A stretch of DNA of 24,740 nt. It comes from a virus. Lineage: Duplodnaviria; Heunggongvirae; Uroviricota; Caudoviricetes. Shown here one piece after another: positions 1-24,740 of this stretch. The notes beneath the pieces are model-generated. The model was not told the origin of the DNA, made no database searches, and saw only the letters and a program-made list of their open reading frames with translations. Within the stretch, counting starts at the first letter, position 1, and each line of letters starts with the position of its first letter. The stretch lies in the IMG/VR virus record IMGVR_UViG_648276671_000014; one strand, written 5' to 3'. The translations under genes and the position numbers were made by a program.

Positions 1-1056
1 TTATTGCGGGGTAATGCCAACCGCTGCCGCCACTTTGTCGCCATTTGGTAACGTTGCCAGTGGATTGAAACGGAGCGCCGTTTCCAAATGATCCGGTGCC
101 AGATGCGCATAACGCATAGTCATTTTTATATCGTGGTGTCCGAGAATTTTTTGTAAGGCCAAGATGTTTCCACCCGACATCATGAAGTGCGCCGCAAACG
201 TATGGCGCAGAACGTGTGTCAGTTGACCGCGAGGGAGAACGATAGACGTTTTTTCCATCACGGATAAAAATTGAAAATAGCAGTCTGTGAAGAAATTGAA
301 CCCATCGAGCGCCATGATCTCTTCATAAAGCTCTTTACTGATAGGGATGCTTCTGTTTTTCTTCCCCTTCGTTCTCACAAAGGTGATTCGGTACTTGGTG
401 ACCTGTGAGCGGGTAAGATTGATTGCTTCTCGCCAACGTGCGCCTGTACTTAGACATATTTTTACCACCAGTGCCAGAATTGGGTTCTGACGTTTGCAGT
501 CAGACAGTAATTCGATAATCTGCTCATGTGTAAGCCATGCCATTTCCTTTTCTGCGATAGTGAATTTGCGCATCTTCTCTAATGGGTTTGGAAGTGTCCA
601 TTCACCCAGGCGGGAAAGTTCTCTGAAAACGCTGCTTAGATGGCTTTGCTCCAGGTTAACAGTAACTGGGCTTGCTCCTTTCTTCCATTTTTCACTGAAG
701 TAGATTTCACCAGTAAGGCGTTTATCGCGATAGTGAGCAAACATTTTTGAGGTGAGATCAGTTGCAAGGGGATTTCCCAAGGCGTCAACCATCAACAGCA
801 GCTTGTTGTAGACATGCTGTCCGGCAGTAAGAGATTTGCCATGTAATTTGAACCATAGCTCAACCATATCTTTCAGTGTCCGACGATCCACTGATTCGCC
901 CAGCCAGGGCTTTGCTTCTATTTCCCCCATGGTGTATCGCTCGAAGGCCAGTGCTTCGCCTTTGGTGGCGAATTGTTTACGCACACGACGCCCATTACGT
1001 CCGGCGGGGTAACATTCGCAAAGCCATTTCCCTGTGGTGAGTTTTCGTACTGCCAT
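1..1056 (-). CDS. int: Tyrosine integrase (P2 Int-like)
   Basis: N-terminus MAVRKLTTGKW..GRNGRRVRKQF resembles the P2 Int start. Tyrosine-recombinase motifs are present: TGARWRE, HVLRHTFA, GHHDIKMTMRYAHL. Start moved to ATG 1056; the track's extension to 1212 has no integrase-like sequence. Confidence 0.9.
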   Translation of the reverse strand: MAVRKLTTGKWLCECYPAGRNGRRVRKQFATKGEALAFERYTMGEIEAKPWLGESVDRRTLKDMVELWFKLHGKSLTAGQHVYNKLLLMVDALGNPLATDLTSKMFAHYRDKRLTGEIYFSEKWKKGASPVTVNLEQSHLSSVFRELSRLGEWTLPNPLEKMRKFTIAEKEMAWLTHEQIIELLSDCKRQNPILALVVKICLSTGARWREAINLTRSQVTKYRITFVRTKGKKNRSIPISKELYEEIMALDGFNFFTDCYFQFLSVMEKTSIVLPRGQLTHVLRHTFAAHFMMSGGNILALQKILGHHDIKMTMRYAHLAPDHLETALRFNPLATLPNGDKVAAAVGITPQ

Positions 1057-1244
1057 AAAAAATGCCCTCCAGTAGAGAGCATTTTCACTGTATGTATAAC
1101 CAGTGTCAATGTATGAAATCCTACGACCATACATCTCACTGAAGCCATAATTAAGTTGGCTATTCTTTTTGCTATGTGAGCATGTAATTTTTGCGGTTAA
1201 CCTGCGGCTCATTTTTATTTTAGGCGCAGATATAAAAGCAAAAG

Positions 1245-1436
1245 TTATCGTGAGTTTTTAGTACAGATTTTTTTGGATTTACTAATAGTTCCATCATTGC
1301 AAACGAATTTGCCATCTGAGGTACAGTGAGAAACACCTCCCTTTTTCCCTGAACAGGGATAATTTCTAGCATGGGTAGTTAGTGGGTTTAATAATAAAGA
1401 ACATGACAAAACCACAAAAAATACCTTACCAAGCAT
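1245..1436 (-). CDS. Small secreted Cys-rich protein (63 aa, signal peptide), AT-rich moron between cI and int
   Basis: Strong SD (GGGAGGA) 5 nt before the ATG. Hydrophobic N-terminus [23 protein letters not shown] is followed by a 6-Cys, Lys-rich mature part. Low GC compared with flanks. Starts 16 nt downstream of the cI stop on the same strand. Confidence 0.6.
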
Positions 1437-1451
1437 AGTTTCCTCCCGGTA

Positions 1452-2021
1452 CTATTTAACATACTTGACTGTTAAACTTATAATTTTACCAATTATTTCA
1501 ATGTCTTCTATCTTGCATTCGAAGGCTCTGTTTCCACCCTCGACGAAGATTCTTCCACCGGGTAAACGAGTAATGTCACGGATCGTTATTTCGCCATCAA
1601 TACTTATTACCCATTTACCATCACGTATATCATCAAATTCCTTATCACAAATAAATTCAAAATTATTATCTGTGATTACAAAAAGATTCTTGAATGCCGA
1701 CGGTAGAAATTCCCTATCGAAAATATAAAAACCGTCTTCACACAAGGCCCCATCAGATAATACATATTTAGCAACTTCCATAGTATTTGTATTACCTGAA
1801 GTTTGCTTTGAACCATGCCCGGTTGTGAGCCAATTAAGCGAGGTGCCCGTTTCAAGGGCGCACTGGATTACCCATTCTGCGGGGAATGAGTCACGCATGT
1901 AGCGTGTGGCGAGTGTACTTTTAGAGATTCCTAAATGATCGCACAACGCCTGTCGAGTCTTGAATCCATAAGCTTCTACCATGCGCTCTATAGCGCCTCG
2001 TCCGCCTTTCTCCAAATTCAT
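1452..2021 (-). CDS. cI: 186 CI-type immunity repressor (N-terminal HTH)
   Basis: About 190 aa. The HTH region EAYGFKTRQALCDHLGISKSTLATRY...CALETGTSLNWLTTG resembles coliphage 186 CI as I recall it. Divergent from the early operon. ATG 2021 has GGAG 5 nt upstream; the track's start at 2027 is GTG. Confidence 0.8.
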   Translation of the reverse strand: MNLEKGGRGAIERMVEAYGFKTRQALCDHLGISKSTLATRYMRDSFPAEWVIQCALETGTSLNWLTTGHGSKQTSGNTNTMEVAKYVLSDGALCEDGFYIFDREFLPSAFKNLFVITDNNFEFICDKEFDDIRDGKWVISIDGEITIRDITRLPGGRIFVEGGNRAFECKIEDIEIIGKIISLTVKYVK

Positions 2022-2045
2022 GGTCACTCCAAGTGAACTTTTGTC

Positions 2046-2074
2046 TTGACGATTTCACCGTGCGATCGTATGTT
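2046..2074 (+). promoter_or_regulatory. pR-like early lytic promoter (TTGACG - 17 bp - TATGTT)
   Basis: -35 TTGACG at 2046-2051, 17-nt spacer, -10 TATGTT at 2069-2074, in the cI/apl divergent intergenic region. Inverted repeat TTTGTG(2073-2078)/CACAAA(2084-2089) lies just downstream. Confidence 0.5.
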
Positions 2075-2146
2075 TGTGGTGTTCACAAAATACAAACGAT
2101 CCGTATTCGTCCTGATTAATCATCATTAAACGAGGAATGTTGCATC

Positions 2147-2368
2147 ATGAGACCTAACATTTCAATCACTCTTACCACGCCTCATGTGACTATTGAACGC
2201 TATAGCGAGCTGACAGGGCTGTCCATCGATACTATCAATGACATGTTGGCTGATGGACGCCTTATCCGTCACCGTTTGCGCAAAGATAAAAAACGCGAAA
2301 AAGTGATGATCAACATAGCAGCCATGACCGTTGATGCGCTTTCAGAATGCAATCTAAACCTTAATTAG
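2147..2368 (+). CDS. apl: Apl/Cox-like excisionase and early transcriptional regulator
   Basis: First gene of the rightward early operon opposite the repressor. 73 aa with an HTH-like [23 protein letters not shown]. The call rests on position and size. Confidence 0.6.
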
Positions 2369-2400
2369 TTCGATTCTGAAATACATCAGAGGCATTGACC

Positions 2401-2910
2401 ATGTTTGATTACCAAGTTTCCAAACATCCACATTTTGATGAAGCCTGTCGTGCATTCGCATTGCGCCACAACTTGGTGCAACTGGCAGAACGTGCAGGCA
2501 TGAATGTGCAGATTCTGCGGAACAAGCTGAACCCAGCGCAACCTCATTTATTAACCGCACCAGATATCTGGCTGCTTACTGATCTGACAGAAGACTCAAC
2601 ACTGGTAGATGGTTTTCTGGCACAGATTCATTGTCTGCCATGTGTACCGATTAATGAGGTGGCAAAAGAGAAACTGCCGCATTACGTCATGAGTGCAACC
2701 GCAGAGATCGGGCGTGTTGCTGCAGGTGCGGTATCTGGCGATGTAAAAACCAGTGCAGGTCGTCGTGATGCTATCAGCAGCATTAACTCTGTAACACGAC
2801 TGATGGCGTTGGCTGCTGTTTCATTGCAGGCCCGTTTACAGGCTAACCCTGCGATGGCGAGTGCAGTTGATACCGTGACTGGCCTAGGTGCTTCATTCGG
2901 TTTGCTGTGA
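2401..2910 (+). CDS. cII: 186 CII-like lysogeny-establishment regulator
   Basis: About 169 aa in the position after apl. Sequence [10 protein letters not shown]...[18 protein letters not shown] (HTH) resembles the 186 CII family. ATG 2401 preferred over the track's TTG 2395. Confidence 0.7.
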
Positions 2911-2917
2911 GGTGCTT

Positions 2918-3214
2918 ATGCTGACGAAAGAACCATCATTTGCATCGCTGCTGGTAAAGCAAAGCCCGGCAATGCACTACGGTCACGGCTGGATCATGGG
3001 TGAGGATGGAAAACGCTGGCATCCATGTCATTCACAAGATGAATTGCTGTCTGAATTGACCACGAGGAAACGGAGAAAGTCAAAATGTATGCAGCGGAAA
3101 GTGAAGTGGTTTATCAGTTTTGTTACAGAGGGGAGAGTTATTCAGTACCTGAAGATGATTTGCTCTGTTGCTATCCGTCGTTGTCGGGCGATGGCAGTTA
3201 CTTTTTCACGCTAA
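2918..3214 (+). CDS. fil: Fil-like early protein (phage 186 filamentation protein family), 3' end uncertain
   Basis: SD GAGGTG then ATG 2918. MLTKEPSFASLLVKQSPAMHYGHGWI... matches my recollection of Fil-family proteins of P2/186-like prophages. The last ~43 codons overlap the next ORF out of frame and look non-protein-like. Confidence 0.45.
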   Translation: MLTKEPSFASLLVKQSPAMHYGHGWIMGEDGKRWHPCHSQDELLSELTTRKRRKSKCMQRKVKWFISFVTEGRVIQYLKMICSVAIRRCRAMAVTFSR

Positions 3215-3309
3215 AGGATGGGACGTTTTTACGGGGAGAGCAGGTTAAAGAGACGGTACGAAAAAATGTATCTCCCCTTGAGCGTTACCGTAAGAACAAA
3301 GAACGATAG
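3085..3309 (+). CDS. Hypothetical early protein (74 aa)
   Basis: SD GGAGAAAG upstream of ATG 3085. Protein-like composition (MYAAESEVVYQFCYRGESYSVPEDD...). Overlaps the tail of the previous ORF. Confidence 0.5.
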   Translation: MYAAESEVVYQFCYRGESYSVPEDDLLCCYPSLSGDGSYFFTLKDGTFLRGEQVKETVRKNVSPLERYRKNKER

Positions 3310-3331
3310 GTGCGTTTGGGGGATATGAAGT

Positions 3332-3673
3332 ATGGCAATTAATGGCGCTGCGGCGACTGTTCCATTAAGCCCCGGTGAACGCCTGAATGGACTTAATCAC
3401 ATTGCGGAATTAAGGGCGAAAGTATTTGGCCTGAATATTGAGTCAGAGCTTGAGCGGTTTATTAAAGATATGCGTGATCCACGGGATATCAATAACGAAC
3501 AAAATAAACGGGCACTGGCTGCTATATTCTTTATGGCAAAAATTCCAGCTGAACGTCATAGCATCAGCATTAATGAGCTGACCACTGACGAAAAGCGGGA
3601 GTTGATTAAAGCAATGAATCATTTTCGTGCAGTGGTGAGCTTATTTCCCAGACGGCTAACCATGCCGAATTAA
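3332..3673 (+). CDS. Hypothetical early protein (113 aa)
   Basis: ORF with SD GGGGGA upstream, in the early operon. No motif recognised. Confidence 0.6.
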   Translation: MAINGAAATVPLSPGERLNGLNHIAELRAKVFGLNIESELERFIKDMRDPRDINNEQNKRALAAIFFMAKIPAERHSISINELTTDEKRELIKAMNHFRAVVSLFPRRLTMPN

Positions 3674-3740
3674 CCAACTAATGAAATTAATGGCGTAAAC
3701 CCGCCGGGTATCCCTTTATCTAAATTCAGGAGAATTGATT

Positions 3741-3974
3741 ATGCGTAATATTGAAACTCTCACGACTAAAACCGGACCGGATGATGCAGGGCTTAATATT
3801 TTACTGACAGAGGCTCGTCTGGAAGAACGCCGGGCAAGGGCTGAAGCAATGGCAGCTCGCCTTGATAGCCTGGCGTGTCATATCACATCCCGCCAGCTAA
3901 ACCACGTCGAAGCAGCAGAACTACTGCGTGTAACTGCTGAAGCAATCCAGAACGAAGCGCAGGAGATCCACTAA
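3741..3974 (+). CDS. Hypothetical early protein (77 aa, helical)
   Basis: SD CAGGAG 8 nt before ATG 3741. Stop overlaps the next start (TAATG). Typical small P2-family early ORF. Confidence 0.6.
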   Translation: MRNIETLTTKTGPDDAGLNILLTEARLEERRARAEAMAARLDSLACHITSRQLNHVEAAELLRVTAEAIQNEAQEIH

Positions 3975-4201
3975 TGGCTGATGCAATGGATCTCGTACAG
4001 CAGCGAGTTGAAGAAGAACGCCAACGTCATATCCGTGCTGCCCGTGCCAAAACACCGGGCGTGTCCCGCGTGCTTTGCGTTGAGTGTGAAGCGCCAATTC
4101 CGCCAGCACGCCGTCGTGCCATTCCGGGTGTGCAGCTTTGCATTACCTGTCAGGAAATCGCAGAGCTGAAAGGCAAACATTACAACGGAGGTGCTGTATG
4201 A
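3974..4201 (+). CDS. TraR/DksA-family C4 zinc-finger protein
   Basis: CVECEAPIPPARRRAIPGVQLCITCQ is a CxxC-N17-CxxC motif typical of phage TraR/DksA-like proteins found in this position in P2-like phages. Confidence 0.75.
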   Translation: MADAMDLVQQRVEEERQRHIRAARAKTPGVSRVLCVECEAPIPPARRRAIPGVQLCITCQEIAELKGKHYNGGAV

Positions 4202-5055
4202 GCACCATCCTGAAATGGGCGGGAAATAAAACCGCCATTATGTCCGAACTGAAAAAACACCTTCCTGCTGGCCCGCGACTGGTTGAACCTTTCGCGGGTT
4301 CCTGTGCTGTGATGATGGCGACGGATTACCCCAGCTATCTGGTTGCTGATATTAATCCTGATTTAATCAACCTCTATAAAAAGATTGCCGCTGATTGCGA
4401 AGCGTTTATATCTCGTGCCAGAGCTTTATTTGAGGAAGCAAACAGGGAGGTGGCTTATTACAACATAAGGCAGGAGTTTAACTGCTCAACTGAAATTACT
4501 GACTTCATGAAAGCAGTATATTTCCTGTATCTCAATCGTCACGGTTACCGTGGGTTATGTCGCTATAACAAGAGCGGGCATTTCAACATTCCCTACGGTA
4601 ATTATAAAAATCCGTATTTCCCTGAAAAAGAAATTCGCGCATTTGCAGAGAAAGCCCAGCGAGCAACGTTTATCTGCGCCAGCTTTGATGAAACGCTGGC
4701 GATGCTGCAGGTGGGGGATGTGGTGTATTGCGATCCGCCTTATGACGGTACGTTTTCCGGCTATCACACTGACGGCTTCACTGAAGATGACCAGTATCAC
4801 CTGGCATCTGTTCTTGAATATCGATCATCAGAAGGTCATCCAGTCATTGTTTCTAACAGTGACACATCCCTGATCCGTTCGCTGTATCGAAATTTCACTC
4901 ACCACTACATCAAGGCAAAACGCAGCATCGGCGTGTCGGCTGGCGAGAGTAAATCTGCAACAGAAATCATTGCTGTTTCCGGGGCGCGCTGCTGGGTGGG
5001 ATTTGATCCTTCGTGTGGCGTGGATAGTTCTGCTGTGTACGAGGTGCGTATATGA
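4198..5055 (+). CDS. dam: DNA adenine methyltransferase (Dam, GATC-type, orphan)
   Basis: LKWAGNK, FAGSCAV (SAM-binding FxGxG) and catalytic DPPY are all present. ATGA overlap with the upstream stop. Start at ATG 4198, not the track's 4138. Confidence 0.9.
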
Positions 5056-7466
5056 GTCATGACGATATGAGCAACTCTAGCGGCTTTAACGAGGCCGCTG
5101 CAGCATTTTCATGGAACGGCCCGAAAAAGGCCATTAACCCTTATCTGGACCCGGCGGAAGTTGCGCCGGAGTCTGCACTTTCAAACCTGATCACTCTGTA
5201 CGCTGCCGATAATGAGCAGGAACAGCTGCGCCGCGATGCACTGAGTGAGCAGGTCTGGGAGCGTTATTTCTTTAATGAATCTCGTGATCCTGTCCAGCGC
5301 GAAATGGAGCAGGATAAGCTCATTAGCCGGGCAAAGCTGGCGCATGAACAGCAGCGTTTTAACCCGGACATGGTCATTCTGGCGGACGTCAGCGCCCAGC
5401 CCACCCATATTAGCAAGCCGCTGATGCAACGTATCGAATACTTCAGCAGCCTGGGCAGGCCAAAGGCTTATTCCCGCTATTTGCGTGAGACGATTAAGCC
5501 ATGTCTGGAGCGACTGGATTGTGTACGTGACAGTCAGCTGTCTGCTTCTTTCCGTTTTATGGCAAGCCATCAAGGGCTGGAGGGCCTGCTGATCCTGCCT
5601 GAAATGAGTCAGGATCAGGTGAAACGCCTGTCCACCCTGGTAGCTGCGCATATGAGCATGTGCCTTGATGCAGCTTGTGGCGATTTGTATGCCACCGATG
5701 ACGTTAAGCCAGAAGAAATCCGCAAGACATGGGAAAAGGTGGCGGCGGAAACCCTGCGTCTGGATGTCATCCCACCTGCGTTTGAGCAACTCCGTCGGAA
5801 AAGAAACCGCCGTAAACCCGTGCCCTATGAACTCATTCCGGGTTCGCTGGCGCGTATGTTGTGCGCCGACTGGTGGTATCGGAAATTATGGAAGATGCGT
5901 TGCGAATGGCGGGAAGAGCAGTTGCGTGCTGTCTGCCTGGTCAGCAAAAAAGCATCTCCCTATGTCAGCTATGAAGCCGTGATGCATAAACGTGAGCAGC
6001 GCCGTAAGTCGCTGGAGTTTTTCCGTTCTCATGAACTGGTGAACGAAGACGGCGACACGCTGGACATGGAGGATGTGGTAAACGCCAGCAGCAGCAACCC
6101 TGCGCATCGCCGCAATGAGATGATGGCCTGTGTTAAAGGTCTGGAGCTTATCGCGGAAATGCGCGGTGACTGCGCCGTTTTCTACACTATCACCTGTCCG
6201 TCACGTTTCCATTCCACGCTCAACAACGGCAGACCCAACCCAACCTGGACAAATGCGACGGTAAGACAAAGCAGCGATTATCTGGTCGGCATGTTTGCTG
6301 CATTTCGTAAGGCAATGCACAAAACCGGGTTGCGCTGGTATGGCGTACGGGTGGCTGAGCCGCACCATGACGGTACTGTGCACTGGCATCTCATGTGCTT
6401 CATGCGTAAAAAAGACCGCCGCGCCATCACTGCATTACTGCGTAAGTTTGCCATCCGTGTAGACCGCGAGGAGCTGGGCAACAATACGGGGCCACGCTTT
6501 AAGTCTGAGCTGATTAACCCGCGCAAAGGAACACCGACAAGCTACATCGCGAAATACATCAGTAAGAACATTGACGGGCGTGGTCTGGCTGGCGAGATCA
6601 GCAAGGAAACGGGTAAATCCCTGCGTGATAACGCCGAATACGTCAATGCCTGGGCGTCTCTGCATCGTGTTCAGCAGTTCCGCTTCTTTGGTATTCCGGG
6701 ACGTCAGGCTTACCGTGAACTTCGCTTGCTGGCTGGTCAGGCGGCAAGGCAACAGGGTGACAAAAAAGCAGGTGCGCCGATACTGGATGACCCGCGCCTT
6801 GATGCCATCCTGGCTGCTGCTGATGCTGGTTGTTTTGCCACCTACATCATGAAGCAGGGCGGCGTACTGGTTCCCCGTAAATATCACCTTATCAGAACCG
6901 CTTATGAAATCAACGAAGAGCCGACCGCCTATGGCGATCACGGCATTCGTATTTATGGCATCTGGTCACCCATTGCAGAGGGCAAGATCTGCACTCATGC
7001 AGTGAAGTGGAAAATGGTTCGTAAGGCCGTTGACGTTCAGGAGGCGGTAGCCGACCAGGGCGCTTGCGCCCCTTGGACTCGTGGCAATAACTGTCCCCTT
7101 GCTGAAAATTTGAACCAACAAGGGAAAGACAAATCAGCTGATGGGGATACCAGGACGGACATTACCCGCATGGATGACAAGGAGTTGCACGATTACCTGC
7201 ACAGTATGAGCAAAAAAGAGCGCCGGGAACTGGCTGCAAGGTTACGCCTGGTGAAACCGAAACGGCGTAAAGACTACAAACAGCGAATTACAGACCATCA
7301 GCGACAGCGGCTCGTCTATGAACTGAAGTCCAGAGGATTTGATGGCAGCGAGAAAGAGGTCGATTTACTCCTTCGCGGCGGCAGTATTCCGTCAGGAGCA
7401 GGCCTGCGTATCTTCTATCGGAACCAGCGTTTGCAGGAAGATGATAAGTGGCGAAACCTGTATTAA
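5052..7466 (+). CDS. A: Replication initiation endonuclease (P2 gpA family, rolling-circle HUH nuclease)
   Basis: 804 aa. HUH motif (VHWHLM) and paired tyrosines (SYIAKYISK) are characteristic of gpA. Position is after the early genes. Confidence 0.9.
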
Positions 7467-7558
7467 TTACGCGGGTTAACAATTCGTGCTCTTAATAATA
7501 CCAGGCATATCAGGCTGATGAACGTAAAAAAACGTTTTACATCAGTAAGATTATTATA

Positions 7559-7578
7559 TACTGTAAATATAAACAGTG
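7559..7578 (+). promoter_or_regulatory. LexA (SOS) box TACTGTAAATATAAACAGTG overlapping a candidate promoter
   Basis: Exact CTGT-N8-ACAG (7561-7576) with a TA-rich spacer. TTTACA at 7536-7541 could be the -35, so the box covers the -10 region. A degenerate second half-site ends at ACAG 7588-7591. Confidence 0.75.
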
Positions 7579-7619
7579 GTTATACATACAGTATCGCTTG
7601 TGGTGTCATAGGAGGAAAG

Positions 7620-7808
7620 ATGCAGGACTATTTTTTGGAGTCTTTGAAGCTCCAGCGCATTGATTTTTTTCTTAAGCTTGTAGCGGCTAGTGAGTGTAGT
7701 GATGAAGAGAAGGGGCTGGCTTTGCAGTGGGTTTCTGAACTGACAGATGAACTCATGGCAAAAATCAGAACCCACGAATACAACCGCTCAATGGATGTCA
7801 TCAGCTGA
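7620..7808 (+). CDS. Small acidic protein (62 aa), possible Tum-like antirepressor
   Basis: Strong SD AGGAGGAAAG immediately before ATG 7620. First gene behind the LexA box. The functional call rests on position only. Confidence 0.5.
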   Translation: MQDYFLESLKLQRIDFFLKLVAASECSDEEKGLALQWVSELTDELMAKIRTHEYNRSMDVIS

Positions 7809-7818
7809 GGTGACTTTT

Positions 7819-8052
7819 ATGCGCATTGAAATAATGATCGATAAAGAGCAGAAGATTAGCCAGTCTACCCTGGACGCCCTTGAATCCGAGCTTTACCGCA
7901 ATCTGCGCCCCCTATATCCAAAAACGGTAATTCGCATCCGCAAAGGTAGCTCTAACGGTGTGGAACTGACTGGACTGCAACTGGACGAAGAAAGGAAGCA
8001 AGTGATGAAAATTATGCAGAAGGTGTGGGAAGACGACAGCTGGCTGCATTAA
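7819..8052 (+). CDS. DinI-family protein (77 aa)
   Basis: MRIEIMIDKEQKISQSTLDALESELYRNLRPLYP...VWEDDSWLH matches DinI/MsgA-family features (about 80 aa, acidic C-terminus ending W-L-H-type). Confidence 0.8.
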   Translation: MRIEIMIDKEQKISQSTLDALESELYRNLRPLYPKTVIRIRKGSSNGVELTGLQLDEERKQVMKIMQKVWEDDSWLH

Positions 8053-8322
8053 GAAACGTTGCTGGCGTCTGAACTTGCTTCTGGCGTCAGCAAGGTTGAA
8101 CAACGAGCTATGCGAGGCGTTAGTGTCAATTTGTTACCTTAACCACTATATATGCCAGGAAATTAACAGTTCTTAAGAAACCGCTTGCATGATCGAGCGC
8201 ATTGAACTTAAGTTTAAGTAACGAAATCAACAGATGATATTGTTGTCTAAATTTTAAAGATAATCTGTTGAGGTTGTAGGCGTCGGAGTGTAGACTTCCG
8301 CGCCATGTGAAAAGGGGGAGTT

Positions 8323-8538
8323 ATGTCAAGCATCGCCGCATTTAGCCTGGGTAACCCAGTTGAACGTCTGGCAAGGGTTCTTAAAGAGAACCAGGACAAA
8401 CTCAATCTTAGTAAAGATGGTTTTGTGTCCGTAGACTTGTCTAACAAAAGAGCAATGGATGCCATCAAGGCACAGATGGATAAGCTTGAAGGCATCAAAA
8501 CGAGCACTGTAAAAGAGAAAACTAATAGAACCAGATAA
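8323..8538 (+). CDS. Hypothetical small protein (71 aa), first gene of the AT-rich cargo cassette
   Basis: Strong SD GGGGGAG before ATG 8323. Stop TAA overlaps the next ATG (ATAATGG), indicating translational coupling. Confidence 0.6.
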   Translation: MSSIAAFSLGNPVERLARVLKENQDKLNLSKDGFVSVDLSNKRAMDAIKAQMDKLEGIKTSTVKEKTNRTR

Positions 8539-8738
8539 TGGCAACATTACTTTTAGCAGTGATTTTGGTTAGTGGTTTTATTTATGTAAACCTATCACTT
8601 TCAACAAGATACCGATATAAGCGTTCCAACGGCTGGGACGCTTATTTTTTGTGGCTGCCTGGGGTATCGTTTTTTTCTCCTTGGCGGTTTTTTCACCTTT
8701 ATTTTGAACGTCAGCGGAGGGTTTCGTTGGCTGGCTAA
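8538..8738 (+). CDS. N-terminal membrane segment ORF (66 aa), probably the 5' part of a frameshifted gene
   Basis: MATLLLAVILVSGFIYV is a TM helix. The frame leaves hydrophobic sequence after the T-runs at 8645-8693, while the +1 frame continues as TM-like sequence into ORF 8704-9378. Confidence 0.4.
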   Translation: MATLLLAVILVSGFIYVNLSLSTRYRYKRSNGWDAYFLWLPGVSFFSPWRFFHLYFERQRRVSLAG

Positions 8739-9378
8739 TGCCTTGAATCTAACACCTGACAGTTTTAATGGCATGTTGTCTTCATCGAAAGACAAACTTC
8801 AAAGAATAAATGAAATCAAACAGATAGCATGGGTTATGATTTCAATTGTTCTCGCTGCGATTTCAGGTTTTGGAAATAAGTTACGCACATCACGTGGAGA
8901 TCGTCGCTGGGATGCCTTAGCTAAAGCTGTGGGTAATAACGCTTTCGAATCATTACTCATGGAAGCGTCCGCAAGACAGTTTCCGATCATAGCAACTCTG
9001 TCGTCTCGCAAAATCTATGTTGGTCTTGTTACTTGTCCGGCGTTAGAAAACGGGCTTTCAGAACACCTTGAACTTCTCCCGATGTTAAGCGGATATCGGG
9101 ATAAAGATGATCTAACGATTAGTATCACGACTAACTATCACCAACATTATCTTGATAGTGGTGTGATAAGTGGAATGTCTCGGCTTAATATCGAAGATTT
9201 CCGTGTGCTCATACCAAAAGATGAGGTTGAAACAATTTCGTTTTTTGATACTGAGACATATAACAAATTTAAAGAAAATGAAGCCAGGGATAGAAAGAAC
9301 TGTCGAAAGATTGGTAGTAAAAGTGCATCTTCGCGCAGCAAGCGTGCAGCAGATGCTGAGTCAAATGATCGTGCATGA
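8704..9378 (+). CDS. Hypothetical membrane-associated protein (224 aa as listed; the frame is open back to 8590)
   Basis: The listed start is TTG with no ATG upstream in frame. Contains a TM helix (IAWVMISIVLAAISGFG) and a soluble C-terminal domain with a basic/acidic tail. AT-rich. Followed by a strong terminator. Confidence 0.55.
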   Translation: MNVSGGFRWLANALNLTPDSFNGMLSSSKDKLQRINEIKQIAWVMISIVLAAISGFGNKLRTSRGDRRWDALAKAVGNNAFESLLMEASARQFPIIATLSSRKIYVGLVTCPALENGLSEHLELLPMLSGYRDKDDLTISITTNYHQHYLDSGVISGMSRLNIEDFRVLIPKDEVETISFFDTETYNKFKENEARDRKNCRKIGSKSASSRSKRAADAESNDRA

Positions 9379-9473
9379 CTATGCTGCATGAGATCGCATG
9401 ATCGTTTGAGGATCGTTTTTGCTAAGGCCCGCCAGAACTGGCGGGCTTTTGCGTAGATCATGCACCTGCATGA
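9365..9473. repeat. Motif array next to cos: GCATGA x4 direct plus x1 inverted, and 5 GATC sites
   Basis: GCATGA at 9373, 9386, 9396 and 9468; TCATGC at 9458. GATC at 9367, 9392, 9400, 9411 and 9456. ATGATCGT is repeated at 9365 and 9398. Confidence 0.6.
9427..9450 (+). terminator. Rho-independent terminator
   Basis: GCCCGCCA (9427-9434), loop GAAC, TGGCGGGC (9439-9446), then TTTT. Lies 49 nt after the stop of ORF 8704-9378. Confidence 0.8.
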
Positions 9474-9495
9474 AAACTACTACATAAAGCGGGCA

Positions 9496-9514
9496 GGCGT
9501 GGCGGGGATACGAG
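9496..9514 (+). other. cos site core (19-nt cohesive-end sequence, P2/186 type)
   Basis: GGCGTGGCGGGGATACGAG followed by TGCGCG. As I recall, P2 is GGCGAGGCGGGGAAAGCAC followed by TGCGCGC and 186 is GGCGTGGCGGGGAAAGCAT, so the first 13 nt equal 186. Location between the A region and Q is as expected. Confidence 0.7.
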
Positions 9515-9538
9515 TGCGCGTAATAACTAATATTCCTA

Positions 9539-9567
9539 TTGACTTTCTATGATGCAATAGCTAATTT
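9539..9567 (+). promoter_or_regulatory. Candidate sigma70 promoter (TTGACT - 17 bp - TAATTT) for the tRNA-like leader and HEPN gene
   Basis: -35 at 9539-9544, 17-nt spacer, -10 at 9562-9567. The expected transcription start near 9574 coincides with the 5' end of the cloverleaf. Confidence 0.4.
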
Positions 9568-9573
9568 ATTTCT

Positions 9574-9657
9574 AGGCCTATAGTTTAATTTGGGAAAACG
9601 GCGGAGTATGATTTAGGTTATATATCCGTCATACCGGTTCGATTCCGGTTAGGCAAA
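9574..9657 (+). ncRNA. tRNA-like cloverleaf element (non-canonical: 19-nt anticodon-position loop, no CCA)
   Basis: Acceptor 9574-9580/9650-9656 pairs 5 of 7. TA at 9581-9582 (U8 A9). D stem GTTT/AAAC 9583-9586/9596-9599 with loop AATTTGGGA. Stem GCGGA/TCCGT 9601-9605/9625-9629. T stem ACCGG/CCGGT 9633-9637/9645-9649 with canonical loop TTCGATT. Confidence 0.4.
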
Positions 9658-9685
9658 GAGCATTTTAGAGTGTTCTTTGCCTAAC
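9648..9685 (+). promoter_or_regulatory. Long hairpin immediately 5' of the HEPN gene SD
   Basis: GTTAGGCAAAGA (9648-9659) pairs perfectly with TCTTTGCCTAAC (9674-9685). The stem extends with G-T, C-G, A-T, T-G and T-A to a TTAG tetraloop. No T-run follows. SD CAGGA at 9685-9689, ATG at 9698. The 5' arm is also the 3' acceptor strand of the tRNA-like fold. Confidence 0.6.
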
Positions 9686-9697
9686 AGGATACGTAAA

Positions 9698-10447
9698 ATG
9701 ACTGATGACGAGATTAAAAATATTTTCCATGCTCAAACTGATAATGTTAGAGAGCTTGAGAAAGTCTGGAAACAAATAGTCAAAGAAATTAATACTGCAT
9801 TACGAACAGATAATGCAGTCCAAGTTGCACTTAAAACCAAAATGCTAGGTTTGGTTTTTTGCGCTCTTGCCGAAGCTCAATTTTCAAAGTTGATCCACAC
9901 GCCCGGTCAATTTTCCCCTAATGAAATAGAACAGATTAAATATGCAGCTTCATCTAATGTCTCAGATGGATGGTTAAAGTGCATAAATTTGGCTACGAGA
10001 CGACTATCGAAAGGCACAAAGCATAATCATGTTCCTAATGTTATTCAGGAGCTTGAAAGACTAGTTGATGATTTTATAAAAGCGCCAAGTTTAATTAGAA
10101 ATAAAATTGCGCATGGACAATGGGTTGTCGCTCTTAATAGAAAGAATACACATGTGAACTCAGAAATGACACATACTTTGCGTAATTTGACAATAGTGGA
10201 ATTAACAAAGTTTAAAGATGCTTTCACGAGAATGTCGCGAATAGTCGAAGATATTATTAAATCTCCTAATAAAGCTCATTTGCGTGATTATTGGCCGCAG
10301 CTTGAAGAGTTTAGAGCAAAGCAAAAGGAAATGGATAGTTGGACTCTTGCTGAAAAAGTCTTCCAATTAAAAAAGAAATATAATTACTCATCTAATATGA
10401 GATGTGAATCATGCGGTCAGTTACATGTTGATAGAAATAAACAATGA
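9698..10447 (+). CDS. HEPN-domain protein (Rx4H motif RNKIAH), putative abortive-infection or toxin RNase
   Basis: 249 aa, all-helical-looking, with a single LIRNKIAHGQW motif (R-N-x3-H, classic HEPN active site). AT-rich cargo. ATG 9698 preferred because the track's TTG 9677 lies inside the hairpin. Confidence 0.75.
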   Translation: MTDDEIKNIFHAQTDNVRELEKVWKQIVKEINTALRTDNAVQVALKTKMLGLVFCALAEAQFSKLIHTPGQFSPNEIEQIKYAASSNVSDGWLKCINLATRRLSKGTKHNHVPNVIQELERLVDDFIKAPSLIRNKIAHGQWVVALNRKNTHVNSEMTHTLRNLTIVELTKFKDAFTRMSRIVEDIIKSPNKAHLRDYWPQLEEFRAKQKEMDSWTLAEKVFQLKKKYNYSSNMRCESCGQLHVDRNKQ

Positions 10448-10494
10448 TGATTATTATTTTGTGACACTTTCAATATTTTAATGCTTTATATATT

Positions 10495-10522
10495 AGCAAT
10501 GGTCATTAACATGACCATTGCT
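10495..10522. terminator. Perfect 12-bp hairpin between convergent HEPN and Q genes (possible bidirectional terminator)
   Basis: AGCAATGGTCAT, loop TAAC, ATGACCATTGCT. There is no clear T-run on either side, so the terminator function is uncertain. Confidence 0.45.
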
Positions 10523-10537
10523 ATGTGACCTAATATA

Positions 10538-11578
10538 TTAGTTATCTTCTGTCCTGAGCGAGTAAAAGCTAAAACGGAGAATTTCTTCACCAAGCCAGTT
10601 ATTTAGTTCCTGTAAACGTTTCTGCAGTGACATTAGTTCATTGCGTACAAAAACGCGACTAGCTTTCTCCACATCCCCAAATCCCCCAACATTATTTGGC
10701 ATTATCCCCATCATCTGTGGCGGCACGCGGTGCGCTGCCATCATGTCATCCCGACTCACGTTCTTGATATTAAGAAATTCATCCTTCGCCGCGACTTCTG
10801 ACAATGGGATGATCTGAAGCCCGTCCTTTTTGCCGTTAGGCGAGTACATAAACAGGTTGCGGAAGTTGCCTGGACCTTTGGCGCTTTTCATCGCGTTGCG
10901 GAGGTTGTTCACATCTTCCTGGTTCTGCGCGGCATCGGTCATGTACATGATGAAGCCTGCATGGCTGCCGTTGATGTAATACTTACGGCGGAACAGCGTG
11001 GCAGACTCGTTGAGCAGGGCGGATGGAATGGCAGAAAGATAGCCGGGCAGGCCGTAGATCTCCTGGTTGATGTCCGGTTCCATCAGATGAAAAATGCTGC
11101 CTTTCGTGAACTGATACGGCTGGGTTGTCATACCGTATTGCACAAACCAGTAGGTATCCAGGTCTAACCCGCGTCGGGTGTATTTTGCCAGCGCAGGCTC
11201 AAGGGCGATAACTTCACCGAATCGGTTCGTGCGTTTCTCCAGGTAGGCGTTACCAAATACCAGATAGTCCTGCACAAAACGCGAAAAAGCCTGCTGGCTG
11301 AGCAGCGGATGAGGGATATAGGTACTGGTCAGAATGTTGCACTTTACTGCAATCGGGGAACTGTGATGCACGGCGGCGCGGAAGGTGCGCGCCAGTCCGT
11401 TAAAGCTGACGGGCGGCTCATACCAACGGTCCATCTGTACGCATTCCACATAGTCCAGCAGTTCACGGCGGTCCAGAACAGGAACGGGATCGCCGAAGCT
11501 GAATGCTTCGGCTGTAGTTTGACTTTTAAGCTGGATCTGTTTCGTCGCCGCAGCTCGGTTCTTCTTACTCTTTCCCAT
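10538..11578 (-). CDS. Q: Portal protein (P2 gpQ)
   Basis: 346 aa, P2 Q-like in length and sequence. TGATG overlap with the P stop. Start taken at ATG 11578; the track's 11581 is TTG. Confidence 0.9.
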   Translation of the reverse strand: MGKSKKNRAAATKQIQLKSQTTAEAFSFGDPVPVLDRRELLDYVECVQMDRWYEPPVSFNGLARTFRAAVHHSSPIAVKCNILTSTYIPHPLLSQQAFSRFVQDYLVFGNAYLEKRTNRFGEVIALEPALAKYTRRGLDLDTYWFVQYGMTTQPYQFTKGSIFHLMEPDINQEIYGLPGYLSAIPSALLNESATLFRRKYYINGSHAGFIMYMTDAAQNQEDVNNLRNAMKSAKGPGNFRNLFMYSPNGKKDGLQIIPLSEVAAKDEFLNIKNVSRDDMMAAHRVPPQMMGIMPNNVGGFGDVEKASRVFVRNELMSLQKRLQELNNWLGEEILRFSFYSLRTEDN

Positions 11579-13344
11579 CAAAAAATCTCCACAATATTGC
11601 TGGTATTGGCGGATTCGCCCTGCAGCGGTTCGTTAAACAGTGCGTGCATCGTTGCCCATGCCAGATCGGCGTGGCTGGCTTCTTCGCTGCGGCTGGCTTC
11701 ATAGGTCGGGCGGTTGCCACTGGCGGTGGTGGCGCGACGGATTGCCATAAATGACTGCGCAATGTCGGTATGTCCGGCGTCAAACTCCAGACGGCGGTGG
11801 CTGATAATGTCGTAGGCCTTGAGTACCAGGGCGTTTTTAACGTTGGGGTTGTAGACAAACTCCCGGACGGCAGGAAAGAACGCTTTCACGTTCTCGTAAA
11901 CCCCGTGACCAACGCCGGTTGAGTCGATGCCGATGTAGGTCACGTTGTACTGCTCGGTCAGTTTTTTGATTGCGTCAGCCTGGGCGCGGAAGTCCATCCC
12001 GCGCCACTGGTGACGCTCAAGAATGCGAAACTTACCGCCCGGCACGGCTGGCGGTGCCACCACCACGCATCCGGCGCTGTCGCCGTTCTGCGTACCTTTT
12101 GCCGGGTCATAACCGATCCACACTTCGCGCCAGCCAAACGGGCGCAGGGCCAGAGCATGAAAGTCGGTCCAGACTTCCCAACTGTCCACCATGCACGCCT
12201 GCAGCTCGCTGAGCGGAAACACGGACGCGAGATCGTCCACAAACTCGCACATCAGCAGGTTCTGGTATTCGTCCAGGCTGTACTCCATGCGCAACTGGTC
12301 GAGGTCGAACAGGTTACAGCCGCCGCGCACCGCATCTTCCACAGTGACTATCTGGCGGTACTGCCCGTCTGCGCACAGCAGGCCGGGGGCCAGATTGCTG
12401 TGGGACAGGTCGATGTCCACCTTATCGGCTTTGTTGCGCCCACGATTGAACAGCGCACCGGACCAGAACGGATAAGCACTGTGAGTCAGGCTGGATGGCG
12501 TGGAAAAATAGGTTTGTCGCCATTTTTTGTGAATAGCCATCCCGGAAGCCACTTTGCGCAGCTCCTGGAATTTCGGTATCCAGAAATATTCATCCAGATA
12601 CAGGTTGCCGTGGTAACTCTGGGCCGTGCGGGCATTGGTGCCGAGGAAGTAAAGCGTGGCTCCGTTAGGAAGCACCATCGGATCGCCTTTTAGCTCTACC
12701 TCGACTTCTTTGGCGAAGTCGATGATGTACTGCTTAAAGACGTGAGCCTGTGCCTTACTGGCGGAAAGGAAAATCTGGTTACGTCCGGTAAGCAGGGCGT
12801 CAATCAGGGCTTCACGGGCAAAGTAAAAGGTCGCGCCGATCTGGCGTGACTTCAGCAGGTTGCGGATGCGGTTGGTTTTTCCGGCTTCCCACCAGTGGCG
12901 CTGGTAGTTGAACATGGAGGAATGGAAGATTTCTTCCAGTTTCTCAATCTGTTCATCGGTGAAAACATTCTTTTCCGGCTGACGGCGCGGGCCCTTATTG
13001 CGGTTGGCGACGTTAGGGTTTAAGTCAGCTTCGTTGCCGCCATTGTTAAACTTGCCGATCCGCGCGTGGCGCTCCGACTGGCGCGCCAGCAGGTCAATTT
13101 CTTTGAAATCTTTCCCTTCTTTATGCTCCTTCATGATGAGCTGGCAGTAGCGTGCGGCGGTGGTGAGCTGCATCTGATCCAGCGGCCCATAGTCACCCCA
13201 CTTGTCGCGTTTTTTCCAGCTGTGAACGGTTGCAACTTTCTCGCCCAGCATTTCAGCAATGCGGGCTACGCGGTATCCCTGAAAGTACAGCAGCATGGCC
13301 TGCCGACGGGGATCGAGATCTGCGGGTGTCAGTGTGGTGTTCAT
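11578..13344 (-). CDS. P: Terminase large (ATPase) subunit (P2 gpP)
   Basis: 588 aa. The N-terminus ...DPRRQAMLLYFQGYRVARIAEMLGEK..SWKKRDKW and KSRQIGATFYFA match the P2 gpP pattern. Confidence 0.92.
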   Translation of the reverse strand: MNTTLTPADLDPRRQAMLLYFQGYRVARIAEMLGEKVATVHSWKKRDKWGDYGPLDQMQLTTAARYCQLIMKEHKEGKDFKEIDLLARQSERHARIGKFNNGGNEADLNPNVANRNKGPRRQPEKNVFTDEQIEKLEEIFHSSMFNYQRHWWEAGKTNRIRNLLKSRQIGATFYFAREALIDALLTGRNQIFLSASKAQAHVFKQYIIDFAKEVEVELKGDPMVLPNGATLYFLGTNARTAQSYHGNLYLDEYFWIPKFQELRKVASGMAIHKKWRQTYFSTPSSLTHSAYPFWSGALFNRGRNKADKVDIDLSHSNLAPGLLCADGQYRQIVTVEDAVRGGCNLFDLDQLRMEYSLDEYQNLLMCEFVDDLASVFPLSELQACMVDSWEVWTDFHALALRPFGWREVWIGYDPAKGTQNGDSAGCVVVAPPAVPGGKFRILERHQWRGMDFRAQADAIKKLTEQYNVTYIGIDSTGVGHGVYENVKAFFPAVREFVYNPNVKNALVLKAYDIISHRRLEFDAGHTDIAQSFMAIRRATTASGNRPTYEASRSEEASHADLAWATMHALFNEPLQGESANTSNIVEIF

Positions 13345-13390
13345 GGCACAAACCTACAGCCTTGAATGAAGGCTTTCCCCGCCTGCGGTT

Positions 13391-13408
13391 TGTGTGGTTG
13401 TCGGTACA
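13391..13408. promoter_or_regulatory. TGT-N12-ACA dyad (Ogr/B-type late activator site) in the divergent P/O promoter region
   Basis: TGTGTGGTTGTCGGTACA is an exact TGT-N12-ACA in the 142-bp P-O intergenic region. A degenerate second copy (TGT-N12-ATC) lies at 13421-13438. Confidence 0.5.
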
Positions 13409-13486
13409 AATACCGCGCATTGTTTCACTGCCCCCATCACCGCAACCATAAGGCTCCAGTAAGTTTTTTCTAACGGAGCACGGCTC

Positions 13487-14341
13487 ATGACAGTGAAAGC
13501 AAAGCGTTTTCGCATCGGGGTGGAAGGTGCCACCACCGACGGACGCGAAATCCAGCGTGAATGGCTGGAACAGATGGCAGCCAGCTACAACCCGACGGTG
13601 TACACCGCGCTGATTAACCTTGAGCACATCAAGTCTTATCTGCCGGACAGCACCTTTAACCGCTACGGCAAGGTGACGGCGCTGTTTGCTGAAGAAATCA
13701 CGGAAGGTCCGCTGGCAGGCAAGATGGCGCTGTATGCCGACGTTGAGCCAACGGAATCACTGGTGGAACTGGTGAAAAAAGGCCAGAAATTATTCACCTC
13801 TATGGAAGTCAGCCCGAAGTTTGCTGATACGGGCAAAGCCTACCTGGTCGGCCTGGCTGCCACTGATGACCCTGCCAGTCTGGGCACTGAAATGCTGACA
13901 TTCAGCGCCAGTGCAGCCCATAACCCGCTGGCAAACCGCAAGCAGAATCCCGCCAATCTTTTTACCGCTGCAGAGGAAACGGTGATCGAACTGGAAGAAA
14001 TCCAGGATGACAAACCGTCCCTGTTTGCCCGTGTCACGGCGCTGTTCACCAAAAAAGAGCAGTCCGATGACGCCCGGTTCTCTGATGTGCATAAGGCCGT
14101 GGAACTGGTCGCCACTGAGCAGCAGGACCTGAGTGCGCGCACCGAAAAATCCCTGTCTGAGCAGGAAGAACGCCTGTCTGAGCAGGAAGAACGCCTGTCT
14201 GAGCTGGAGACTGCCCTGCAGGCACAGCAGACCGCCTTTAACGAACTGGTGGACAAGCTGAGCCAAGAAGACAGCCGCCAGGACTACCGCCAGCGTGCAA
14301 CAGGCGGTAACGCCCCCGCTGACACTCTGACCAATTGCTGA
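13487..14341 (+). CDS. O: Capsid scaffold/protease (P2 gpO)
   Basis: 284 aa, the same length as P2 gpO. MTVKAKRFRIGVEGATTDGREI... is a typical gpO N-terminus. Coiled-coil C-terminus. Confidence 0.9.
   Translation: MTVKAKRFRIGVEGATTDGREIQREWLEQMAASYNPTVYTALINLEHIKSYLPDSTFNRYGKVTALFAEEITEGPLAGKMALYADVEPTESLVELVKKGQKLFTSMEVSPKFADTGKAYLVGLAATDDPASLGTEMLTFSASAAHNPLANRKQNPANLFTAAEETVIELEEIQDDKPSLFARVTALFTKKEQSDDARFSDVHKAVELVATEQQDLSARTEKSLSEQEERLSEQEERLSELETALQAQQTAFNELVDKLSQEDSRQDYRQRATGGNAPADTLTNC
14152..14204 (+). repeat. 21-bp tandem repeat (2.5 copies) inside O encoding LSEQEER heptads
   Basis: CCTGTCTGAGCAGGAAGAACG at 14152-14172 is identical to 14173-14193. A partial third copy spans 14194-14204. 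Confidence 0.9.
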
Positions 14342-14357
14342 TGGAGCACAAAACCTG

Positions 14358-15416
14358 ATGAAGAAGAATACCCGCTTTGCTTTTAACGCTTACCTGCAGC
14401 AACTGGCGCGTCTGAACGGTGTGGCAGTTGAAGAACTGTCCAGCAAATTCACCGTAGAGCCGTCTGTACAGCAGACGCTGGAAGACCAGATCCAGCAGTC
14501 CGCCGCTTTCCTGACGCTGATTAACGTCACGCCAGTGACTGAGCAGTCCGGTCAGCTGCTGGGGCTGGGTGTTGGCAGCACCATTGCCGGAACCACTGAC
14601 ACCACCGCGAAAGAGCGTGAACCTGTCGATCCGACGCTGATGGTCGATGTGGAATACAAATGCGAACAGACCAACTTTGACACGGTGCTGACCTACGCGA
14701 AGCTGGACCTGTGGGCGAAGTTTCAGGATTTCCAGGTGCGTATCCGTGACGCCATCGTGAAACGTCAGGCACTGGACCGCATCATGATCGGCTTTAACGG
14801 CGTGAAGCGTGCGAAAACCTCCAACCGTAGTGAAAACCCGCTGCTGCAGGATGTGAACAAAGGCTGGCTGCAGAAAATCCGTGAGGATGCACCGGATCAC
14901 GTCATGGGCAGCACCACCACGGGCGGCGAAACCACACCGGGTGCGGTGAAAGTCGGGAAAGGTGGCGAATATGCCAACCTGGACGCTGTAGTGATGGATG
15001 CGGTCAATGAGCTTATCGACGTGGTCTACCAGGATGATGACGATCTGGTGGTGATTTGCGGTCGTGAACTGCTGTCTGACAAGTATTTCCCGCTGGTCAA
15101 CAAAGAGCAGGAAAACAGTGAAAAACTGGCTGCCGATATGATCATCAGTCAGAAACGCATGGGTGGCCTGCAGGCCGTGCGTGCGCCGTTCTTCCCGCCG
15201 AATGCGCTGCTGATCACCCGTCTGGATAACCTGTCCATCTACTGGCAGGAAGACACCCGCCGCCGTTCAGTTATCGACAACCCGAAACGTGACCGGATTG
15301 AAAACTTTGAATCCGTTAATGAAGCCTATGTGGTTGAGGACTACCGCTGCGCCGCACTGGTGGAAAACATCCAGATTGGCGATTTCAGCGCCGCCGCAGC
15401 AGAAACCGGAGCGTAA
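14358..15416 (+). CDS. N: Major capsid protein (P2 gpN)
   Basis: 352 aa in the position after O. P2 gpN-like sequence. Confidence 0.92.
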   Translation: MKKNTRFAFNAYLQQLARLNGVAVEELSSKFTVEPSVQQTLEDQIQQSAAFLTLINVTPVTEQSGQLLGLGVGSTIAGTTDTTAKEREPVDPTLMVDVEYKCEQTNFDTVLTYAKLDLWAKFQDFQVRIRDAIVKRQALDRIMIGFNGVKRAKTSNRSENPLLQDVNKGWLQKIREDAPDHVMGSTTTGGETTPGAVKVGKGGEYANLDAVVMDAVNELIDVVYQDDDDLVVICGRELLSDKYFPLVNKEQENSEKLAADMIISQKRMGGLQAVRAPFFPPNALLITRLDNLSIYWQEDTRRRSVIDNPKRDRIENFESVNEAYVVEDYRCAALVENIQIGDFSAAAAETGA

Positions 15417-15419
15417 TCC

Positions 15420-16070
15420 ATGAGCCTGAGTCCCGCACGGCAGCATCGCCTGCGCGTTCAGGCTGAACAGGCCGCCCGCGAGGGCGGCAGTGTTCGCCAC
15501 GCGTCGGGCTATGACCTGATGCTGCTGCAACTGGCGGAAGACCGCCGCCGTCTCAAGGGCGTTCAGTCCACGGTCAAAAAAGCGGAAATCAAGGTGGAGC
15601 TGCTGCCGAAGTACGCCGCCTGGGCGGAGGGGGTCCTGGCTGCCGGAGGCGCTCAACAGGATGACGTGCTGATGTACGTGATGCTGTGGCGTATTGATGC
15701 CGGAGATTATGCCGGGGCGCTGGAGATTGGGCGTCATGCCCTGCGTCATGGCTGGGTGATGCCGCTGGGTAACCGCAACGTGCAGACCGTGCTGGCAGAG
15801 GAAATGGCAGACGCGGCGCAGAGCGCAATGCTTGCCGCCACCGGCTTTGATGCTGATCTGTTGCTGCAGACGCTGGAGCTGACAGACGGTCTGGATATGC
15901 CGGACCAGTCACGGGCGCGTCTGCATAAAGCGATTGGCGCGGTCCTGAGTGAAAGCAATCCGGCTTCCGCCCTTAATCATCTCAACCATGCGTTACAGCT
16001 CGATCCCCGCTGTGGCGTGAAAAAAGACAAACAGCAGCTGGAGCGCAGACTGCGCAATGACAGCCGCTGA
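15420..16070 (+). CDS. M: Terminase small (endonuclease) subunit (P2 gpM)
   Basis: MSLSPARQHRLRVQAEQ..., LLPKYAAW and DDVLMYVMLWRIDAGDYAGALEIGRHAL closely parallel P2 gpM. Confidence 0.9.
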   Translation: MSLSPARQHRLRVQAEQAAREGGSVRHASGYDLMLLQLAEDRRRLKGVQSTVKKAEIKVELLPKYAAWAEGVLAAGGAQQDDVLMYVMLWRIDAGDYAGALEIGRHALRHGWVMPLGNRNVQTVLAEEMADAAQSAMLAATGFDADLLLQTLELTDGLDMPDQSRARLHKAIGAVLSESNPASALNHLNHALQLDPRCGVKKDKQQLERRLRNDSR

Positions 16071-16164
16071 CAGAACGTGCCCCGCGCACGGGCGGCACGG
16101 GGTGGCGAAAGGCACAGCCACATCAAAACTCCGTCCACCGCCCTCTATTTCAGGAGAAAGCAGC

Positions 16165-16629
16165 ATGAAGTTTGTTGCGCCAGAACAGGCACCGGAACAG
16201 GCGGAAATCATCAGAAATACGCCGTTCTGGCCTGATGTGGACCTGTCGGAGTTTCGCAGTGTCATGCGCACTGACGGCACGGTGACGCAGCCGCGTTTAA
16301 AGCAGGTTGCGCTGTCGGCAATTTCGGAGGTCAACGCAGAGCTGTATGAGTTTCGCAGACGCCAGCAGATGCTGGGGTATGCGTCGCTGGCAGAGGTTCC
16401 GGCGGAACAGCTGGACGGCAAAAGTGAGCGCATTCAGCACTATTTCAACGCGGTTTATTGTTGGGCACGCGCCATGCTCAACGAACGATACCAGGACTAT
16501 GACGCCACGGCATCGGGTGTGAAGCGAGGCGAGGAACTGGCAGAAGCCAGCGGTGATTTGTGGCGTGACGCCCGCTGGGCCATCAGCCGGGTACAGGATG
16601 CGCCGCACTGCACAGTGGAGCTTATCTGA
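16165..16629 (+). CDS. L: Head completion/stabilisation protein (P2 gpL)
   Basis: SD CAGGAGAAAG before ATG 16165. 154 aa in the position after M. The track's start at 16057 adds a non-protein-like extension. Confidence 0.85.
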   Translation: MKFVAPEQAPEQAEIIRNTPFWPDVDLSEFRSVMRTDGTVTQPRLKQVALSAISEVNAELYEFRRRQQMLGYASLAEVPAEQLDGKSERIQHYFNAVYCWARAMLNERYQDYDATASGVKRGEELAEASGDLWRDARWAISRVQDAPHCTVELI

Positions 16630-16832
16630 TGAAAGTGCGTGCGCATCAGTATGACACGGTGGACGCGCTTTGCTGGCGTCATTACGGGCGCACGCAGGGT
16701 GTCACGGAGCAGGTACTGAAGGCAAATCCGGGGCTTGCCGAATACGGCCCCTTTTTACCTCACGGGTTGCAGGTGGAGCTGCCGGACATACCGACAACCA
16801 CCACCGTGCAGACCGTCCAGCTATGGGACTGA
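16629..16832 (+). CDS. X: Tail protein X (P2 gpX, LysM-like)
   Basis: 67 aa, the same size as P2 gpX. MKVRAHQYDTVDALCWRHYGRTQG is the typical family signature. ATGA overlap with the L stop. Confidence 0.85.
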   Translation: MKVRAHQYDTVDALCWRHYGRTQGVTEQVLKANPGLAEYGPFLPHGLQVELPDIPTTTTVQTVQLWD

Positions 16833-16835
16833 ATT

Positions 16836-17051
16836 ATGACGCTTGAGCGAATCAGCGCCTTTATCACGTATTGCATCGCCGTCGTGCTGGCCTGGCTGGG
16901 CGATTTGTCCATCAAGGATGCCTCAACGCTGGGCGGCCTGATGATTGGTGTGCTGATGCTGGCTATCAACTGGTACTACAAACACAAAGCCTACCAGCTT
17001 CTGCGTGACGGGCAGATCTCGCGGGAGGACTATGAATCCATCAATCGTTAA
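16836..17051 (+). CDS. Two-TM holin, probably pinholin type
   Basis: 71 aa with two hydrophobic helices and a charged C-terminus. Directly precedes and overlaps a SAR endolysin gene. Confidence 0.65.
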   Translation: MTLERISAFITYCIAVVLAWLGDLSIKDASTLGGLMIGVLMLAINWYYKHKAYQLLRDGQISREDYESINR

Positions 17052-17547
17052 ACGCTGCCTTGTCGGAGCCGTGCTGGCTATTGCTGCCACGCTGCCGGGT
17101 TTTCAGCAGCTTCACACCTCCGTGGAGGGGCTGAAACTGATTGCCGATTACGAAGGCTGTCGTCTGCAGCCGTATCAGTGCAGCGCGGGTGTCTGGACCG
17201 ACGGCATTGGTAATACATCGGGCGTCATTCCCGGCAAAACAATCACGGAACGACAGGCAGCAGAAGGGCTGATCTCAAACGTGCTACGTGTGGAGCGGGC
17301 GCTGGAAAGATGTGTGAAGCAACAGCCGCCACAAAAGGTGTATGACGCGGTGGTGTCGTTTGCCTTCAACGTGGGGACGGGCAATGCCTGCAGTTCCACG
17401 CTGGTGAAGTTACTCAATCAGCGGCGCTGGGCGGATGCGTGCCGACAGTTGCCGCGCTGGGTTTATGTGAAAGGTGTGTTTAATCAGGGGCTGGATAATC
17501 GCCGTGCGCGGGAGATGGCCTGGTGCCTTAAAGGAACTGGACTATGA
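17032..17547 (+). CDS. SAR endolysin (T4-lysozyme fold, glycoside hydrolase 24 type)
   Basis: SD GGGAGG before ATG 17032. N-terminal weakly hydrophobic SAR helix CLVGAVLAIAATL. Catalytic E-8aa-C-5aa-T pattern in YEGCRLQPYQCSAGVWTDGIGNT. Confidence 0.85.
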   Translation: MNPSIVKRCLVGAVLAIAATLPGFQQLHTSVEGLKLIADYEGCRLQPYQCSAGVWTDGIGNTSGVIPGKTITERQAAEGLISNVLRVERALERCVKQQPPQKVYDAVVSFAFNVGTGNACSSTLVKLLNQRRWADACRQLPRWVYVKGVFNQGLDNRRAREMAWCLKGTGL

Positions 17548-17971
17548 CGCGTGCGCTGGCAGTAGTGGTGGCGCTGGCACTCGTTGCGCTGGGCTGGCAG
17601 TCGTGGCGGCTTAACAGCGCCAGCCACACCATCGAAACGCAGCGCGCGGCGCTGAAAAGTAAAGCGCAAGAACTGACAAAGAAAACAGCCAGCTGATCGG
17701 TCTGTCCATTCTGGCTGAAACCAACAACCGGGAGCAGGCGCGGCTCTACGCCGAAGCAGAACAGACCAGCGCACTGCTGAGACAACGACAACGCCGGATC
17801 GAGGAACTGAAACGTGAGAACGAGGATTTACGCCGCTGGGCTGATACTCCTTTGCCTGCTGACATTATCCGGCTGCGGGAACGTCCGGCACTCACCGGAG
17901 GTGCAGCTTACCGTCAGTGGTTGTCCGCGAGTGACGCCGTGTCGGCTGGAGCAGGCAGCGCCGCGCACTAA
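17544..17971 (+). pseudogene. lysB: lysB (i-spanin) interrupted by a frameshift at an A-run
   Basis: ATG 17544 gives a TM N-terminus (MTRALAVVVALALVALGW...) and stops at TGA 17694-17696. The P2 LysB-like remainder (KENSQLIGLSILAETNNREQARLYAEAEQ...) continues in the -1 frame to TAA 17969-17971. One extra A at 17678-17680 would restore ELTKENSQL. Confidence 0.65.
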
Positions 17972-18104
17972 CGGTGATCTGAACGCATTGCTGGATGAAA
18001 CGGAGGCCGCCTGGGCGGTCTGTGCAGACAAAGTGGACATGATTATTGCGTGTCAGGAGCGAAACAGTGAACAAACCACAGTCCCTGCGTCACGCCCTCA
18101 ATAA
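17814..18104 (+). CDS. lysC: lysC (o-spanin lipoprotein), partly embedded in lysB
   Basis: 96 aa, the same size as P2 LysC. Lipobox LLTLSGC. GTG start. Overlapped/embedded arrangement as in P2. Confidence 0.75.
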   Translation: MRTRIYAAGLILLCLLTLSGCGNVRHSPEVQLTVSGCPRVTPCRLEQAAPRTNGDLNALLDETEAAWAVCADKVDMIIACQERNSEQTTVPASRPQ

Positions 18105-18498
18105 AGCAGTGCCTTATGTCCGCAATAACCCGGACAAACTGCATCTGTTTGTGGATAACGGTTCGCTGGTTGCCACGGGGGCCAGCTCTATGTCGTGGGA
18201 GTACCGTTACACCCTGAACGCGGTGATTGAAGATTTCAGCGGCGACCAGAATCTGCTGATGGCCCCGGTTTTGCTGTGGCTGCGGGATAACCAGCCCGAT
18301 GCCATCAATAACCCGGCGTTACGGGAAAAGCTATTCACCTTTGAGGTGGATATTCTGCGCAACGATGTCTGTGATATCAGCCTTAACCTGCAACTGACGG
18401 AGCGTGTGCTGGTCAGCACTGACGGCAGTGTGTCGAACGTTGAAGCGGTAGCGGAACCTGATGAACCTGAAGAAATGTGGACGGTGAAACGTGGCTGA
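18067..18498 (+). CDS. R: Tail completion protein (P2 gpR)
   Basis: ...KPQSLRHALNKAV..NPDKLHLFVDNGSL...LLMAPVLLWLRDNQPD parallels P2 gpR. GTG 18067 with SD AGGAG 6 nt upstream is preferred over the track's TTG 18046. Confidence 0.8.
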   Translation: MNKPQSLRHALNKAVPYVRNNPDKLHLFVDNGSLVATGASSMSWEYRYTLNAVIEDFSGDQNLLMAPVLLWLRDNQPDAINNPALREKLFTFEVDILRNDVCDISLNLQLTERVLVSTDGSVSNVEAVAEPDEPEEMWTVKRG

Positions 18499-18937
18499 AT
18501 TGCAGAAGGTGGACGACTGGCTGAGTGCCTTGCTGGTGAATCTGGAGCCAGCCGCAAGAAGCCGTATGATGCGCCAACTGGCGCAGGAACTGCGCAGGAC
18601 ACAACAGAAGAACATCAGGATGCAGCGCAATCCAGATGGCAGTAGTTATGAACCGCGACGGGTAACAGCACGCAGTAAAAAGGGGCGTATCAAACGTCAG
18701 ATGTTTGCAAAGCTGCGCACCACAAAATACCTGAAAACTGCCGCCAGCGCCGATTCTGCCAGCGTACAGTTTGAAGGTAAGGTACAGCGCATTGCCCGTG
18801 TTCACCATTACGGTCTGCGTGATCGCGTAAATAAAAAAGGTTTAATCGCGAAATATCCGCAACGTACTTTATTGGGCTTATCTTATAAAACAGAAGAAAA
18901 TATTATTATGAGCATAAAGGAGGAGCTATCAAAATAA
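18491..18937 (+). CDS. S: Tail completion protein (P2 gpS), with an AT-rich replaced 3' end
   Basis: 148 aa, gpS-like (MAELQKVDDWLSALL..., HHYGLRDRVN...YPQRTLLGL). GC content drops sharply from about 18828 to the stop. Confidence 0.8.
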   Translation: MAELQKVDDWLSALLVNLEPAARSRMMRQLAQELRRTQQKNIRMQRNPDGSSYEPRRVTARSKKGRIKRQMFAKLRTTKYLKTAASADSASVQFEGKVQRIARVHHYGLRDRVNKKGLIAKYPQRTLLGLSYKTEENIIMSIKEELSK

Positions 18938-18977
18938 AGACGAGGAGGTTTAAATAACCCTCTCGTCTTTTGTTTTT
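18937..18977 (+). terminator. Rho-independent terminator ending the O-to-S late operon
   Basis: AAGACGAG (18937-18944) pairs with CTCGTCTT (18962-18969), followed by TTGTTTTT. Confidence 0.7.
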
Positions 18978-19203
18978 ATCCATAAGCCAGCTCCTGTGGA
19001 GATGGCGATTGATTAGCTGTTCATGTAAGAGTTAAATAGAGCTGAGATTTTTTGTGTATCCGTAACTGGATCAGTCGATGAGCCTTGTCTGATATAAAAC
19101 ATATTCTCAAAGTCGCAAATTTGACCTGTGCTCTGAATAGTTATCTTGAGTATGTGTAAGCCATTGTAAGAGCAAAACTCAATATTCTTAAGTATCTGCT
19201 GTT

Positions 19204-20787
19204 TTAGAGTTTCAGTGAAATCGTATCCTTGTATTTTTGTTTTATTAACATAAAGTAATCATCAATGCTACCAGAGACTAACATTGCTTCATGATCAATT
19301 CCGTTTATATAGAACCCATTGAACTCAATTGAATTTACTCCATATAAATGTTGAATTCTATCTGCGGTTAATTTATTTTCGGCAATACCAACTAAAATAT
19401 AGCCTTTTGCGCTTTTTCCAATATTATTTATTGCTACGCAAGTTTGTAATATTCCTTTTAAACATTCATCATCAAATTCATTTTTACCTGATAAATTAAA
19501 GAACCCCTGTTTGAAATCATAACTTGGTTGTTCAGTTCTAGAATTTGTTAATAGATTGCGAATTTCAGTTACCCAAGCATGATTCACATACTTTTGAGGA
19601 GCAGGTTGGAAGTAGCGACTTATTAATGCAACAAGATCATTAACACTTTTTTCACGAGTGCTTGCAGCCCAGCGGCCACCATCGGTAACCATAATTATGG
19701 TATTGCCAGTGTTTTTTAATTGCGAGAATAAACCTTCTTTATCAATTAATTGCATATTTTGGTTGAAAAGAAGTTCATAAATAGACAAAAACACAGCTTG
19801 ATAATAACGAGGGCATTCTTGAGATGAATTATCCTCCCCTAAAATATGGCTTCTAAAAGTATCATTTTTTCCGTCATATAGGCTTGTAATTAATTCATAT
19901 ACAGCTATGAAATTCTGCTTAATAGTGGCAGCGTTATTGGTTTGAATGAAAGACTCTAATTGCTGTCTGACACCATGAGCATGAGAGGAGTTTCCTTGAC
20001 CATAGAATGTGTCGAGAGAAGTTGACCCAGATGTGGGTTTTTCTTCTAGACTGATATATGCAAGGATATTGGCTATCAATTCCTCGTCATCAGAATCACG
20101 AATACTTCGTCTTGTTAAAATATGATGTTTTATATAAAAGTGGTTATCGATATTTACCCCGTACTCCAATCTATCGTTACTGATTGAAATTTTGTGCATT
20201 TGCTGGAGATTCATAATGTCAGAATGGCTAGTATCACCTCTGATCGATGTTGATATCGATCTGACCAGTTCAGAGAAGTTACTAACTGTTCCTGCACTAC
20301 GTAATTCTTGTTTGGATAAAATCTTCCCGTTTGAGTTTATTCGTCTGAATACTTCGTCAATATTTTCATTTGTGGAGCTATATTCTGATATTGCAAATCG
20401 ATAACGTGCAATAATTGCTGAAGAATCACGGGAAAGAATTGGTTCTTTCTGAATTAAAGTTCCATTATCTTTAAGTTGTTTTGTTAAAGCTATAGAGTCC
20501 AAATCAAAATATTGTCCATCTAATGAAAATCTCTGTTCGATGAAGCTCATAATTGCTTCTAATCTTTGCATTCCATCCAATATTTCTCTTTGTTCATTGA
20601 TGGTAACAAATAATAATAACGGAATAGGATATTGTTGCAGCATAGAAGATATTAAAGAAGTCTTTTCTTCTAGAGACCATACAAGTTTCCTTTGATAACG
20701 TCTATTGACTATCAAATTTCCTTGCAAATACCATTCGTATAATTGCTCGGTAGTCCTTGAGTCAATATCAAGATTTTCATTTGGCAT
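19204..20787 (-). CDS. DUF262 (ParB/GmrSD N-terminal type) protein with a Schlafen/AlbA_2-like C-terminal domain; candidate single-gene defence protein
   Basis: 527 aa from ATG 20787 (SD AAGGAG 8 nt upstream). DUF262 motifs: NRRYQRKLVW, ILDGMQRL (DGQQR-type), VFRRINSNGKILSKQELRSA. The C-terminus EQPSYDFKQG...CVAINNIGKSAKGYILVGIAE fits the AlbA_2 pattern (ExxxxEFK ... AxxN..GG.l.iGv). About 30% GC. Antisense to the late operons. Confidence 0.8.
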   Translation of the reverse strand: MPNENLDIDSRTTEQLYEWYLQGNLIVNRRYQRKLVWSLEEKTSLISSMLQQYPIPLLLFVTINEQREILDGMQRLEAIMSFIEQRFSLDGQYFDLDSIALTKQLKDNGTLIQKEPILSRDSSAIIARYRFAISEYSSTNENIDEVFRRINSNGKILSKQELRSAGTVSNFSELVRSISTSIRGDTSHSDIMNLQQMHKISISNDRLEYGVNIDNHFYIKHHILTRRSIRDSDDEELIANILAYISLEEKPTSGSTSLDTFYGQGNSSHAHGVRQQLESFIQTNNAATIKQNFIAVYELITSLYDGKNDTFRSHILGEDNSSQECPRYYQAVFLSIYELLFNQNMQLIDKEGLFSQLKNTGNTIIMVTDGGRWAASTREKSVNDLVALISRYFQPAPQKYVNHAWVTEIRNLLTNSRTEQPSYDFKQGFFNLSGKNEFDDECLKGILQTCVAINNIGKSAKGYILVGIAENKLTADRIQHLYGVNSIEFNGFYINGIDHEAMLVSGSIDDYFMLIKQKYKDTISLKL

Positions 20788-20816
20788 AATTTTTCTCCTT
20801 GTTAGATTGAACTTAT

Positions 20817-20845
20817 ATATTGTCAATAAACATCTTTTGTGTCAA
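20817..20845 (-). promoter_or_regulatory. Candidate sigma70 promoter for the DUF262 gene (TTGACA - 17 - CAATAT with TGn extended -10)
   Basis: Minus-strand TTGACA at 20845-20840, 17-nt spacer, TGaCAATAT ending at 20817. This predicts a leader of about 23 nt containing the SD. Confidence 0.4.
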
Positions 20846-21001
20846 AGATTACATAGTAACTGCCTAAATTAATTGGCTTTTAATAATTAAAGACGTAGCT
20901 TTCAAGTGCTTTTTTAAGAGCATTGAACTTCTTAACTTGCGCAACGTCATTCGACCTTTTGCAACGTATTAATGCTCTAACGCAGACCATTGAAAGGCAT
21001 T

Positions 21002-21019
21002 TGTTCTATGTCTAATACA
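21002..21019. promoter_or_regulatory. TGT-N12-ACA dyad upstream of V (late activator site candidate)
   Basis: TGTTCTATGTCTAATACA is an exact TGT-N12-ACA. Its centre is 55 nt before the V ATG, which is closer than expected if the site sits at -55 from the transcription start. A weaker CGT-N12-ACG dyad lies at 20965-20982. Confidence 0.4.
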
Positions 21020-21065
21020 ATAACAAAGGCTGTCTACTGCTTGCTATTGATGGCAACCTTTCCCT

Positions 21066-21644
21066 ATGAACGCACAATTAACCGAAATCATGCGCCTTAT
21101 CACCAACCTGATCCGCACTGGTGTAGTCACCGAAGTGGACCGGGAGAATTGGCTTTGCCGGGTGAAAACGGGCGACCTTGAAACTAACTGGATCAGTTGG
21201 CTGACGCTGCGCGCGGGTAATGCCCGGACATGGTGGCGACCATCGGAAGGTGAGCAGGTGGTGCTGCTGAGTCTGGGCGGAAATCTGGAAACCGCCTTTG
21301 CGTTGCCCGCCATCTATTCGAATCAGTTCGCTCCACCGTCGACATCAGCGGATGCCTGCGTGACAGAGCATCCTGACGGCGGCTGGTTTGAATATGAACC
21401 CGCCACCGGGCGCTGGTTTGTCAGGGGCATCAAATCAATGGTCATTGAGACCGCTGACAATATCACCCTGAAAACCAGTGAGTTTGTGCTGGAGGCTGAC
21501 CGCACGCGTATTAACAGCGAAGTATTGATCAATGGTGGCGTTACCCAGGGCGGCGGTGCGATGAGTTCTAACGGGATCGTGGTTGATGCGCATCAGCATA
21601 CTGGCGTCCTGAAAGGCGGCGATACAACCGGAGGCCCGGTATGA
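21066..21644 (+). CDS. V: Baseplate spike/assembly protein (P2 gpV)
   Basis: 192 aa. ...LIRTGVVTEVD...CRVKTGDLETNWISWLTLRAGNARTWW.PSEGEQV parallels P2 gpV. Confidence 0.9.
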   Translation: MNAQLTEIMRLITNLIRTGVVTEVDRENWLCRVKTGDLETNWISWLTLRAGNARTWWRPSEGEQVVLLSLGGNLETAFALPAIYSNQFAPPSTSADACVTEHPDGGWFEYEPATGRWFVRGIKSMVIETADNITLKTSEFVLEADRTRINSEVLINGGVTQGGGAMSSNGIVVDAHQHTGVLKGGDTTGGPV

Positions 21645-22000
21645 CGCTTTATAGCGGGATGAACAATACCAGCGGCAAAGTCATTACTGATATTGATCAT
21701 CTGCGCCAGTCGGTGCGGGACATTCTGCTGACACCGCAGGGTAGCCGTATTGCCCGCCGGGAATATGGTTCCCTCCTGTCGGTTTTAATAGATCAGCCAC
21801 AAAATCCGGCATTACGCCTGCAGGTCATGTCGGCAGTGTATGTGGCGCTGAGTCGCTGGGAGCCACGGCTGACGCTGGATTCCATCACCATCAACAGCAA
21901 CTTTGACGGTTCTATGGTGGTGGAGCTGACCGGGCGGCGGAATAACGGTGTGCCTGTGTCCCTTTCCGTATCAACAGGAGCAGAGAATGGCAGTGATTGA
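21641..22000 (+). CDS. W: Baseplate wedge protein (P2 gpW, gp25-like)
   Basis: 119 aa. ATGA overlap with V. GPW/gp25-family signature (ITDIDHLRQSVRDILLTPQGSRIARREYGS). Confidence 0.9.
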   Translation: MTLYSGMNNTSGKVITDIDHLRQSVRDILLTPQGSRIARREYGSLLSVLIDQPQNPALRLQVMSAVYVALSRWEPRLTLDSITINSNFDGSMVVELTGRRNNGVPVSLSVSTGAENGSD

Positions 22001-22895
22001 CCTTTCGCAGTTGCCTGCACCGCAGATTGTGGATGTGCCGGACTTTGAGACGCTGCTTGCCGAACGCAAGGCAGAATTTGTGGCGCTTCATCCGAAAGAT
22101 GAGCAGGAAGCCGTGATCCGCACGCTGGAACTGGAATCTGAACCCGTCACTAAATTGTTGCAGGAGAACGCTTACCGTGAGTTGCTTCTGCGCCAGCGCA
22201 TTAACGAAGCCGCGCAGGCGGTGATGGTGGCTTACGCGATGGGCGGCGATCTTGACCAGCTCGCTGCCAACTACAACGTGACACGCCTGACGGTGACGCC
22301 TGCTGATAATGATGCTGTGCCGCCCGTTGCAGCTGTGATGGAAAGCGATGAAGCGTTACGCCTGCGTGTGCCTGCAGCCTTTGAAGGGCTTTCTGTTGCG
22401 GGGCCAACTGCAGCTTATGAATTTCATGCCCGAAGCGCCGACGGTCGGGTGGCGGATGCCAGTGCAACCAGCCCGGCACCTGCAGTGGTGGTGCTGACTG
22501 TCCTTAGCCGCGAAGGCGATGGAACTGCAGAAAAAGACCTGCTGGACGTGGTGGAAAAAGCTCTGAACAGTGAGAACGTCCGCCCGGTGGCTGACCGTCT
22601 GACGGTTCGCAGCGCAGAAATCATCCCGTATCGCGTGGAAGCCACCATTTTTCTCTATCCGGGACCGGAAGCAGAGCCGGTAATGGCAGCGGCAAAAGCC
22701 AGCCTGCAGAAGTACATCGCCAGTCAGACGCGTCTTGGTCGGGATATTCGCCGTAGCGCCATCTTTGCCGCCCTGCATGTTGAGGGTGTGCAGCGTGTGG
22801 AGCTGGCGTCTCCTCTGGCGGATGTGGTCCTGAACAAAACACAGGCGGCATCATGTACGCAGTGGAGCGTGACCAACGGAGGAACGGATGAATAG
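21987..22895 (+). CDS. J: Baseplate wedge protein (P2 gpJ)
   Basis: 302 aa, the same length as P2 gpJ. SD CAGGAG before ATG 21987. MAVIDLSQLPAPQIVD... is a typical gpJ start. Confidence 0.9.
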   Translation: MAVIDLSQLPAPQIVDVPDFETLLAERKAEFVALHPKDEQEAVIRTLELESEPVTKLLQENAYRELLLRQRINEAAQAVMVAYAMGGDLDQLAANYNVTRLTVTPADNDAVPPVAAVMESDEALRLRVPAAFEGLSVAGPTAAYEFHARSADGRVADASATSPAPAVVVLTVLSREGDGTAEKDLLDVVEKALNSENVRPVADRLTVRSAEIIPYRVEATIFLYPGPEAEPVMAAAKASLQKYIASQTRLGRDIRRSAIFAALHVEGVQRVELASPLADVVLNKTQAASCTQWSVTNGGTDE

Positions 22896-23493
22896 TCTGC
22901 TGCCACCGGGGTCAACTTCACTGGAGCGCCGACTGGCGCAAACCTGTAGCGGGATTTCTGATCTGCAGGTGCCGCTGCGTGACTTGTGGAATCCGGCTAC
23001 CTGTCCGGTCAGCTTCCTACCTTATCTCGCCTGGGCGTTCTCTGTGGATCGCTGGGACGAGGGCTGGACAGAAAGCGTCAAACGCCAGGTAGTGAAGGAT
23101 GCTTTTTATATTCATCAGCATAAAGGAACCACCAGTGCCGTGCGGCGGGTGGTGGAACCGTTCGGATTCCTGATCCGCATTATTGAGTGGTGGCAGACCG
23201 GAGAAACACCGGGCACGTTTCGCCTGGATATCGGCGTGCAGGACCAGGGCATCACTGAAGATACCTATCTGGAACTTGAGCGGCTGATAAGCGATGCCAA
23301 ACCATGTAGCCGTCACATGATCGGCATGTCCATCAATCTGCAGACCAGCGGTCCGCATTGGGTGGGGGCCGCCAGCTATCTTGGCGAAGAAATCACGATC
23401 TATCCGTATATCAACGAAACAATTATTTCTGGCGGCACCGCGCATGAAGGCGGGGCGGTCCATGTTATTGACACAATGAGAGTGAATCCATGA
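22888..23493 (+). CDS. I: Baseplate/tail-fibre attachment protein (P2 gpI)
   Basis: 201 aa. MNSLLPPGSTSLERRLA...FLPYLAWAFSVDRWDEGW is typical of gpI. Overlaps the J stop. Confidence 0.85.
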   Translation: MNSLLPPGSTSLERRLAQTCSGISDLQVPLRDLWNPATCPVSFLPYLAWAFSVDRWDEGWTESVKRQVVKDAFYIHQHKGTTSAVRRVVEPFGFLIRIIEWWQTGETPGTFRLDIGVQDQGITEDTYLELERLISDAKPCSRHMIGMSINLQTSGPHWVGAASYLGEEITIYPYINETIISGGTAHEGGAVHVIDTMRVNP

Positions 23494-24740
23494 GCACAAA
23501 ATTTTATACCCTGCTGACGGATATTGGCGCGGCGAAACTTGCCAGCGCCGCCGCGCTCGGTGTGCCGCTAAAAATTACCCATATGGCGGTCGGCGATGGC
23601 GGCGGAGTATTGCCAACGCCAGACTCAAAGCAGACTGCACTGGTAAATGAGAAACGCCGGGCTGCGCTGAATATGCTCTATATCGACCCGCAGAACAGCA
23701 GCCAGATTATTGCCGAACAGGTGATCCCTGAAAACGAGGGCGGTTGGTGGATACGTGAAGTGGGCTTGTTTGATGAGTCCGGGGCATTGATTGCCGTGGG
23801 CAACTGCCCGGAAAGCTATAAGCCGCAACTGGCTGAAGGTAGCGGGCGCACTCAGACCGTGCGCATGGTGCTGATTACCAGCAGCACGGACAATATCACC
23901 CTGAAAATCGACCCTGCCGTAGTGCTGGCAACCCGCAAGTATGTGGATGACAAGGCACTGGAGCTGAAGGTGTACGCGGATGATCAGATGGCAAAACATC
24001 TTGCCGCACCGGACCCGCATTCACAGTATGCACCCAAAGAAAGTCCGACGTTTACCGGGACACCCAAAGCGCCAACGCCAGCCGCAGGGAATAACACCAC
24101 GCAGATTGCGACCACCGCGTTTGTTCAGGCGGCTCTGACGGCTCTTATTAATGGTGCGCCAGCCACGCTGGACACGCTGAAAGAAATAGCCGCAGCCATT
24201 AACAATGATCCGAAATTCAGTACCACCATTAACAATGCGCTGGCACTGAAAGCGCCGCTGTCGAGTCCGGCACTCACCGGAACGCCAACCGCACCTACTG
24301 CGGCACAGTCGGTCAACAATACACAGATTGCCACCACGGCATTTGTGAAGTCGGCGATTGCGGCAATGGTGGGTTCTGCACCTGCGGCACTGGATACACT
24401 GAACGAACTGGCGGCAGCGCTGGGGAATGACCCGAACTTTGCCACGACAATGCTTAATGCGCTGGCAGGTAAACAACCGCTGGACAATACGCTGACTAAT
24501 TTGAGTGGAAAGGATGTAGCTGGTCTTCTCACATACCTTGGTTTGGGAGAAGGTTCGGCATTACCCGTTGGGGTGCCTGTTCCGTGGCCTTCAGCCACTC
24601 CGCCAACAGGCTGGCTGAAATGCAATGGTGCGGCTTTTTCTGCTGAAGAATACCCGGAACTGACAAAGGCTTACCCGACTAATAAATTGCCTGATTTACG
24701 CGGTGAATTTATTCGTGGCTGGGATGACGGCGGGGATTGA
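23490..24740 (+). CDS. H: Tail fibre protein (P2 gpH-like N-terminus, Mu/P1-type distal part), ends at the last codon of the window
   Basis: The N-terminus MSTKFYTLLTDIGAAKLASAAA...MAVGDGGG parallels P2 gpH. Internal fibre repeats are present. TGA at 24738-24740 falls inside the conserved distal motif (see findings). Confidence 0.85.
   Translation: MSTKFYTLLTDIGAAKLASAAALGVPLKITHMAVGDGGGVLPTPDSKQTALVNEKRRAALNMLYIDPQNSSQIIAEQVIPENEGGWWIREVGLFDESGALIAVGNCPESYKPQLAEGSGRTQTVRMVLITSSTDNITLKIDPAVVLATRKYVDDKALELKVYADDQMAKHLAAPDPHSQYAPKESPTFTGTPKAPTPAAGNNTTQIATTAFVQAALTALINGAPATLDTLKEIAAAINNDPKFSTTINNALALKAPLSSPALTGTPTAPTAAQSVNNTQIATTAFVKSAIAAMVGSAPAALDTLNELAAALGNDPNFATTMLNALAGKQPLDNTLTNLSGKDVAGLLTYLGLGEGSALPVGVPVPWPSATPPTGWLKCNGAAFSAEEYPELTKAYPTNKLPDLRGEFIRGWDDGGD
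24042..24482 (+). repeat. Two tandem ~73-aa tail-fibre repeat modules within H
   Basis: SPTFTGTPKAPTPAAGNNTTQIATTAFVQAAL..APATLDTLKEIAAAINNDPKFSTTINNALALKAPL versus SPALTGTPTAPTAAQSVNNTQIATTAFVKSAI..APAALDTLNELAAALGNDPNFATTMLNALAGKQPL. Confidence 0.7.

Follow-up and report, generated by a model that had tools for sequence, protein, structure and literature searches.

Between a DinI-like gene and cos, the 24,740-nucleotide stretch of viral DNA analysed here (the window) carries a two-gene accessory module of prophages (a moron) that is self-contained and horizontally mobile and belongs to a family that is undescribed so far. Its first gene codes for a small soluble protein and its second for a membrane protein with a modelled cytoplasmic Sm-like domain; the two genes are a true, tightly coupled pair. 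The location and the design of the cassette make it plausible, if a little short of probable, that it is an anti-phage module. The coordinates of the features are collected in Table 1.

Table 1. Features of the cassette and its surroundings in the window, and positions occupied by the pair in prophages.
Feature	Position	Strand	Remarks
Cassette-specific 5' leader	8124..8322	+	AT-rich; holds perfect palindrome AACTTAAGTT; ends in Shine-Dalgarno AAGGGGGAG
Gene for 71-aa soluble partner protein (WP_000094764-type; PHROG 9843)	8323..8538	+	ORF; PHROG 9843 match, E 1.4e-36
Gene for 3-TM membrane protein with Sm-like domain (predicted; WP_000212611-type; PHROG 3630)	8538..9378	+	280 aa when intact; two frameshifts in window copy
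Terminator-like hairpin within coding sequence	8617..8650	+	Codons 27–38; fold −16.8 kcal/mol, z −4.3
First frameshift site	8645..8650	+	T6 here, T7 in intact copies (alignment with E. coli Ec1115, L001)
Second frameshift site	8670..8676	+	T7 here, T8 in intact copies (alignment with Ec1115, L001)
Backbone intrinsic terminator	9424..9450	+	Hairpin 9424–9449, then UUUU; −23.4 kcal/mol, z −4.9
cos-like 19-mer GGCGTGGCGGGGATACGAG, P2/186-type backbone	9496..9514	.	Matches P4/P2 cos region (Rousset 2022, Table S2); kept at empty site
Pair location: P2 A–cos slot			
Pair location: lambda-like tail cluster, between K-like and J-like genes			
Pair location: adjoining int/xis and attP			
Pair location: beside repressor, Pseudoalteromonas phage C5a			

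The cargo formed by the two-gene pair measures 1,247 bp (8124–9370), with junctions at 8123/8124 and 9370/9371 that were set by comparison with an empty site. It has a DinI/Tum-like gene on its left and the backbone terminator and cos on its right. Because empty sites and other cargos are joined at the same junctions (8123/9371), the cassette is swappable cargo of the variable slot of a P2/186-like prophage. The cassette is flanked by the replication gene A (GPA-type, 5052–7466), the DinI-like gene (Pfam PF06183, E 1.3e-22), cos and the portal gene Q. The interval from A to Q (old/tin) is a hotspot of P2-like phages (Rousset et al. 2022; PMC9122126), and the identification of our region with it in the first-pass annotation is borne out by the A and Q flanks, the empty sites and the alternative cargos. 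The block had also been described as AT-rich and lying between a DinI-like gene and cos, which agrees with a G+C content of 41% for the cassette against 50% for the whole window, with the PF06183 match and with the presence of the cos-like 19-mer. The pair is found among the hotspot arrangements in Table S5 of Rousset et al. as "hypothetical" entries and is not among the systems that those authors cloned; the hotspot also hosts non-defence cargo, namely partition systems and the CDT toxin (PMC9122126). DefenseFinder matches have been obtained for 20.8% of the hotspot cargo protein groups (bioRxiv 10.1101/2024.10.15.618418). In the searchable literature, no experiment on the pair was found, nor any description beyond the Table S5 entries.

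The leader in front of the small gene is conserved together with the cassette genes in relatives from Klebsiella, Serratia and Citrobacter, with a mean column identity of 79%. A simple consensus scan upstream of the small gene revealed no consensus sigma-70 promoter, and manual inspection gave weak candidates only, so that no promoter is claimed. At the other end, the cassette had been thought to end at a strong terminator. There is such a terminator downstream, but since the empty site of E. coli Combat2C1 has it too, it is part of the phage backbone and not of the cassette.

The cos-like 19-mer divides cargo slot 1, occupied by the cassette, from slot 2, which contains a tRNA-like element and a HEPN-like gene. 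The latter starts at 9698, 320 nt past the cassette stop and with terminator and cos in between, just as noted at first reading; its product has an Rx4H motif (RNKIAH) and matches Pfam HEPN only with an E-value of 0.047. A likeness of this layout to HEPN-plus-TM defence pairs had been suggested. This pairing is rejected: a search of 5,426 complete E. coli genomes turned up the HEPN-like gene in none of them, not even in the 52 cassette carriers, the terminator and cos lie between the two genes, and the cos–Q slot varies in other cassette carriers (DUF4062; SEFIR; SieB, PIN_12 or DUF262). The HEPN-like gene also has its own conserved companion, the tRNA-like element.

The small gene is preceded by the Shine-Dalgarno sequence AAGGGGGAG (8312–8320), in line with the soluble 71-residue product and strong ribosome-binding site first described. 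In an AF2 model of the protein, calculated from a shallow alignment (pLDDT 73.5), an alpha-helix (residues 12–22) is followed by a beta-hairpin (residues 27–29 and 35–37) and a second, long alpha-helix (residues 42–70). All homologues align on one core of beta-hairpin and helix, with a near-invariant glycine. Pfam and PDB profile searches and the AF2 model revealed no HTH, RHH or AbrB match and no recognisable DNA-binding antitoxin fold. The PDB search gave a 35-residue match of the small-protein profile to the T1/BTB domain of KCTD16 (E 0.0055), which was taken as a chance match to a motif (F-I-D-x-D-G), as it spans half a domain without any structural core. Profile comparison with hhalign showed no relation between the small and the large protein. 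Some database records misname the small protein "multidrug ABC transporter ATPase".

The stop codon of the small gene overlaps the start codon of the membrane gene by one nucleotide (TAATG, within ATAATGG; ATG at 8538), as first reported, and the membrane gene has no Shine-Dalgarno sequence of its own. In the large protein, hydrophobic segments are located at residues 1–23, 34–63 and 94–112, followed by a soluble carboxy-terminal half. Topology prediction on the frame-corrected protein gives three TM helices with the amino-terminus outside and the carboxy-terminus inside, in keeping with the minimum of three hydrophobic helices and the soluble domain expected beforehand. Beyond the TM helices, the model contains a cytoplasmic domain with an N-terminal helix and then a five-stranded, strongly bent beta-sheet, as in the Sm/LSm fold; this domain carries the invariant motif LSGYRDKD and is followed by a basic, charged carboxy-terminal helix. 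The best structural matches of this model are soluble Sm/LSm proteins and not MscS, and a search of BFVD returned weak matches only, to Sm-like viral proteins without a function. At the sequence level, no Pfam LSM or Hfq match was obtained for the large protein even at E ≤ 10, nor did its profile match any PDB sequence profile. Searches of Pfam, PADLOC, NCBIfam and PHROG annotation with the fragments and the intact proteins matched only PHROGs of unknown function; neither protein belongs to a described family in these collections, and the early statement that neither is recognisable stands.

As sequenced, the membrane reading frame of the window is split into 8538–8738 (66 aa) and, in another frame, 8704–9378 (224 aa). 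Restoring both missing Ts gives the length of about 280 aa foreseen for the joined frames, with two corrections needed rather than one. In its present form the gene leads to the 66-aa fragment only, so either the module of the window is inactive, or the T-run losses are homopolymer sequencing errors. It is quite possible, although somewhat doubtful, that the window copy is a dead remnant, a true pseudogene locus from which only the small protein, if anything, is made. The two frameshifts point that way, as do the one-base loss that is also seen there in the complete genome of E. coli MIN9 and the truncated large gene of 7 of 80 relatives. On the other hand, the window is identical to E. coli Ec1115 across 8200–9480 apart from the two T losses, with no substitutions in the cassette, and these losses are the sole indels between 4300 and 9500 (5.2 kb) and fall in the region's two longest T-runs. 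Such a restriction to the longest T-runs is the mark that homopolymer under-calling leaves in sequence data. Of 50 near-identical E. coli copies, 49 moreover have the intact length of 1,058 bp. The intact cargo of Ec1115 with its leader lies at about 3077060–3078370 of NZ_CP126614.1.

Whether the two genes co-occur elsewhere, a question raised by the first-pass annotation, can be answered positively. In at least 72 of 80 species-representative loci, the large gene is immediately preceded by a homologous small ORF (HMM, E < 1e-3), with four more borderline cases, and the spacing between the genes in these 80 loci ranges from −13 to +35 nt. The two ORFs are more than chance reading frames: many genomes have retained them together, with the amino acids kept and the synonymous sites varying; fusions of the two proteins were not seen among the top 150 family representatives. 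The large-protein family comprises 2,885 clusters at 50% identity, and the pair is held together across Gammaproteobacteria, Betaproteobacteria and Acidobacteria. In E. coli, 52 of the 5,426 complete genomes (about 1%) carry it, in the P2 hotspot, and it is also present in Klebsiella, Salmonella, Enterobacter, Serratia, Photorhabdus, Aeromonas, Pseudomonas and other prophages. The two genes move together from one accessory site to another in prophages that are not related to each other (Table 1), with neighbouring genes enriched for integrase, GPA, portal and tail genes; some neighbours are defence genes.

The family extends beyond recognisable prophages, with housekeeping neighbours at several loci. 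This and its very large size would suit a lysogenic-conversion function outside phage conflict that raises host fitness, for example a channel for ions or solutes, MscS-like or otherwise, or a factor in envelope stress, in each case with a small subunit as its regulator. The predicted architecture, three TM helices in the N-out/C-in orientation and then an Sm-like beta domain, recalls MscS, and the P2 hotspot does hold non-defence cargo as well. We nevertheless consider such a function rather improbable: the family profile aligns to the E. coli MscS sequence with an hhalign probability of 0.1%, there is no match to the Pfam MS_channel family (PF00924), the top structural matches of the model are to soluble proteins, and movement as a unit between prophage slots, together with strict coupling to a small partner, is more typical of conflict systems.

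Within the membrane gene, a hairpin with a 12-bp stem (AUAAGCGUUCCA/UGGGACGCUUAU) and a 5-nt loop is followed by a U-run, U6 here and U7 in intact copies. It thus has the form of a Rho-independent terminator, a stable GC-containing stem-loop with an immediate U-run on the sense strand, and was also called by the terminator scan. The hairpin is kept in at least 17 divergent homologues. In their alignment, 88% of cells are paired and three pairs are changed on both sides, and none of 500 shuffles is as good. Synonymous-codon entropy is 0 to 0.17 at the codons of the stem and U-run, whereas the remaining 70 conserved codons mostly have values of 0.6 to 1.0 and none is below 0.35. The stem accepts G-U wobbles, and there are two compensatory pairs that change the amino acid. 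From this pattern of conservation, the hairpin is judged to be under selection at the nucleotide level. A DNA operator is a less likely cause of the conserved inverted repeat in the coding region, because G-U wobbles retain pairing only in the RNA of the sense strand.

In the mechanism that we propose, the cassette would be expressed in the lysogen and act at the inner membrane, where it would shield its host from other phages through either superinfection exclusion or abortive infection. Sm folds generally oligomerise, and the Sm-like domains may assemble into a ring under the membrane, which would bundle the TM helices so that they form a latent pore or bar the entry of DNA. The small protein, made first under obligatory coupling, would bind the cytoplasmic domain as an antitoxin-like inhibitor or as a sensor. 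The hairpin, 80–115 nt into the membrane gene, would serve as a safety catch: full-length mRNA would arise only if a ribosome, coupled from the small ORF, trails the polymerase and melts the hairpin, and the dangerous membrane protein would be kept scarce. The discrete cargo, the coupling, the pairing, the mobility between accessory sites, the documented defence hotspot and the selection on the hairpin argue for a defence role, which we favour tentatively. The PADLOC run proposed at the outset (PADLOC-DB v2.0.0, the 2023 library) covered the small protein, the fragments and the intact protein of 280 aa, and came back without a match at E ≤ 0.1. Searches of PADLOC 2023, Pfam, NCBIfam, PHROG annotation and the PDB brought up no homologue among known defence, toxin or exclusion proteins.

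In the 7 of 80 loci with a truncated large gene, the small gene persists. Together with MIN9 and the window, this suggests a possible cost of the large gene, although truncation need not mean toxicity, because two of the seven copies are in pseudogene-rich symbiont genomes. Recurrent loss of the large gene would also be in accordance with a toxin-antitoxin or addiction module, in which a membrane toxin and a labile small upstream antitoxin stabilise the prophage rather than defend it, or do both, as many abortive-infection systems do. The small upstream gene and the TAATG/ATGA-type overlap with the downstream gene correspond to the order of type II toxin-antitoxin operons, and an internal terminator limiting the expression of the large gene would fit a toxic product. 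No DNA-binding antitoxin fold can be recognised in the small protein, however, the large one matches no toxin family, and moron and hotspot positions are typical of genes that benefit the lysogen; an addiction module is in our opinion unlikely.

Should the cassette prove protective, the catalogue of prophage immunity would gain a widespread, wholly unannotated two-gene system, of a family without a Pfam, PADLOC or NCBIfam model. Its type of effector, membrane-tethered and Sm-like, had no match among the models of known defence effectors in the searched library. The conserved intragenic terminator would be a compact dosage control of a dangerous membrane protein through transcription-translation coupling. 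With about 1% carriage in E. coli and its presence in other genera, the pair may have a bearing on host ranges in phage therapy. A pair that does not protect would still establish a large new family of membrane proteins of bacteria with a predicted Sm fold. A far-reaching proposal, to which we give a slim chance, is that the pair founds a large unrecognised phage-borne immune or exclusion family (about 2,900 clusters at 50% identity), in which a membrane-anchored Sm-like ring would be a gated pore controlled by a helix-hairpin-helix partner of 60–90 aa, and the intragenic terminator would respond to the state of coupled translation. A phage that upsets translation or transcription in the host would then shift the effector dosage and bring about membrane collapse.

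When the cassette is compared with known systems, it shares with P2 old and tin the slot between the gene A region and cos/Q, the nature of swappable cargo and, presumably, expression in the lysogen. Old is an ATPase-TOPRIM nuclease and Tin a soluble protein that poisons the single-strand DNA-binding protein of T-even phages; the cassette, a 3-TM Sm-like protein and a 71-aa partner, has no sequence or domain relation to them (no Pfam or PADLOC match). As in HEPN-plus-TM pairs, the TM and HEPN-like proteins of the window are encoded within 320 nt, but here they occupy separate cargo slots, do not co-occur in 5,426 E. coli genomes and neither matches PADLOC. Lambda RexA/RexB, P4 gop-beta-cII and the "hydrolase + 3TM" system of the P4 hotspot are likewise prophage- or satellite-borne and combine a soluble with a multi-TM protein, and the TM partners in such two-gene systems are thought to be suicide effectors (PMC9122126). 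The cassette differs from these modules in lacking homology, in its soluble partner of 71 aa without an enzymatic or known sensor domain, and in its Sm-like cytoplasmic domain, for which the known effectors in the PADLOC library gave no counterpart.

Compared to Sm, LSm and Hfq proteins, the cassette protein is anchored in the membrane, has an insertion between strands 4 and 5, matches no Sm-family Pfam entry and conserves LSGYRDKD instead of the Sm1 and Sm2 signatures. MscS channels have three TM helices followed by an Sm-like beta domain. The predicted membrane topology and the class of the cytoplasmic domain of the cassette protein are the same, with the differences that it has two extra helices between TM3 and the beta domain and lacks the alpha-beta vestibule domain. 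From CBASS and Pycsar, the cassette is distinguished by the lack of homology and of a cyclase or other signal-producing gene, its partner being the 71-aa protein. Effectors of these systems of the Cap15 type consist of TM helices and a small cytoplasmic beta-barrel that senses a ligand. The cassette protein is similar in its predicted combination of N-terminal TM helices with a small, beta-rich cytoplasmic domain at the carboxy-terminal end, and this domain could gate membrane disruption.

The window contains a P2/186-type prophage, the main features of which are listed in the table. In many P2-like prophages, the segments equivalent to positions 7800–8123 and 9371–9522 are joined directly (in E. 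coli Combat2C1 they lie 7 nt apart), while in others these junctions enclose different genes; the cassette, formed by the genes for a small soluble protein and a large membrane protein, is therefore a 1,247-bp cargo spanning positions 8124–9370. The leader shows the same degree of conservation as the genes and is kept along with them in relatives from Klebsiella, Serratia and Citrobacter; all six relatives aligned retain a perfect 10-bp palindrome, AACTTAAGTT, which may be an operator. A scan of the leader did not detect a consensus sigma-70 promoter. A second cargo slot is located between cos and Q, occupied here by the tRNA-like element and the HEPN-like gene. The CI-family repressor and the DinI-like gene assign the prophage to the 186 type, not to the P2 type. 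The DinI-like gene is located where phage 186 has its SOS-controlled antirepressor tum and, given this position and the repressor family, the prophage is probably SOS-inducible. Among the tail genes, at about the position of the second (Z/fun) hotspot of P2, a 540-residue protein contains a GmrSD_N (DUF262-type) type IV restriction domain (E 1.4e-17); the prophage therefore has at least one recognisable defence gene beyond the two cos-proximal cargos.

Features of the prophage, in window coordinates
Feature	Position	Strand	Remarks
CI-type repressor	1455–2027	-	Phage_CI_repr and Phage_CI_C
Dam-type methylase	4138–5055		
Replication endonuclease A	5052–7466		
Small ORF			between replication endonuclease A and the DinI-like gene
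DinI-like gene	7747–8052		
Leader	8124–8322		about 200 nt, AT-rich, travels with the cassette
Small-protein gene	8323–8538	+	71-aa ORF behind strong Shine-Dalgarno sequence AAGGGGGAG
Large-protein gene, as sequenced	8538–9378		open for 66 codons from 8538; 224 further codons in another frame, 8704–9378
Terminator-like hairpin in large gene	8617–8650		codons 27–38 (YKRSNGWDAYFF); 12-bp stem, 5-nt loop, then a U-run (U7 in intact copies)
Strong hairpin terminator	9424–9449		-23.4 kcal/mol; phage backbone
cos-like 19-mer	9496–9514		phage backbone
tRNA-like element	9576–9654	+	just upstream of HEPN-like gene; Rfam tRNA model
HEPN-like gene	9698–10447		Rx4H motif; Pfam HEPN_MAE_28990 at only E 0.047
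Portal Q	10538–11581	-	
GmrSD_N protein	19204–20826	-	among tail genes
Terminase and capsid genes			also present

The first-pass annotation had described a small ORF with a strong Shine-Dalgarno sequence, coupled to a membrane protein of about 280 residues if two frames were joined, and both points were borne out: the TAA of the small gene overlaps the ATG at 8538 by one base, and alignment to the intact copy of E. coli Ec1115 (NZ_CP126614.1) restores a protein of 280 residues. The two sequences are identical across 8200–9480 except for two one-base gaps, where the window lacks one T of a T7 run (8645–8650) and one T of a T8 run (8670–8676). No other indels separate the window from that genome between 4300 and 9500, and both gaps fall in the longest T-runs of this stretch. 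Among 50 near-identical copies from complete E. coli genomes, 49 have the intact length and that of strain MIN9 lacks a single base. Thus either the homopolymers were misread in sequencing or the gene was inactivated recently; that the large gene is truly dead in this copy is a real possibility, though a somewhat doubtful one.

The intact large protein has no match in the Pfam, PADLOC (2023) or NCBIfam models or among PDB sequences; it matches only PHROG 3630 and, with its carboxy-terminal half, PHROG 23864, both of unknown function. When 1.84 billion cluster representatives were searched with a profile of the family, 2,885 matched at E<=1e-3, of which 2,020 reached E<=1e-10; almost all have 240–290 residues and a common layout. 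According to an AlphaFold2 model (pLDDT 79.8) and hydropathy, trans-membrane helices are formed by residues 1–23, 34–63 and 94–112. Basic loops follow the first (RYRYKRS) and third helices and, by the positive-inside rule, the amino-terminus is predicted to be outside and the carboxy-terminus inside. The predicted cytoplasmic domain contains a helix (residues 136–147) and five beta-strands, followed by a long basic carboxy-terminal helix; invariant residues are grouped in strands 1 and 2 (LSSRKxYVG) and in a loop with the motif LSGYRDKD. The layout is MscS-like, but sequence homology to MscS was sought and not found, and a channel or envelope function unrelated to conflict is quite improbable. 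The small protein is predicted to fold as a helix, a beta-hairpin and a long helix (pLDDT 73.5). Many NCBI and UniRef records name it and its homologues "multidrug ABC transporter ATPase", which is impossible for a protein of 60–75 residues without ABC motifs; the name appears to have spread by similarity.

The hairpin inside the large gene, called by a scan (-16.8 kcal/mol, z -4.3), contains the first frameshift of the window in its U-run. Homologues with as little as about 37% protein identity still have it. Pairing is maintained via G-U wobbles and by compensation at three base pairs; in two of these cases the paired substitutions also change the protein, giving S30A plus D34H in a copy from Aeromonas and S30A plus D34G in one from Erwinia. 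In 16 divergent genes, synonymous-codon entropy is 0–0.17 at K28, R29, S30, D34, A35, Y36 and F37, while at the other 70 conserved codons, the loop glycine included, it is mostly 0.6–1.0 and at lowest 0.35. These frozen sites, together with the wobble and compensatory pairing, show selection on the nucleotides of both arms and the U-run. Family members from Vibrio, Pasteurellaceae, Xanthomonas and Acidobacteria have non-homologous hairpins with a U-run in this position; most of those from Pseudomonas, Photorhabdus and Shewanella have none. The hairpin is a putative attenuator, which a ribosome coming from the small ORF through translational coupling would melt, and expression of the large gene appears to be limited.

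In 72 of 80 species-representative loci encoding relatives of the large protein, an ORF matching the small-protein profile ends a few nucleotides from the large-gene start (4 more are borderline), and 41 divergent small ORFs align on a single hairpin-helix core, in which a glycine is nearly invariant. The large gene is truncated or frameshifted in seven of the 80 loci, two of them from Symbiopectobacterium, and also in the complete genome of E. coli MIN9 (locus 2839–3680), while the small upstream gene is preserved; a burden imposed by the membrane protein could explain this, as could ordinary decay of the prophage or symbiont. Among isolated phages, the pair occupies the same P2 slot in Salmonella SEN4/SEN5 and Klebsiella ST15-OXA48phi14.1, adjoins the repressor in Pseudoalteromonas phage C5a, and lies between integrase and attP in Cronobacter phage phiES15; in other genomes it lies beside int/xis in another prophage and between K-like and J-like genes in an Enterobacter lambda-like tail gene cluster. 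In the latter, a 209-residue ORF (locus 8837–9466) separates the pair from the J-like tail-tip gene; it has no Pfam match and just weak NCBIfam membrane-protein matches, and could encode a diverged form of tail-assembly protein I, or else be a third gene of the cargo. Genes for integrases, GPA, portal and tail proteins are over-represented next to the pair, and some of the neighbours encode known defence proteins. Given these varied accessory sites, the pair behaves as a moron, an accessory unit mobile between prophages.

The HEPN-like gene, proposed earlier as a possible partner, does not accompany the cassette: no copy is present in any of the 5,426 complete E. coli genomes, 52 of which carry the cassette, or in phage records. 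The cos-Q slot of other carriers contains DUF4062, SEFIR, SieB, PIN_12 or DUF262 genes instead; the HEPN-like gene is independent cargo. The tRNA-like element reaches 30.7 bits with the Rfam tRNA model, against a gathering score of 29, and has all arms, with an anticodon loop of 19 nt instead of 7; ARAGORN calls no tRNA there. All seven HEPN-like relatives in IMG/VR (74% to 19% identity) have a tRNA-model match 16–300 nt upstream on the same strand. Covariation is seen in the acceptor, D and T arms, with compensatory changes at 6 of 14 pairs; the length of the anticodon-arm region differs greatly between relatives, and the 3' acceptor strand can also pair with a downstream complement. RNA and HEPN-like gene look like a conserved two-component module, no description of which was found in the literature searched; the RNA is perhaps an antitoxin, decoy or bait.

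Homology to a known function was found for neither protein of the pair, so we infer its function from context and design. The slot is the old/tin hotspot, and roughly one in three of the unknown systems cloned from P2/P4 hotspots gave phage protection (PMC9122126), while about a fifth of hotspot cargo protein groups are known defence proteins (bioRxiv 10.1101/2024.10.15.618418). Elsewhere the pair lies in moron sites between int and att, next to the repressor or in a tail cluster. Its design would be a multi-pass membrane protein with a putative ligand- or partner-binding cytoplasmic barrel, in obligatory coupling with a small protein. A pure toxin-antitoxin or addiction role of the pair is unlikely. 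Together with the limited expression and recurrent loss of the large gene, these features tentatively suggest that the pair could well be a membrane module, expressed in the lysogen, for phage-phage conflict. In databases it is present only as hypothetical proteins or under the wrong name, and no description was found in the literature searched, coverage of which is incomplete; the hotspot tables of Rousset et al. list the pair, which was not cloned there (PMC9122126). As prophage hotspot cargo, the pair consists of a putative membrane effector and a small partner; unusual are its membrane-tethered Sm-fold domain, its very large unannotated family and the conserved terminator-like structure inside the gene.

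Follow-up and report, generated by a model that had tools for sequence, protein, structure and literature searches.

Phased GCAT-core repeats beside the cohesive-end site of a Fels-2-type member of the P2 phage family

In the window analysed here, a whole stretch of 24,740 nucleotides from a Caudoviricetes record, sequence comparison identifies 9371-9521 as the cos site, for packaging and cleavage, of a Fels-2-type phage in the P2 family (Peduoviridae). It is a typical representative of a known group of cos sites. Five short repeats in precise phase lie to the left of the cohesive-end sequence, and we think it quite likely that these repeats serve as a docking array for the terminase beside cosN. 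The original prediction for this DNA had linked the repeats, together with a cluster of GATC sites, to methylation-dependent use by the terminase of a phage that encodes its own Dam. We compared the site with alignment A1 (59 Fels-2-type cos arms), with 71 distinct cos arms drawn from one genome per species, on which the counts of repeat and GATC positions are based, and with a further 103 P2/186/P4-type arms from IMG/VR. Negative positions are counted leftwards from the predicted cut.

The cos site and its setting

The site comprises the following elements.

9371-9521, + strand: whole conserved cos block, 151 bp, with variable cargo genes on either side
9473-9495, + strand: left flank of the cut, an AAAAC tract, a semi-variable stretch and then AAAGCGGGCA (columns 9473-9476 and 9487-9495 invariant or nearly so)
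9496-9514, + strand: cosN, the 19-nt cohesive-end sequence GGCGTGGCGGGGATACGAG, assigned by comparison with 186, P2 and SEN8 and nearly invariant in A1
9515-9520, + strand: right-hand flank of the cohesive end, (T/C)GCGCG (each A1 column at 1.5-2.0 bits), a motif that P2, 186 and P4 also have

The cos sites of P2, 186 and P4 have 19-nt 5' cohesive ends, and share a GC-rich 19-mer beginning GGCG(A/T)GGCGGGG. A GC-rich 19-nt sequence of the same form, GGCG(A/T)GGCGGGG-N7, lies at 9496-9514 and is followed directly by TGCGCG at 9515-9520, past which conservation ends. This pair had been taken for the P2/186 cohesive end; it does mark a P2-family cos, but the sequence belongs to neither of those phages, whose records annotate their corresponding 19-mer as the cohesive end. 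The window matches 186 at 15 of 19 positions, the first 13 nt being the same, and P2 at 14 of 19, and the last six bases differ (ATACGAG, compared with AAAGCAT or AAAGCAC in P2, 186 and P4). The 19-mer is instead the Fels-2/SEN8 variant: Fels-2 has exactly this sequence, and so does phage SEN8 in its annotated cos. The nicks, predicted from the analogous P2 and 186 sites, would fall at 9495/9496 on the top strand and at 9514/9515 on the bottom strand. The SEN8 19-mer is annotated as the cos site and was identified in the paper by annotation (PMC5427200); the fact that the SEN8 record starts at the 19-mer was considered as proof of the cut site and rejected, because the record labels it a 'putative cos site', by similarity, and the paper itself relied on annotation.

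The left flank at 9473-9495 is common to the window, P2, 186 and P4, and is the counterpart of the left part of the 55-bp conserved P2/P4 core that is credited to Ziermann and Calendar 1990 in PMC5694545, PMC3931495 and PMC9594776. The arrangement of that core, with AAAAC...AAGCGGGC on the left, the 19-mer, and YGCGCG on the right, is shared by P2, 186 and P4 and is present here over about 55 bp, with columns that are invariant in A1. When the comparison with P2, 186 and P4 was anchored over -36 to -1, 24-28 of the 36 positions were identical, in addition to the right flank. The similarity is closer to the Salmonella phages Fels-2, SEN8 and RE-2010 (Felsduovirus): the cos block of Fels-2 and RE-2010 is 92% identical to that of the window and has the five repeats in register, and the differences consist of single bases (TGCGCG in the window, CGCGCG in these phages), one extra GATC in the window (9367) and other cargo genes on both sides.

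The surrounding genes are in keeping with this identification.

5052-7466: gpA-like gene
10538-11581, - strand: portal protein, gpQ homologue, its location matching the P2 and 186 maps
11578-13344, - strand: terminase large subunit, gpP homologue with an N-terminal helix-turn-helix (PF03237, PF17289, PF06056; 63% identity to P2 gpP and 99.5% to SEN8 gpP)
15420-16070, + strand: terminase small subunit, gpM homologue (PF05944, E = 2.2e-40; phrog_74; 49% identity to P2 gpM)

The cos site is placed between the early or replication side and the portal and terminase genes (Q, P and M), the gene order of the P2 and 186 records, and its position between the replication-gene side and Q is shared by P2, 186 and P4. 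We recovered gpQ relatives in 80 loci, in nearly all of which the cos core lies downstream of Q. Unlike in P2, 186 and P4, about 1 kb of cargo separates cos from Q in the window. The ORF immediately upstream of cos (8704-9378) has no homology to 186 orf97 or Fels-2 STM2726, and is another variable cargo gene. Beyond the cos block, Rfam scores a tRNA-like element at 9576-9654; ARAGORN calls no tRNA anywhere in the window.

Among Fels-2-type phages of Klebsiella, Escherichia and Salmonella, only 9371-9521 stays 92-95% identical. Of 5426 complete E. coli genomes, 1193 have the block, and the match there stops at about 9520-9532. We count this confinement of conservation to 151 bp between unrelated cargo genes as support for selection acting on the block.

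A phased repeat array and its conservation

Four elements make up the array, the last of them containing two repeats.

9373-9378, + strand: R1, GCATGA at -123 (GCATG at -123 in 50 of 71 arms)
9386-9391, + strand: R2, GCATGA at -110 (GCATG at -110 in 55 of 71 arms)
9396-9403, + strand: R3, GCATGA extended to GCATGATC, at -100 (GCATG at -100 in 53 of 71 arms)
9458-9473, no strand: R4 and R5, the proximal pair, a palindrome TCATGCA-CC-TGCATGA at -38 to -23 (columns invariant or nearly so)

GCATGA starts at 9373, 9386, 9396 and 9468 in the window, and the inverted form, TCATGC, at 9458. The number and placement of these copies to the left of cos, four direct and one inverted, had been given correctly, but the expected number in 130 bp is about 0.1 when both strands are counted, and not 0.05. 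When the window's 20 sites were placed at random 5000 times, five GCATGA/TCATGC copies never fell within about 100 bp. The 8-mer noted as repeated, ATGATCGT, does occur twice in the window, at 9365 and 9398 only. The TGA of R1 is at the same time the stop codon of ORF 8704-9378. Within the proximal pair, the inverted R4 retains CATGC at -37 in 57 of the 71 arms and R5 retains GCATG at -28 in 60 of them.

The layout extends well beyond the Fels-2-type phages. GCAT cores are found at -110, -100 and -28 in the arms of P2, 186 and the satellite P4, and 186 and P4 additionally carry GCAT-core repeats at -123 and -36; the consensus there is TGCATT, compared with GCATGA in the window. Expressed as TGCA, the counterpart of R1 is at -124 in both 186 and P4, with P2 having it one base further right (-123), and those of R2 and R3 lie at -111 and -101 in all three phages, as they do in 63 and 73, respectively, of the 103 P2/186/P4-type arms. 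In the same set, TGCA is present at -35 in 86 arms and at -29 in 99. P2 lacks R4 and has its R1 shifted by a base, so not every repeat is indispensable. In Pseudomonas relatives GCAGG takes the place of the motif, in register and in an unchanged layout. Where clades differ in motif, they also differ in the helix-turn-helix of gpP, and the base that follows TGCAT in R5 tracks the gpP recognition helix, H..KK occurring with G and Q..KQ with T in two or three independent lineages. The array is neither annotated in the curated P2 and 186 records nor described in the literature that we searched, in which queries on P2 cos repeats, cosB and gpM binding returned nothing relevant; these searches did not cover Ziermann and Calendar 1990.

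Two readings would separate the repeats from packaging. One holds that they are functionless inherited sequence, conserved simply from sitting beside cosN, and it draws on an average identity of 79% for most of the 59 Fels-2-type arms, so that some of the conservation inside this clade is due to common ancestry. The conservation is, however, punctate: information content in A1 is highest at the repeats (1.6-2.0 bits) and falls to 0.3-0.9 bits in the spacers. The positions also persist where the distal arms have diverged to chance level, P2 and P4 being identical at only 21 of 87 positions outside the repeat cores, and in Pseudomonas, where they are occupied by another motif. We regard this explanation as very improbable. 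The other reading makes the repeats transcriptional control elements of the cos-adjacent genes (operators, a promoter or a terminator module), and here the sequence between the two repeat clusters is relevant.

9427-9446, + strand: inverted repeat (hairpin) GCCCGCCAGAACTGGCGGGC, then TTTT (RNA fold -24.6 kcal/mol, z = -5.1)

This hairpin resembles a terminator, and is probably the terminator of the rightward transcription unit; it may possibly also be a structural part of cos. A consensus terminator scan did not call it, because its tail consists of only four T. In A1, 88.8% of cells are paired and five of the eight pairs have changes on both sides. The hairpin is strong in Fels-2-type arms, 186 and P4; in the latter two it lies at the equivalent place with no T-run, and P2 has none, so that the combination of a strong hairpin and a T-run between the clusters sets the window apart from all three. 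We rejected the hairpin as a general part of cos, given that the 103 P2/186/P4-type arms (median -10.2 kcal/mol, compared with -8.4 for shuffles) did not rise above controls. The P2 old-tin transcript begins about 150 bp from the right end, and transcription signals are thus present in this arm in some relatives, which also speaks for a transcriptional role. Against it, no promoter-like site was found in 9200-9750, the flanking genes vary from phage to phage with the repeats fixed to the cut and not to any gene, and P4 keeps the repeats in an arm where no other similarity to P2 was seen. That the repeats are unrelated to packaging on this account appears to us highly unlikely. As recognition elements for the terminase, by contrast, the repeats behave as proposed in the original prediction, holding a fixed distance from the cut in 50-60 of the 71 arms, recurring at the same positions in P2, 186, P4 and the 103 further arms, and giving way to GCAGG in register in Pseudomonas.

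GATC sites and the question of methylation

The remaining part of the original prediction concerns GATC and the phage's own dam gene, which domain searches confirm.

4198-5055, + strand: Dam-family N6-adenine methyltransferase (PF02086, E = 5.7e-76; TIGR00571, 323 bits, cut-off 115)
9367-9370, no strand: non-conserved GATC at -129, in the 3' end of ORF 8704-9378 (this window only among 71 arms)
9392-9395, no strand: GATC of closest relatives at -104 (6 of 71 arms, including L006, L009 and Fels-2)
9400-9403: first conserved GATC at -96, inside R3 (GATC at -96 in 52 of 71 arms)
9411-9414, no strand: second conserved GATC at -85, 11 bp from the first (GATC at -85 in 52 of 71 arms)
9456-9459, no strand: GATC of closest relatives at -40, overlapping R4 (4 of 71 arms)

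The five sites start at 9367, 9392, 9400, 9411 and 9456, within 93 bp as predicted. The window holds 87 GATC in total (3.5 per kb), from which about 0.33 would be expected in such an interval, near the earlier figure of 0.4. The window-wide probability of the cluster is about 0.02 under random placement and also under a first-order Markov model; the cluster is real and only moderately unusual. Aligning the cos regions of relatives, the check that had been suggested, bore out the GCATGA array but left only two of the five GATCs widely conserved.

In the pac site of phage P1, clusters of TGATCA/G hexamers reportedly need Dam methylation for cleavage, as Sternberg and Coulby are said to have found in 1990. 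The likeness to the window lies in short repeats flanking a packaging cleavage site and in a phage-encoded Dam-family methyltransferase. In P1, a headful system, GATC reportedly falls within every repeat; the window is a cos system with no methylation dependence known or indicated, its repeat unit, GCATG, contains no GATC, and R3 alone overlaps one consistently, two sites being conserved overall.

Might the terminase nonetheless bind or cut only once the GATCs have been methylated, whether by the phage's enzyme or the host's, as at P1 pac? We consider this unlikely, and attach as little probability to a variant in which a hemimethylated arm stays bound by SeqA until full methylation. A narrower proposal, restricted to Fels-2-type phages, would make the pair at 9400/9411 beside R3 a sensor of methylation state, acting either through SeqA, which would bind the arm while it is newly replicated and hemimethylated and so block the terminase, or through terminase contact with methylated adenines, with packaging delayed until methylation by Dam is complete; this too strikes us as improbable. 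In favour of such readings, the pair itself (-96 and -85) is conserved like the repeats (columns 9409-9414 carry 1.4-1.9 bits in A1) across a variable spacer (9404-9408, 0.3-0.8 bits). It is present in two subgroups that differ in the flanking bases (GATCG...GGATCG and GATCC...GGATCG) and keep the tetranucleotides. A GATC-poor prophage (L053, observed/expected 0.33) retains the pair, the arm of another GATC-poor prophage, L068, whose cos is of the 186 type, contains four GATCs, and the window's lineage has gained extra GATCs beside R1, R2 and R4.

Set against these points, the pair shows no association with phage dam, occurring in 28 of 33 prophages that carry the gene and in 21 of 24 that do not, and L038, a prophage that carries dam, has the hairpin and the complete set of five repeats without a single GATC. 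P2, 186 and P4 have the same repeat layout with neither GATC in the arm nor a dam gene, and 65 of the 103 P2/186/P4-type arms are also free of GATC. The absence from P2, 186 and P4 is weakened as counter-evidence because these phages are depleted of GATC genome-wide (0.46-1.2 per kb); such depletion is not general among dam-less Fels-2-type prophages (median observed/expected 0.99 versus 1.06). Three of the five sites in the window are not conserved, the cluster is only moderately improbable, and our literature searches returned no report of Dam-dependent packaging in the P2 family. Taken together, these observations lend little support to methylation-dependent use of the site, or to a link with the phage's own dam. 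From the comparison of arms, the GATCs appear to lie outside the general mechanism, two of them forming a clade-specific conserved pair and the other three being recent, lineage-specific sites.

A candidate docking platform for the terminase

The reading that we favour is that the repeats form a docking array for the terminase, and here lambda offers a parallel. Lambda cos is organised as cosQ-cosN-cosB, with the sites R3, R2 and R1 for gpNu1 and an IHF site, I1. Its short phased repeats lie on one side of the nick, within roughly 120-130 bp, and anchor the terminase; several phased repeats on one side of the nick are likewise what we find, and the array fits a terminase recognition array analogous to cosB, as a functional analogy and not as homology. 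The two sites do not resemble each other in sequence, lambda has a 12-nt overhang and the window one of 19 nt, and the window has five repeats in two clusters, located on the arm that points away from the terminase genes, and a gpP with its own helix-turn-helix. No match to the IHF consensus WATCAANNNNTTR was found in 9361-9530 at up to one mismatch, so the analogy with cosB is incomplete.

In the mechanism that we propose, the terminase, composed of the gpM small subunit and the gpP large subunit with its N-terminal helix-turn-helix, would make staggered nicks at the predicted positions and so generate the 19-nt 5' cohesive ends. The phased array would lie on the arm destined to form the right end once the chromosome is mature. 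It consists of a distal cluster (R1-R3 at -123, -110 and -100) and, beside the A-tract, an inverted pair close to the cut (R4-R5, -37 and -28), and may act as a multi-site platform that positions the terminase on cosN, as the R sites do in lambda cosB. The hairpin between the clusters would most likely terminate the upstream operon, and may contribute to folding of the arm. The comparisons show which site this is, that its repeats are conserved and phased, and that they persist in P4, whose arm is otherwise unlike that of P2; binding of the repeats by the terminase, the subunit that would read them and the exact nick positions are inferred.

For this prophage, the analysis fixes the packaging site, and with it the predicted ends of the virion genome, and marks both cargo insertion points flanking cos. 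The region around cos is described as a hotspot for defence genes in P2-like phages, and P4 packaging depends on the P2 terminase (both PMC9122126). In a study of P2 cosmids, transduction rose roughly 10^4-fold when the 55-bp core was given longer flanks, with the cause unexplained (PMC9594776); we count this in favour of the docking array, which is also relevant to how efficient P2/P4 cosmids and transducing particles might be designed. Were the GATC pair to sense methylation, this would be new for a cos phage, and the sensor would be a cos-phage counterpart of the control at P1 pac, placed atop the family-wide GCAT array, although present evidence is unfavourable to it. The literature that we searched, which did not cover Ziermann and Calendar 1990, reduces the site to a '55-bp core', and the five phased GCAT-core repeats found across P2, 186, P4, the Fels-2-type phages and their Pseudomonas relatives would add to it a testable map of the probable docking platform of the P2-family terminase.

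Identity and setting of the cos site

The order of the genes in the window (gpA-like, Q, P, M) is that of P2, and the window is a P2-like prophage. The features around its cos site are as follows:

5052-7466, gpA-like replication gene
8704-9378, + strand, left cargo gene, 224 aa (phrog_3630, a family of unknown function)
9427-9446, strong hairpin (-24.6 kcal/mol, z = -5.1)
9496-9514, + strand, 19-mer GGCGTGGCGGGGATACGAG (cosN, the cohesive-end sequence), then TGCGCG
9576-9654, + strand, tRNA-like element, 60 bp right of cos (Rfam tRNA model, 30.7 bits; gathering score 29)
9698-10447, + strand, right cargo gene, 249 aa, in the cos-to-portal hotspot (sole match phrog_12663, function unknown)
10538-11581, portal gene Q
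11578-13344, - strand, large terminase P (gpP; N-terminal helix-turn-helix, PF06056)
15420-16070, small terminase M (gpM; PF05944)

The original prediction took the 19-mer for the P2/186 cohesive end. The cohesive-end type is indeed that of the P2 family, but GGCGTGGCGGGGATACGAG is identical to the annotated ends at only 15/19 positions for 186 and 14/19 for P2, and the exact matches are the Fels-2 sequence and the annotated cos of phage SEN8, for which the same 19-mer has been given as cos (PMC5427200). All sequence-level features that define such a site are present, and the site belongs among the P2-family cos sites already known, in the Fels-2/SEN8 subtype.

When Fels-2-type phages from Klebsiella, Escherichia and Salmonella are compared, 9371-9521 is the only conserved stretch (92-95%). 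Of 5426 complete E. coli genomes, 1193 contain a match to it, which stops at 9520 give or take a few bases, and none of the 1193 carries the sequence right of approximately that point; the whole of 9521-10540 is missing from all 5426 genomes and from every locus fetched. Since its flanks are unrelated, the conserved 151 bp form an island with a variable cargo slot on either side, which is the hotspot next to cos previously described for P2-like phages (PMC9122126). The left gene shows no relation to 186 orf97 or Fels-2 STM2726, which occupy the same slot, and its TGA stop forms part of the first repeat described below. The right gene has no match in Pfam, PADLOC or NCBIfam, and its position makes it a candidate for an anti-phage or accessory role. 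The tRNA-like element retains intact acceptor, D and T arms, with a 19-nt insert replacing the 7-nt anticodon loop, and was not called as a tRNA by ARAGORN; a strong hairpin (approximately 9652-9690) follows it, just upstream of the cargo ORF.

A phased repeat array in the left arm

All the motifs first noted left of cos are there: GCATGA at 9373, 9386, 9396 and 9468, TCATGC at 9458, GATC at 9367, 9392, 9400, 9411 and 9456, and two copies of the 8-mer ATGATCGT. The GCATGA clustering is far beyond chance: when the window's 20 sites were placed at random 5000 times, none of the placements reached it. To examine conservation, 80 P2-like prophages, each from a different bacterial species, were fetched via the portal protein and anchored on the cos core; with the window and four references (P2, 186, P4 and Fels-2) added, they gave 71 distinct arms (sequence left of the predicted top-strand cut, from which negative positions are counted).

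Conservation of the five repeats among 71 arms
R1, GCATG, -123, 50/71
R2, GCATG, -110, 55/71
R3, GCATG, -100, 53/71
R4, CATGC (inverted), -37, 57/71
R5, GCATG, -28, 60/71

When 59 Fels-2-type arms are aligned, the most informative columns are those of the repeats, of ATGATC and AGGATC, of the hairpin stem, of TCATGCA-NN-TGCATGAAAAC and of the cos core, and the spacers drop to 0.3-0.9 bits. TGCA/GCAT cores lie at matching distances in P2, 186 and P4, and 103 more distinct P2/186/P4-type arms from IMG/VR have TGCA at -124 or about -120, -111, -101, -35 and -29. The geometry is also preserved in relatives from Pseudomonas and Stutzerimonas, with GCAGG in place of GCATG. The comparison that tells most is that of P2 with P4: once the repeat cores are set aside, the two distal arms agree at 21 of 87 positions, which is chance level, yet both have GCAT at -110, -100 and -28. 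Packaging is the function common to both arms, and that of P4 relies on the P2 terminase (PMC9122126). The curated P2 and 186 records carry no annotation of a five-repeat phased array, and the literature searched mentions only the 55-bp core (PMC5694545, PMC3931495, PMC9594776); as the primary 1990 paper lay outside that literature, we do not claim the array as new.

The hairpin at 9427-9446 is upheld within the Fels-2-type clade (88.8% of cells paired; five pairs changed on both sides) and is most likely the terminator of the rightward operon. It is not general across the family and is missing from P2; in 186 and P4 the equivalent place holds a hairpin that has no T-run. A CCAG-NN-CTGGCG element (window 9432-9444) recurs at a constant distance from the cut, approximately -66 to -52, and roughly one in three P2/186/P4-type arms has CTGG at -58. 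The element is present even in arms unable to form a stable hairpin, so the 'terminator' may in part be a sequence-specific element.

GATC sites and the Dam question

The gene at 4198-5055 is confirmed as encoding a Dam-family methyltransferase (PF02086; TIGR00571), and it had been proposed that methylation governs use of the repeats, as at P1 pac. We consider such control of packaging improbable. The five GATCs are only moderately unusual as a cluster (window-wide probability about 0.02), and alignment of related cos regions, which bore out the GCATG positions, did so for only two of them: the sites at 9400 and 9411 (-96 and -85) are shared widely, by 52/71 arms, whereas 9392 occurs in 6/71, 9456 in 4/71 and 9367 in the window alone. 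That pair shows no association with dam, being present in 28/33 prophages with dam next to gpA and 21/24 without, and one prophage (L038) has dam, five repeats and a compensated hairpin yet no GATC. The hexamers of P1 pac contain GATC; the repeat unit here does not, and the window cos lacks the sequence hallmarks of that methylation-dependent site.

P2, 186 and P4 have neither dam nor arm GATCs, and 65 of the 103 P2/186/P4-type arms have none, but the absence from P2, 186 and P4 is weaker counter-evidence because these genomes avoid GATC throughout (0.74, 0.46 and 1.2 per kb, respectively, versus 3.5 in the window). Methylation control would also fit the conservation of both GATCs at -96 and -85 while the spacer and flanking bases vary, their retention in a prophage that is GATC-poor overall (L053, observed/expected 0.33), and their 11-bp spacing, which would suit SeqA. 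Dam-carrying SEN8 and the window have 3.4-3.5 GATC per kb, near random expectation, and Fels-2-type prophages that have lost dam are not, as a rule, depleted in GATC (median observed/expected 0.99 versus 1.06). Elsewhere, a lone GATC at -50, in 21 of the 103 arms, is the only recurrent GATC position of that set, and L068 (record titled Chryseobacterium sp. 18061; 186-type cos core) combines GATC-poor structural genes (observed/expected 0.38) with four arm GATCs between -152 and -77, placed differently from those of the window.

A putative docking array for terminase

We propose that the repeats would serve terminase as a docking array of two clusters, located on the arm destined to be the right end of the mature DNA, and would position the nuclease on cosN in the manner of the lambda cosB R sites, with predicted nicks at 9495/9496 and 9514/9515. 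Here the contact between terminase and repeats, the subunit responsible and the sites of nicking are all inferred. The interval from R5 to the cut holds a conserved A-tract and AAAGCGGGCA. The layout resembles that of lambda cosB; there is, however, no homology, and no IHF consensus was found at the window cos. In a study of P2 cosmids, lengthening the flanks of the 55-bp core gave a gain in transduction of about four orders of magnitude (PMC9594776), which is consistent with a functional role for sequence outside that core.

The recognition helix (within the N-terminal 70 residues of the large terminase) varies from clade to clade together with the repeat motif, a hint that gpP, and not gpM alone, may read the repeats. 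In R5, TGCAT is followed by G in loci whose gpP helix-turn-helix has ATVHSWKKRD and by T in those with PTVQSWKQRD (51 and 47 loci, respectively, among L006-L209). A Chromobacterium prophage has STVHSWKRRD, also with TGCATG. As only two or three independent lineages are involved, the pairing is a lead rather than proof. The original finding was correct and the site itself is ordinary; what has been added is a clear, testable map of likely terminase recognition elements, together with a largely negative answer on Dam.

What the first reader, a model, noticed from the sequence alone, without database searches (positions are those of the whole stretch)
9515..10537. Cargo begins 6 bp from the cohesive end: the cos-to-portal spacer is replaced by ~1 kb of foreign DNA
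Immediately after cos plus TGCGCG the sequence switches from GC-rich to about 30% GC (TAATAACTAATATTCC...). It stays AT-rich until the perfect 12-bp hairpin at 10495-10522, 16 nt before the Q stop codon. As I recall, the P2 portal gene ends within a few hundred bp of the left cohesive end with no gene in between. The leader and HEPN module therefore sit at the extreme left end of the packaged genome, which enters the next host first or last. That is a different insertion point from the classic tin/old side of cos, and it constrains how much flanking sequence terminase needs on this side.
Basis: partly seen in the sequence, partly recalled or inferred. Interest (0 to 1): 0.5.

Follow-up and report, generated by a model that had tools for sequence, protein, structure and literature searches.

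The report
Known phage hotspot, undescribed tRNA-mimic cargo
The 1 kb of foreign DNA next to the phage's packaging site sits in an insertion hotspot documented since the 1990s, so its position is ordinary, but its cargo pairs a tRNA look-alike that has no anticodon with a probable RNA-cutting protein, a pairing found across many bacterial phyla that I could not find described anywhere.

Summary
The cos cohesive end is at 9496-9514, followed by TGCGCG (9515-9520). DNA of 34% GC then runs from 9521 to the portal gene Q.

- P2 and 186 have an empty spacer of about 170 bp here.
- phiCTX carries ctx at this spot, and Fels-2 carries a 1.7-kb ORF.
- The literature already calls cosL-Q a hotspot.
- 73 of 75 close relatives carry 0.5-3.5 kb of unrelated AT-rich cargo, all starting 6 bp from the cohesive end.

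The cargo is the interesting part. It is a self-contained unit:
- a sigma-70-type promoter;
- a cloverleaf tRNA mimic (9574-9656) with a 5-bp acceptor stem and no anticodon loop;
- a competing 17-bp hairpin next to the ribosome-binding site;
- a 249-aa helical protein with an invariant RNKxAHGxW (HEPN-type) motif.

RNA and protein co-occur strictly, across more than a dozen phyla. All four cloverleaf arms covary. No specific match turned up in Rfam, Pfam, NCBIfam, PADLOC or PDB.

My best guess is an abortive-infection or type III-like toxin-antitoxin module in which the tRNA mimic restrains an RNase. This is untested.

The parts
9380..9495 (.). Conserved cos-flanking block on the gpA (right-end) side, shared with Fels-2, 186-like and Klebsiella/E. 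coli P2-like prophages.
   Evidence: Megablast matches cover query positions 1-141 at 92-99% identity. 75 of 80 IMG/VR relatives match it.
9496..9514 (.). 19-nt cohesive-end sequence (cos), GGCGTGGCGGGGATACGAG.
   Evidence: Aligns with the annotated cosL of P2, 186 and phiCTX.
9515..9520 (.). TGCGCG, the only conserved bases on the Q side of cos. The GCGCG is invariant in P2, 186, phiCTX, Fels-2 and 813R9.
   Evidence: Alignment A3. Every relative's homology ends here.
9521..10570 (+). Exchangeable AT-rich cargo cassette (34% GC). The left edge is sharp. The right edge is diffuse and lies inside the 3' end of Q.
9539..9567 (+). Predicted sigma-70 promoter: TTGACT (9539-9544), 17-nt spacer, TAATTT (9562-9567). 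It puts the transcription start at about 9574-9576.
   Evidence: The same register, with the -10 box ending 8 nt before model position 3, is the best-scoring pair in 35 of 57 homologous loci. Mean score is 8.4/12 against 6.7 +/- 0.12 in shuffles. The generic scan missed it because the -10 matches only 3 of 6.
9574..9656 (+). tRNA-like cloverleaf RNA without an anticodon loop. Acceptor stem 9576-9580:9650-9654 (5 bp). D arm 9583-9586:9596-9599. Long 'anticodon' arm 9600-9612:9617-9630 with a 4-nt loop. T arm 9633-9637:9645-9649 with GGTTCGATTCC.
   Evidence: Rfam tRNA model gives 30.7 bits against a gathering score of 29. ARAGORN finds no tRNA. The family model R1 gives 55.7 bits, E = 5.6e-13. 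Covariation is shown, and folds.
9644..9689 (+). Alternative hairpin with a 17-bp core (9648-9664:9669-9685). It uses the 3' acceptor strand, so it excludes the cloverleaf. Its extension pairs UCC of the T arm with AGG of the Shine-Dalgarno sequence (AGGA, 9686-9689).
   Evidence: 20 of 24 pairs with compensatory changes; I1. The hairpin state is -47.9 kcal/mol; the enforced cloverleaf is -36.0 kcal/mol.
9698..10447 (+). ORF for a 249-aa all-helical protein with an invariant R134-N-K-x-A-H139-G-x-W motif (HEPN-type Rx4H). It matches PHROG 12663 (unknown function).
10494..10523 (.). Perfect 13-bp hairpin between the convergent cargo ORF and Q, in the position of tQ/tW of P2/186. It is probably a shared terminator, but no U-run follows it.
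   Evidence: I5. P2 tQ and 186 tW annotations are. The consensus terminator scan did not call it.
10538..11581 (-). Portal gene Q. About the last 10-30 codons (roughly 10538-10640) vary between relatives and share the cargo's AT-richness, so they travel with the cassette.
   Evidence: Pfam Phage_portal.

Best explanation
The segment is an accessory-gene cassette in the cos-proximal hotspot of P2-family phages, on its left arm between cosL and portal gene Q.

How it got there (inferred):
- Cassettes at this slot are swapped by recombination between two conserved anchors.
- One anchor is cos plus 6 bp. The other is the body of gene Q.
- Each cassette therefore brings its own version of the last codons of Q.

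What the cassette contains:
- It is one transcription unit, read from cos towards Q.
- A sigma-70 promoter starts transcription at the first base of a cloverleaf tRNA mimic. The mimic keeps the D-loop/T-loop 'elbow' but has a 5-bp acceptor stem and no anticodon loop.
- A 17-bp hairpin follows. It competes with the acceptor stem and abuts the ribosome-binding site.
- Then comes the gene for a 249-aa helical protein with a HEPN-type RNase motif.

Most likely function (inferred, not shown): a prophage-borne abortive-infection or type III-like toxin-antitoxin module.
- The protein would be a tRNA-directed RNase.
- The anticodon-less mimic would occupy it as an uncleavable pseudo-substrate.
- When infection shuts off host and prophage transcription, or destroys the RNA, the nuclease would be freed.
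For: Position and hotspot:
- The junction lies at cos+6 in 75 of 75 relatives.
- 73 of 75 carry 512-3491 bp of cargo at 31-43% GC. The largest ORF always converges on Q, and 48 protein clusters are represented.
- Ten cargo proteins from these relatives were scanned. Eight matched PADLOC defence models: retron I-C, ShosTA, bSEFIR, AbiU-like, PD-T7-4, PDC-M03A and TIR.
- Precedents: phiCTX ctx, Fels-2 and the published hotspot statements.
- The Q tail varies with the cargo.

RNA:
- Every one of 75 genome loci with upstream sequence has a T-loop motif 30-100 nt before the start codon. Seventy match GGTTCRANTCC exactly and five match one-mismatch variants.
- The cloverleaf is 96.9% paired. 18 of 20 pairs have compensatory changes, 0 of 500 shuffles reach this, and slid controls drop to 33-46%.
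- The acceptor stem and the hairpin both covary in an independent MAFFT alignment.
- The family model hits all 57+8 loci directly upstream of the gene. It hits nothing in 0.94 Mb of P2-like prophage sequence without the gene.
- From the RNA side, 38 of 43 metagenome matches with family-like spacing and at least 400 nt of downstream sequence are followed by the gene. Two further matches with longer spacing are too. Of the five short-spacing matches without the gene, four are or lie within tRNA arrays and one, L233, is unexplained.
- The promoter register is conserved.

Protein:
- RNKxAHGxW is invariant in 38 sequences.
- The only coherent weak Pfam hits are three HEPN families.

Context:
- Homologues sit in a prophage beside a reverse transcriptase plus SMC/AAA ATPase gene pair that looks retron/Septu-like, at the end of an integrative conjugative element, beside an AAA+S8 protease pair, and among IS elements with a reverse transcriptase.
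- None has a conserved protein partner.

A working analogue exists: AbiF(Cd) with its upstream RNA RCd22.
Against: - There is no experimental evidence for toxicity, RNA binding, tRNA cleavage or phage defence.
- There is no PADLOC hit.
- In the full-length leader the hairpin state is about 12 kcal/mol more stable than the cloverleaf. A free mimic may therefore need processing or a binding partner.
- The hairpin has no U-tract, so the RNA and mRNA may never be separated.
- The family is absent from 50,697 deposited phage genomes.
Confidence: 0.55

Rival explanations
1. The tRNA-like leader is purely a cis-acting switch. The cloverleaf and the long hairpin are two states that set how much protein is translated. 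The RNA does not act on the protein afterwards.
For: The 3' acceptor strand pairs either with the 5' strand or with the downstream strand, and both pairings covary. The hairpin extension reaches the Shine-Dalgarno sequence in the window and is 68-95% paired in five of its six positions across 40 loci. The RNA is the 5' end of the mRNA.
Against: The Bacteroidota-type loci keep the cloverleaf but lack the hairpin altogether, so the conserved core is the tRNA shape and not the switch. A full tRNA elbow is an expensive way to build a translational hairpin. The extension pairs vary on one side only, so they are not proven.
Confidence: 0.22
2. The tRNA mimic is bait. It reports on phage factors that act on tRNAs, such as phage tRNA nucleases, repair ligases, modification enzymes or phage tRNA arrays. 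Its alteration would then switch the protein on.
For: The elbow and acceptor features read by tRNA-handling enzymes are kept, while the decoding loop is discarded. In four metagenome contigs, real tRNAs from tRNA arrays score up to 42-50 bits with the family model, so the mimic is close to such tRNAs.
Against: This is entirely inferential, and no candidate trigger is known. The resemblance to tRNA-array tRNAs rests on four contigs.
Confidence: 0.12
3. The insertion damages cos function and the prophage is a packaging-defective remnant.
For: Cargo starts only 6 bp from the cohesive end. A gene on the other side of cos (8538-9378) looks frameshifted.
Against: The same cos+6 junction occurs in the viable phages P2, 186, phiCTX and Fels-2 and in 75 of 75 relatives. 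Q, P, O, N, M and L, the lysis genes and the tail genes are intact ORFs. The identical cassette is indexed in 139 blocks, with different neighbours in the five places shown.
Confidence: 0.05
4. The tRNA-like element is a real tRNA gene, or the remnant of a tRNA attachment site carried along with the cargo.
For: The Rfam tRNA model scores just above its gathering threshold. ARAGORN calls a tRNA at this position in some homologous loci.
Against: ARAGORN finds none in the window. The acceptor stem has 5 bp and the anticodon arm ends in 3-5-nt loops. The 'anticodons' ARAGORN calls differ from locus to locus: Lys, Arg, Pyl, Pro, Met, Ile, Leu, Asn or undetermined. The element is full length, co-oriented and at a fixed distance from the gene in every context, including inside a prophage next to cos.
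Confidence: 0.02

Closest known systems
Cargo between cosL and the portal gene in P2-family phages: ctx of phiCTX, STM2723.1 of Fels-2, retrons Ec67/Ec86 in 186-like prophages, ORF1-4 of phiRSY1, and the Rousset gpA-gpQ defence hotspot
   Same: Same slot and same architecture: cos, a few conserved bases, then a promoter and AT-rich cargo read towards Q, then a terminator shared with Q.
   Different: The cargo itself is unrelated to any of these. It is absent from 5,426 complete E. coli genomes and 50,697 phage records.
AbiF(Cd)/RCd22 of a C. difficile prophage (Abi_2/AbiD/F HEPN toxin with an upstream abiF-motif RNA; PMC12373285)
   Same: It is prophage-borne, with a single HEPN-type protein and no protein antitoxin. 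A structured RNA lies immediately upstream. In that system the RNA binds and neutralises the toxin in cis and in trans.
   Different: Here the RNA is a cloverleaf tRNA mimic, not an abiF motif, and Rfam finds nothing but tRNA. The protein shows no Abi_2 match. Nothing has been tested.
Classical type III toxin-antitoxin systems (ToxIN, CptIN, TenpIN)
   Same: One promoter drives an RNA gene and then an endoRNase gene, with a hairpin between them.
   Different: Those RNAs are tandem repeats cut into units by the toxin. Here there is a single copy and no repeats. The toxins have a different fold. The hairpin here has no U-tract.
HEPN anticodon nucleases PrrC and RloC
   Same: They share a HEPN-type Rx4H catalytic motif, a link to tRNA, and a role in abortive infection. 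This comparison rests on my own knowledge of those systems.
   Different: PrrC is held in check by a restriction-modification protein, not an RNA. Both have large ATPase domains that are absent here. tRNA cleavage by the present protein is only a hypothesis.
Bacterial Y RNAs (YrlA) encoded next to Rsr/Ro60
   Same: They are non-coding RNAs with a tRNA-like D/T-loop module, encoded beside the protein they bind. This comparison rests on my own knowledge.
   Different: Y RNAs carry a long Ro-binding stem and are not mRNA leaders. The partner protein is unrelated.

Membership tests
P2-family cos-proximal accessory hotspot (cosL-Q arm) | Lies between the cohesive-end site and portal gene Q of a P2-like (pro)phage. 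| tested here: met
   cos is at 9496-9514. Q, P, A and the O-N-M-L genes were identified.
P2-family cos-proximal accessory hotspot (cosL-Q arm) | Flanks are conserved while the interior is unrelated between close relatives. | tested here: met
   Among 75 relatives with Q at least 92% identical there are 50 different interval lengths and 48 cargo protein clusters. Only 2 intervals are empty.
P2-family cos-proximal accessory hotspot (cosL-Q arm) | Foreign base composition and its own transcription signals. | tested here: met
   GC is 34% against 52-56% in the flanking genes. A conserved promoter register is present. Transcription itself was not measured.
tRNA (Rfam RF00005) | Cloverleaf with D and T arms and a GG / TPsiC elbow. 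| tested here: met
tRNA (Rfam RF00005) | 7-bp acceptor stem and a 7-nt anticodon loop whose identity is conserved between orthologues. | tested here: not met
   The acceptor stem has 5 bp, and the outer two positions are unpaired in 31-38 of 40 sequences. The anticodon arm ends in 3-5-nt loops. ARAGORN finds none in the window and calls inconsistent 'anticodons' elsewhere.
HEPN superfamily | Rx4-6H motif with a polar residue after R, conserved across the family. | tested here: met
   R134, N135, K136, A138, H139, G140 and W142 are invariant in 38 sequences.
HEPN superfamily | Significant match to a HEPN profile, or a four-helix HEPN fold. | tested here: inconclusive
HEPN superfamily | Metal-independent RNase activity. 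| not testable with these tools
   Needs biochemistry.
Type III toxin-antitoxin | An RNA gene directly upstream of the toxin gene, under one promoter. | tested here: met
   The promoter sits at the RNA's 5' end, and no room is left for a second promoter. This is a prediction only.
Type III toxin-antitoxin | Tandemly repeated RNA units processed by the toxin. | tested here: not met
   No tandem or direct repeats were found.
Type III toxin-antitoxin | The protein is toxic and the RNA neutralises it by binding. | not testable with these tools
   Needs expression and binding assays.
AbiF/Abi_2 with abiF RNA motif | Abi_2 (AbiD/F) domain and an abiF RNA motif upstream. | tested here: not met
   No Abi_2 hit appears even at E <= 1. 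Rfam at E <= 10 gives only tRNA and chance miRNA hits.
Catalogued anti-phage systems (PADLOC-DB 2.0) | Match to any defence-protein model. | tested here: not met
   Zero families matched the cargo protein.

The most novel reading that the evidence does not exclude
The cargo represents an undescribed class of RNA-protein immunity or toxin-antitoxin module that is widespread but rare.
- An anticodon-less tRNA mimic is made as the first 80 nt of the mRNA.
- It controls a HEPN-type RNase, either as an uncleavable pseudo-substrate or as bait for phage factors that act on tRNA.
- That would make tRNA mimicry a means of keeping an immune nuclease in check.
Probability: 0.33. Interest if true: 0.8.

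Novelty: new variant of a known kind. Interest (0 to 1): 0.55.

Why it matters
The positional claim adds little. The slot is a long-known hotspot, and the comparative data only sharpen two points:
- The Q-side requirement of cos is at most 6 bp.
- Cassettes carry their own end of gene Q.

The cargo matters more.
- A cloverleaf RNA has kept the tRNA elbow but discarded the anticodon.
- It is strictly coupled to one small protein family with an RNase-type motif.
- The pair is found from Enterobacteria to Bacteroidota, Cyanobacteria and Firmicutes, and sits in defence hotspots.
- This gives a directly testable candidate for a new way of regulating, or triggering, an immune nuclease through tRNA mimicry.

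It also shows that protein-only catalogues of phage hotspots miss RNA components.

Tried and rejected
Protein annotation gave nothing specific:
- Pfam, NCBIfam and PADLOC returned no significant match.
- PHROGs gave only an unknown-function family.
- A PDB sequence-profile search found nothing.
- The afdb50 fold library was unavailable.

RNA annotation:
- Rfam at gathering and at E <= 10 gave only the tRNA model and chance miRNA hits.

Literature:
- No paper in the library holds 'tRNA-like', 'anti-phage', 'non-coding RNA' and 'HEPN' together. Related searches found no description of the pair.
- I recalled that the DUF3800 RNA motifs resemble tRNAs. The paper does not say so, and I dropped the idea.
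- Dodd & Egan 1996 could not be read. It is cited only through PMC5694545.

Terminal inverted repeats as a general mark of these cassettes:
- The window has an 11-nt pair at its two edges.
- 50 other cargos show only 4-7 nt, which is chance level, so this is not a mobility signature.

The hairpin after the tRNA mimic as an intrinsic terminator:
- It has no U-tract, and the scan does not call it.

Other dead ends:
- Searches for the cargo in phage, E. coli and plasmid collections found nothing. The only exceptions were two distant plasmid matches.
- The host species could not be determined, because the window starts at the integrase stop codon.
Full report
**Observation**

The window is a 186/Fels-2-type P2-like prophage. 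Its genes are:
- integrase (1-1212, minus strand), CI-type repressor (1452-2027) and replication gene A (5052-7466);
- DinI (7747-8052) and small ORFs up to 9378;
- portal Q (10538-11581, minus strand) and terminase P (11578-13344, minus strand);
- capsid, lysis and tail genes after that.

The sequence GGCGTGGCGGGGATACGAG at 9496-9514 aligns base for base with the annotated left cohesive ends of P2, 186 and phiCTX. TGCGCG follows at 9515-9520, and the AT-rich sequence starts at 9521. The interval 9521-10537 is 34.0% GC, against 52-56% in Q, P and A. A perfect 13-bp hairpin lies at 10494-10523, 15 nt before the Q stop codon.

**Is the position unusual? No.**

- P2 and 186 have only 167-176 bp between cos and the portal stop, holding a terminator and no gene.
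- phiCTX carries ctx in this slot, with an annotated promoter and terminators.
- Fels-2 carries a 1698-bp ORF there, and vB_EcoM-813R9 a Hypoth_Ymh ORF.
[quoted passage not shown] - Rousset et al. 2022 define the P2 defence hotspot as gpA-gpQ, 'adjacent to the cos site' (PMC9122126).

I fetched 80 IMG/VR contigs whose Q is at least 92% identical to this one.
- 75 retain the cos block, and in all 75 homology ends at window 9519/9520.
- The distance from the Q stop to that point is 153-155 bp in two contigs.
- In the other 73 it is 512-3491 bp (median 1549), at 31-43% GC. There are 50 different interval lengths.
- The largest ORF always converges on Q.
- The cargo proteins of at least 150 aa fall into 48 clusters, and none is related to the cargo here.
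- Ten of these proteins were scanned. Eight matched PADLOC defence models: retron type I-C, ShosTA, bSEFIR, an AbiU-like protein, PD-T7-4, PDC-M03A and a TIR protein.

**Boundaries and exchange**

On the cos side the break is sharp. GCGCG after the cohesive end is invariant even in phiCTX, and everything beyond it diverges. This fits the asymmetric 55-bp P2/P4 cos core of Ziermann & Calendar 1990, cited.

On the Q side, nucleotide homology ends inside Q, at window 10562-10638. The last 25-30 residues of Q differ between relatives, and their codons share the AT-richness of the adjacent cargo. I infer that cassettes move between P2-like phages by recombination between cos and the body of Q, taking the end of Q with them.

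The exact protein of this window is indexed in 139 blocks of the assembly collection. In the five places shown it sits in the same slot, while the other side of cos carries five different contents. The two arms of the hotspot therefore assort separately in this sample, and a cos-crippling insertion is unlikely.

**What the cargo is: the RNA**

The Rfam tRNA model matches 9576-9654 just above threshold. The match has a 19-nt insertion in place of the anticodon loop and lacks the outer acceptor pairs. ARAGORN finds no tRNA.

The protein has 160 homologues at E <= 0.001. In 75 species-representative genomes with upstream sequence, every one has a T-loop motif 30-100 nt before the start codon. Seventy match GGTTCRANTCC exactly and five match one-mismatch variants. 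In those 733 kb the motif occurs 86 times, 72 of them at that position. It occurs 3 times in 938 kb of other P2-like loci.

Most of these sequences fold unaided into a cloverleaf. Its features are:
- a 5-bp acceptor stem;
- a 4-bp D stem whose loop carries the GG;
- an 'anticodon' arm of 5-13 bp ending in a 3-5-nt loop;
- a canonical T arm.

A covariance model built from nine of these sequences gave the following results:
- It finds the element, full length and directly upstream of the gene, in 57 loci.
- The window scores 55.7 bits.
- At E <= 1 it leaves unmatched the ordinary tRNA genes that ARAGORN called elsewhere in the sampled loci.
- Eight more loci match, and none of the 80 P2-like loci with other cargo does.

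On the resulting alignment 96.9% of cells are paired and 18 of 20 pairs show compensatory changes. No shuffle reaches this, and slid controls fall to 33-46%. That alignment is fitted to the model. The acceptor, T-arm and hairpin results also hold on a plain MAFFT alignment.

ARAGORN calls a tRNA in some loci, but with unrelated or impossible anticodons.

Searching metagenomes with an RNA-only pattern gave these results:
- 38 of 43 matches with family-like spacing and at least 400 nt of downstream sequence have the gene about 50-70 nt downstream.
- Two further matches with longer spacing have it too.
- Of the five short-spacing matches without the gene, four are tRNA genes in arrays or lie in contigs carrying such arrays. 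One, L233, has no called tRNA and is unexplained.
- The matches with the longest spacing that I checked are ordinary tRNA-Cys genes.

**A second, competing structure**

In Proteobacteria-type loci the 3' acceptor strand also forms a 17-bp hairpin with downstream sequence, and 20 of 24 predicted pairs covary. The same five bases thus covary with two partners.

In the window the hairpin state is -47.9 kcal/mol, against -36.0 for the enforced cloverleaf. The hairpin's extension pairs part of the T arm with AGG of the Shine-Dalgarno sequence. Across 40 loci the extension is mostly paired but varies on one side only, so it is suggestive and not proven.

Bacteroidota-type loci lack the hairpin and keep the cloverleaf.

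A -35/-10 pair in a fixed register is conserved. TTGACA or TTGACT, a spacer of about 17 nt, and a -10 box ending 8 nt before the acceptor strand form the best pair in 35 of 57 loci. The mimic is therefore the very 5' end of the mRNA.

**What the cargo is: the protein**

- It is 249 aa and all helical. The AlphaFold model has pLDDT 89.4 and pTM 0.84.
- R134-N-K-x-A-H139-G-x-W is invariant, along with about 20 other positions.
- Nothing significant turns up in Pfam, NCBIfam, PADLOC or the PDB.
- The only coherent weak hits are to three HEPN families.
- It matches PHROG 12663, of unknown function.
- Fold searches are uninformative. I therefore call it HEPN-like on the motif, not proven by fold.
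- The family is small: 433 cluster representatives at E <= 0.001 among 1.84 billion.
- Members are almost always single-domain proteins of 230-250 aa.
- By record titles the family is spread over Gamma-, Beta- and Alphaproteobacteria, Acidobacteriota, Bacteroidota, Myxococcota, Nitrospirota, Chloroflexota, Cyanobacteria, Firmicutes, Planctomycetota, Campylobacterota and others.
- Neighbourhoods are mobile or defence-like and share no protein partner. Examples:
  - a prophage beside a reverse transcriptase plus SMC/AAA ATPase pair;
  - the integrase end of a conjugative element;
  - a position beside an AAA+S8 protease pair;
  - a position among IS elements with a reverse transcriptase.

**How it most likely works**

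Shown:
- The architecture of the unit.
- The strict pairing of RNA and protein.
- The covariation of both RNA structures.
- The location in a defence hotspot.

Inferred:
- The protein is an RNase that recognises tRNA shape.
- The mimic, lacking the loop that anticodon nucleases cut, holds the protein inactive.
- Loss of the RNA during infection frees the protein.

The nearest tested analogue is the prophage AbiF(Cd) toxin, which is neutralised by its upstream RNA RCd22 (PMC12373285).

The main rivals are a purely cis-acting translational switch and a bait for phage factors that act on tRNA. The greater stability of the hairpin state means the free cloverleaf would need co-transcriptional trapping, 3' processing or a binding partner. 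This is an open weakness.

**Verdict**

The positional finding is real but already known. The cargo is a new variant of the 'structured RNA plus HEPN-type toxin' kind, with an RNA class that I could not find in Rfam or in the searchable literature.

Noticed in passing
window 18940-21060 (ORF 19204-20826, minus strand): There is a second AT-rich island (30-36% GC) between tail genes S (18491-18937) and V (21066-21644). It encodes a 540-aa GmrSD_N/DUF262-type protein that matches PADLOC NsnA and PD-T4-2_A. From my own knowledge of P2, this is the known S-V ('TO'/orf30) variable locus.
   Followed up: partly
window 8538-9378: PHROG 3630 matches two adjoining ORFs in different frames: 8538-8738 (profile positions 1-38) and 8704-9378 (profile positions 68-273). 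Locus L171 has one intact 280-aa ORF here. This is a probable frameshift, giving a pseudogene or reflecting a sequencing error, in the cargo on the gpA side of cos.
   Followed up: partly
window 9523-9533 and 10535-10545: A perfect 11-nt inverted repeat (ATAACTAATAT / ATATTAGTTAT) sits at the two edges of the cargo, and the right copy overlaps the Q stop codon. Fifty other cargos at this slot show only 4-7 nt between their edges, so it is specific to this cassette. About 0.7 such pairs are expected by chance in the region, but the placement at both edges is unexplained.
   Followed up: yes
window 10538-10640; loci L084-L162: The last 25-30 residues of portal protein Q differ between otherwise 92-97% identical relatives. 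Their codons share the AT-richness of the neighbouring cargo, so each cassette brings its own end of Q.
   Followed up: yes
loci L169-L173 (same cassette as the window): Five assemblies carry the identical cargo protein in the cos-Q slot but five different contents between DinI and cos: 225 aa, nothing, 71+280 aa, 141 aa on the other strand, and 259 aa. The two arms of the hotspot appear to assort independently.
   Followed up: partly
L287 (27 tRNA genes), L183, L198, L296: These metagenome contigs carry dense tRNA arrays. Some of their real tRNAs (Phe, Glu) score 42-50 bits with the model of the tRNA mimic, far above the ordinary tRNAs that ARAGORN called in the sampled genome loci, none of which matched at E <= 1. 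The mimic may derive from, or imitate, tRNAs of this type.
   Followed up: no
L039, L042, L048, L049, L051-L055, L059, L061, L068, L069, L074, L081 (upstream of the gene): A second form of the RNA occurs in Bacteroidota, Cyanobacteria, Planctomycetota and some Proteobacteria. It has a G5:C5 acceptor stem followed by a C-run, no downstream hairpin, and a start codon only 20-30 nt after the cloverleaf. The R1 model largely misses it.
   Followed up: partly
window 9421-9452: A GC-rich inverted repeat followed by TTTTGC (GCTAAGGCCCGCCAG / CTGGCGGGCTTTTGC) lies 44 nt before cos. It looks like the terminator of the gpA-side genes and lies within the block conserved among relatives.
   Followed up: no

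What the first reader, a model, noticed from the sequence alone, without database searches (positions are those of the whole stretch)
9539..10447. tRNA-like 5' leader plus 16-bp hairpin fused to a HEPN (RNKIAH) nuclease gene
A candidate promoter (TTGACT-17-TAATTT, 9539-9567) predicts a transcript starting near 9574. That is exactly where a cloverleaf begins. It has a perfect D arm with an A14/GG-type loop, a perfect T arm with the canonical TTCGATT loop, and a 5-bp anticodon-type stem. That stem closes a 19-nt loop instead of the usual 7. Only 5 of 7 acceptor pairs form, and no CCA is encoded. The 3' acceptor strand is also the 5' arm of a much stronger hairpin (9648-9685, 12 perfect bp plus 5 more). 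That hairpin abuts the SD and ATG (9698) of a 249-aa protein whose only recognisable motif is the HEPN active site R-N-x3-H. HEPN proteins include tRNA anticodon nucleases (PrrC, RloC) and toxins held in check by structured RNAs encoded just upstream (type III TA; AbiF-type systems have been reported this way). A tRNA mimic transcribed with a HEPN RNase could be an RNA antitoxin, a substrate decoy, or a sensor/processing (RNase P) module. I do not recognise this arrangement as a described system.
Basis: partly seen in the sequence, partly recalled or inferred. Interest (0 to 1): 0.85.

Follow-up and report, generated by a model that had tools for sequence, protein, structure and literature searches.

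The report
tRNA-shaped switch leader on HEPN gene
The messenger RNA of an uncharacterised nuclease-like gene in a P2-type prophage begins with a tRNA look-alike that can refold into a hairpin burying the ribosome-binding site, and this RNA-gene pair is conserved in more than ten bacterial phyla and appears undescribed.

Summary
Window 9574-9656 is a cloverleaf with every universal tRNA core nucleotide, a 5-bp acceptor, no CCA and a capped stem where the anticodon loop should be. A covariance model built only from other loci hits it at 66 bits (E 4e-19). The same element lies just upstream of every homologue of the 249-aa R-N-K-I/L-A-H protein that has enough upstream sequence (90 of 90 loci, at least 10 phyla). 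No protein-coding neighbour is conserved.

Acceptor, D and T stems covary strongly. The downstream hairpin covaries equally well, reuses the T-stem and acceptor 3' strands, and runs into the Shine-Dalgarno. The two folds are therefore mutually exclusive and both are under selection. Conserved promoters place the transcript start at tRNA position 1.

The cassette sits in the gpA-gpQ defence hotspot of a P2-like prophage. Neither the RNA (Rfam 15) nor the protein (Pfam, NCBIfam, PADLOC, PDB) belongs to a described family. The HEPN assignment rests on the motif only.

Best reading: a two-state tRNA-mimic leader that gates translation of a HEPN-type RNase and probably also neutralises it. The closest known system is AbiF with its upstream ncRNA. 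The mechanism has not been tested experimentally.

The parts
9539..9567 (+). Predicted sigma-70 promoter: -35 TTGACT (9539-9544), 17-nt spacer, -10 TAATTT (9562-9567). The predicted start is at or near A9574.
   Evidence: Sequence. The same geometry is found in L081 and in most Proteobacterial loci; the -10 box ends 6 nt before tRNA position 1 in 33 loci, and Bacteroidota loci carry TAnnTTTG instead. The simple scan does not list it. No transcript data.
9574..9656 (+). tRNA-like domain. Acceptor 9576-9580 with 9650-9654 (5 bp); U8 at 9581; D arm 9583-9599; capped variable arm 9600-9630 in place of the anticodon arm; T arm 9633-9649 (loop TTCGATT); the conserved AAAG follows at 9655-9658; no CCA.
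   Evidence: Model R1 hits 9574-9660 at 66.2 bits, E 4e-19. Cloverleaf parse. Covariation of acceptor, D and T stems. Variable arm folds with a 4-nt loop.
9644..9689 (+). Alternative long hairpin, arms 9644-9662 and 9671-9689. Its 5' arm consists of the last T-loop base, the T-stem 3' strand, the acceptor 3' strand and AAAGAGCA. Its 3' arm ends in the SD. It cannot coexist with the T stem or the acceptor stem.
   Evidence: Inverted repeat of 19 nt, 89% complementary. Minimum-energy fold of -45 kcal/mol. 17 of 21 pairs show compensatory changes and 92.6% of cells are paired. Three-way covariation.
9686..9689 (+). Shine-Dalgarno AGGA, 8 nt before the ATG. It is paired with the T-arm UCC in the hairpin state and free in the tRNA state.
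   Evidence: In 29 loci the helix ends a median of 8 nt before the start codon.
9698..10447 (+). ORF of 249 aa. All-helical protein with an HEPN-type motif R134-N-K-I-A-H139 (codons 10097-10114). New family, matching phrog_12663 (unknown function).
10494..10523 (.). 13-bp inverted repeat (TAGCAATGGTCAT-TAAC-ATGACCATTGCTA) between the HEPN stop codon and the convergent portal gene. Probably a shared 3' end or terminator-like hairpin that closes the cassette.
   Evidence: Read from the sequence. Not tested further.

Best explanation
This is a self-contained RNA-plus-protein cassette carried as cargo in the defence hotspot of a P2-like prophage.

Its own promoter starts transcription at the first nucleotide of a tRNA-shaped domain. 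That domain keeps the tRNA core, the elbow and a 5-bp acceptor, but it has a capped stem instead of an anticodon loop and no CCA, so it cannot decode.

The 3' half of the domain (T-stem 3' strand plus acceptor 3' strand) is also the 5' arm of a longer hairpin, and the 3' arm of that hairpin runs into the Shine-Dalgarno. The leader therefore has two mutually exclusive states. In the tRNA fold the SD is free. In the hairpin fold the T arm acts as an anti-SD and the SD is buried.

The cloverleaf can fold first, on the nascent chain. The hairpin is the thermodynamic sink. So the tRNA state should persist only if something that recognises tRNA shape holds it.

I propose that the leader gates translation of the downstream HEPN-type RNase. 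I further propose that the tRNA-shaped state is the binding platform, either for the HEPN protein itself (an RNA antidote or non-cleavable substrate decoy, as in AbiF and its ncRNA) or for a trigger factor made during infection (as with AbiD1 mRNA and phage Orf1). The result would be an abortive-infection or toxin-antitoxin type of defence.

Shown: the two structures, their covariation, their strict linkage to the gene, the position of the SD, and the hotspot context.

Inferred: the transcript start, the translational gating, RNase activity and toxicity, what binds the tRNA state, and anti-phage function.
For: Linkage:
- A T-loop motif lies within 300 nt upstream in 90 of 90 homologous loci that have upstream sequence.
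- Model R1 finds the element just upstream of the gene in about 89 loci; only 3 other hits occur in 795 kb.
- In the reverse direction, 38 of 121 metagenome matches to a D-loop/T-loop DNA pattern have the ORF downstream. All 38 have the hairpin, and 54 of the remainder are ordinary tRNAs.
- No protein-coding neighbour is conserved.

Structure:
- Cloverleaf: acceptor 96.6%, D stem 97% and T stem 100% paired, with 319 double changes; 0 of 500 shuffles reach this.
- U8, A14, T54, T55, C56 and A58 are invariant in 82 of 82 sequences, and G18 G19 in 81 of 82.
- Hairpin: 92.6% paired, 160 double changes.
- The shared strand covaries with both partners: there are 19 distinct pentamers, and the 5' strand equals the hairpin 3' arm in 19 of 38 sequences and differs by one base in 16.
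- The arm in the anticodon position is a capped hairpin in 74 of 75 sequences, and only 1 of 75 has a 7-nt loop.

Switch and SD:
- The helix extends through the T-stem 3' strand into the SD and ends a median of 8 nt before the start codon.
- In the window the hairpin form is -45.0 kcal/mol and the tRNA form -34.1 kcal/mol. The nascent 94-nt minimum-energy fold is the full cloverleaf, and the computed barrier from tRNA form to hairpin is about 4.5 kcal/mol.

Transcript start: promoter boxes are conserved at a fixed distance from position 1, and they switch to the Bacteroidota type in Bacteroidota.

Selection: between the window and L081, the 5' 26 nt of the leader (through the D arm) are 96% identical and the stretch from the T arm to the SD is about 98% identical, while the ORF DNA is 71.5% identical.

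Protein: R-N-x3-H is the most conserved feature of the family. Sub-threshold hits recur to the Pfam HEPN families Swt1, AbiU2, RiboL-PSP and MAE_28990.

Context: the cassette lies between gpA and the portal gene, which is the P2 defence hotspot (PMC9122126). Elsewhere it sits next to reverse-transcriptase/ATPase genes, IS elements and prophage genes.

Precedent: AbiF ncRNA blocks the HEPN active site, and AbiD1 translation is activated by a phage protein that binds its mRNA (PMC13064643; PMC12373285).
Against: - There are no experimental data of any kind for this family.
- About 17 loci (the acceptor GGGGG/CCCCC class, found in Bacteroidota, Pantoea, Burkholderia, cyanobacteria and others) have the tRNA-like domain but no competing hairpin and no obvious SD. 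SD gating therefore cannot be the universal function; the tRNA shape itself is.
- In one Bacteroidota subclade the acceptor pairing has decayed to 3 or 4 of 5 pairs in three of the loci parsed (L045, L071, L080) while the hairpin is kept.
- SD complementarity to the T arm's UUCC is partly automatic, and the T loop is invariant, so this part of the helix cannot show covariation.
- The computed barrier between the two folds is low. Without tertiary or protein stabilisation the tRNA state would be short-lived.
- If HEPN binding stabilised the SD-open state, feedback would be positive, which is awkward for a toxin.
Confidence: 0.55

Rival explanations
1. A pure type III-style toxin-antitoxin. The leader is cut from the mRNA (by the HEPN RNase itself, RNase III on the long duplex, RNase E or RNase Z). 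The freed, stable tRNA-shaped RNA binds and blocks the HEPN protein as a non-cleavable substrate mimic. The hairpin serves only as a processing or stability element. This overlaps with the best explanation rather than excluding it.
For: - The cassette is a single protein plus an obligatory RNA with no protein partner.
- The anticodon loop is absent, so an anticodon nuclease could bind but not cut.
- AAAG is conserved just 3' of the acceptor.
- Loci without the hairpin still keep the tRNA-like domain.
- AbiF precedent.
Against: - There are no tandem repeats and no terminator between the RNA and the ORF, unlike ToxIN-type loci.
- It does not explain why the hairpin 3' arm tracks the acceptor strand and extends into the SD.
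- A single-copy leader must outcompete the cell's large tRNA pool (general knowledge, not tested here).
Confidence: 0.3
2. The tRNA-like domain is a bait that senses infection. A phage-encoded or phage-released tRNA-binding factor (a modification, repair or processing enzyme, or an anti-defence protein) locks the tRNA fold, frees the SD and switches on translation of the toxin.
For: - The architecture resembles a riboswitch: a structured sensing domain, a shared switching strand, and an SD-sequestering helix.
- The hairpin is the ground state, so the default is OFF.
- The AbiD1 precedent shows a phage protein activating translation by binding the mRNA.
- The cassette lies in a defence hotspot.
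Against: - No candidate ligand is known.
- Loci without the hairpin lack the expression platform.
- The idea is entirely inferential.
Confidence: 0.2
3. The element is mainly an mRNA processing or stability signal for host tRNA enzymes (RNase P, RNase Z, RNase E, the CCA-adding enzyme). It sets the mRNA half-life or uncouples the leader, with no specific link to the HEPN activity.
For: The elbow and the acceptor-T minihelix, which these enzymes recognise, are the conserved parts.
Against: - The predicted start at position 1 leaves nothing for RNase P to remove.
- The element was found only with this one protein family in the sequence searched.
- The leader is more strongly conserved than the ORF.
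- The acceptor has only 5 bp and there is no CCA.
Confidence: 0.08
4. It is a real but odd tRNA gene, or a decayed tRNA or att-site remnant that happens to lie upstream of the gene.
For: - ARAGORN with relaxed settings calls many of the copies.
- Two loci reach the Rfam tRNA gathering score.
Against: - The called 'anticodons' differ from locus to locus, and loops are 3-4 nt in 59 of 75 sequences.
- There is no CCA and the acceptor has 5 bp.
- The position relative to the promoter and the ORF is fixed across at least 10 phyla, with covariation.
- The standard ARAGORN run finds nothing.
Confidence: 0.01

Closest known systems
AbiD/F group (Abi_2 HEPN protein plus a conserved upstream ncRNA; AbiF-RCd22 in C. 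difficile, Prevotellaceae AbiF; proposed ancestors of Cas13)
   Same: - A single HEPN-type protein with an obligatory structured ncRNA encoded immediately upstream on the same strand.
- The upstream RNA is more conserved than the gene.
- Often carried by prophages.
- In AbiF the RNA binds and blocks the HEPN site, as in type III toxin-antitoxin systems (PMC12373285, PMC13064643).
   Different: - The protein has no Abi_2 match, even at a permissive E-value.
- The RNA is not the abiF motif (no Rfam hit). It is a complete tRNA-shaped cloverleaf.
- It has a second, mutually exclusive, SD-sequestering fold.
Canonical type III toxin-antitoxin systems (ToxIN, CptIN, TenpIN)
   Same: An endoribonuclease-type toxin with an RNA antidote encoded upstream; abortive-infection role; carried on mobile elements (my own knowledge of the field; also PMC13064643).
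   Different: - No tandem repeat array.
- No terminator between RNA and gene.
- The protein is unrelated; no ToxN or AbiQ family hit.
- Processing by the toxin has not been shown.
AbiD1 translational control (L. lactis)
   Same: Translation of a HEPN Abi gene is held down by its own mRNA leader and switched on when a phage protein binds that mRNA (Bidnenko 2009, as summarised in PMC13064643).
   Different: The protein and the RNA are different. No tRNA mimicry has been reported there. A trigger for the present system is unknown.
tRNA-mimic operators and modules: the thrS mRNA operator, the tmRNA tRNA-like domain, bacterial Y RNA (YrlA), viral tRNA-like structures
   Same: These RNAs copy parts of the tRNA shape in order to engage tRNA-binding proteins (my own knowledge). 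The partial Rfam match to the T arm plus following hairpin of two-piece tmRNA reflects this.
   Different: - thrS mimics the anticodon arm, which is exactly the part missing here.
- tmRNA and YrlA have other domains and other gene partners.
- None sits as the +1 leader of a HEPN gene, and none alternates with an SD-sequestering helix.
- Scores are far below the family thresholds (24-27 bits against 84).
HEPN anticodon nucleases (PrrC, RloC) and tRNA-cutting HEPN effectors
   Same: An Rx4-6H nuclease motif and defence against phage through tRNA (my own knowledge). They suggest a reason why a tRNA-shaped RNA without an anticodon loop could serve as an inhibitor.
   Different: - There is no sequence relationship and no ATPase domain.
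- Those systems are restrained by proteins (for example EcoprrI), not by an RNA.
- The substrate of the present protein is unknown.

Membership tests
Canonical tRNA gene | A 7-nt anticodon loop with a consistent anticodon | tested here: not met
   Loops are 3-4 nt in 59 of 75 sequences and 7 nt in 1 of 75. ARAGORN 'anticodons' differ between loci.
Canonical tRNA gene | A 7-bp acceptor stem with a discriminator base and CCA (encoded or added) | tested here: not met
   Positions 3-7 pair with 66-70 only; positions 1-2 are unpaired in 36 and 30 of 38 sequences. AAAG follows instead of NCCA.
Canonical tRNA gene | Conserved core and elbow nucleotides (U8, A14, G18 G19, T54 Psi55 C56, A58) plus D and T stems | tested here: met
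   Invariant in 81-82 of 82 sequences. D stem 97% and T stem 100% paired.
tmRNA (Rfam clan CL00001) | A score at or above the family gathering threshold, plus a tag reading frame and pseudoknots | tested here: not met
   The beta_tmRNA match is partial, 24-27 bits against a gathering score of 84. ARAGORN finds no tmRNA.
HEPN superfamily | A conserved Rx4-6H motif with a polar residue after the R | tested here: met
   R134 and N135 are invariant; A138, H139 and G140 are at least 90% conserved in 47 diverse relatives.
HEPN superfamily | An all-alpha helical-bundle fold that resembles solved HEPN domains | tested here: inconclusive
HEPN superfamily | A significant profile match to a curated HEPN family | tested here: not met
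   Only sub-threshold hits (E 0.002-0.07) to HEPN_Swt1, AbiU2, RiboL-PSP and MAE_28990. They recur across family members.
AbiD/F (Abi_2) plus abiF ncRNA | Protein matches Pfam Abi_2 | tested here: not met
   No Abi_2 hit for the window protein at E up to 10, nor for 34 and 47 relatives at E up to 0.1.
AbiD/F (Abi_2) plus abiF ncRNA | Upstream RNA carries the abiF motif | tested here: not met
   No such Rfam hit at E up to 10 in the window or at E up to 0.01 in 14 loci.
AbiD/F (Abi_2) plus abiF ncRNA | The RNA binds and neutralises the toxic protein | not testable with these tools
   Needs toxicity rescue and binding assays.
Type III toxin-antitoxin (ToxIN-like) | Antitoxin encoded as tandem direct repeats upstream of the toxin, followed by a terminator | tested here: not met
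   TRF finds no repeats in 9300-10600. No terminator lies between the leader and the ORF.
Type III toxin-antitoxin (ToxIN-like) | The toxin is an endoRNase that processes and binds its RNA | not testable with these tools
   No biochemical data.
Anti-phage defence system (generic) | Located in defence hotspots or islands and on mobile elements | tested here: met
   P2 gpA-gpQ hotspot. Neighbours elsewhere include reverse-transcriptase/ATPase genes, IS elements and prophage genes. No PADLOC model matches.
Riboswitch-type translational switch | Two mutually exclusive conserved folds that share a switching strand, one of which sequesters the SD | tested here: met
   Not met in about 17 loci that lack the hairpin.
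Riboswitch-type translational switch | A defined ligand that shifts the equilibrium | not testable with these tools
   The ligand is unknown.

The most novel reading that the evidence does not exclude
This is a previously unrecognised class of RNA-protein immune module. A tRNA mimic serves as the sensing domain of a macromolecule-responsive switch at the 5' end of a toxin mRNA. Whatever recognises the tRNA shape (the HEPN RNase itself, or a tRNA-handling factor that appears during phage infection) decides between a closed hairpin with the SD buried and an open tRNA fold. The same RNA thus acts as bait, as gatekeeper of translation and possibly as antidote. This would be a new RNA family, a new HEPN family and a new regulatory logic, spread by horizontal transfer across more than ten phyla.
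Probability: 0.35. Interest if true: 0.9.

Novelty: new variant of a known kind. Interest (0 to 1): 0.85.

Why it matters
If this is right, it adds a second, independent example, after AbiF and the Cas13 lineage, of a HEPN nuclease that evolved together with a dedicated structured RNA. This time the RNA copies the cell's most abundant structured RNA.

It would give a natural, compact (about 115 nt) tRNA-shaped translational switch. Its two states are already defined by covariation, so compensatory mutagenesis can be designed directly.

It would also point to tRNA recognition as the activity or the trigger of a new defence family in the P2 hotspot. And it supplies a ready covariance model for annotating an RNA that gene finders currently miss or may miscall as an odd tRNA.

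Tried and rejected
- Weak Pfam IMEF_Flp hits in 28 of 34 close relatives (best E 1.9e-5) were judged compositional or helical noise. They vanish in the more diverse set.
- My first attempt at constrained folding was faulty; several delta-delta-G values came out as 0. It was redone correctly on 16 loci.
- The first viral-contig DNA pattern was too strict and returned only one locus.
- The metagenome pattern was not specific and also caught genuine tRNAs, so it tests exclusivity only within the hairpin-bearing class.
- Terminator or attenuator reading of the hairpin: rejected, because no T-run follows it in the window or in relatives.
- The idea that the hairpin-less class reflects SD-independent initiation in Bacteroidota: rejected, because that class also occurs in Pantoea, Burkholderia, cyanobacteria and Planctomycetota, and other Bacteroidota loci do have hairpins.
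- att-remnant or decayed-tRNA origin: rejected (see rival explanations).
- Literature searches with eight term sets found no description of this pairing. Subscription-only papers are not covered.
Full report
**Setting**

The window is a P2-like prophage. ORF 5052-7466 is the gpA-type origin nickase. ORFs 10538-11581 and 11578-13344, both on the minus strand, are the portal and the large terminase. The finding lies between them. This cos-proximal gpA-gpQ interval is where P2 carries old and tin, and it is a documented hotspot for anti-phage cargo (PMC9122126).

DNA similarity to other P2-like phages and to E. coli prophages stops at window position about 9520-9538. The candidate promoter, leader and ORF are therefore one inserted module. 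The identical protein is listed in 139 blocks of the public assembly collection. In all five places examined it sits directly next to the portal gene, while the cargo to its left varies. It is absent from 50,697 GenBank phage records and from 5,426 complete E. coli genomes.

**Checking the observation**

- TTGACT 9539-9544, a 17-nt spacer, TAATTT 9562-9567, then 6 nt to A9574
- a cloverleaf with acceptor 9576-9580/9650-9654, D arm 9583-9599 and T arm 9633-9649 (loop TTCGATT)
- no CCA
- an inverted repeat, 9644-9662 with 9671-9689
- SD AGGA at 9686-9689 and ATG at 9698
- a 249-aa ORF with RNKIAH at residues 134-139

Standard tools do not recognise the RNA. ARAGORN finds nothing. In Rfam 15 the only match with E below 0.1 is a partial match to the T arm plus following hairpin of two-piece tmRNA, 24 bits against a gathering score of 84.

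One detail needs correcting. The '19-nt loop' is not a loop; it pairs into a 13-bp arm capped by a 4-nt loop.

**Conservation**

The protein has 160 relatives in the word-indexed search. In an exhaustive profile search it has 434 clusters (at 50% identity) among 1.84 billion representatives. It is thus a rare family of single-domain proteins, most of them about 230-250 aa, and none of its members is named.

I fetched 95 loci from species-representative genomes and viral contigs. They cover Pseudomonadota, Bacteroidota, Bacillota, Acidobacteriota, Cyanobacteriota, Myxococcota, Planctomycetota, Nitrospirota, Chloroflexota and Campylobacterota, plus one candidate-phylum genome.

In all 90 loci with at least 60 nt of upstream sequence, a T-loop motif (GTTCRANNC) lies upstream of the start codon. 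In most it is 30-90 nt upstream; in the most divergent relatives it is about 150-170 nt upstream. By my own estimate, chance would give about 0.03 such motifs per locus. No neighbouring protein-coding gene is conserved.

**The cloverleaf is real**

I used a MAFFT alignment of 82 elements that does not include the window (A3). On it:
- The acceptor (tRNA positions 3-7 with 66-70) is 96.6% paired, with 20-40 double substitutions per pair.
- The D stem is 97% paired and the T stem 100%.
- Overall there are 319 double changes against 93±13 in shuffles, and 0 of 500 shuffles reach the observed value. Sliding the 3' partners by one column drops pairing to 46-57%.
- U8, A14, T54, Psi55, C56 and A58 are invariant in 82 of 82 sequences, and G18 G19 in 81 of 82.

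Positions 1-2 are normally unpaired. AAAG follows position 70 in most lineages.

The arm in the anticodon position varies from about 4 to 22 bp. It is a capped hairpin in 74 of 75 distinct sequences. Loops are 3-4 nt in 59 of 75, and only one has a 7-nt loop. ARAGORN, when forced, assigns different 'anticodons' in different loci. The RNA therefore keeps the tRNA core and elbow but cannot decode.

A covariance model built from A3 (R1) scores the window element at 66.2 bits, E 4e-19, spanning 9574-9660. With filters off, it is the only significant hit in the window; the next best has E 0.25. In 795 kb of loci, all but three of the 92 hits lie immediately upstream of the gene. Pair counts on that model-based alignment agree.

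**The hairpin is equally real, and it competes with the cloverleaf**

On an independent 38-sequence alignment of whole leaders (A2), RNAalifold chose the hairpin. Of its 21 pairs, 17 show compensatory changes. It is 92.6% paired, with 160 double changes against 36±8 in shuffles.

The hairpin's 5' arm is made of the T-stem 3' strand and the acceptor 3' strand. Those columns therefore covary with two different partners. Across the 38 sequences there are 19 different acceptor 5' pentamers. The hairpin's 3'-arm pentamer is identical to the acceptor 5' pentamer in 19 sequences and differs at one position, mostly wobble-compatible, in 16. I see no explanation other than selection for both pairings, which makes the leader a two-state RNA.

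**The SD is part of the switch**

In minimum-energy folds the helix continues outward through the T-stem 3' strand, and often into the T loop. The UUCC there pairs with the GGA/GGAG of the ribosome-binding site. The helix ends a median of 8 nt before the start codon. In a group of gammaproteobacterial loci (Shewanella, Neptunomonas and a Thiohalomonadales genome) it ends 3 nt before the start, and there CCUUGGAUUGGA is almost fully complementary to UUCGAUUCCGGG. In the window, AGGA 9686-9689 pairs with the T-arm UCC at 9644-9646.

Forming the T stem and the acceptor would release this segment. The T arm thus acts as an anti-SD.

Nearest-neighbour energetics favour the hairpin. In the window it is -45.0 kcal/mol against -34.1 kcal/mol for the tRNA form, and the gap is 8-20 kcal/mol across 16 loci. 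The 94-nt nascent transcript, however, folds into the complete cloverleaf (14 of 14 pairs). The computed barrier for strand displacement from the tRNA form is only about 4.5 kcal/mol. The tRNA state should therefore be transient unless tertiary contacts or a bound partner hold it. That is the logic of a riboswitch whose sensing domain is tRNA-shaped.

**Transcript start**

Upstream of position 1 the loci share a TTGACA-like box and a TAnAAT box, and the latter ends 6 nt before position 1 in 33 loci. Bacteroidota loci instead have that phylum's TAnnTTTG element 4-7 nt upstream. The promoter type follows the host, but its distance to the cloverleaf is fixed. This argues that the RNA begins at tRNA position 1, with no 5' leader for RNase P to remove.

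The window's own -10 box is weak and fails a simple consensus scan. There are no transcript data.

**Strength of selection**

Between the window and a relative with 74% protein identity (L081):
- the 5' 26 nt of the leader (through the D arm) are 96% identical
- the stretch from the T arm to the SD is about 98% identical
- the ORF DNA is 71.5% identical
- the variable arm is 63% identical but still base-pairs

**The protein**

AlphaFold2 gives a confident all-helical model, pLDDT 89. R134 and N135 are the only invariant residues in a 47-member alignment that reaches 18% identity. A138, H139, G140, Q141, N16, E59, W92 and N147 are at least 90% conserved.

The motif R-N-x-x-A-H is typical of HEPN RNases, and weak hits recur to four different Pfam HEPN families. 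None is significant, however. Fold and PDB-sequence searches are uninformative. PADLOC and NCBIfam have no model for the family. PHROGs lists it only as phrog_12663, of unknown function. I therefore treat 'HEPN-type RNase' as probable, not established.

**Specificity of the pairing**

A metagenome scan with a D-loop/T-loop DNA pattern returned 121 loci:
- 38 have the family ORF downstream, and all 38 have the hairpin
- 54 are ordinary tRNAs
- 11 are too short to judge
- 18 are miscellaneous

Elsewhere the cassette sits in a lambdoid prophage next to a reverse-transcriptase/SMC-like ATPase pair (Edwardsiella). It also sits next to a reverse transcriptase and IS elements (Salinivibrio), and next to an S8 peptidase with an AAA ATPase (Variovorax). 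These neighbourhoods are typical of defence genes.

**Exceptions that constrain the model**

About 17 loci have a GGGGG/CCCCC acceptor, no competing hairpin and no evident SD. They come from Bacteroidota and also from Pantoea, Burkholderia, cyanobacteria, Myxococcota and Planctomycetota. In them the cloverleaf is the minimum-energy fold. In one Bacteroidota subclade the acceptor pairing has decayed to 3 or 4 of 5 pairs in three of the loci parsed (L045, L071, L080) while the hairpin is kept.

The universal feature is therefore the tRNA shape next to the gene. The SD-sequestering switch is a widespread addition, not an obligatory part.

**Interpretation**

The closest documented systems are the AbiD/F HEPN proteins with their conserved upstream ncRNAs. 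In AbiF the RNA occupies the HEPN active site, as in a type III toxin-antitoxin. In AbiD1, translation is turned on by a phage protein that binds the mRNA (PMC12373285; PMC13064643).

The present cassette shares that two-part logic but fails the membership tests: there is no Abi_2 domain, no abiF motif and no repeat array.

My best explanation is that the leader gates translation through the tRNA/hairpin switch. I also think the tRNA-shaped state is a binding platform. It may bind the HEPN protein itself, as a non-cleavable substrate mimic or antidote, or it may bind an infection-specific factor that recognises tRNA.

A purely processed-antitoxin model and a pure bait-sensor model remain open. 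The tRNA-gene or att-remnant reading and the terminator reading are excluded.

**Novelty and limits**

Neither component is in the curated libraries I could search. Eight full-text literature searches found no description of this pairing, but subscription-only papers are outside that library.

Nothing about transcription, RNase activity, toxicity, RNA binding or phage defence has been measured. All of these are inferences.

Noticed in passing
window 8538-9378: The cargo gene next door (phrog_3630, unknown function) is split into two ORFs, 8538-8738 and 8704-9378. An otherwise near-identical prophage (L219) has one intact 280-aa gene. The window lacks two single T bases at about 8644 and 8670. 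This is either a pseudogene or homopolymer sequencing errors.
   Followed up: partly
window 9427-9450: A GC-rich hairpin (GCCCGCCAG-AA-CTGGCGGGC) followed by TTTT, a terminator-like end of the upstream operon. It lies in the stretch still shared with other P2-like phages, just before the cassette-specific DNA begins. The simple terminator scan did not list it.
   Followed up: no
window 10494-10523: A perfect 13-bp inverted repeat with a 4-nt loop between the convergent HEPN and portal genes, with no T-run. It may be a bidirectional 3'-end element. The cos region of P2-like phages is also expected near here.
   Followed up: no
L126:1300-1700 (metagenome contig JQIA01015925.1): Another RNA with the same GTCTAATTTGGTAAGAC D arm and a T arm. 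It is flanked by a long-range complementary pair (TTCTTTAATAAAGAACAC ... GTGTTCTTTAATAAGGG) and followed by an unrelated ORF of about 120 aa. This may be a different tRNA-like/gene pairing.
   Followed up: no
L135:644-900 (minus strand) and L137: Two tRNA-like elements in tandem. One has the class-A type D arm and the next a GGTGTAATGG D arm like the most divergent relatives. They are followed by an unrelated ORF; this may be a phage tRNA cluster.
   Followed up: no
L222 (Edwardsiella tarda prophage), about 9000-12400: Immediately downstream of the homologous cassette lies a reverse transcriptase, an SMC/AAA_15 ATPase and a 243-aa gene (retron- or DRT-like). A caspase-like Peptidase_C14 gene lies upstream. 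Together these form a small defence cluster inside a lambdoid prophage.
   Followed up: no
family-wide, tRNA positions 71-74 (window 9655-9658): The sequence AAAG just 3' of the acceptor is conserved in sequence, not only in pairing, across distant classes: 82%, 85%, 79% and 73% at the four positions. This could mark a cleavage or recognition site.
   Followed up: partly

Follow-up and report, generated by a model that had tools for sequence, protein, structure and literature searches.

The gap between the S and V genes of the P2-like prophage studied here carries a one-gene cargo ("moron") that in its intact alleles would encode a defence fusion of a DUF262 domain with a Schlafen nuclease, and the copy found in the 24,740-nucleotide stretch of DNA that was analysed (the window) is most likely inactive. 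We give this reading, in which the mechanism is that of the intact alleles, a probability of roughly three in four. What the present analysis itself shows is the domain content with its motifs, the fold, the frameshift, the position of the gene and the hotspot around it.

In the window the gene appears as an open reading frame on the minus strand (19204..20787) that encodes 527 residues from an ATG, giving exactly the protein WP_042900211.1; the ORF listing also allows an alternative TTG start at 20826, from which the product would have 540 residues. The protein carries the RefSeq name 'GmrSD restriction endonuclease domain-containing', and an NCBIfam search with it gave no match. The left border of the cargo site is a gpS-type tail completion gene (18491..18937, plus strand), assigned from the RefSeq annotation of a 99.6% identical prophage and from Pfam Phage_tail_S in homologous loci, and the right border is the gpV baseplate gene (21066..21644, plus strand), assigned from annotation and from Pfam Phage_base_V in homologous loci. 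The ORF listing, the annotation and the homologous loci agree that the gap in the window holds this single gene, the GC content of which is 0.334 versus 0.56 in the late genes on either side. The preliminary description of this DNA had an AT-rich cargo gene running antisense to the late operons in the gap between the S and V homologues, as orf30 does in P2; base composition and strand confirm the first point, and the flanking annotation and the P2 record the second.

The same description ended the gene at 19204 and so missed a frameshift, the true end being at 19013. Relative to copies that are 99.6% identical, the window is without one A in AAAACAAAAAATAC, at a run of five T in plus-strand letters (19234..19238; five A on the coding strand, six in intact alleles) that was located by pairwise alignment with E. 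coli C21 and by a multi-haplotype alignment. Each of the 19 complete genomes that a 71-nt probe picked up has the extra base, and the intact alleles encode 591 residues, with a stop at the equivalent of window position 19013. With the 1-nt deletion in the A6 tract the protein is cut at residue 516 and residues 517–591, the last 75, are out of frame. What the truncated ORF encodes is the DUF262 domain, a middle domain of helices and, from Schlafen/AlbA_2, the first ~100 residues, after which 11 residues are read in the wrong frame (YKDTISLKL...) before a premature stop. The remnant, which lies out of frame on the minus strand (19013..19234), spans the last 73 Schlafen residues (IQGYDFTETLKQQ...FNSYMNS*) as well as the genuine stop codon; its translation runs uninterrupted up to that stop and aligns with the intact 591-residue protein. 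About 40% of the Schlafen domain is out of frame. According to the AF2 secondary structure, the fold loses the strands within residues 537–575 (four β-strands) and the helices 526–535 and 578–590; R567, which is invariant among 38 homologues, falls in the remnant. The window copy has no complete nuclease domain owing to the 1-nt deletion at 19234–19238, and it is probably inactive, because the truncation removes four β-strands and two helices of the nuclease fold.

At the N terminus, where a DUF262 domain had been called, Pfam GmrSD_N (ParB-fold NTPase-like) matches residues 23–165 (20293..20721, minus strand) with an E-value of 1.3e-17, and 38 homologues show little or no variation in the motifs NRRYQRKLVW, DGMQR and FRRINsnGxxLsxQElR, which bears out the call. 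The partner domain DUF1524/HNH, said to be missing, is indeed absent by Pfam at E-values up to 1 from the truncated and the intact protein alike. Residues ~170–415 (19543..20280, minus strand) form a mainly helical middle domain, delineated by AF2 secondary structure and by a PADLOC match to Menshen NsnA, which the DUF262 and helical domains together resemble. A profile search of the PDB found BrxU weakly (E 6e-5), and a PDB sequence search with the single protein yielded nothing beyond a marginal match, of no relevance, to chains of HNH nucleases. The Schlafen/AlbA_2 C terminus described earlier is borne out by the profile for the intact allele and only in part for the ORF as then given. Against a gathering score of 25.3 bits, SLFN_AlbA_2 aligns to the window ORF with 15.3 bits over profile positions 1–43 of 118 only, falling below the cut-off because the ORF is truncated by the frameshift, whereas the intact 591-residue protein, encoded by DNA that is 99.6% identical, scores 27.5 bits over positions 1–117 of 118. 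The segment previously written as 'ExxxYDFK' is the Schlafen catalytic Ex4(E/D)xK motif (E419-x4-D424-x-K426 in TEQPSYDFKQG; 19510..19533, minus strand), and it is invariant in 38 of 38 homologues. Perez Taboada et al. (Nat Microbiol 2026, PMC13056530) define this motif for the Schlafens of prokaryotes, and E419 and D424 match E15 and D20, the residues mutated in RorSlfn5-dead. The domain adopts a Schlafen C-lobe-like fold, the best structural match being the SAMD9 AlbA_2 domain crystallised with DNA, and it is fused with DUF262 in one polypeptide. Both domains are conserved full-length with all motifs kept across phyla, the Ex4DxK and DUF262 motifs being invariant from Enterobacterales to cyanobacteria and Paenibacillus.

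Judged by its sequence, the prophage gene is a member of the published DUF262-Slfn class of the prokaryotic Schlafen defence family. The preliminary description took the protein to be uncharacterised, a view that is now outdated: Perez Taboada et al. 2026 (PMC13056530) count 1.8% of 5,930 prokaryotic Schlafens as DUF262-Slfn fusions, and this catalogue, together with the defence by EcoSlfn7, appeared as a 2025 preprint and then as the Nat Microbiol 2026 paper. The defence phenotype of a DUF262-Slfn protein is taken here from the literature, as is tRNA cleavage by other prokaryotic Schlafens. EcoSlfn7, a DUF262-Slfn protein from E. coli UC4224, lowers the plating efficiency of T7 538-fold from its native promoter and is broadly anti-phage (PMC13056530). 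We liken the prophage protein to it by architecture, each being one polypeptide with an N-terminal DUF262 domain and a C-terminal Schlafen nuclease with Ex4(E/D)xK; both are single-gene E. coli systems, and we count a promoter of their own as common to both. They differ in that the prophage S-V location is not described in the EcoSlfn7 paper (PMC13056530) and in that the window copy is frameshifted. EcoSlfn7 may be a 69% identical IncF-plasmid paralogue and not the prophage allele. That paralogue (WP_100038971.1, located between pemIK and parM) has the same length and architecture, with 69% amino acid identity over the full length, and is likewise annotated 'GmrSD restriction endonuclease domain-containing protein', but it is plasmid-borne, not prophage-borne. 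Out of 5,426 complete E. coli genomes, 816 contain DNA homologous to it; this DNA is almost always plasmid-borne and mostly truncated. With EcoSlfn7 of the same architecture conferring defence, and with defence cargo in the S-V gap, a single-gene anti-phage role, as first proposed, is the best reading.

Two further prokaryotic Schlafens, RorSlfn5 (Schlafen-Ig-like) and the CRISPR-associated Schlafen (Cash), share the nuclease superfamily and the E-x4-D-x-K variant of the catalytic motif and are phage-activated tRNases (RorSlfn5: PMC13056530). RorSlfn5 senses with an Ig-like domain, the ligand of which is the tail assembly chaperone of T5, and Cash with a cA4-binding Csx15 domain; in the window gene, by contrast, the nuclease stands at the C terminus instead of the N terminus, and its partner is DUF262, a ParB-fold NTPase-like domain. 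The AlbA_2 tRNase domains of human SLFN11/12/5 and SAMD9 show 8–16% sequence identity; the eukaryotic proteins differ in having two paired lobes, helicase or other domains, and an unrelated sensor module. The PADLOC matches to Menshen NsnA (E 3e-23, residues 9–348), which reflect shared DUF262-plus-helical homology, and to PD-T4-2_A (E 1e-17, residues 10–181) are to models from multi-gene systems that do not reach the Schlafen domain. Menshen (NsnABC) was rejected, since no NsnB or NsnC lies in the one-gene S-V gap, and so was PD-T4-2, for which only the A model matched and no second gene (PD-T4-2_B) is present in the gap. No conserved neighbour of the homologues was seen in Vibrio, Pseudomonas or Paenibacillus.

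GmrSD, BrxU and SspE share the N-terminal DUF262 NTPase-like domain, but their C-terminal domain is a DUF1524 HNH-type DNA nuclease, in place of which the protein described here has Schlafen/AlbA_2; membership of this type IV group was rejected because the DUF1524 nuclease is missing. The protein could still work as a GmrSD/BrxU-like type IV enzyme in which DUF262 recognises (modified) phage DNA and AlbA_2 replaces DUF1524 as the DNA-binding or DNA-cutting module, with phage DNA and not tRNA as the target. The homology of its N-terminal domain to BrxU and SspE, the DNA in the SAMD9 AlbA_2 crystal structure and the RefSeq name are all consistent with this. We nevertheless regard it as unlikely, given that the DUF1524/HNH nuclease defining such enzymes is absent, that the motif kept invariant, Ex4(E/D)xK, is that of the Schlafen RNases, and that the characterised prokaryotic Schlafens RorSlfn5 and Cash, as well as SAMD9, cut tRNA. 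Phage T7 also argues against it, as its DNA is not hypermodified. It is on this phage that EcoSlfn7 is most active (PMC13056530).

The region upstream of the gene (20788..20845, minus strand) contains a putative promoter. Of the TTGACA promoter claimed for the gene in the preliminary description, two hexamers are in place (20845–20840 and 20826–20821), together with a good Shine-Dalgarno sequence, AAGGAG (20800–20795), 7 nt before the ATG; but there is no canonical −10 box at 16–18 nt from the hexamers, and a consensus promoter scan found no minus-strand promoter upstream of the gene, with 7 sites in the region versus 9.8 expected from shuffles. Beyond the other end of the gene, RNA folding reveals a bidirectional intrinsic-terminator hairpin (18936..18977, both strands) common to the S (O-operon) transcript and the antisense cargo gene. 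It folds with −16.9 kcal/mol on the plus and −18.0 kcal/mol on the minus strand (z about −4.5), with a U-tract on both strands, and the P2 annotation has a terminator at the same place. The terminator scan missed this S-proximal hairpin, which folding confirmed.

We infer expression in the lysogen, the trigger and the target, as well as the loss of function in the window copy. Signals of its own would drive transcription of the intact gene, opposite in direction to the late operons, and the transcript would end at the bidirectional terminator common to S, so that the lysogen would make the protein. By analogy with GmrSD, BrxU and SspE, the DUF262 (ParB-fold NTPase) and helical domains would serve as a sensor or switch which, upon infection, licenses the C-terminal Schlafen nuclease (E419, D424 and K426, probably with E500). 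The nuclease would most likely cut tRNA, leading to shutdown of translation and a lower yield of the superinfecting phage; the tRNA target is drawn by analogy only, because AlbA_2 domains also bind DNA (SAMD9 DBD). That the intact alleles represent a mechanistically new Schlafen, in which a ParB-fold, NTP-dependent DUF262 switch senses phage nucleic acid, unlike RorSlfn5, which senses a phage protein (PMC13056530), and gates a tRNase, and in which deletion in the A6 tract is a recurrent off-switch relieving the cost of carriage, seems to us quite improbable.

The truncated allele is found beyond the window. The same truncated protein occurs as RefSeq WP_042900211.1, in assembly GCA_052850915.1 and in an independent SRA run, and the allele lies on two haplotype backgrounds, the second of which differs from the window at 11 sites; the four differences within the ORF are all synonymous, and two of them also vary among intact alleles. 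Sequencing error was rejected as the cause of the frameshift, because two more independent assemblies have the same truncated protein and it occurs on two haplotypes. The persistence of the allele on two haplotypes with synonymous ORF changes only leaves some room for residual function. The 527-residue protein might itself be functional, for instance as a regulatory or decoy DUF262 NTPase with a partial C terminus, or slippage in the A tract might switch a costly defence gene on and off. The recurrence of the deletion in three data sets and on two backgrounds, the synonymous nature of all four ORF differences and the position of the catalytic residues E419, D424, K426 and E500 upstream of the break would suit such a function. 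We see only a slim chance of it, as the gene is intact in 26 of 28 carriers among complete genomes and in all three near-identical IMG/VR copies, 591 residues is the length of most of the 205 cluster members listed, and strands 537–575 and helices 526–535 and 578–590 of the fold are gone along with invariant R567; two of the shared synonymous sites, moreover, vary among intact alleles too. As for phase variation, the A6 tract is short and simply encodes Lys-Gln-Lys-Ile in an AT-rich gene, and IKQKI is conserved in the protein.

Among related phages, the S-V gap is a hotspot for cargo, defence genes included. A survey of the gap in P2-like prophages, suggested in the preliminary description, covered 79 related IMG/VR loci, in 29 of which the gap is empty and in 50 of which it holds AT-rich cargo falling into 21 length classes; the cargo is antisense in 18 of the 19 length classes examined. 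It includes PARIS, AbiU, PDC-S49, PDC-S59, ApeA-like, OLD/Gabija-like and NucC-like genes, and the gene described here recurs with 89% identity in the S-V gap of Enterobacter prophages. P2 orf30 is alike in lying in the S-V gap, on the minus strand, and in being AT-rich and non-essential, but its 261-residue product is non-homologous to the DUF262-Schlafen protein, the best BLASTP match between them having an E-value of 0.02 over 32 residues; PADLOC gave no match for orf30, and membership of an orf30 family was rejected, position and orientation alone being in common. Neither orf30 nor DUF262 nor Schlafen is mentioned in Rousset 2022, the NAR 2026 P2/P4 paper or the iLund4u preprint, which deal with other P2 hotspots, one of them loosely placed "within the tail genes". 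It is very improbable that the gene has no part in phage defence, being instead a cargo gene for, say, lysogenic conversion or addiction, a toxin gene or a remnant in decay, functionless in any host: for 30% of prokaryotic Schlafen genes no known defence gene lies nearby (PMC13056530), a Pseudomonas homologue stands alone among housekeeping genes and the IncF-plasmid copies are mostly truncated, but both domains and all motifs are conserved full-length across phyla, the prophage site elsewhere holds PARIS, AbiU and PDC systems, and a defence phenotype is published for the same architecture (PMC13056530).

The DUF262-Schlafen cargo gene offers little that is new in kind, since such fusions have been catalogued and one E. 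coli member defends. Automated annotation labels these proteins "GmrSD restriction endonuclease" though they are without the GmrSD nuclease. The window copy is a natural C-terminal truncation and could be a ready-made negative control beside the intact 591-residue allele. The analysis assigns this allele family to one particular cargo site of P2, the S-V (orf30) gap, of which little has been described; since in related phages it also holds defence genes and several unannotated cargo genes, in classes of 670–1240 bp, it is a practical site in which to seek new defence genes.

Gene content identifies the window as a P2-like prophage. The integrase (1–1212) and the CI repressor (1452–2027), both on the minus strand, are followed by a replication gene, portal, terminase, capsid, lysis, R and S, and then by V, W, J, I and the tail fibre. 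Between the S homologue (18491–18937) and the V homologue (21066–21644) lies an AT-rich segment of 2,128 bp, whose GC content is 0.339, compared with 0.56 for the late genes flanking it. The ORF occupies this segment on the minus strand (19204–20787) and encodes 527 aa counted from an ATG with AAGGAG 7 nt upstream. The preliminary description had thus placed a real, AT-rich gene correctly, antisense in the S-V gap where P2 carries its non-essential minus-strand orf30. Direct comparison revealed no homology between P2 Orf30 and the DUF262-Schlafen protein.

The protein consists of two modules, and all catalytic-type residues are conserved. Residues 23–165 match the Pfam profile GmrSD_N (DUF262; E 1.3e-17), and the motifs NRRYQRKLVW (28–37), DGMQR (71–75) and FRRINsnGxxLsxQElR (147–163) are invariant in an alignment of 38 homologues, in line with the DUF262 assignment made earlier. 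The DUF1524/HNH domain, said to be missing, was indeed not found by Pfam in either the truncated or the intact protein. In the C-terminal domain E419-x4-D424-x-K426 is invariant among the same homologues, as are E500 and R567; since the Schlafen catalytic motif is defined as Ex4(E/D)xK (Perez Taboada et al.), the pattern first read as "ExxxYDFK" is this motif. The proposed Schlafen/AlbA_2 C-terminus is supported in the intact protein, where SLFN_AlbA_2 scores 27.5 bits over residues 419–575 (profile positions 1–117 of 118), whereas in the window ORF it reaches 15.3 bits over positions 1–43, below the cut-off of 25.3. Foldseek relates the N-terminus to ParB/Noc/BrxU and the C-terminus to SAMD9/Schlafen, the same two sets as in the fold comparison: the SAMD9 AlbA_2/tRNase domain (11.1), DIP2311 (10.0), SLFN12 (9.3), BrxU (9.1), SLFN5 (8.8), SLFN11 (8.7) and SspE (7.8). 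Two-domain homologues of about 590–600 aa occur among 1,756 matches in Enterobacterales, Vibrio, Aeromonas, Pseudomonas, cyanobacteria and Paenibacillus. The whole protein matches PHROG 26759, a family of unknown function; PADLOC (2023) contains no full-length model for such a protein and matches only the N-terminus, with Menshen NsnA (E 3e-23, residues 9–348) and PD-T4-2_A (E 1e-17). The PGAP name of the protein (20114–21889 in compared locus L001), 'GmrSD restriction endonuclease domain-containing protein', is misleading, the DUF1524 nuclease domain being absent and the C-terminus being Schlafen/AlbA_2.

A survey of 5,930 prokaryotic Schlafen proteins by Perez Taboada et al. (bioRxiv 2025; Nat Microbiol 2026) distinguished 55 architectures, with DUF262 fusions making up 1.8% of the proteins, and seven Enterobacterales systems were assayed under native promoters. 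The preliminary description stands in its domains, location and defence role, but "uncharacterised" is outdated for architecture and phenotype, and its promoter is weak. For the DUF262-Slfn class the defence phenotype is published, the trigger and target unpublished. The UC4224 chromosome is reported as 5,047,333 bp, a length not shared by any of the 28 chromosomal carriers that were found in 5,426 complete E. coli genomes, so EcoSlfn7, the anti-phage DUF262-Slfn protein of that strain, is probably an allele other than the prophage one. It is possibly the 69% identical full-length paralogue that IncF plasmids carry between pemIK and parM (4836–6608 in L010, the IncFII plasmid NZ_CP060753.1). 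Homologous DNA is present in 816 of the 5,426 genomes, almost all of it plasmid-borne and mostly truncated; truncated plasmid fragments are annotated 'AlbA family DNA-binding' or 'RNA-binding domain-containing'. Perez Taboada et al. worked out a mechanism for RorSlfn5 only: the T5 tail assembly chaperone is bound by an Ig-like sensor, and the nuclease cleaves tRNA in the anticodon arm. The catalytic-dead RorSlfn5 mutant, E15A/D20A, has the same E-x4-D spacing as the DUF262-Schlafen protein. Papers of 2026 describe Cash, a CRISPR-associated Schlafen that cuts tRNA, and a Schlafen defence gene of Enterococcus. In the most likely mechanism, DUF262 and the helical region would form an NTP-dependent sensor or switch, by analogy with GmrSD, BrxU and SspE, and the Schlafen domain would be an effector that cuts tRNA, by analogy with RorSlfn5, Cash, SLFN11 and SAMD9; the resulting arrest of translation would lower the yield of superinfecting phage. 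A DNA-targeting, type IV-like mode appears unlikely.

The ORF is only partly as first described, because it is real but truncated. In E. coli C21 the locus is 99.6% identical to the window and the annotated protein has 591 aa. Alignment reveals one indel, AAAAC-AAAAATAC in the window and AAAACAAAAAATAC in C21, which on the plus strand is T5 at 19234–19238 instead of T6. Past codon 516 the window translation continues as YKDTISLKL before a stop codon; the other frame remains open through the last 73 codons (IQGYDFTETLKQQ...FNSYMNS, then stop), to 19013, and R567 and four β-strands lie beyond the frameshift. An original end at 19013 fits the position of a strong hairpin just downstream (18936–18977; -16.9 and -18.0 kcal/mol, U-tracts on both strands, z about -4.5), at the place of the annotated O-operon terminator of P2. 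A 71-nt probe spanning the site matched 19 complete E. coli genomes, and every one of them has the extra base. The 1,776-nt gene is intact in 25 of the 28 chromosomal carriers (26 counting the 99.6% one) and in three near-identical IMG/VR copies; two carriers are interrupted by IS1 and one copy is 10 nt shorter. The insertions are of IS1B (NZ_CP031134.1 and NZ_CP195467.1), and the shorter copy is that of strain P276M (NZ_CP044293.1). About one in nine complete-genome copies is disrupted, and the inactivations in other carriers are independent.

A read error was rejected as the cause of the deletion, since RefSeq lists the exact 527-aa protein (WP_042900211.1), and an assembly (GCA_052850915.1) and an independent SRA run also encode it. 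The latter two copies share the deletion with the window yet differ from it at 11 positions across the 2.1-kb gap, and alignment with intact alleles places the deletion on two haplotype backgrounds. Four of the differences between the window and loci L091 and L092 fall inside the ORF, and all are synonymous. The L091/L092 background also has intact alleles, and both intact haplotype groups are represented in the window, which is a mosaic. The pattern points to recurrent slippage in the A-tract or recombinational spread. The effector fold is broken in the window copy, and therefore no activity is expected of it (probability about 0.75); that the truncated form is functional or phase-variable seems less probable even than DNA targeting.

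The gap survey proposed in the preliminary description covered 79 IMG/VR loci with close S and V homologues. The gap is empty in 29 (86–110 bp, GC 0.53) and holds an AT-rich insert in 50 (GC 0.31–0.37; 21 length classes, 670 to 2,232 bp), the main ORF being antisense in 18 of the 19 insert classes examined; four of the 50 inserts carry the DUF262-Schlafen gene. Inserts also encode PARIS AriA and AriB, AbiU/AIPR, PDC-S59, PDC-S49 (KAP NTPase), an ApeA-like protein, an OLD/Gabija/AriAB-like ATPase-Toprim protein, a NucC-like PD-DExK nuclease and an FRG-domain protein, which makes the S-V gap a cargo hotspot rich in defence genes. Example gaps among loci L011–L090 are L026 5053–7286, L027 5414–7354, L033 5393–7386 and L088 5405–6868. 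PADLOC gave no match for nine small cargo genes or P2 orf30, and about ten cargo classes are without defence annotation (e.g. L014, L025, L034, L044). Classical P2 descriptions name the old/tin and Z/fun sites only; the S-V gap is in keeping with the remark in a 2026 survey on a P2 hotspot "within the tail genes". The classical gpA-gpQ (old/tin) hotspot of the window (8100–10500) is AT-rich (GC 0.32–0.43) and holds two plus-strand ORFs, of 224 aa (8704–9378) and 256 aa (9677–10447). Neither Pfam nor PADLOC recognises them, and their sole matches are PHROGs without an assigned function (3630, 12663); they are candidates for unknown defence genes. At this site the C21 prophage, near-identical elsewhere, has other cargo (CDI immunity, RNase A-like, HNH).

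Enterobacter prophages carry an 89% identical homologue in the same gap and orientation. In Vibrio a homologue of 58% identity belongs to an island that has an integrase and a CI repressor on its flanks. In Pseudomonas and Paenibacillus the homologues are solitary genes that lack conserved neighbours in the loci examined (that of Paenibacillus adjoins HerA-like and DUF4365 genes), so the gene works as a unit by itself. In a prophage defence hotspot it forms antisense cargo that has a ribosome-binding site and a terminator of its own, and a role outside defence is very improbable. The window copy is probably a defective representative of an already known kind of protein.
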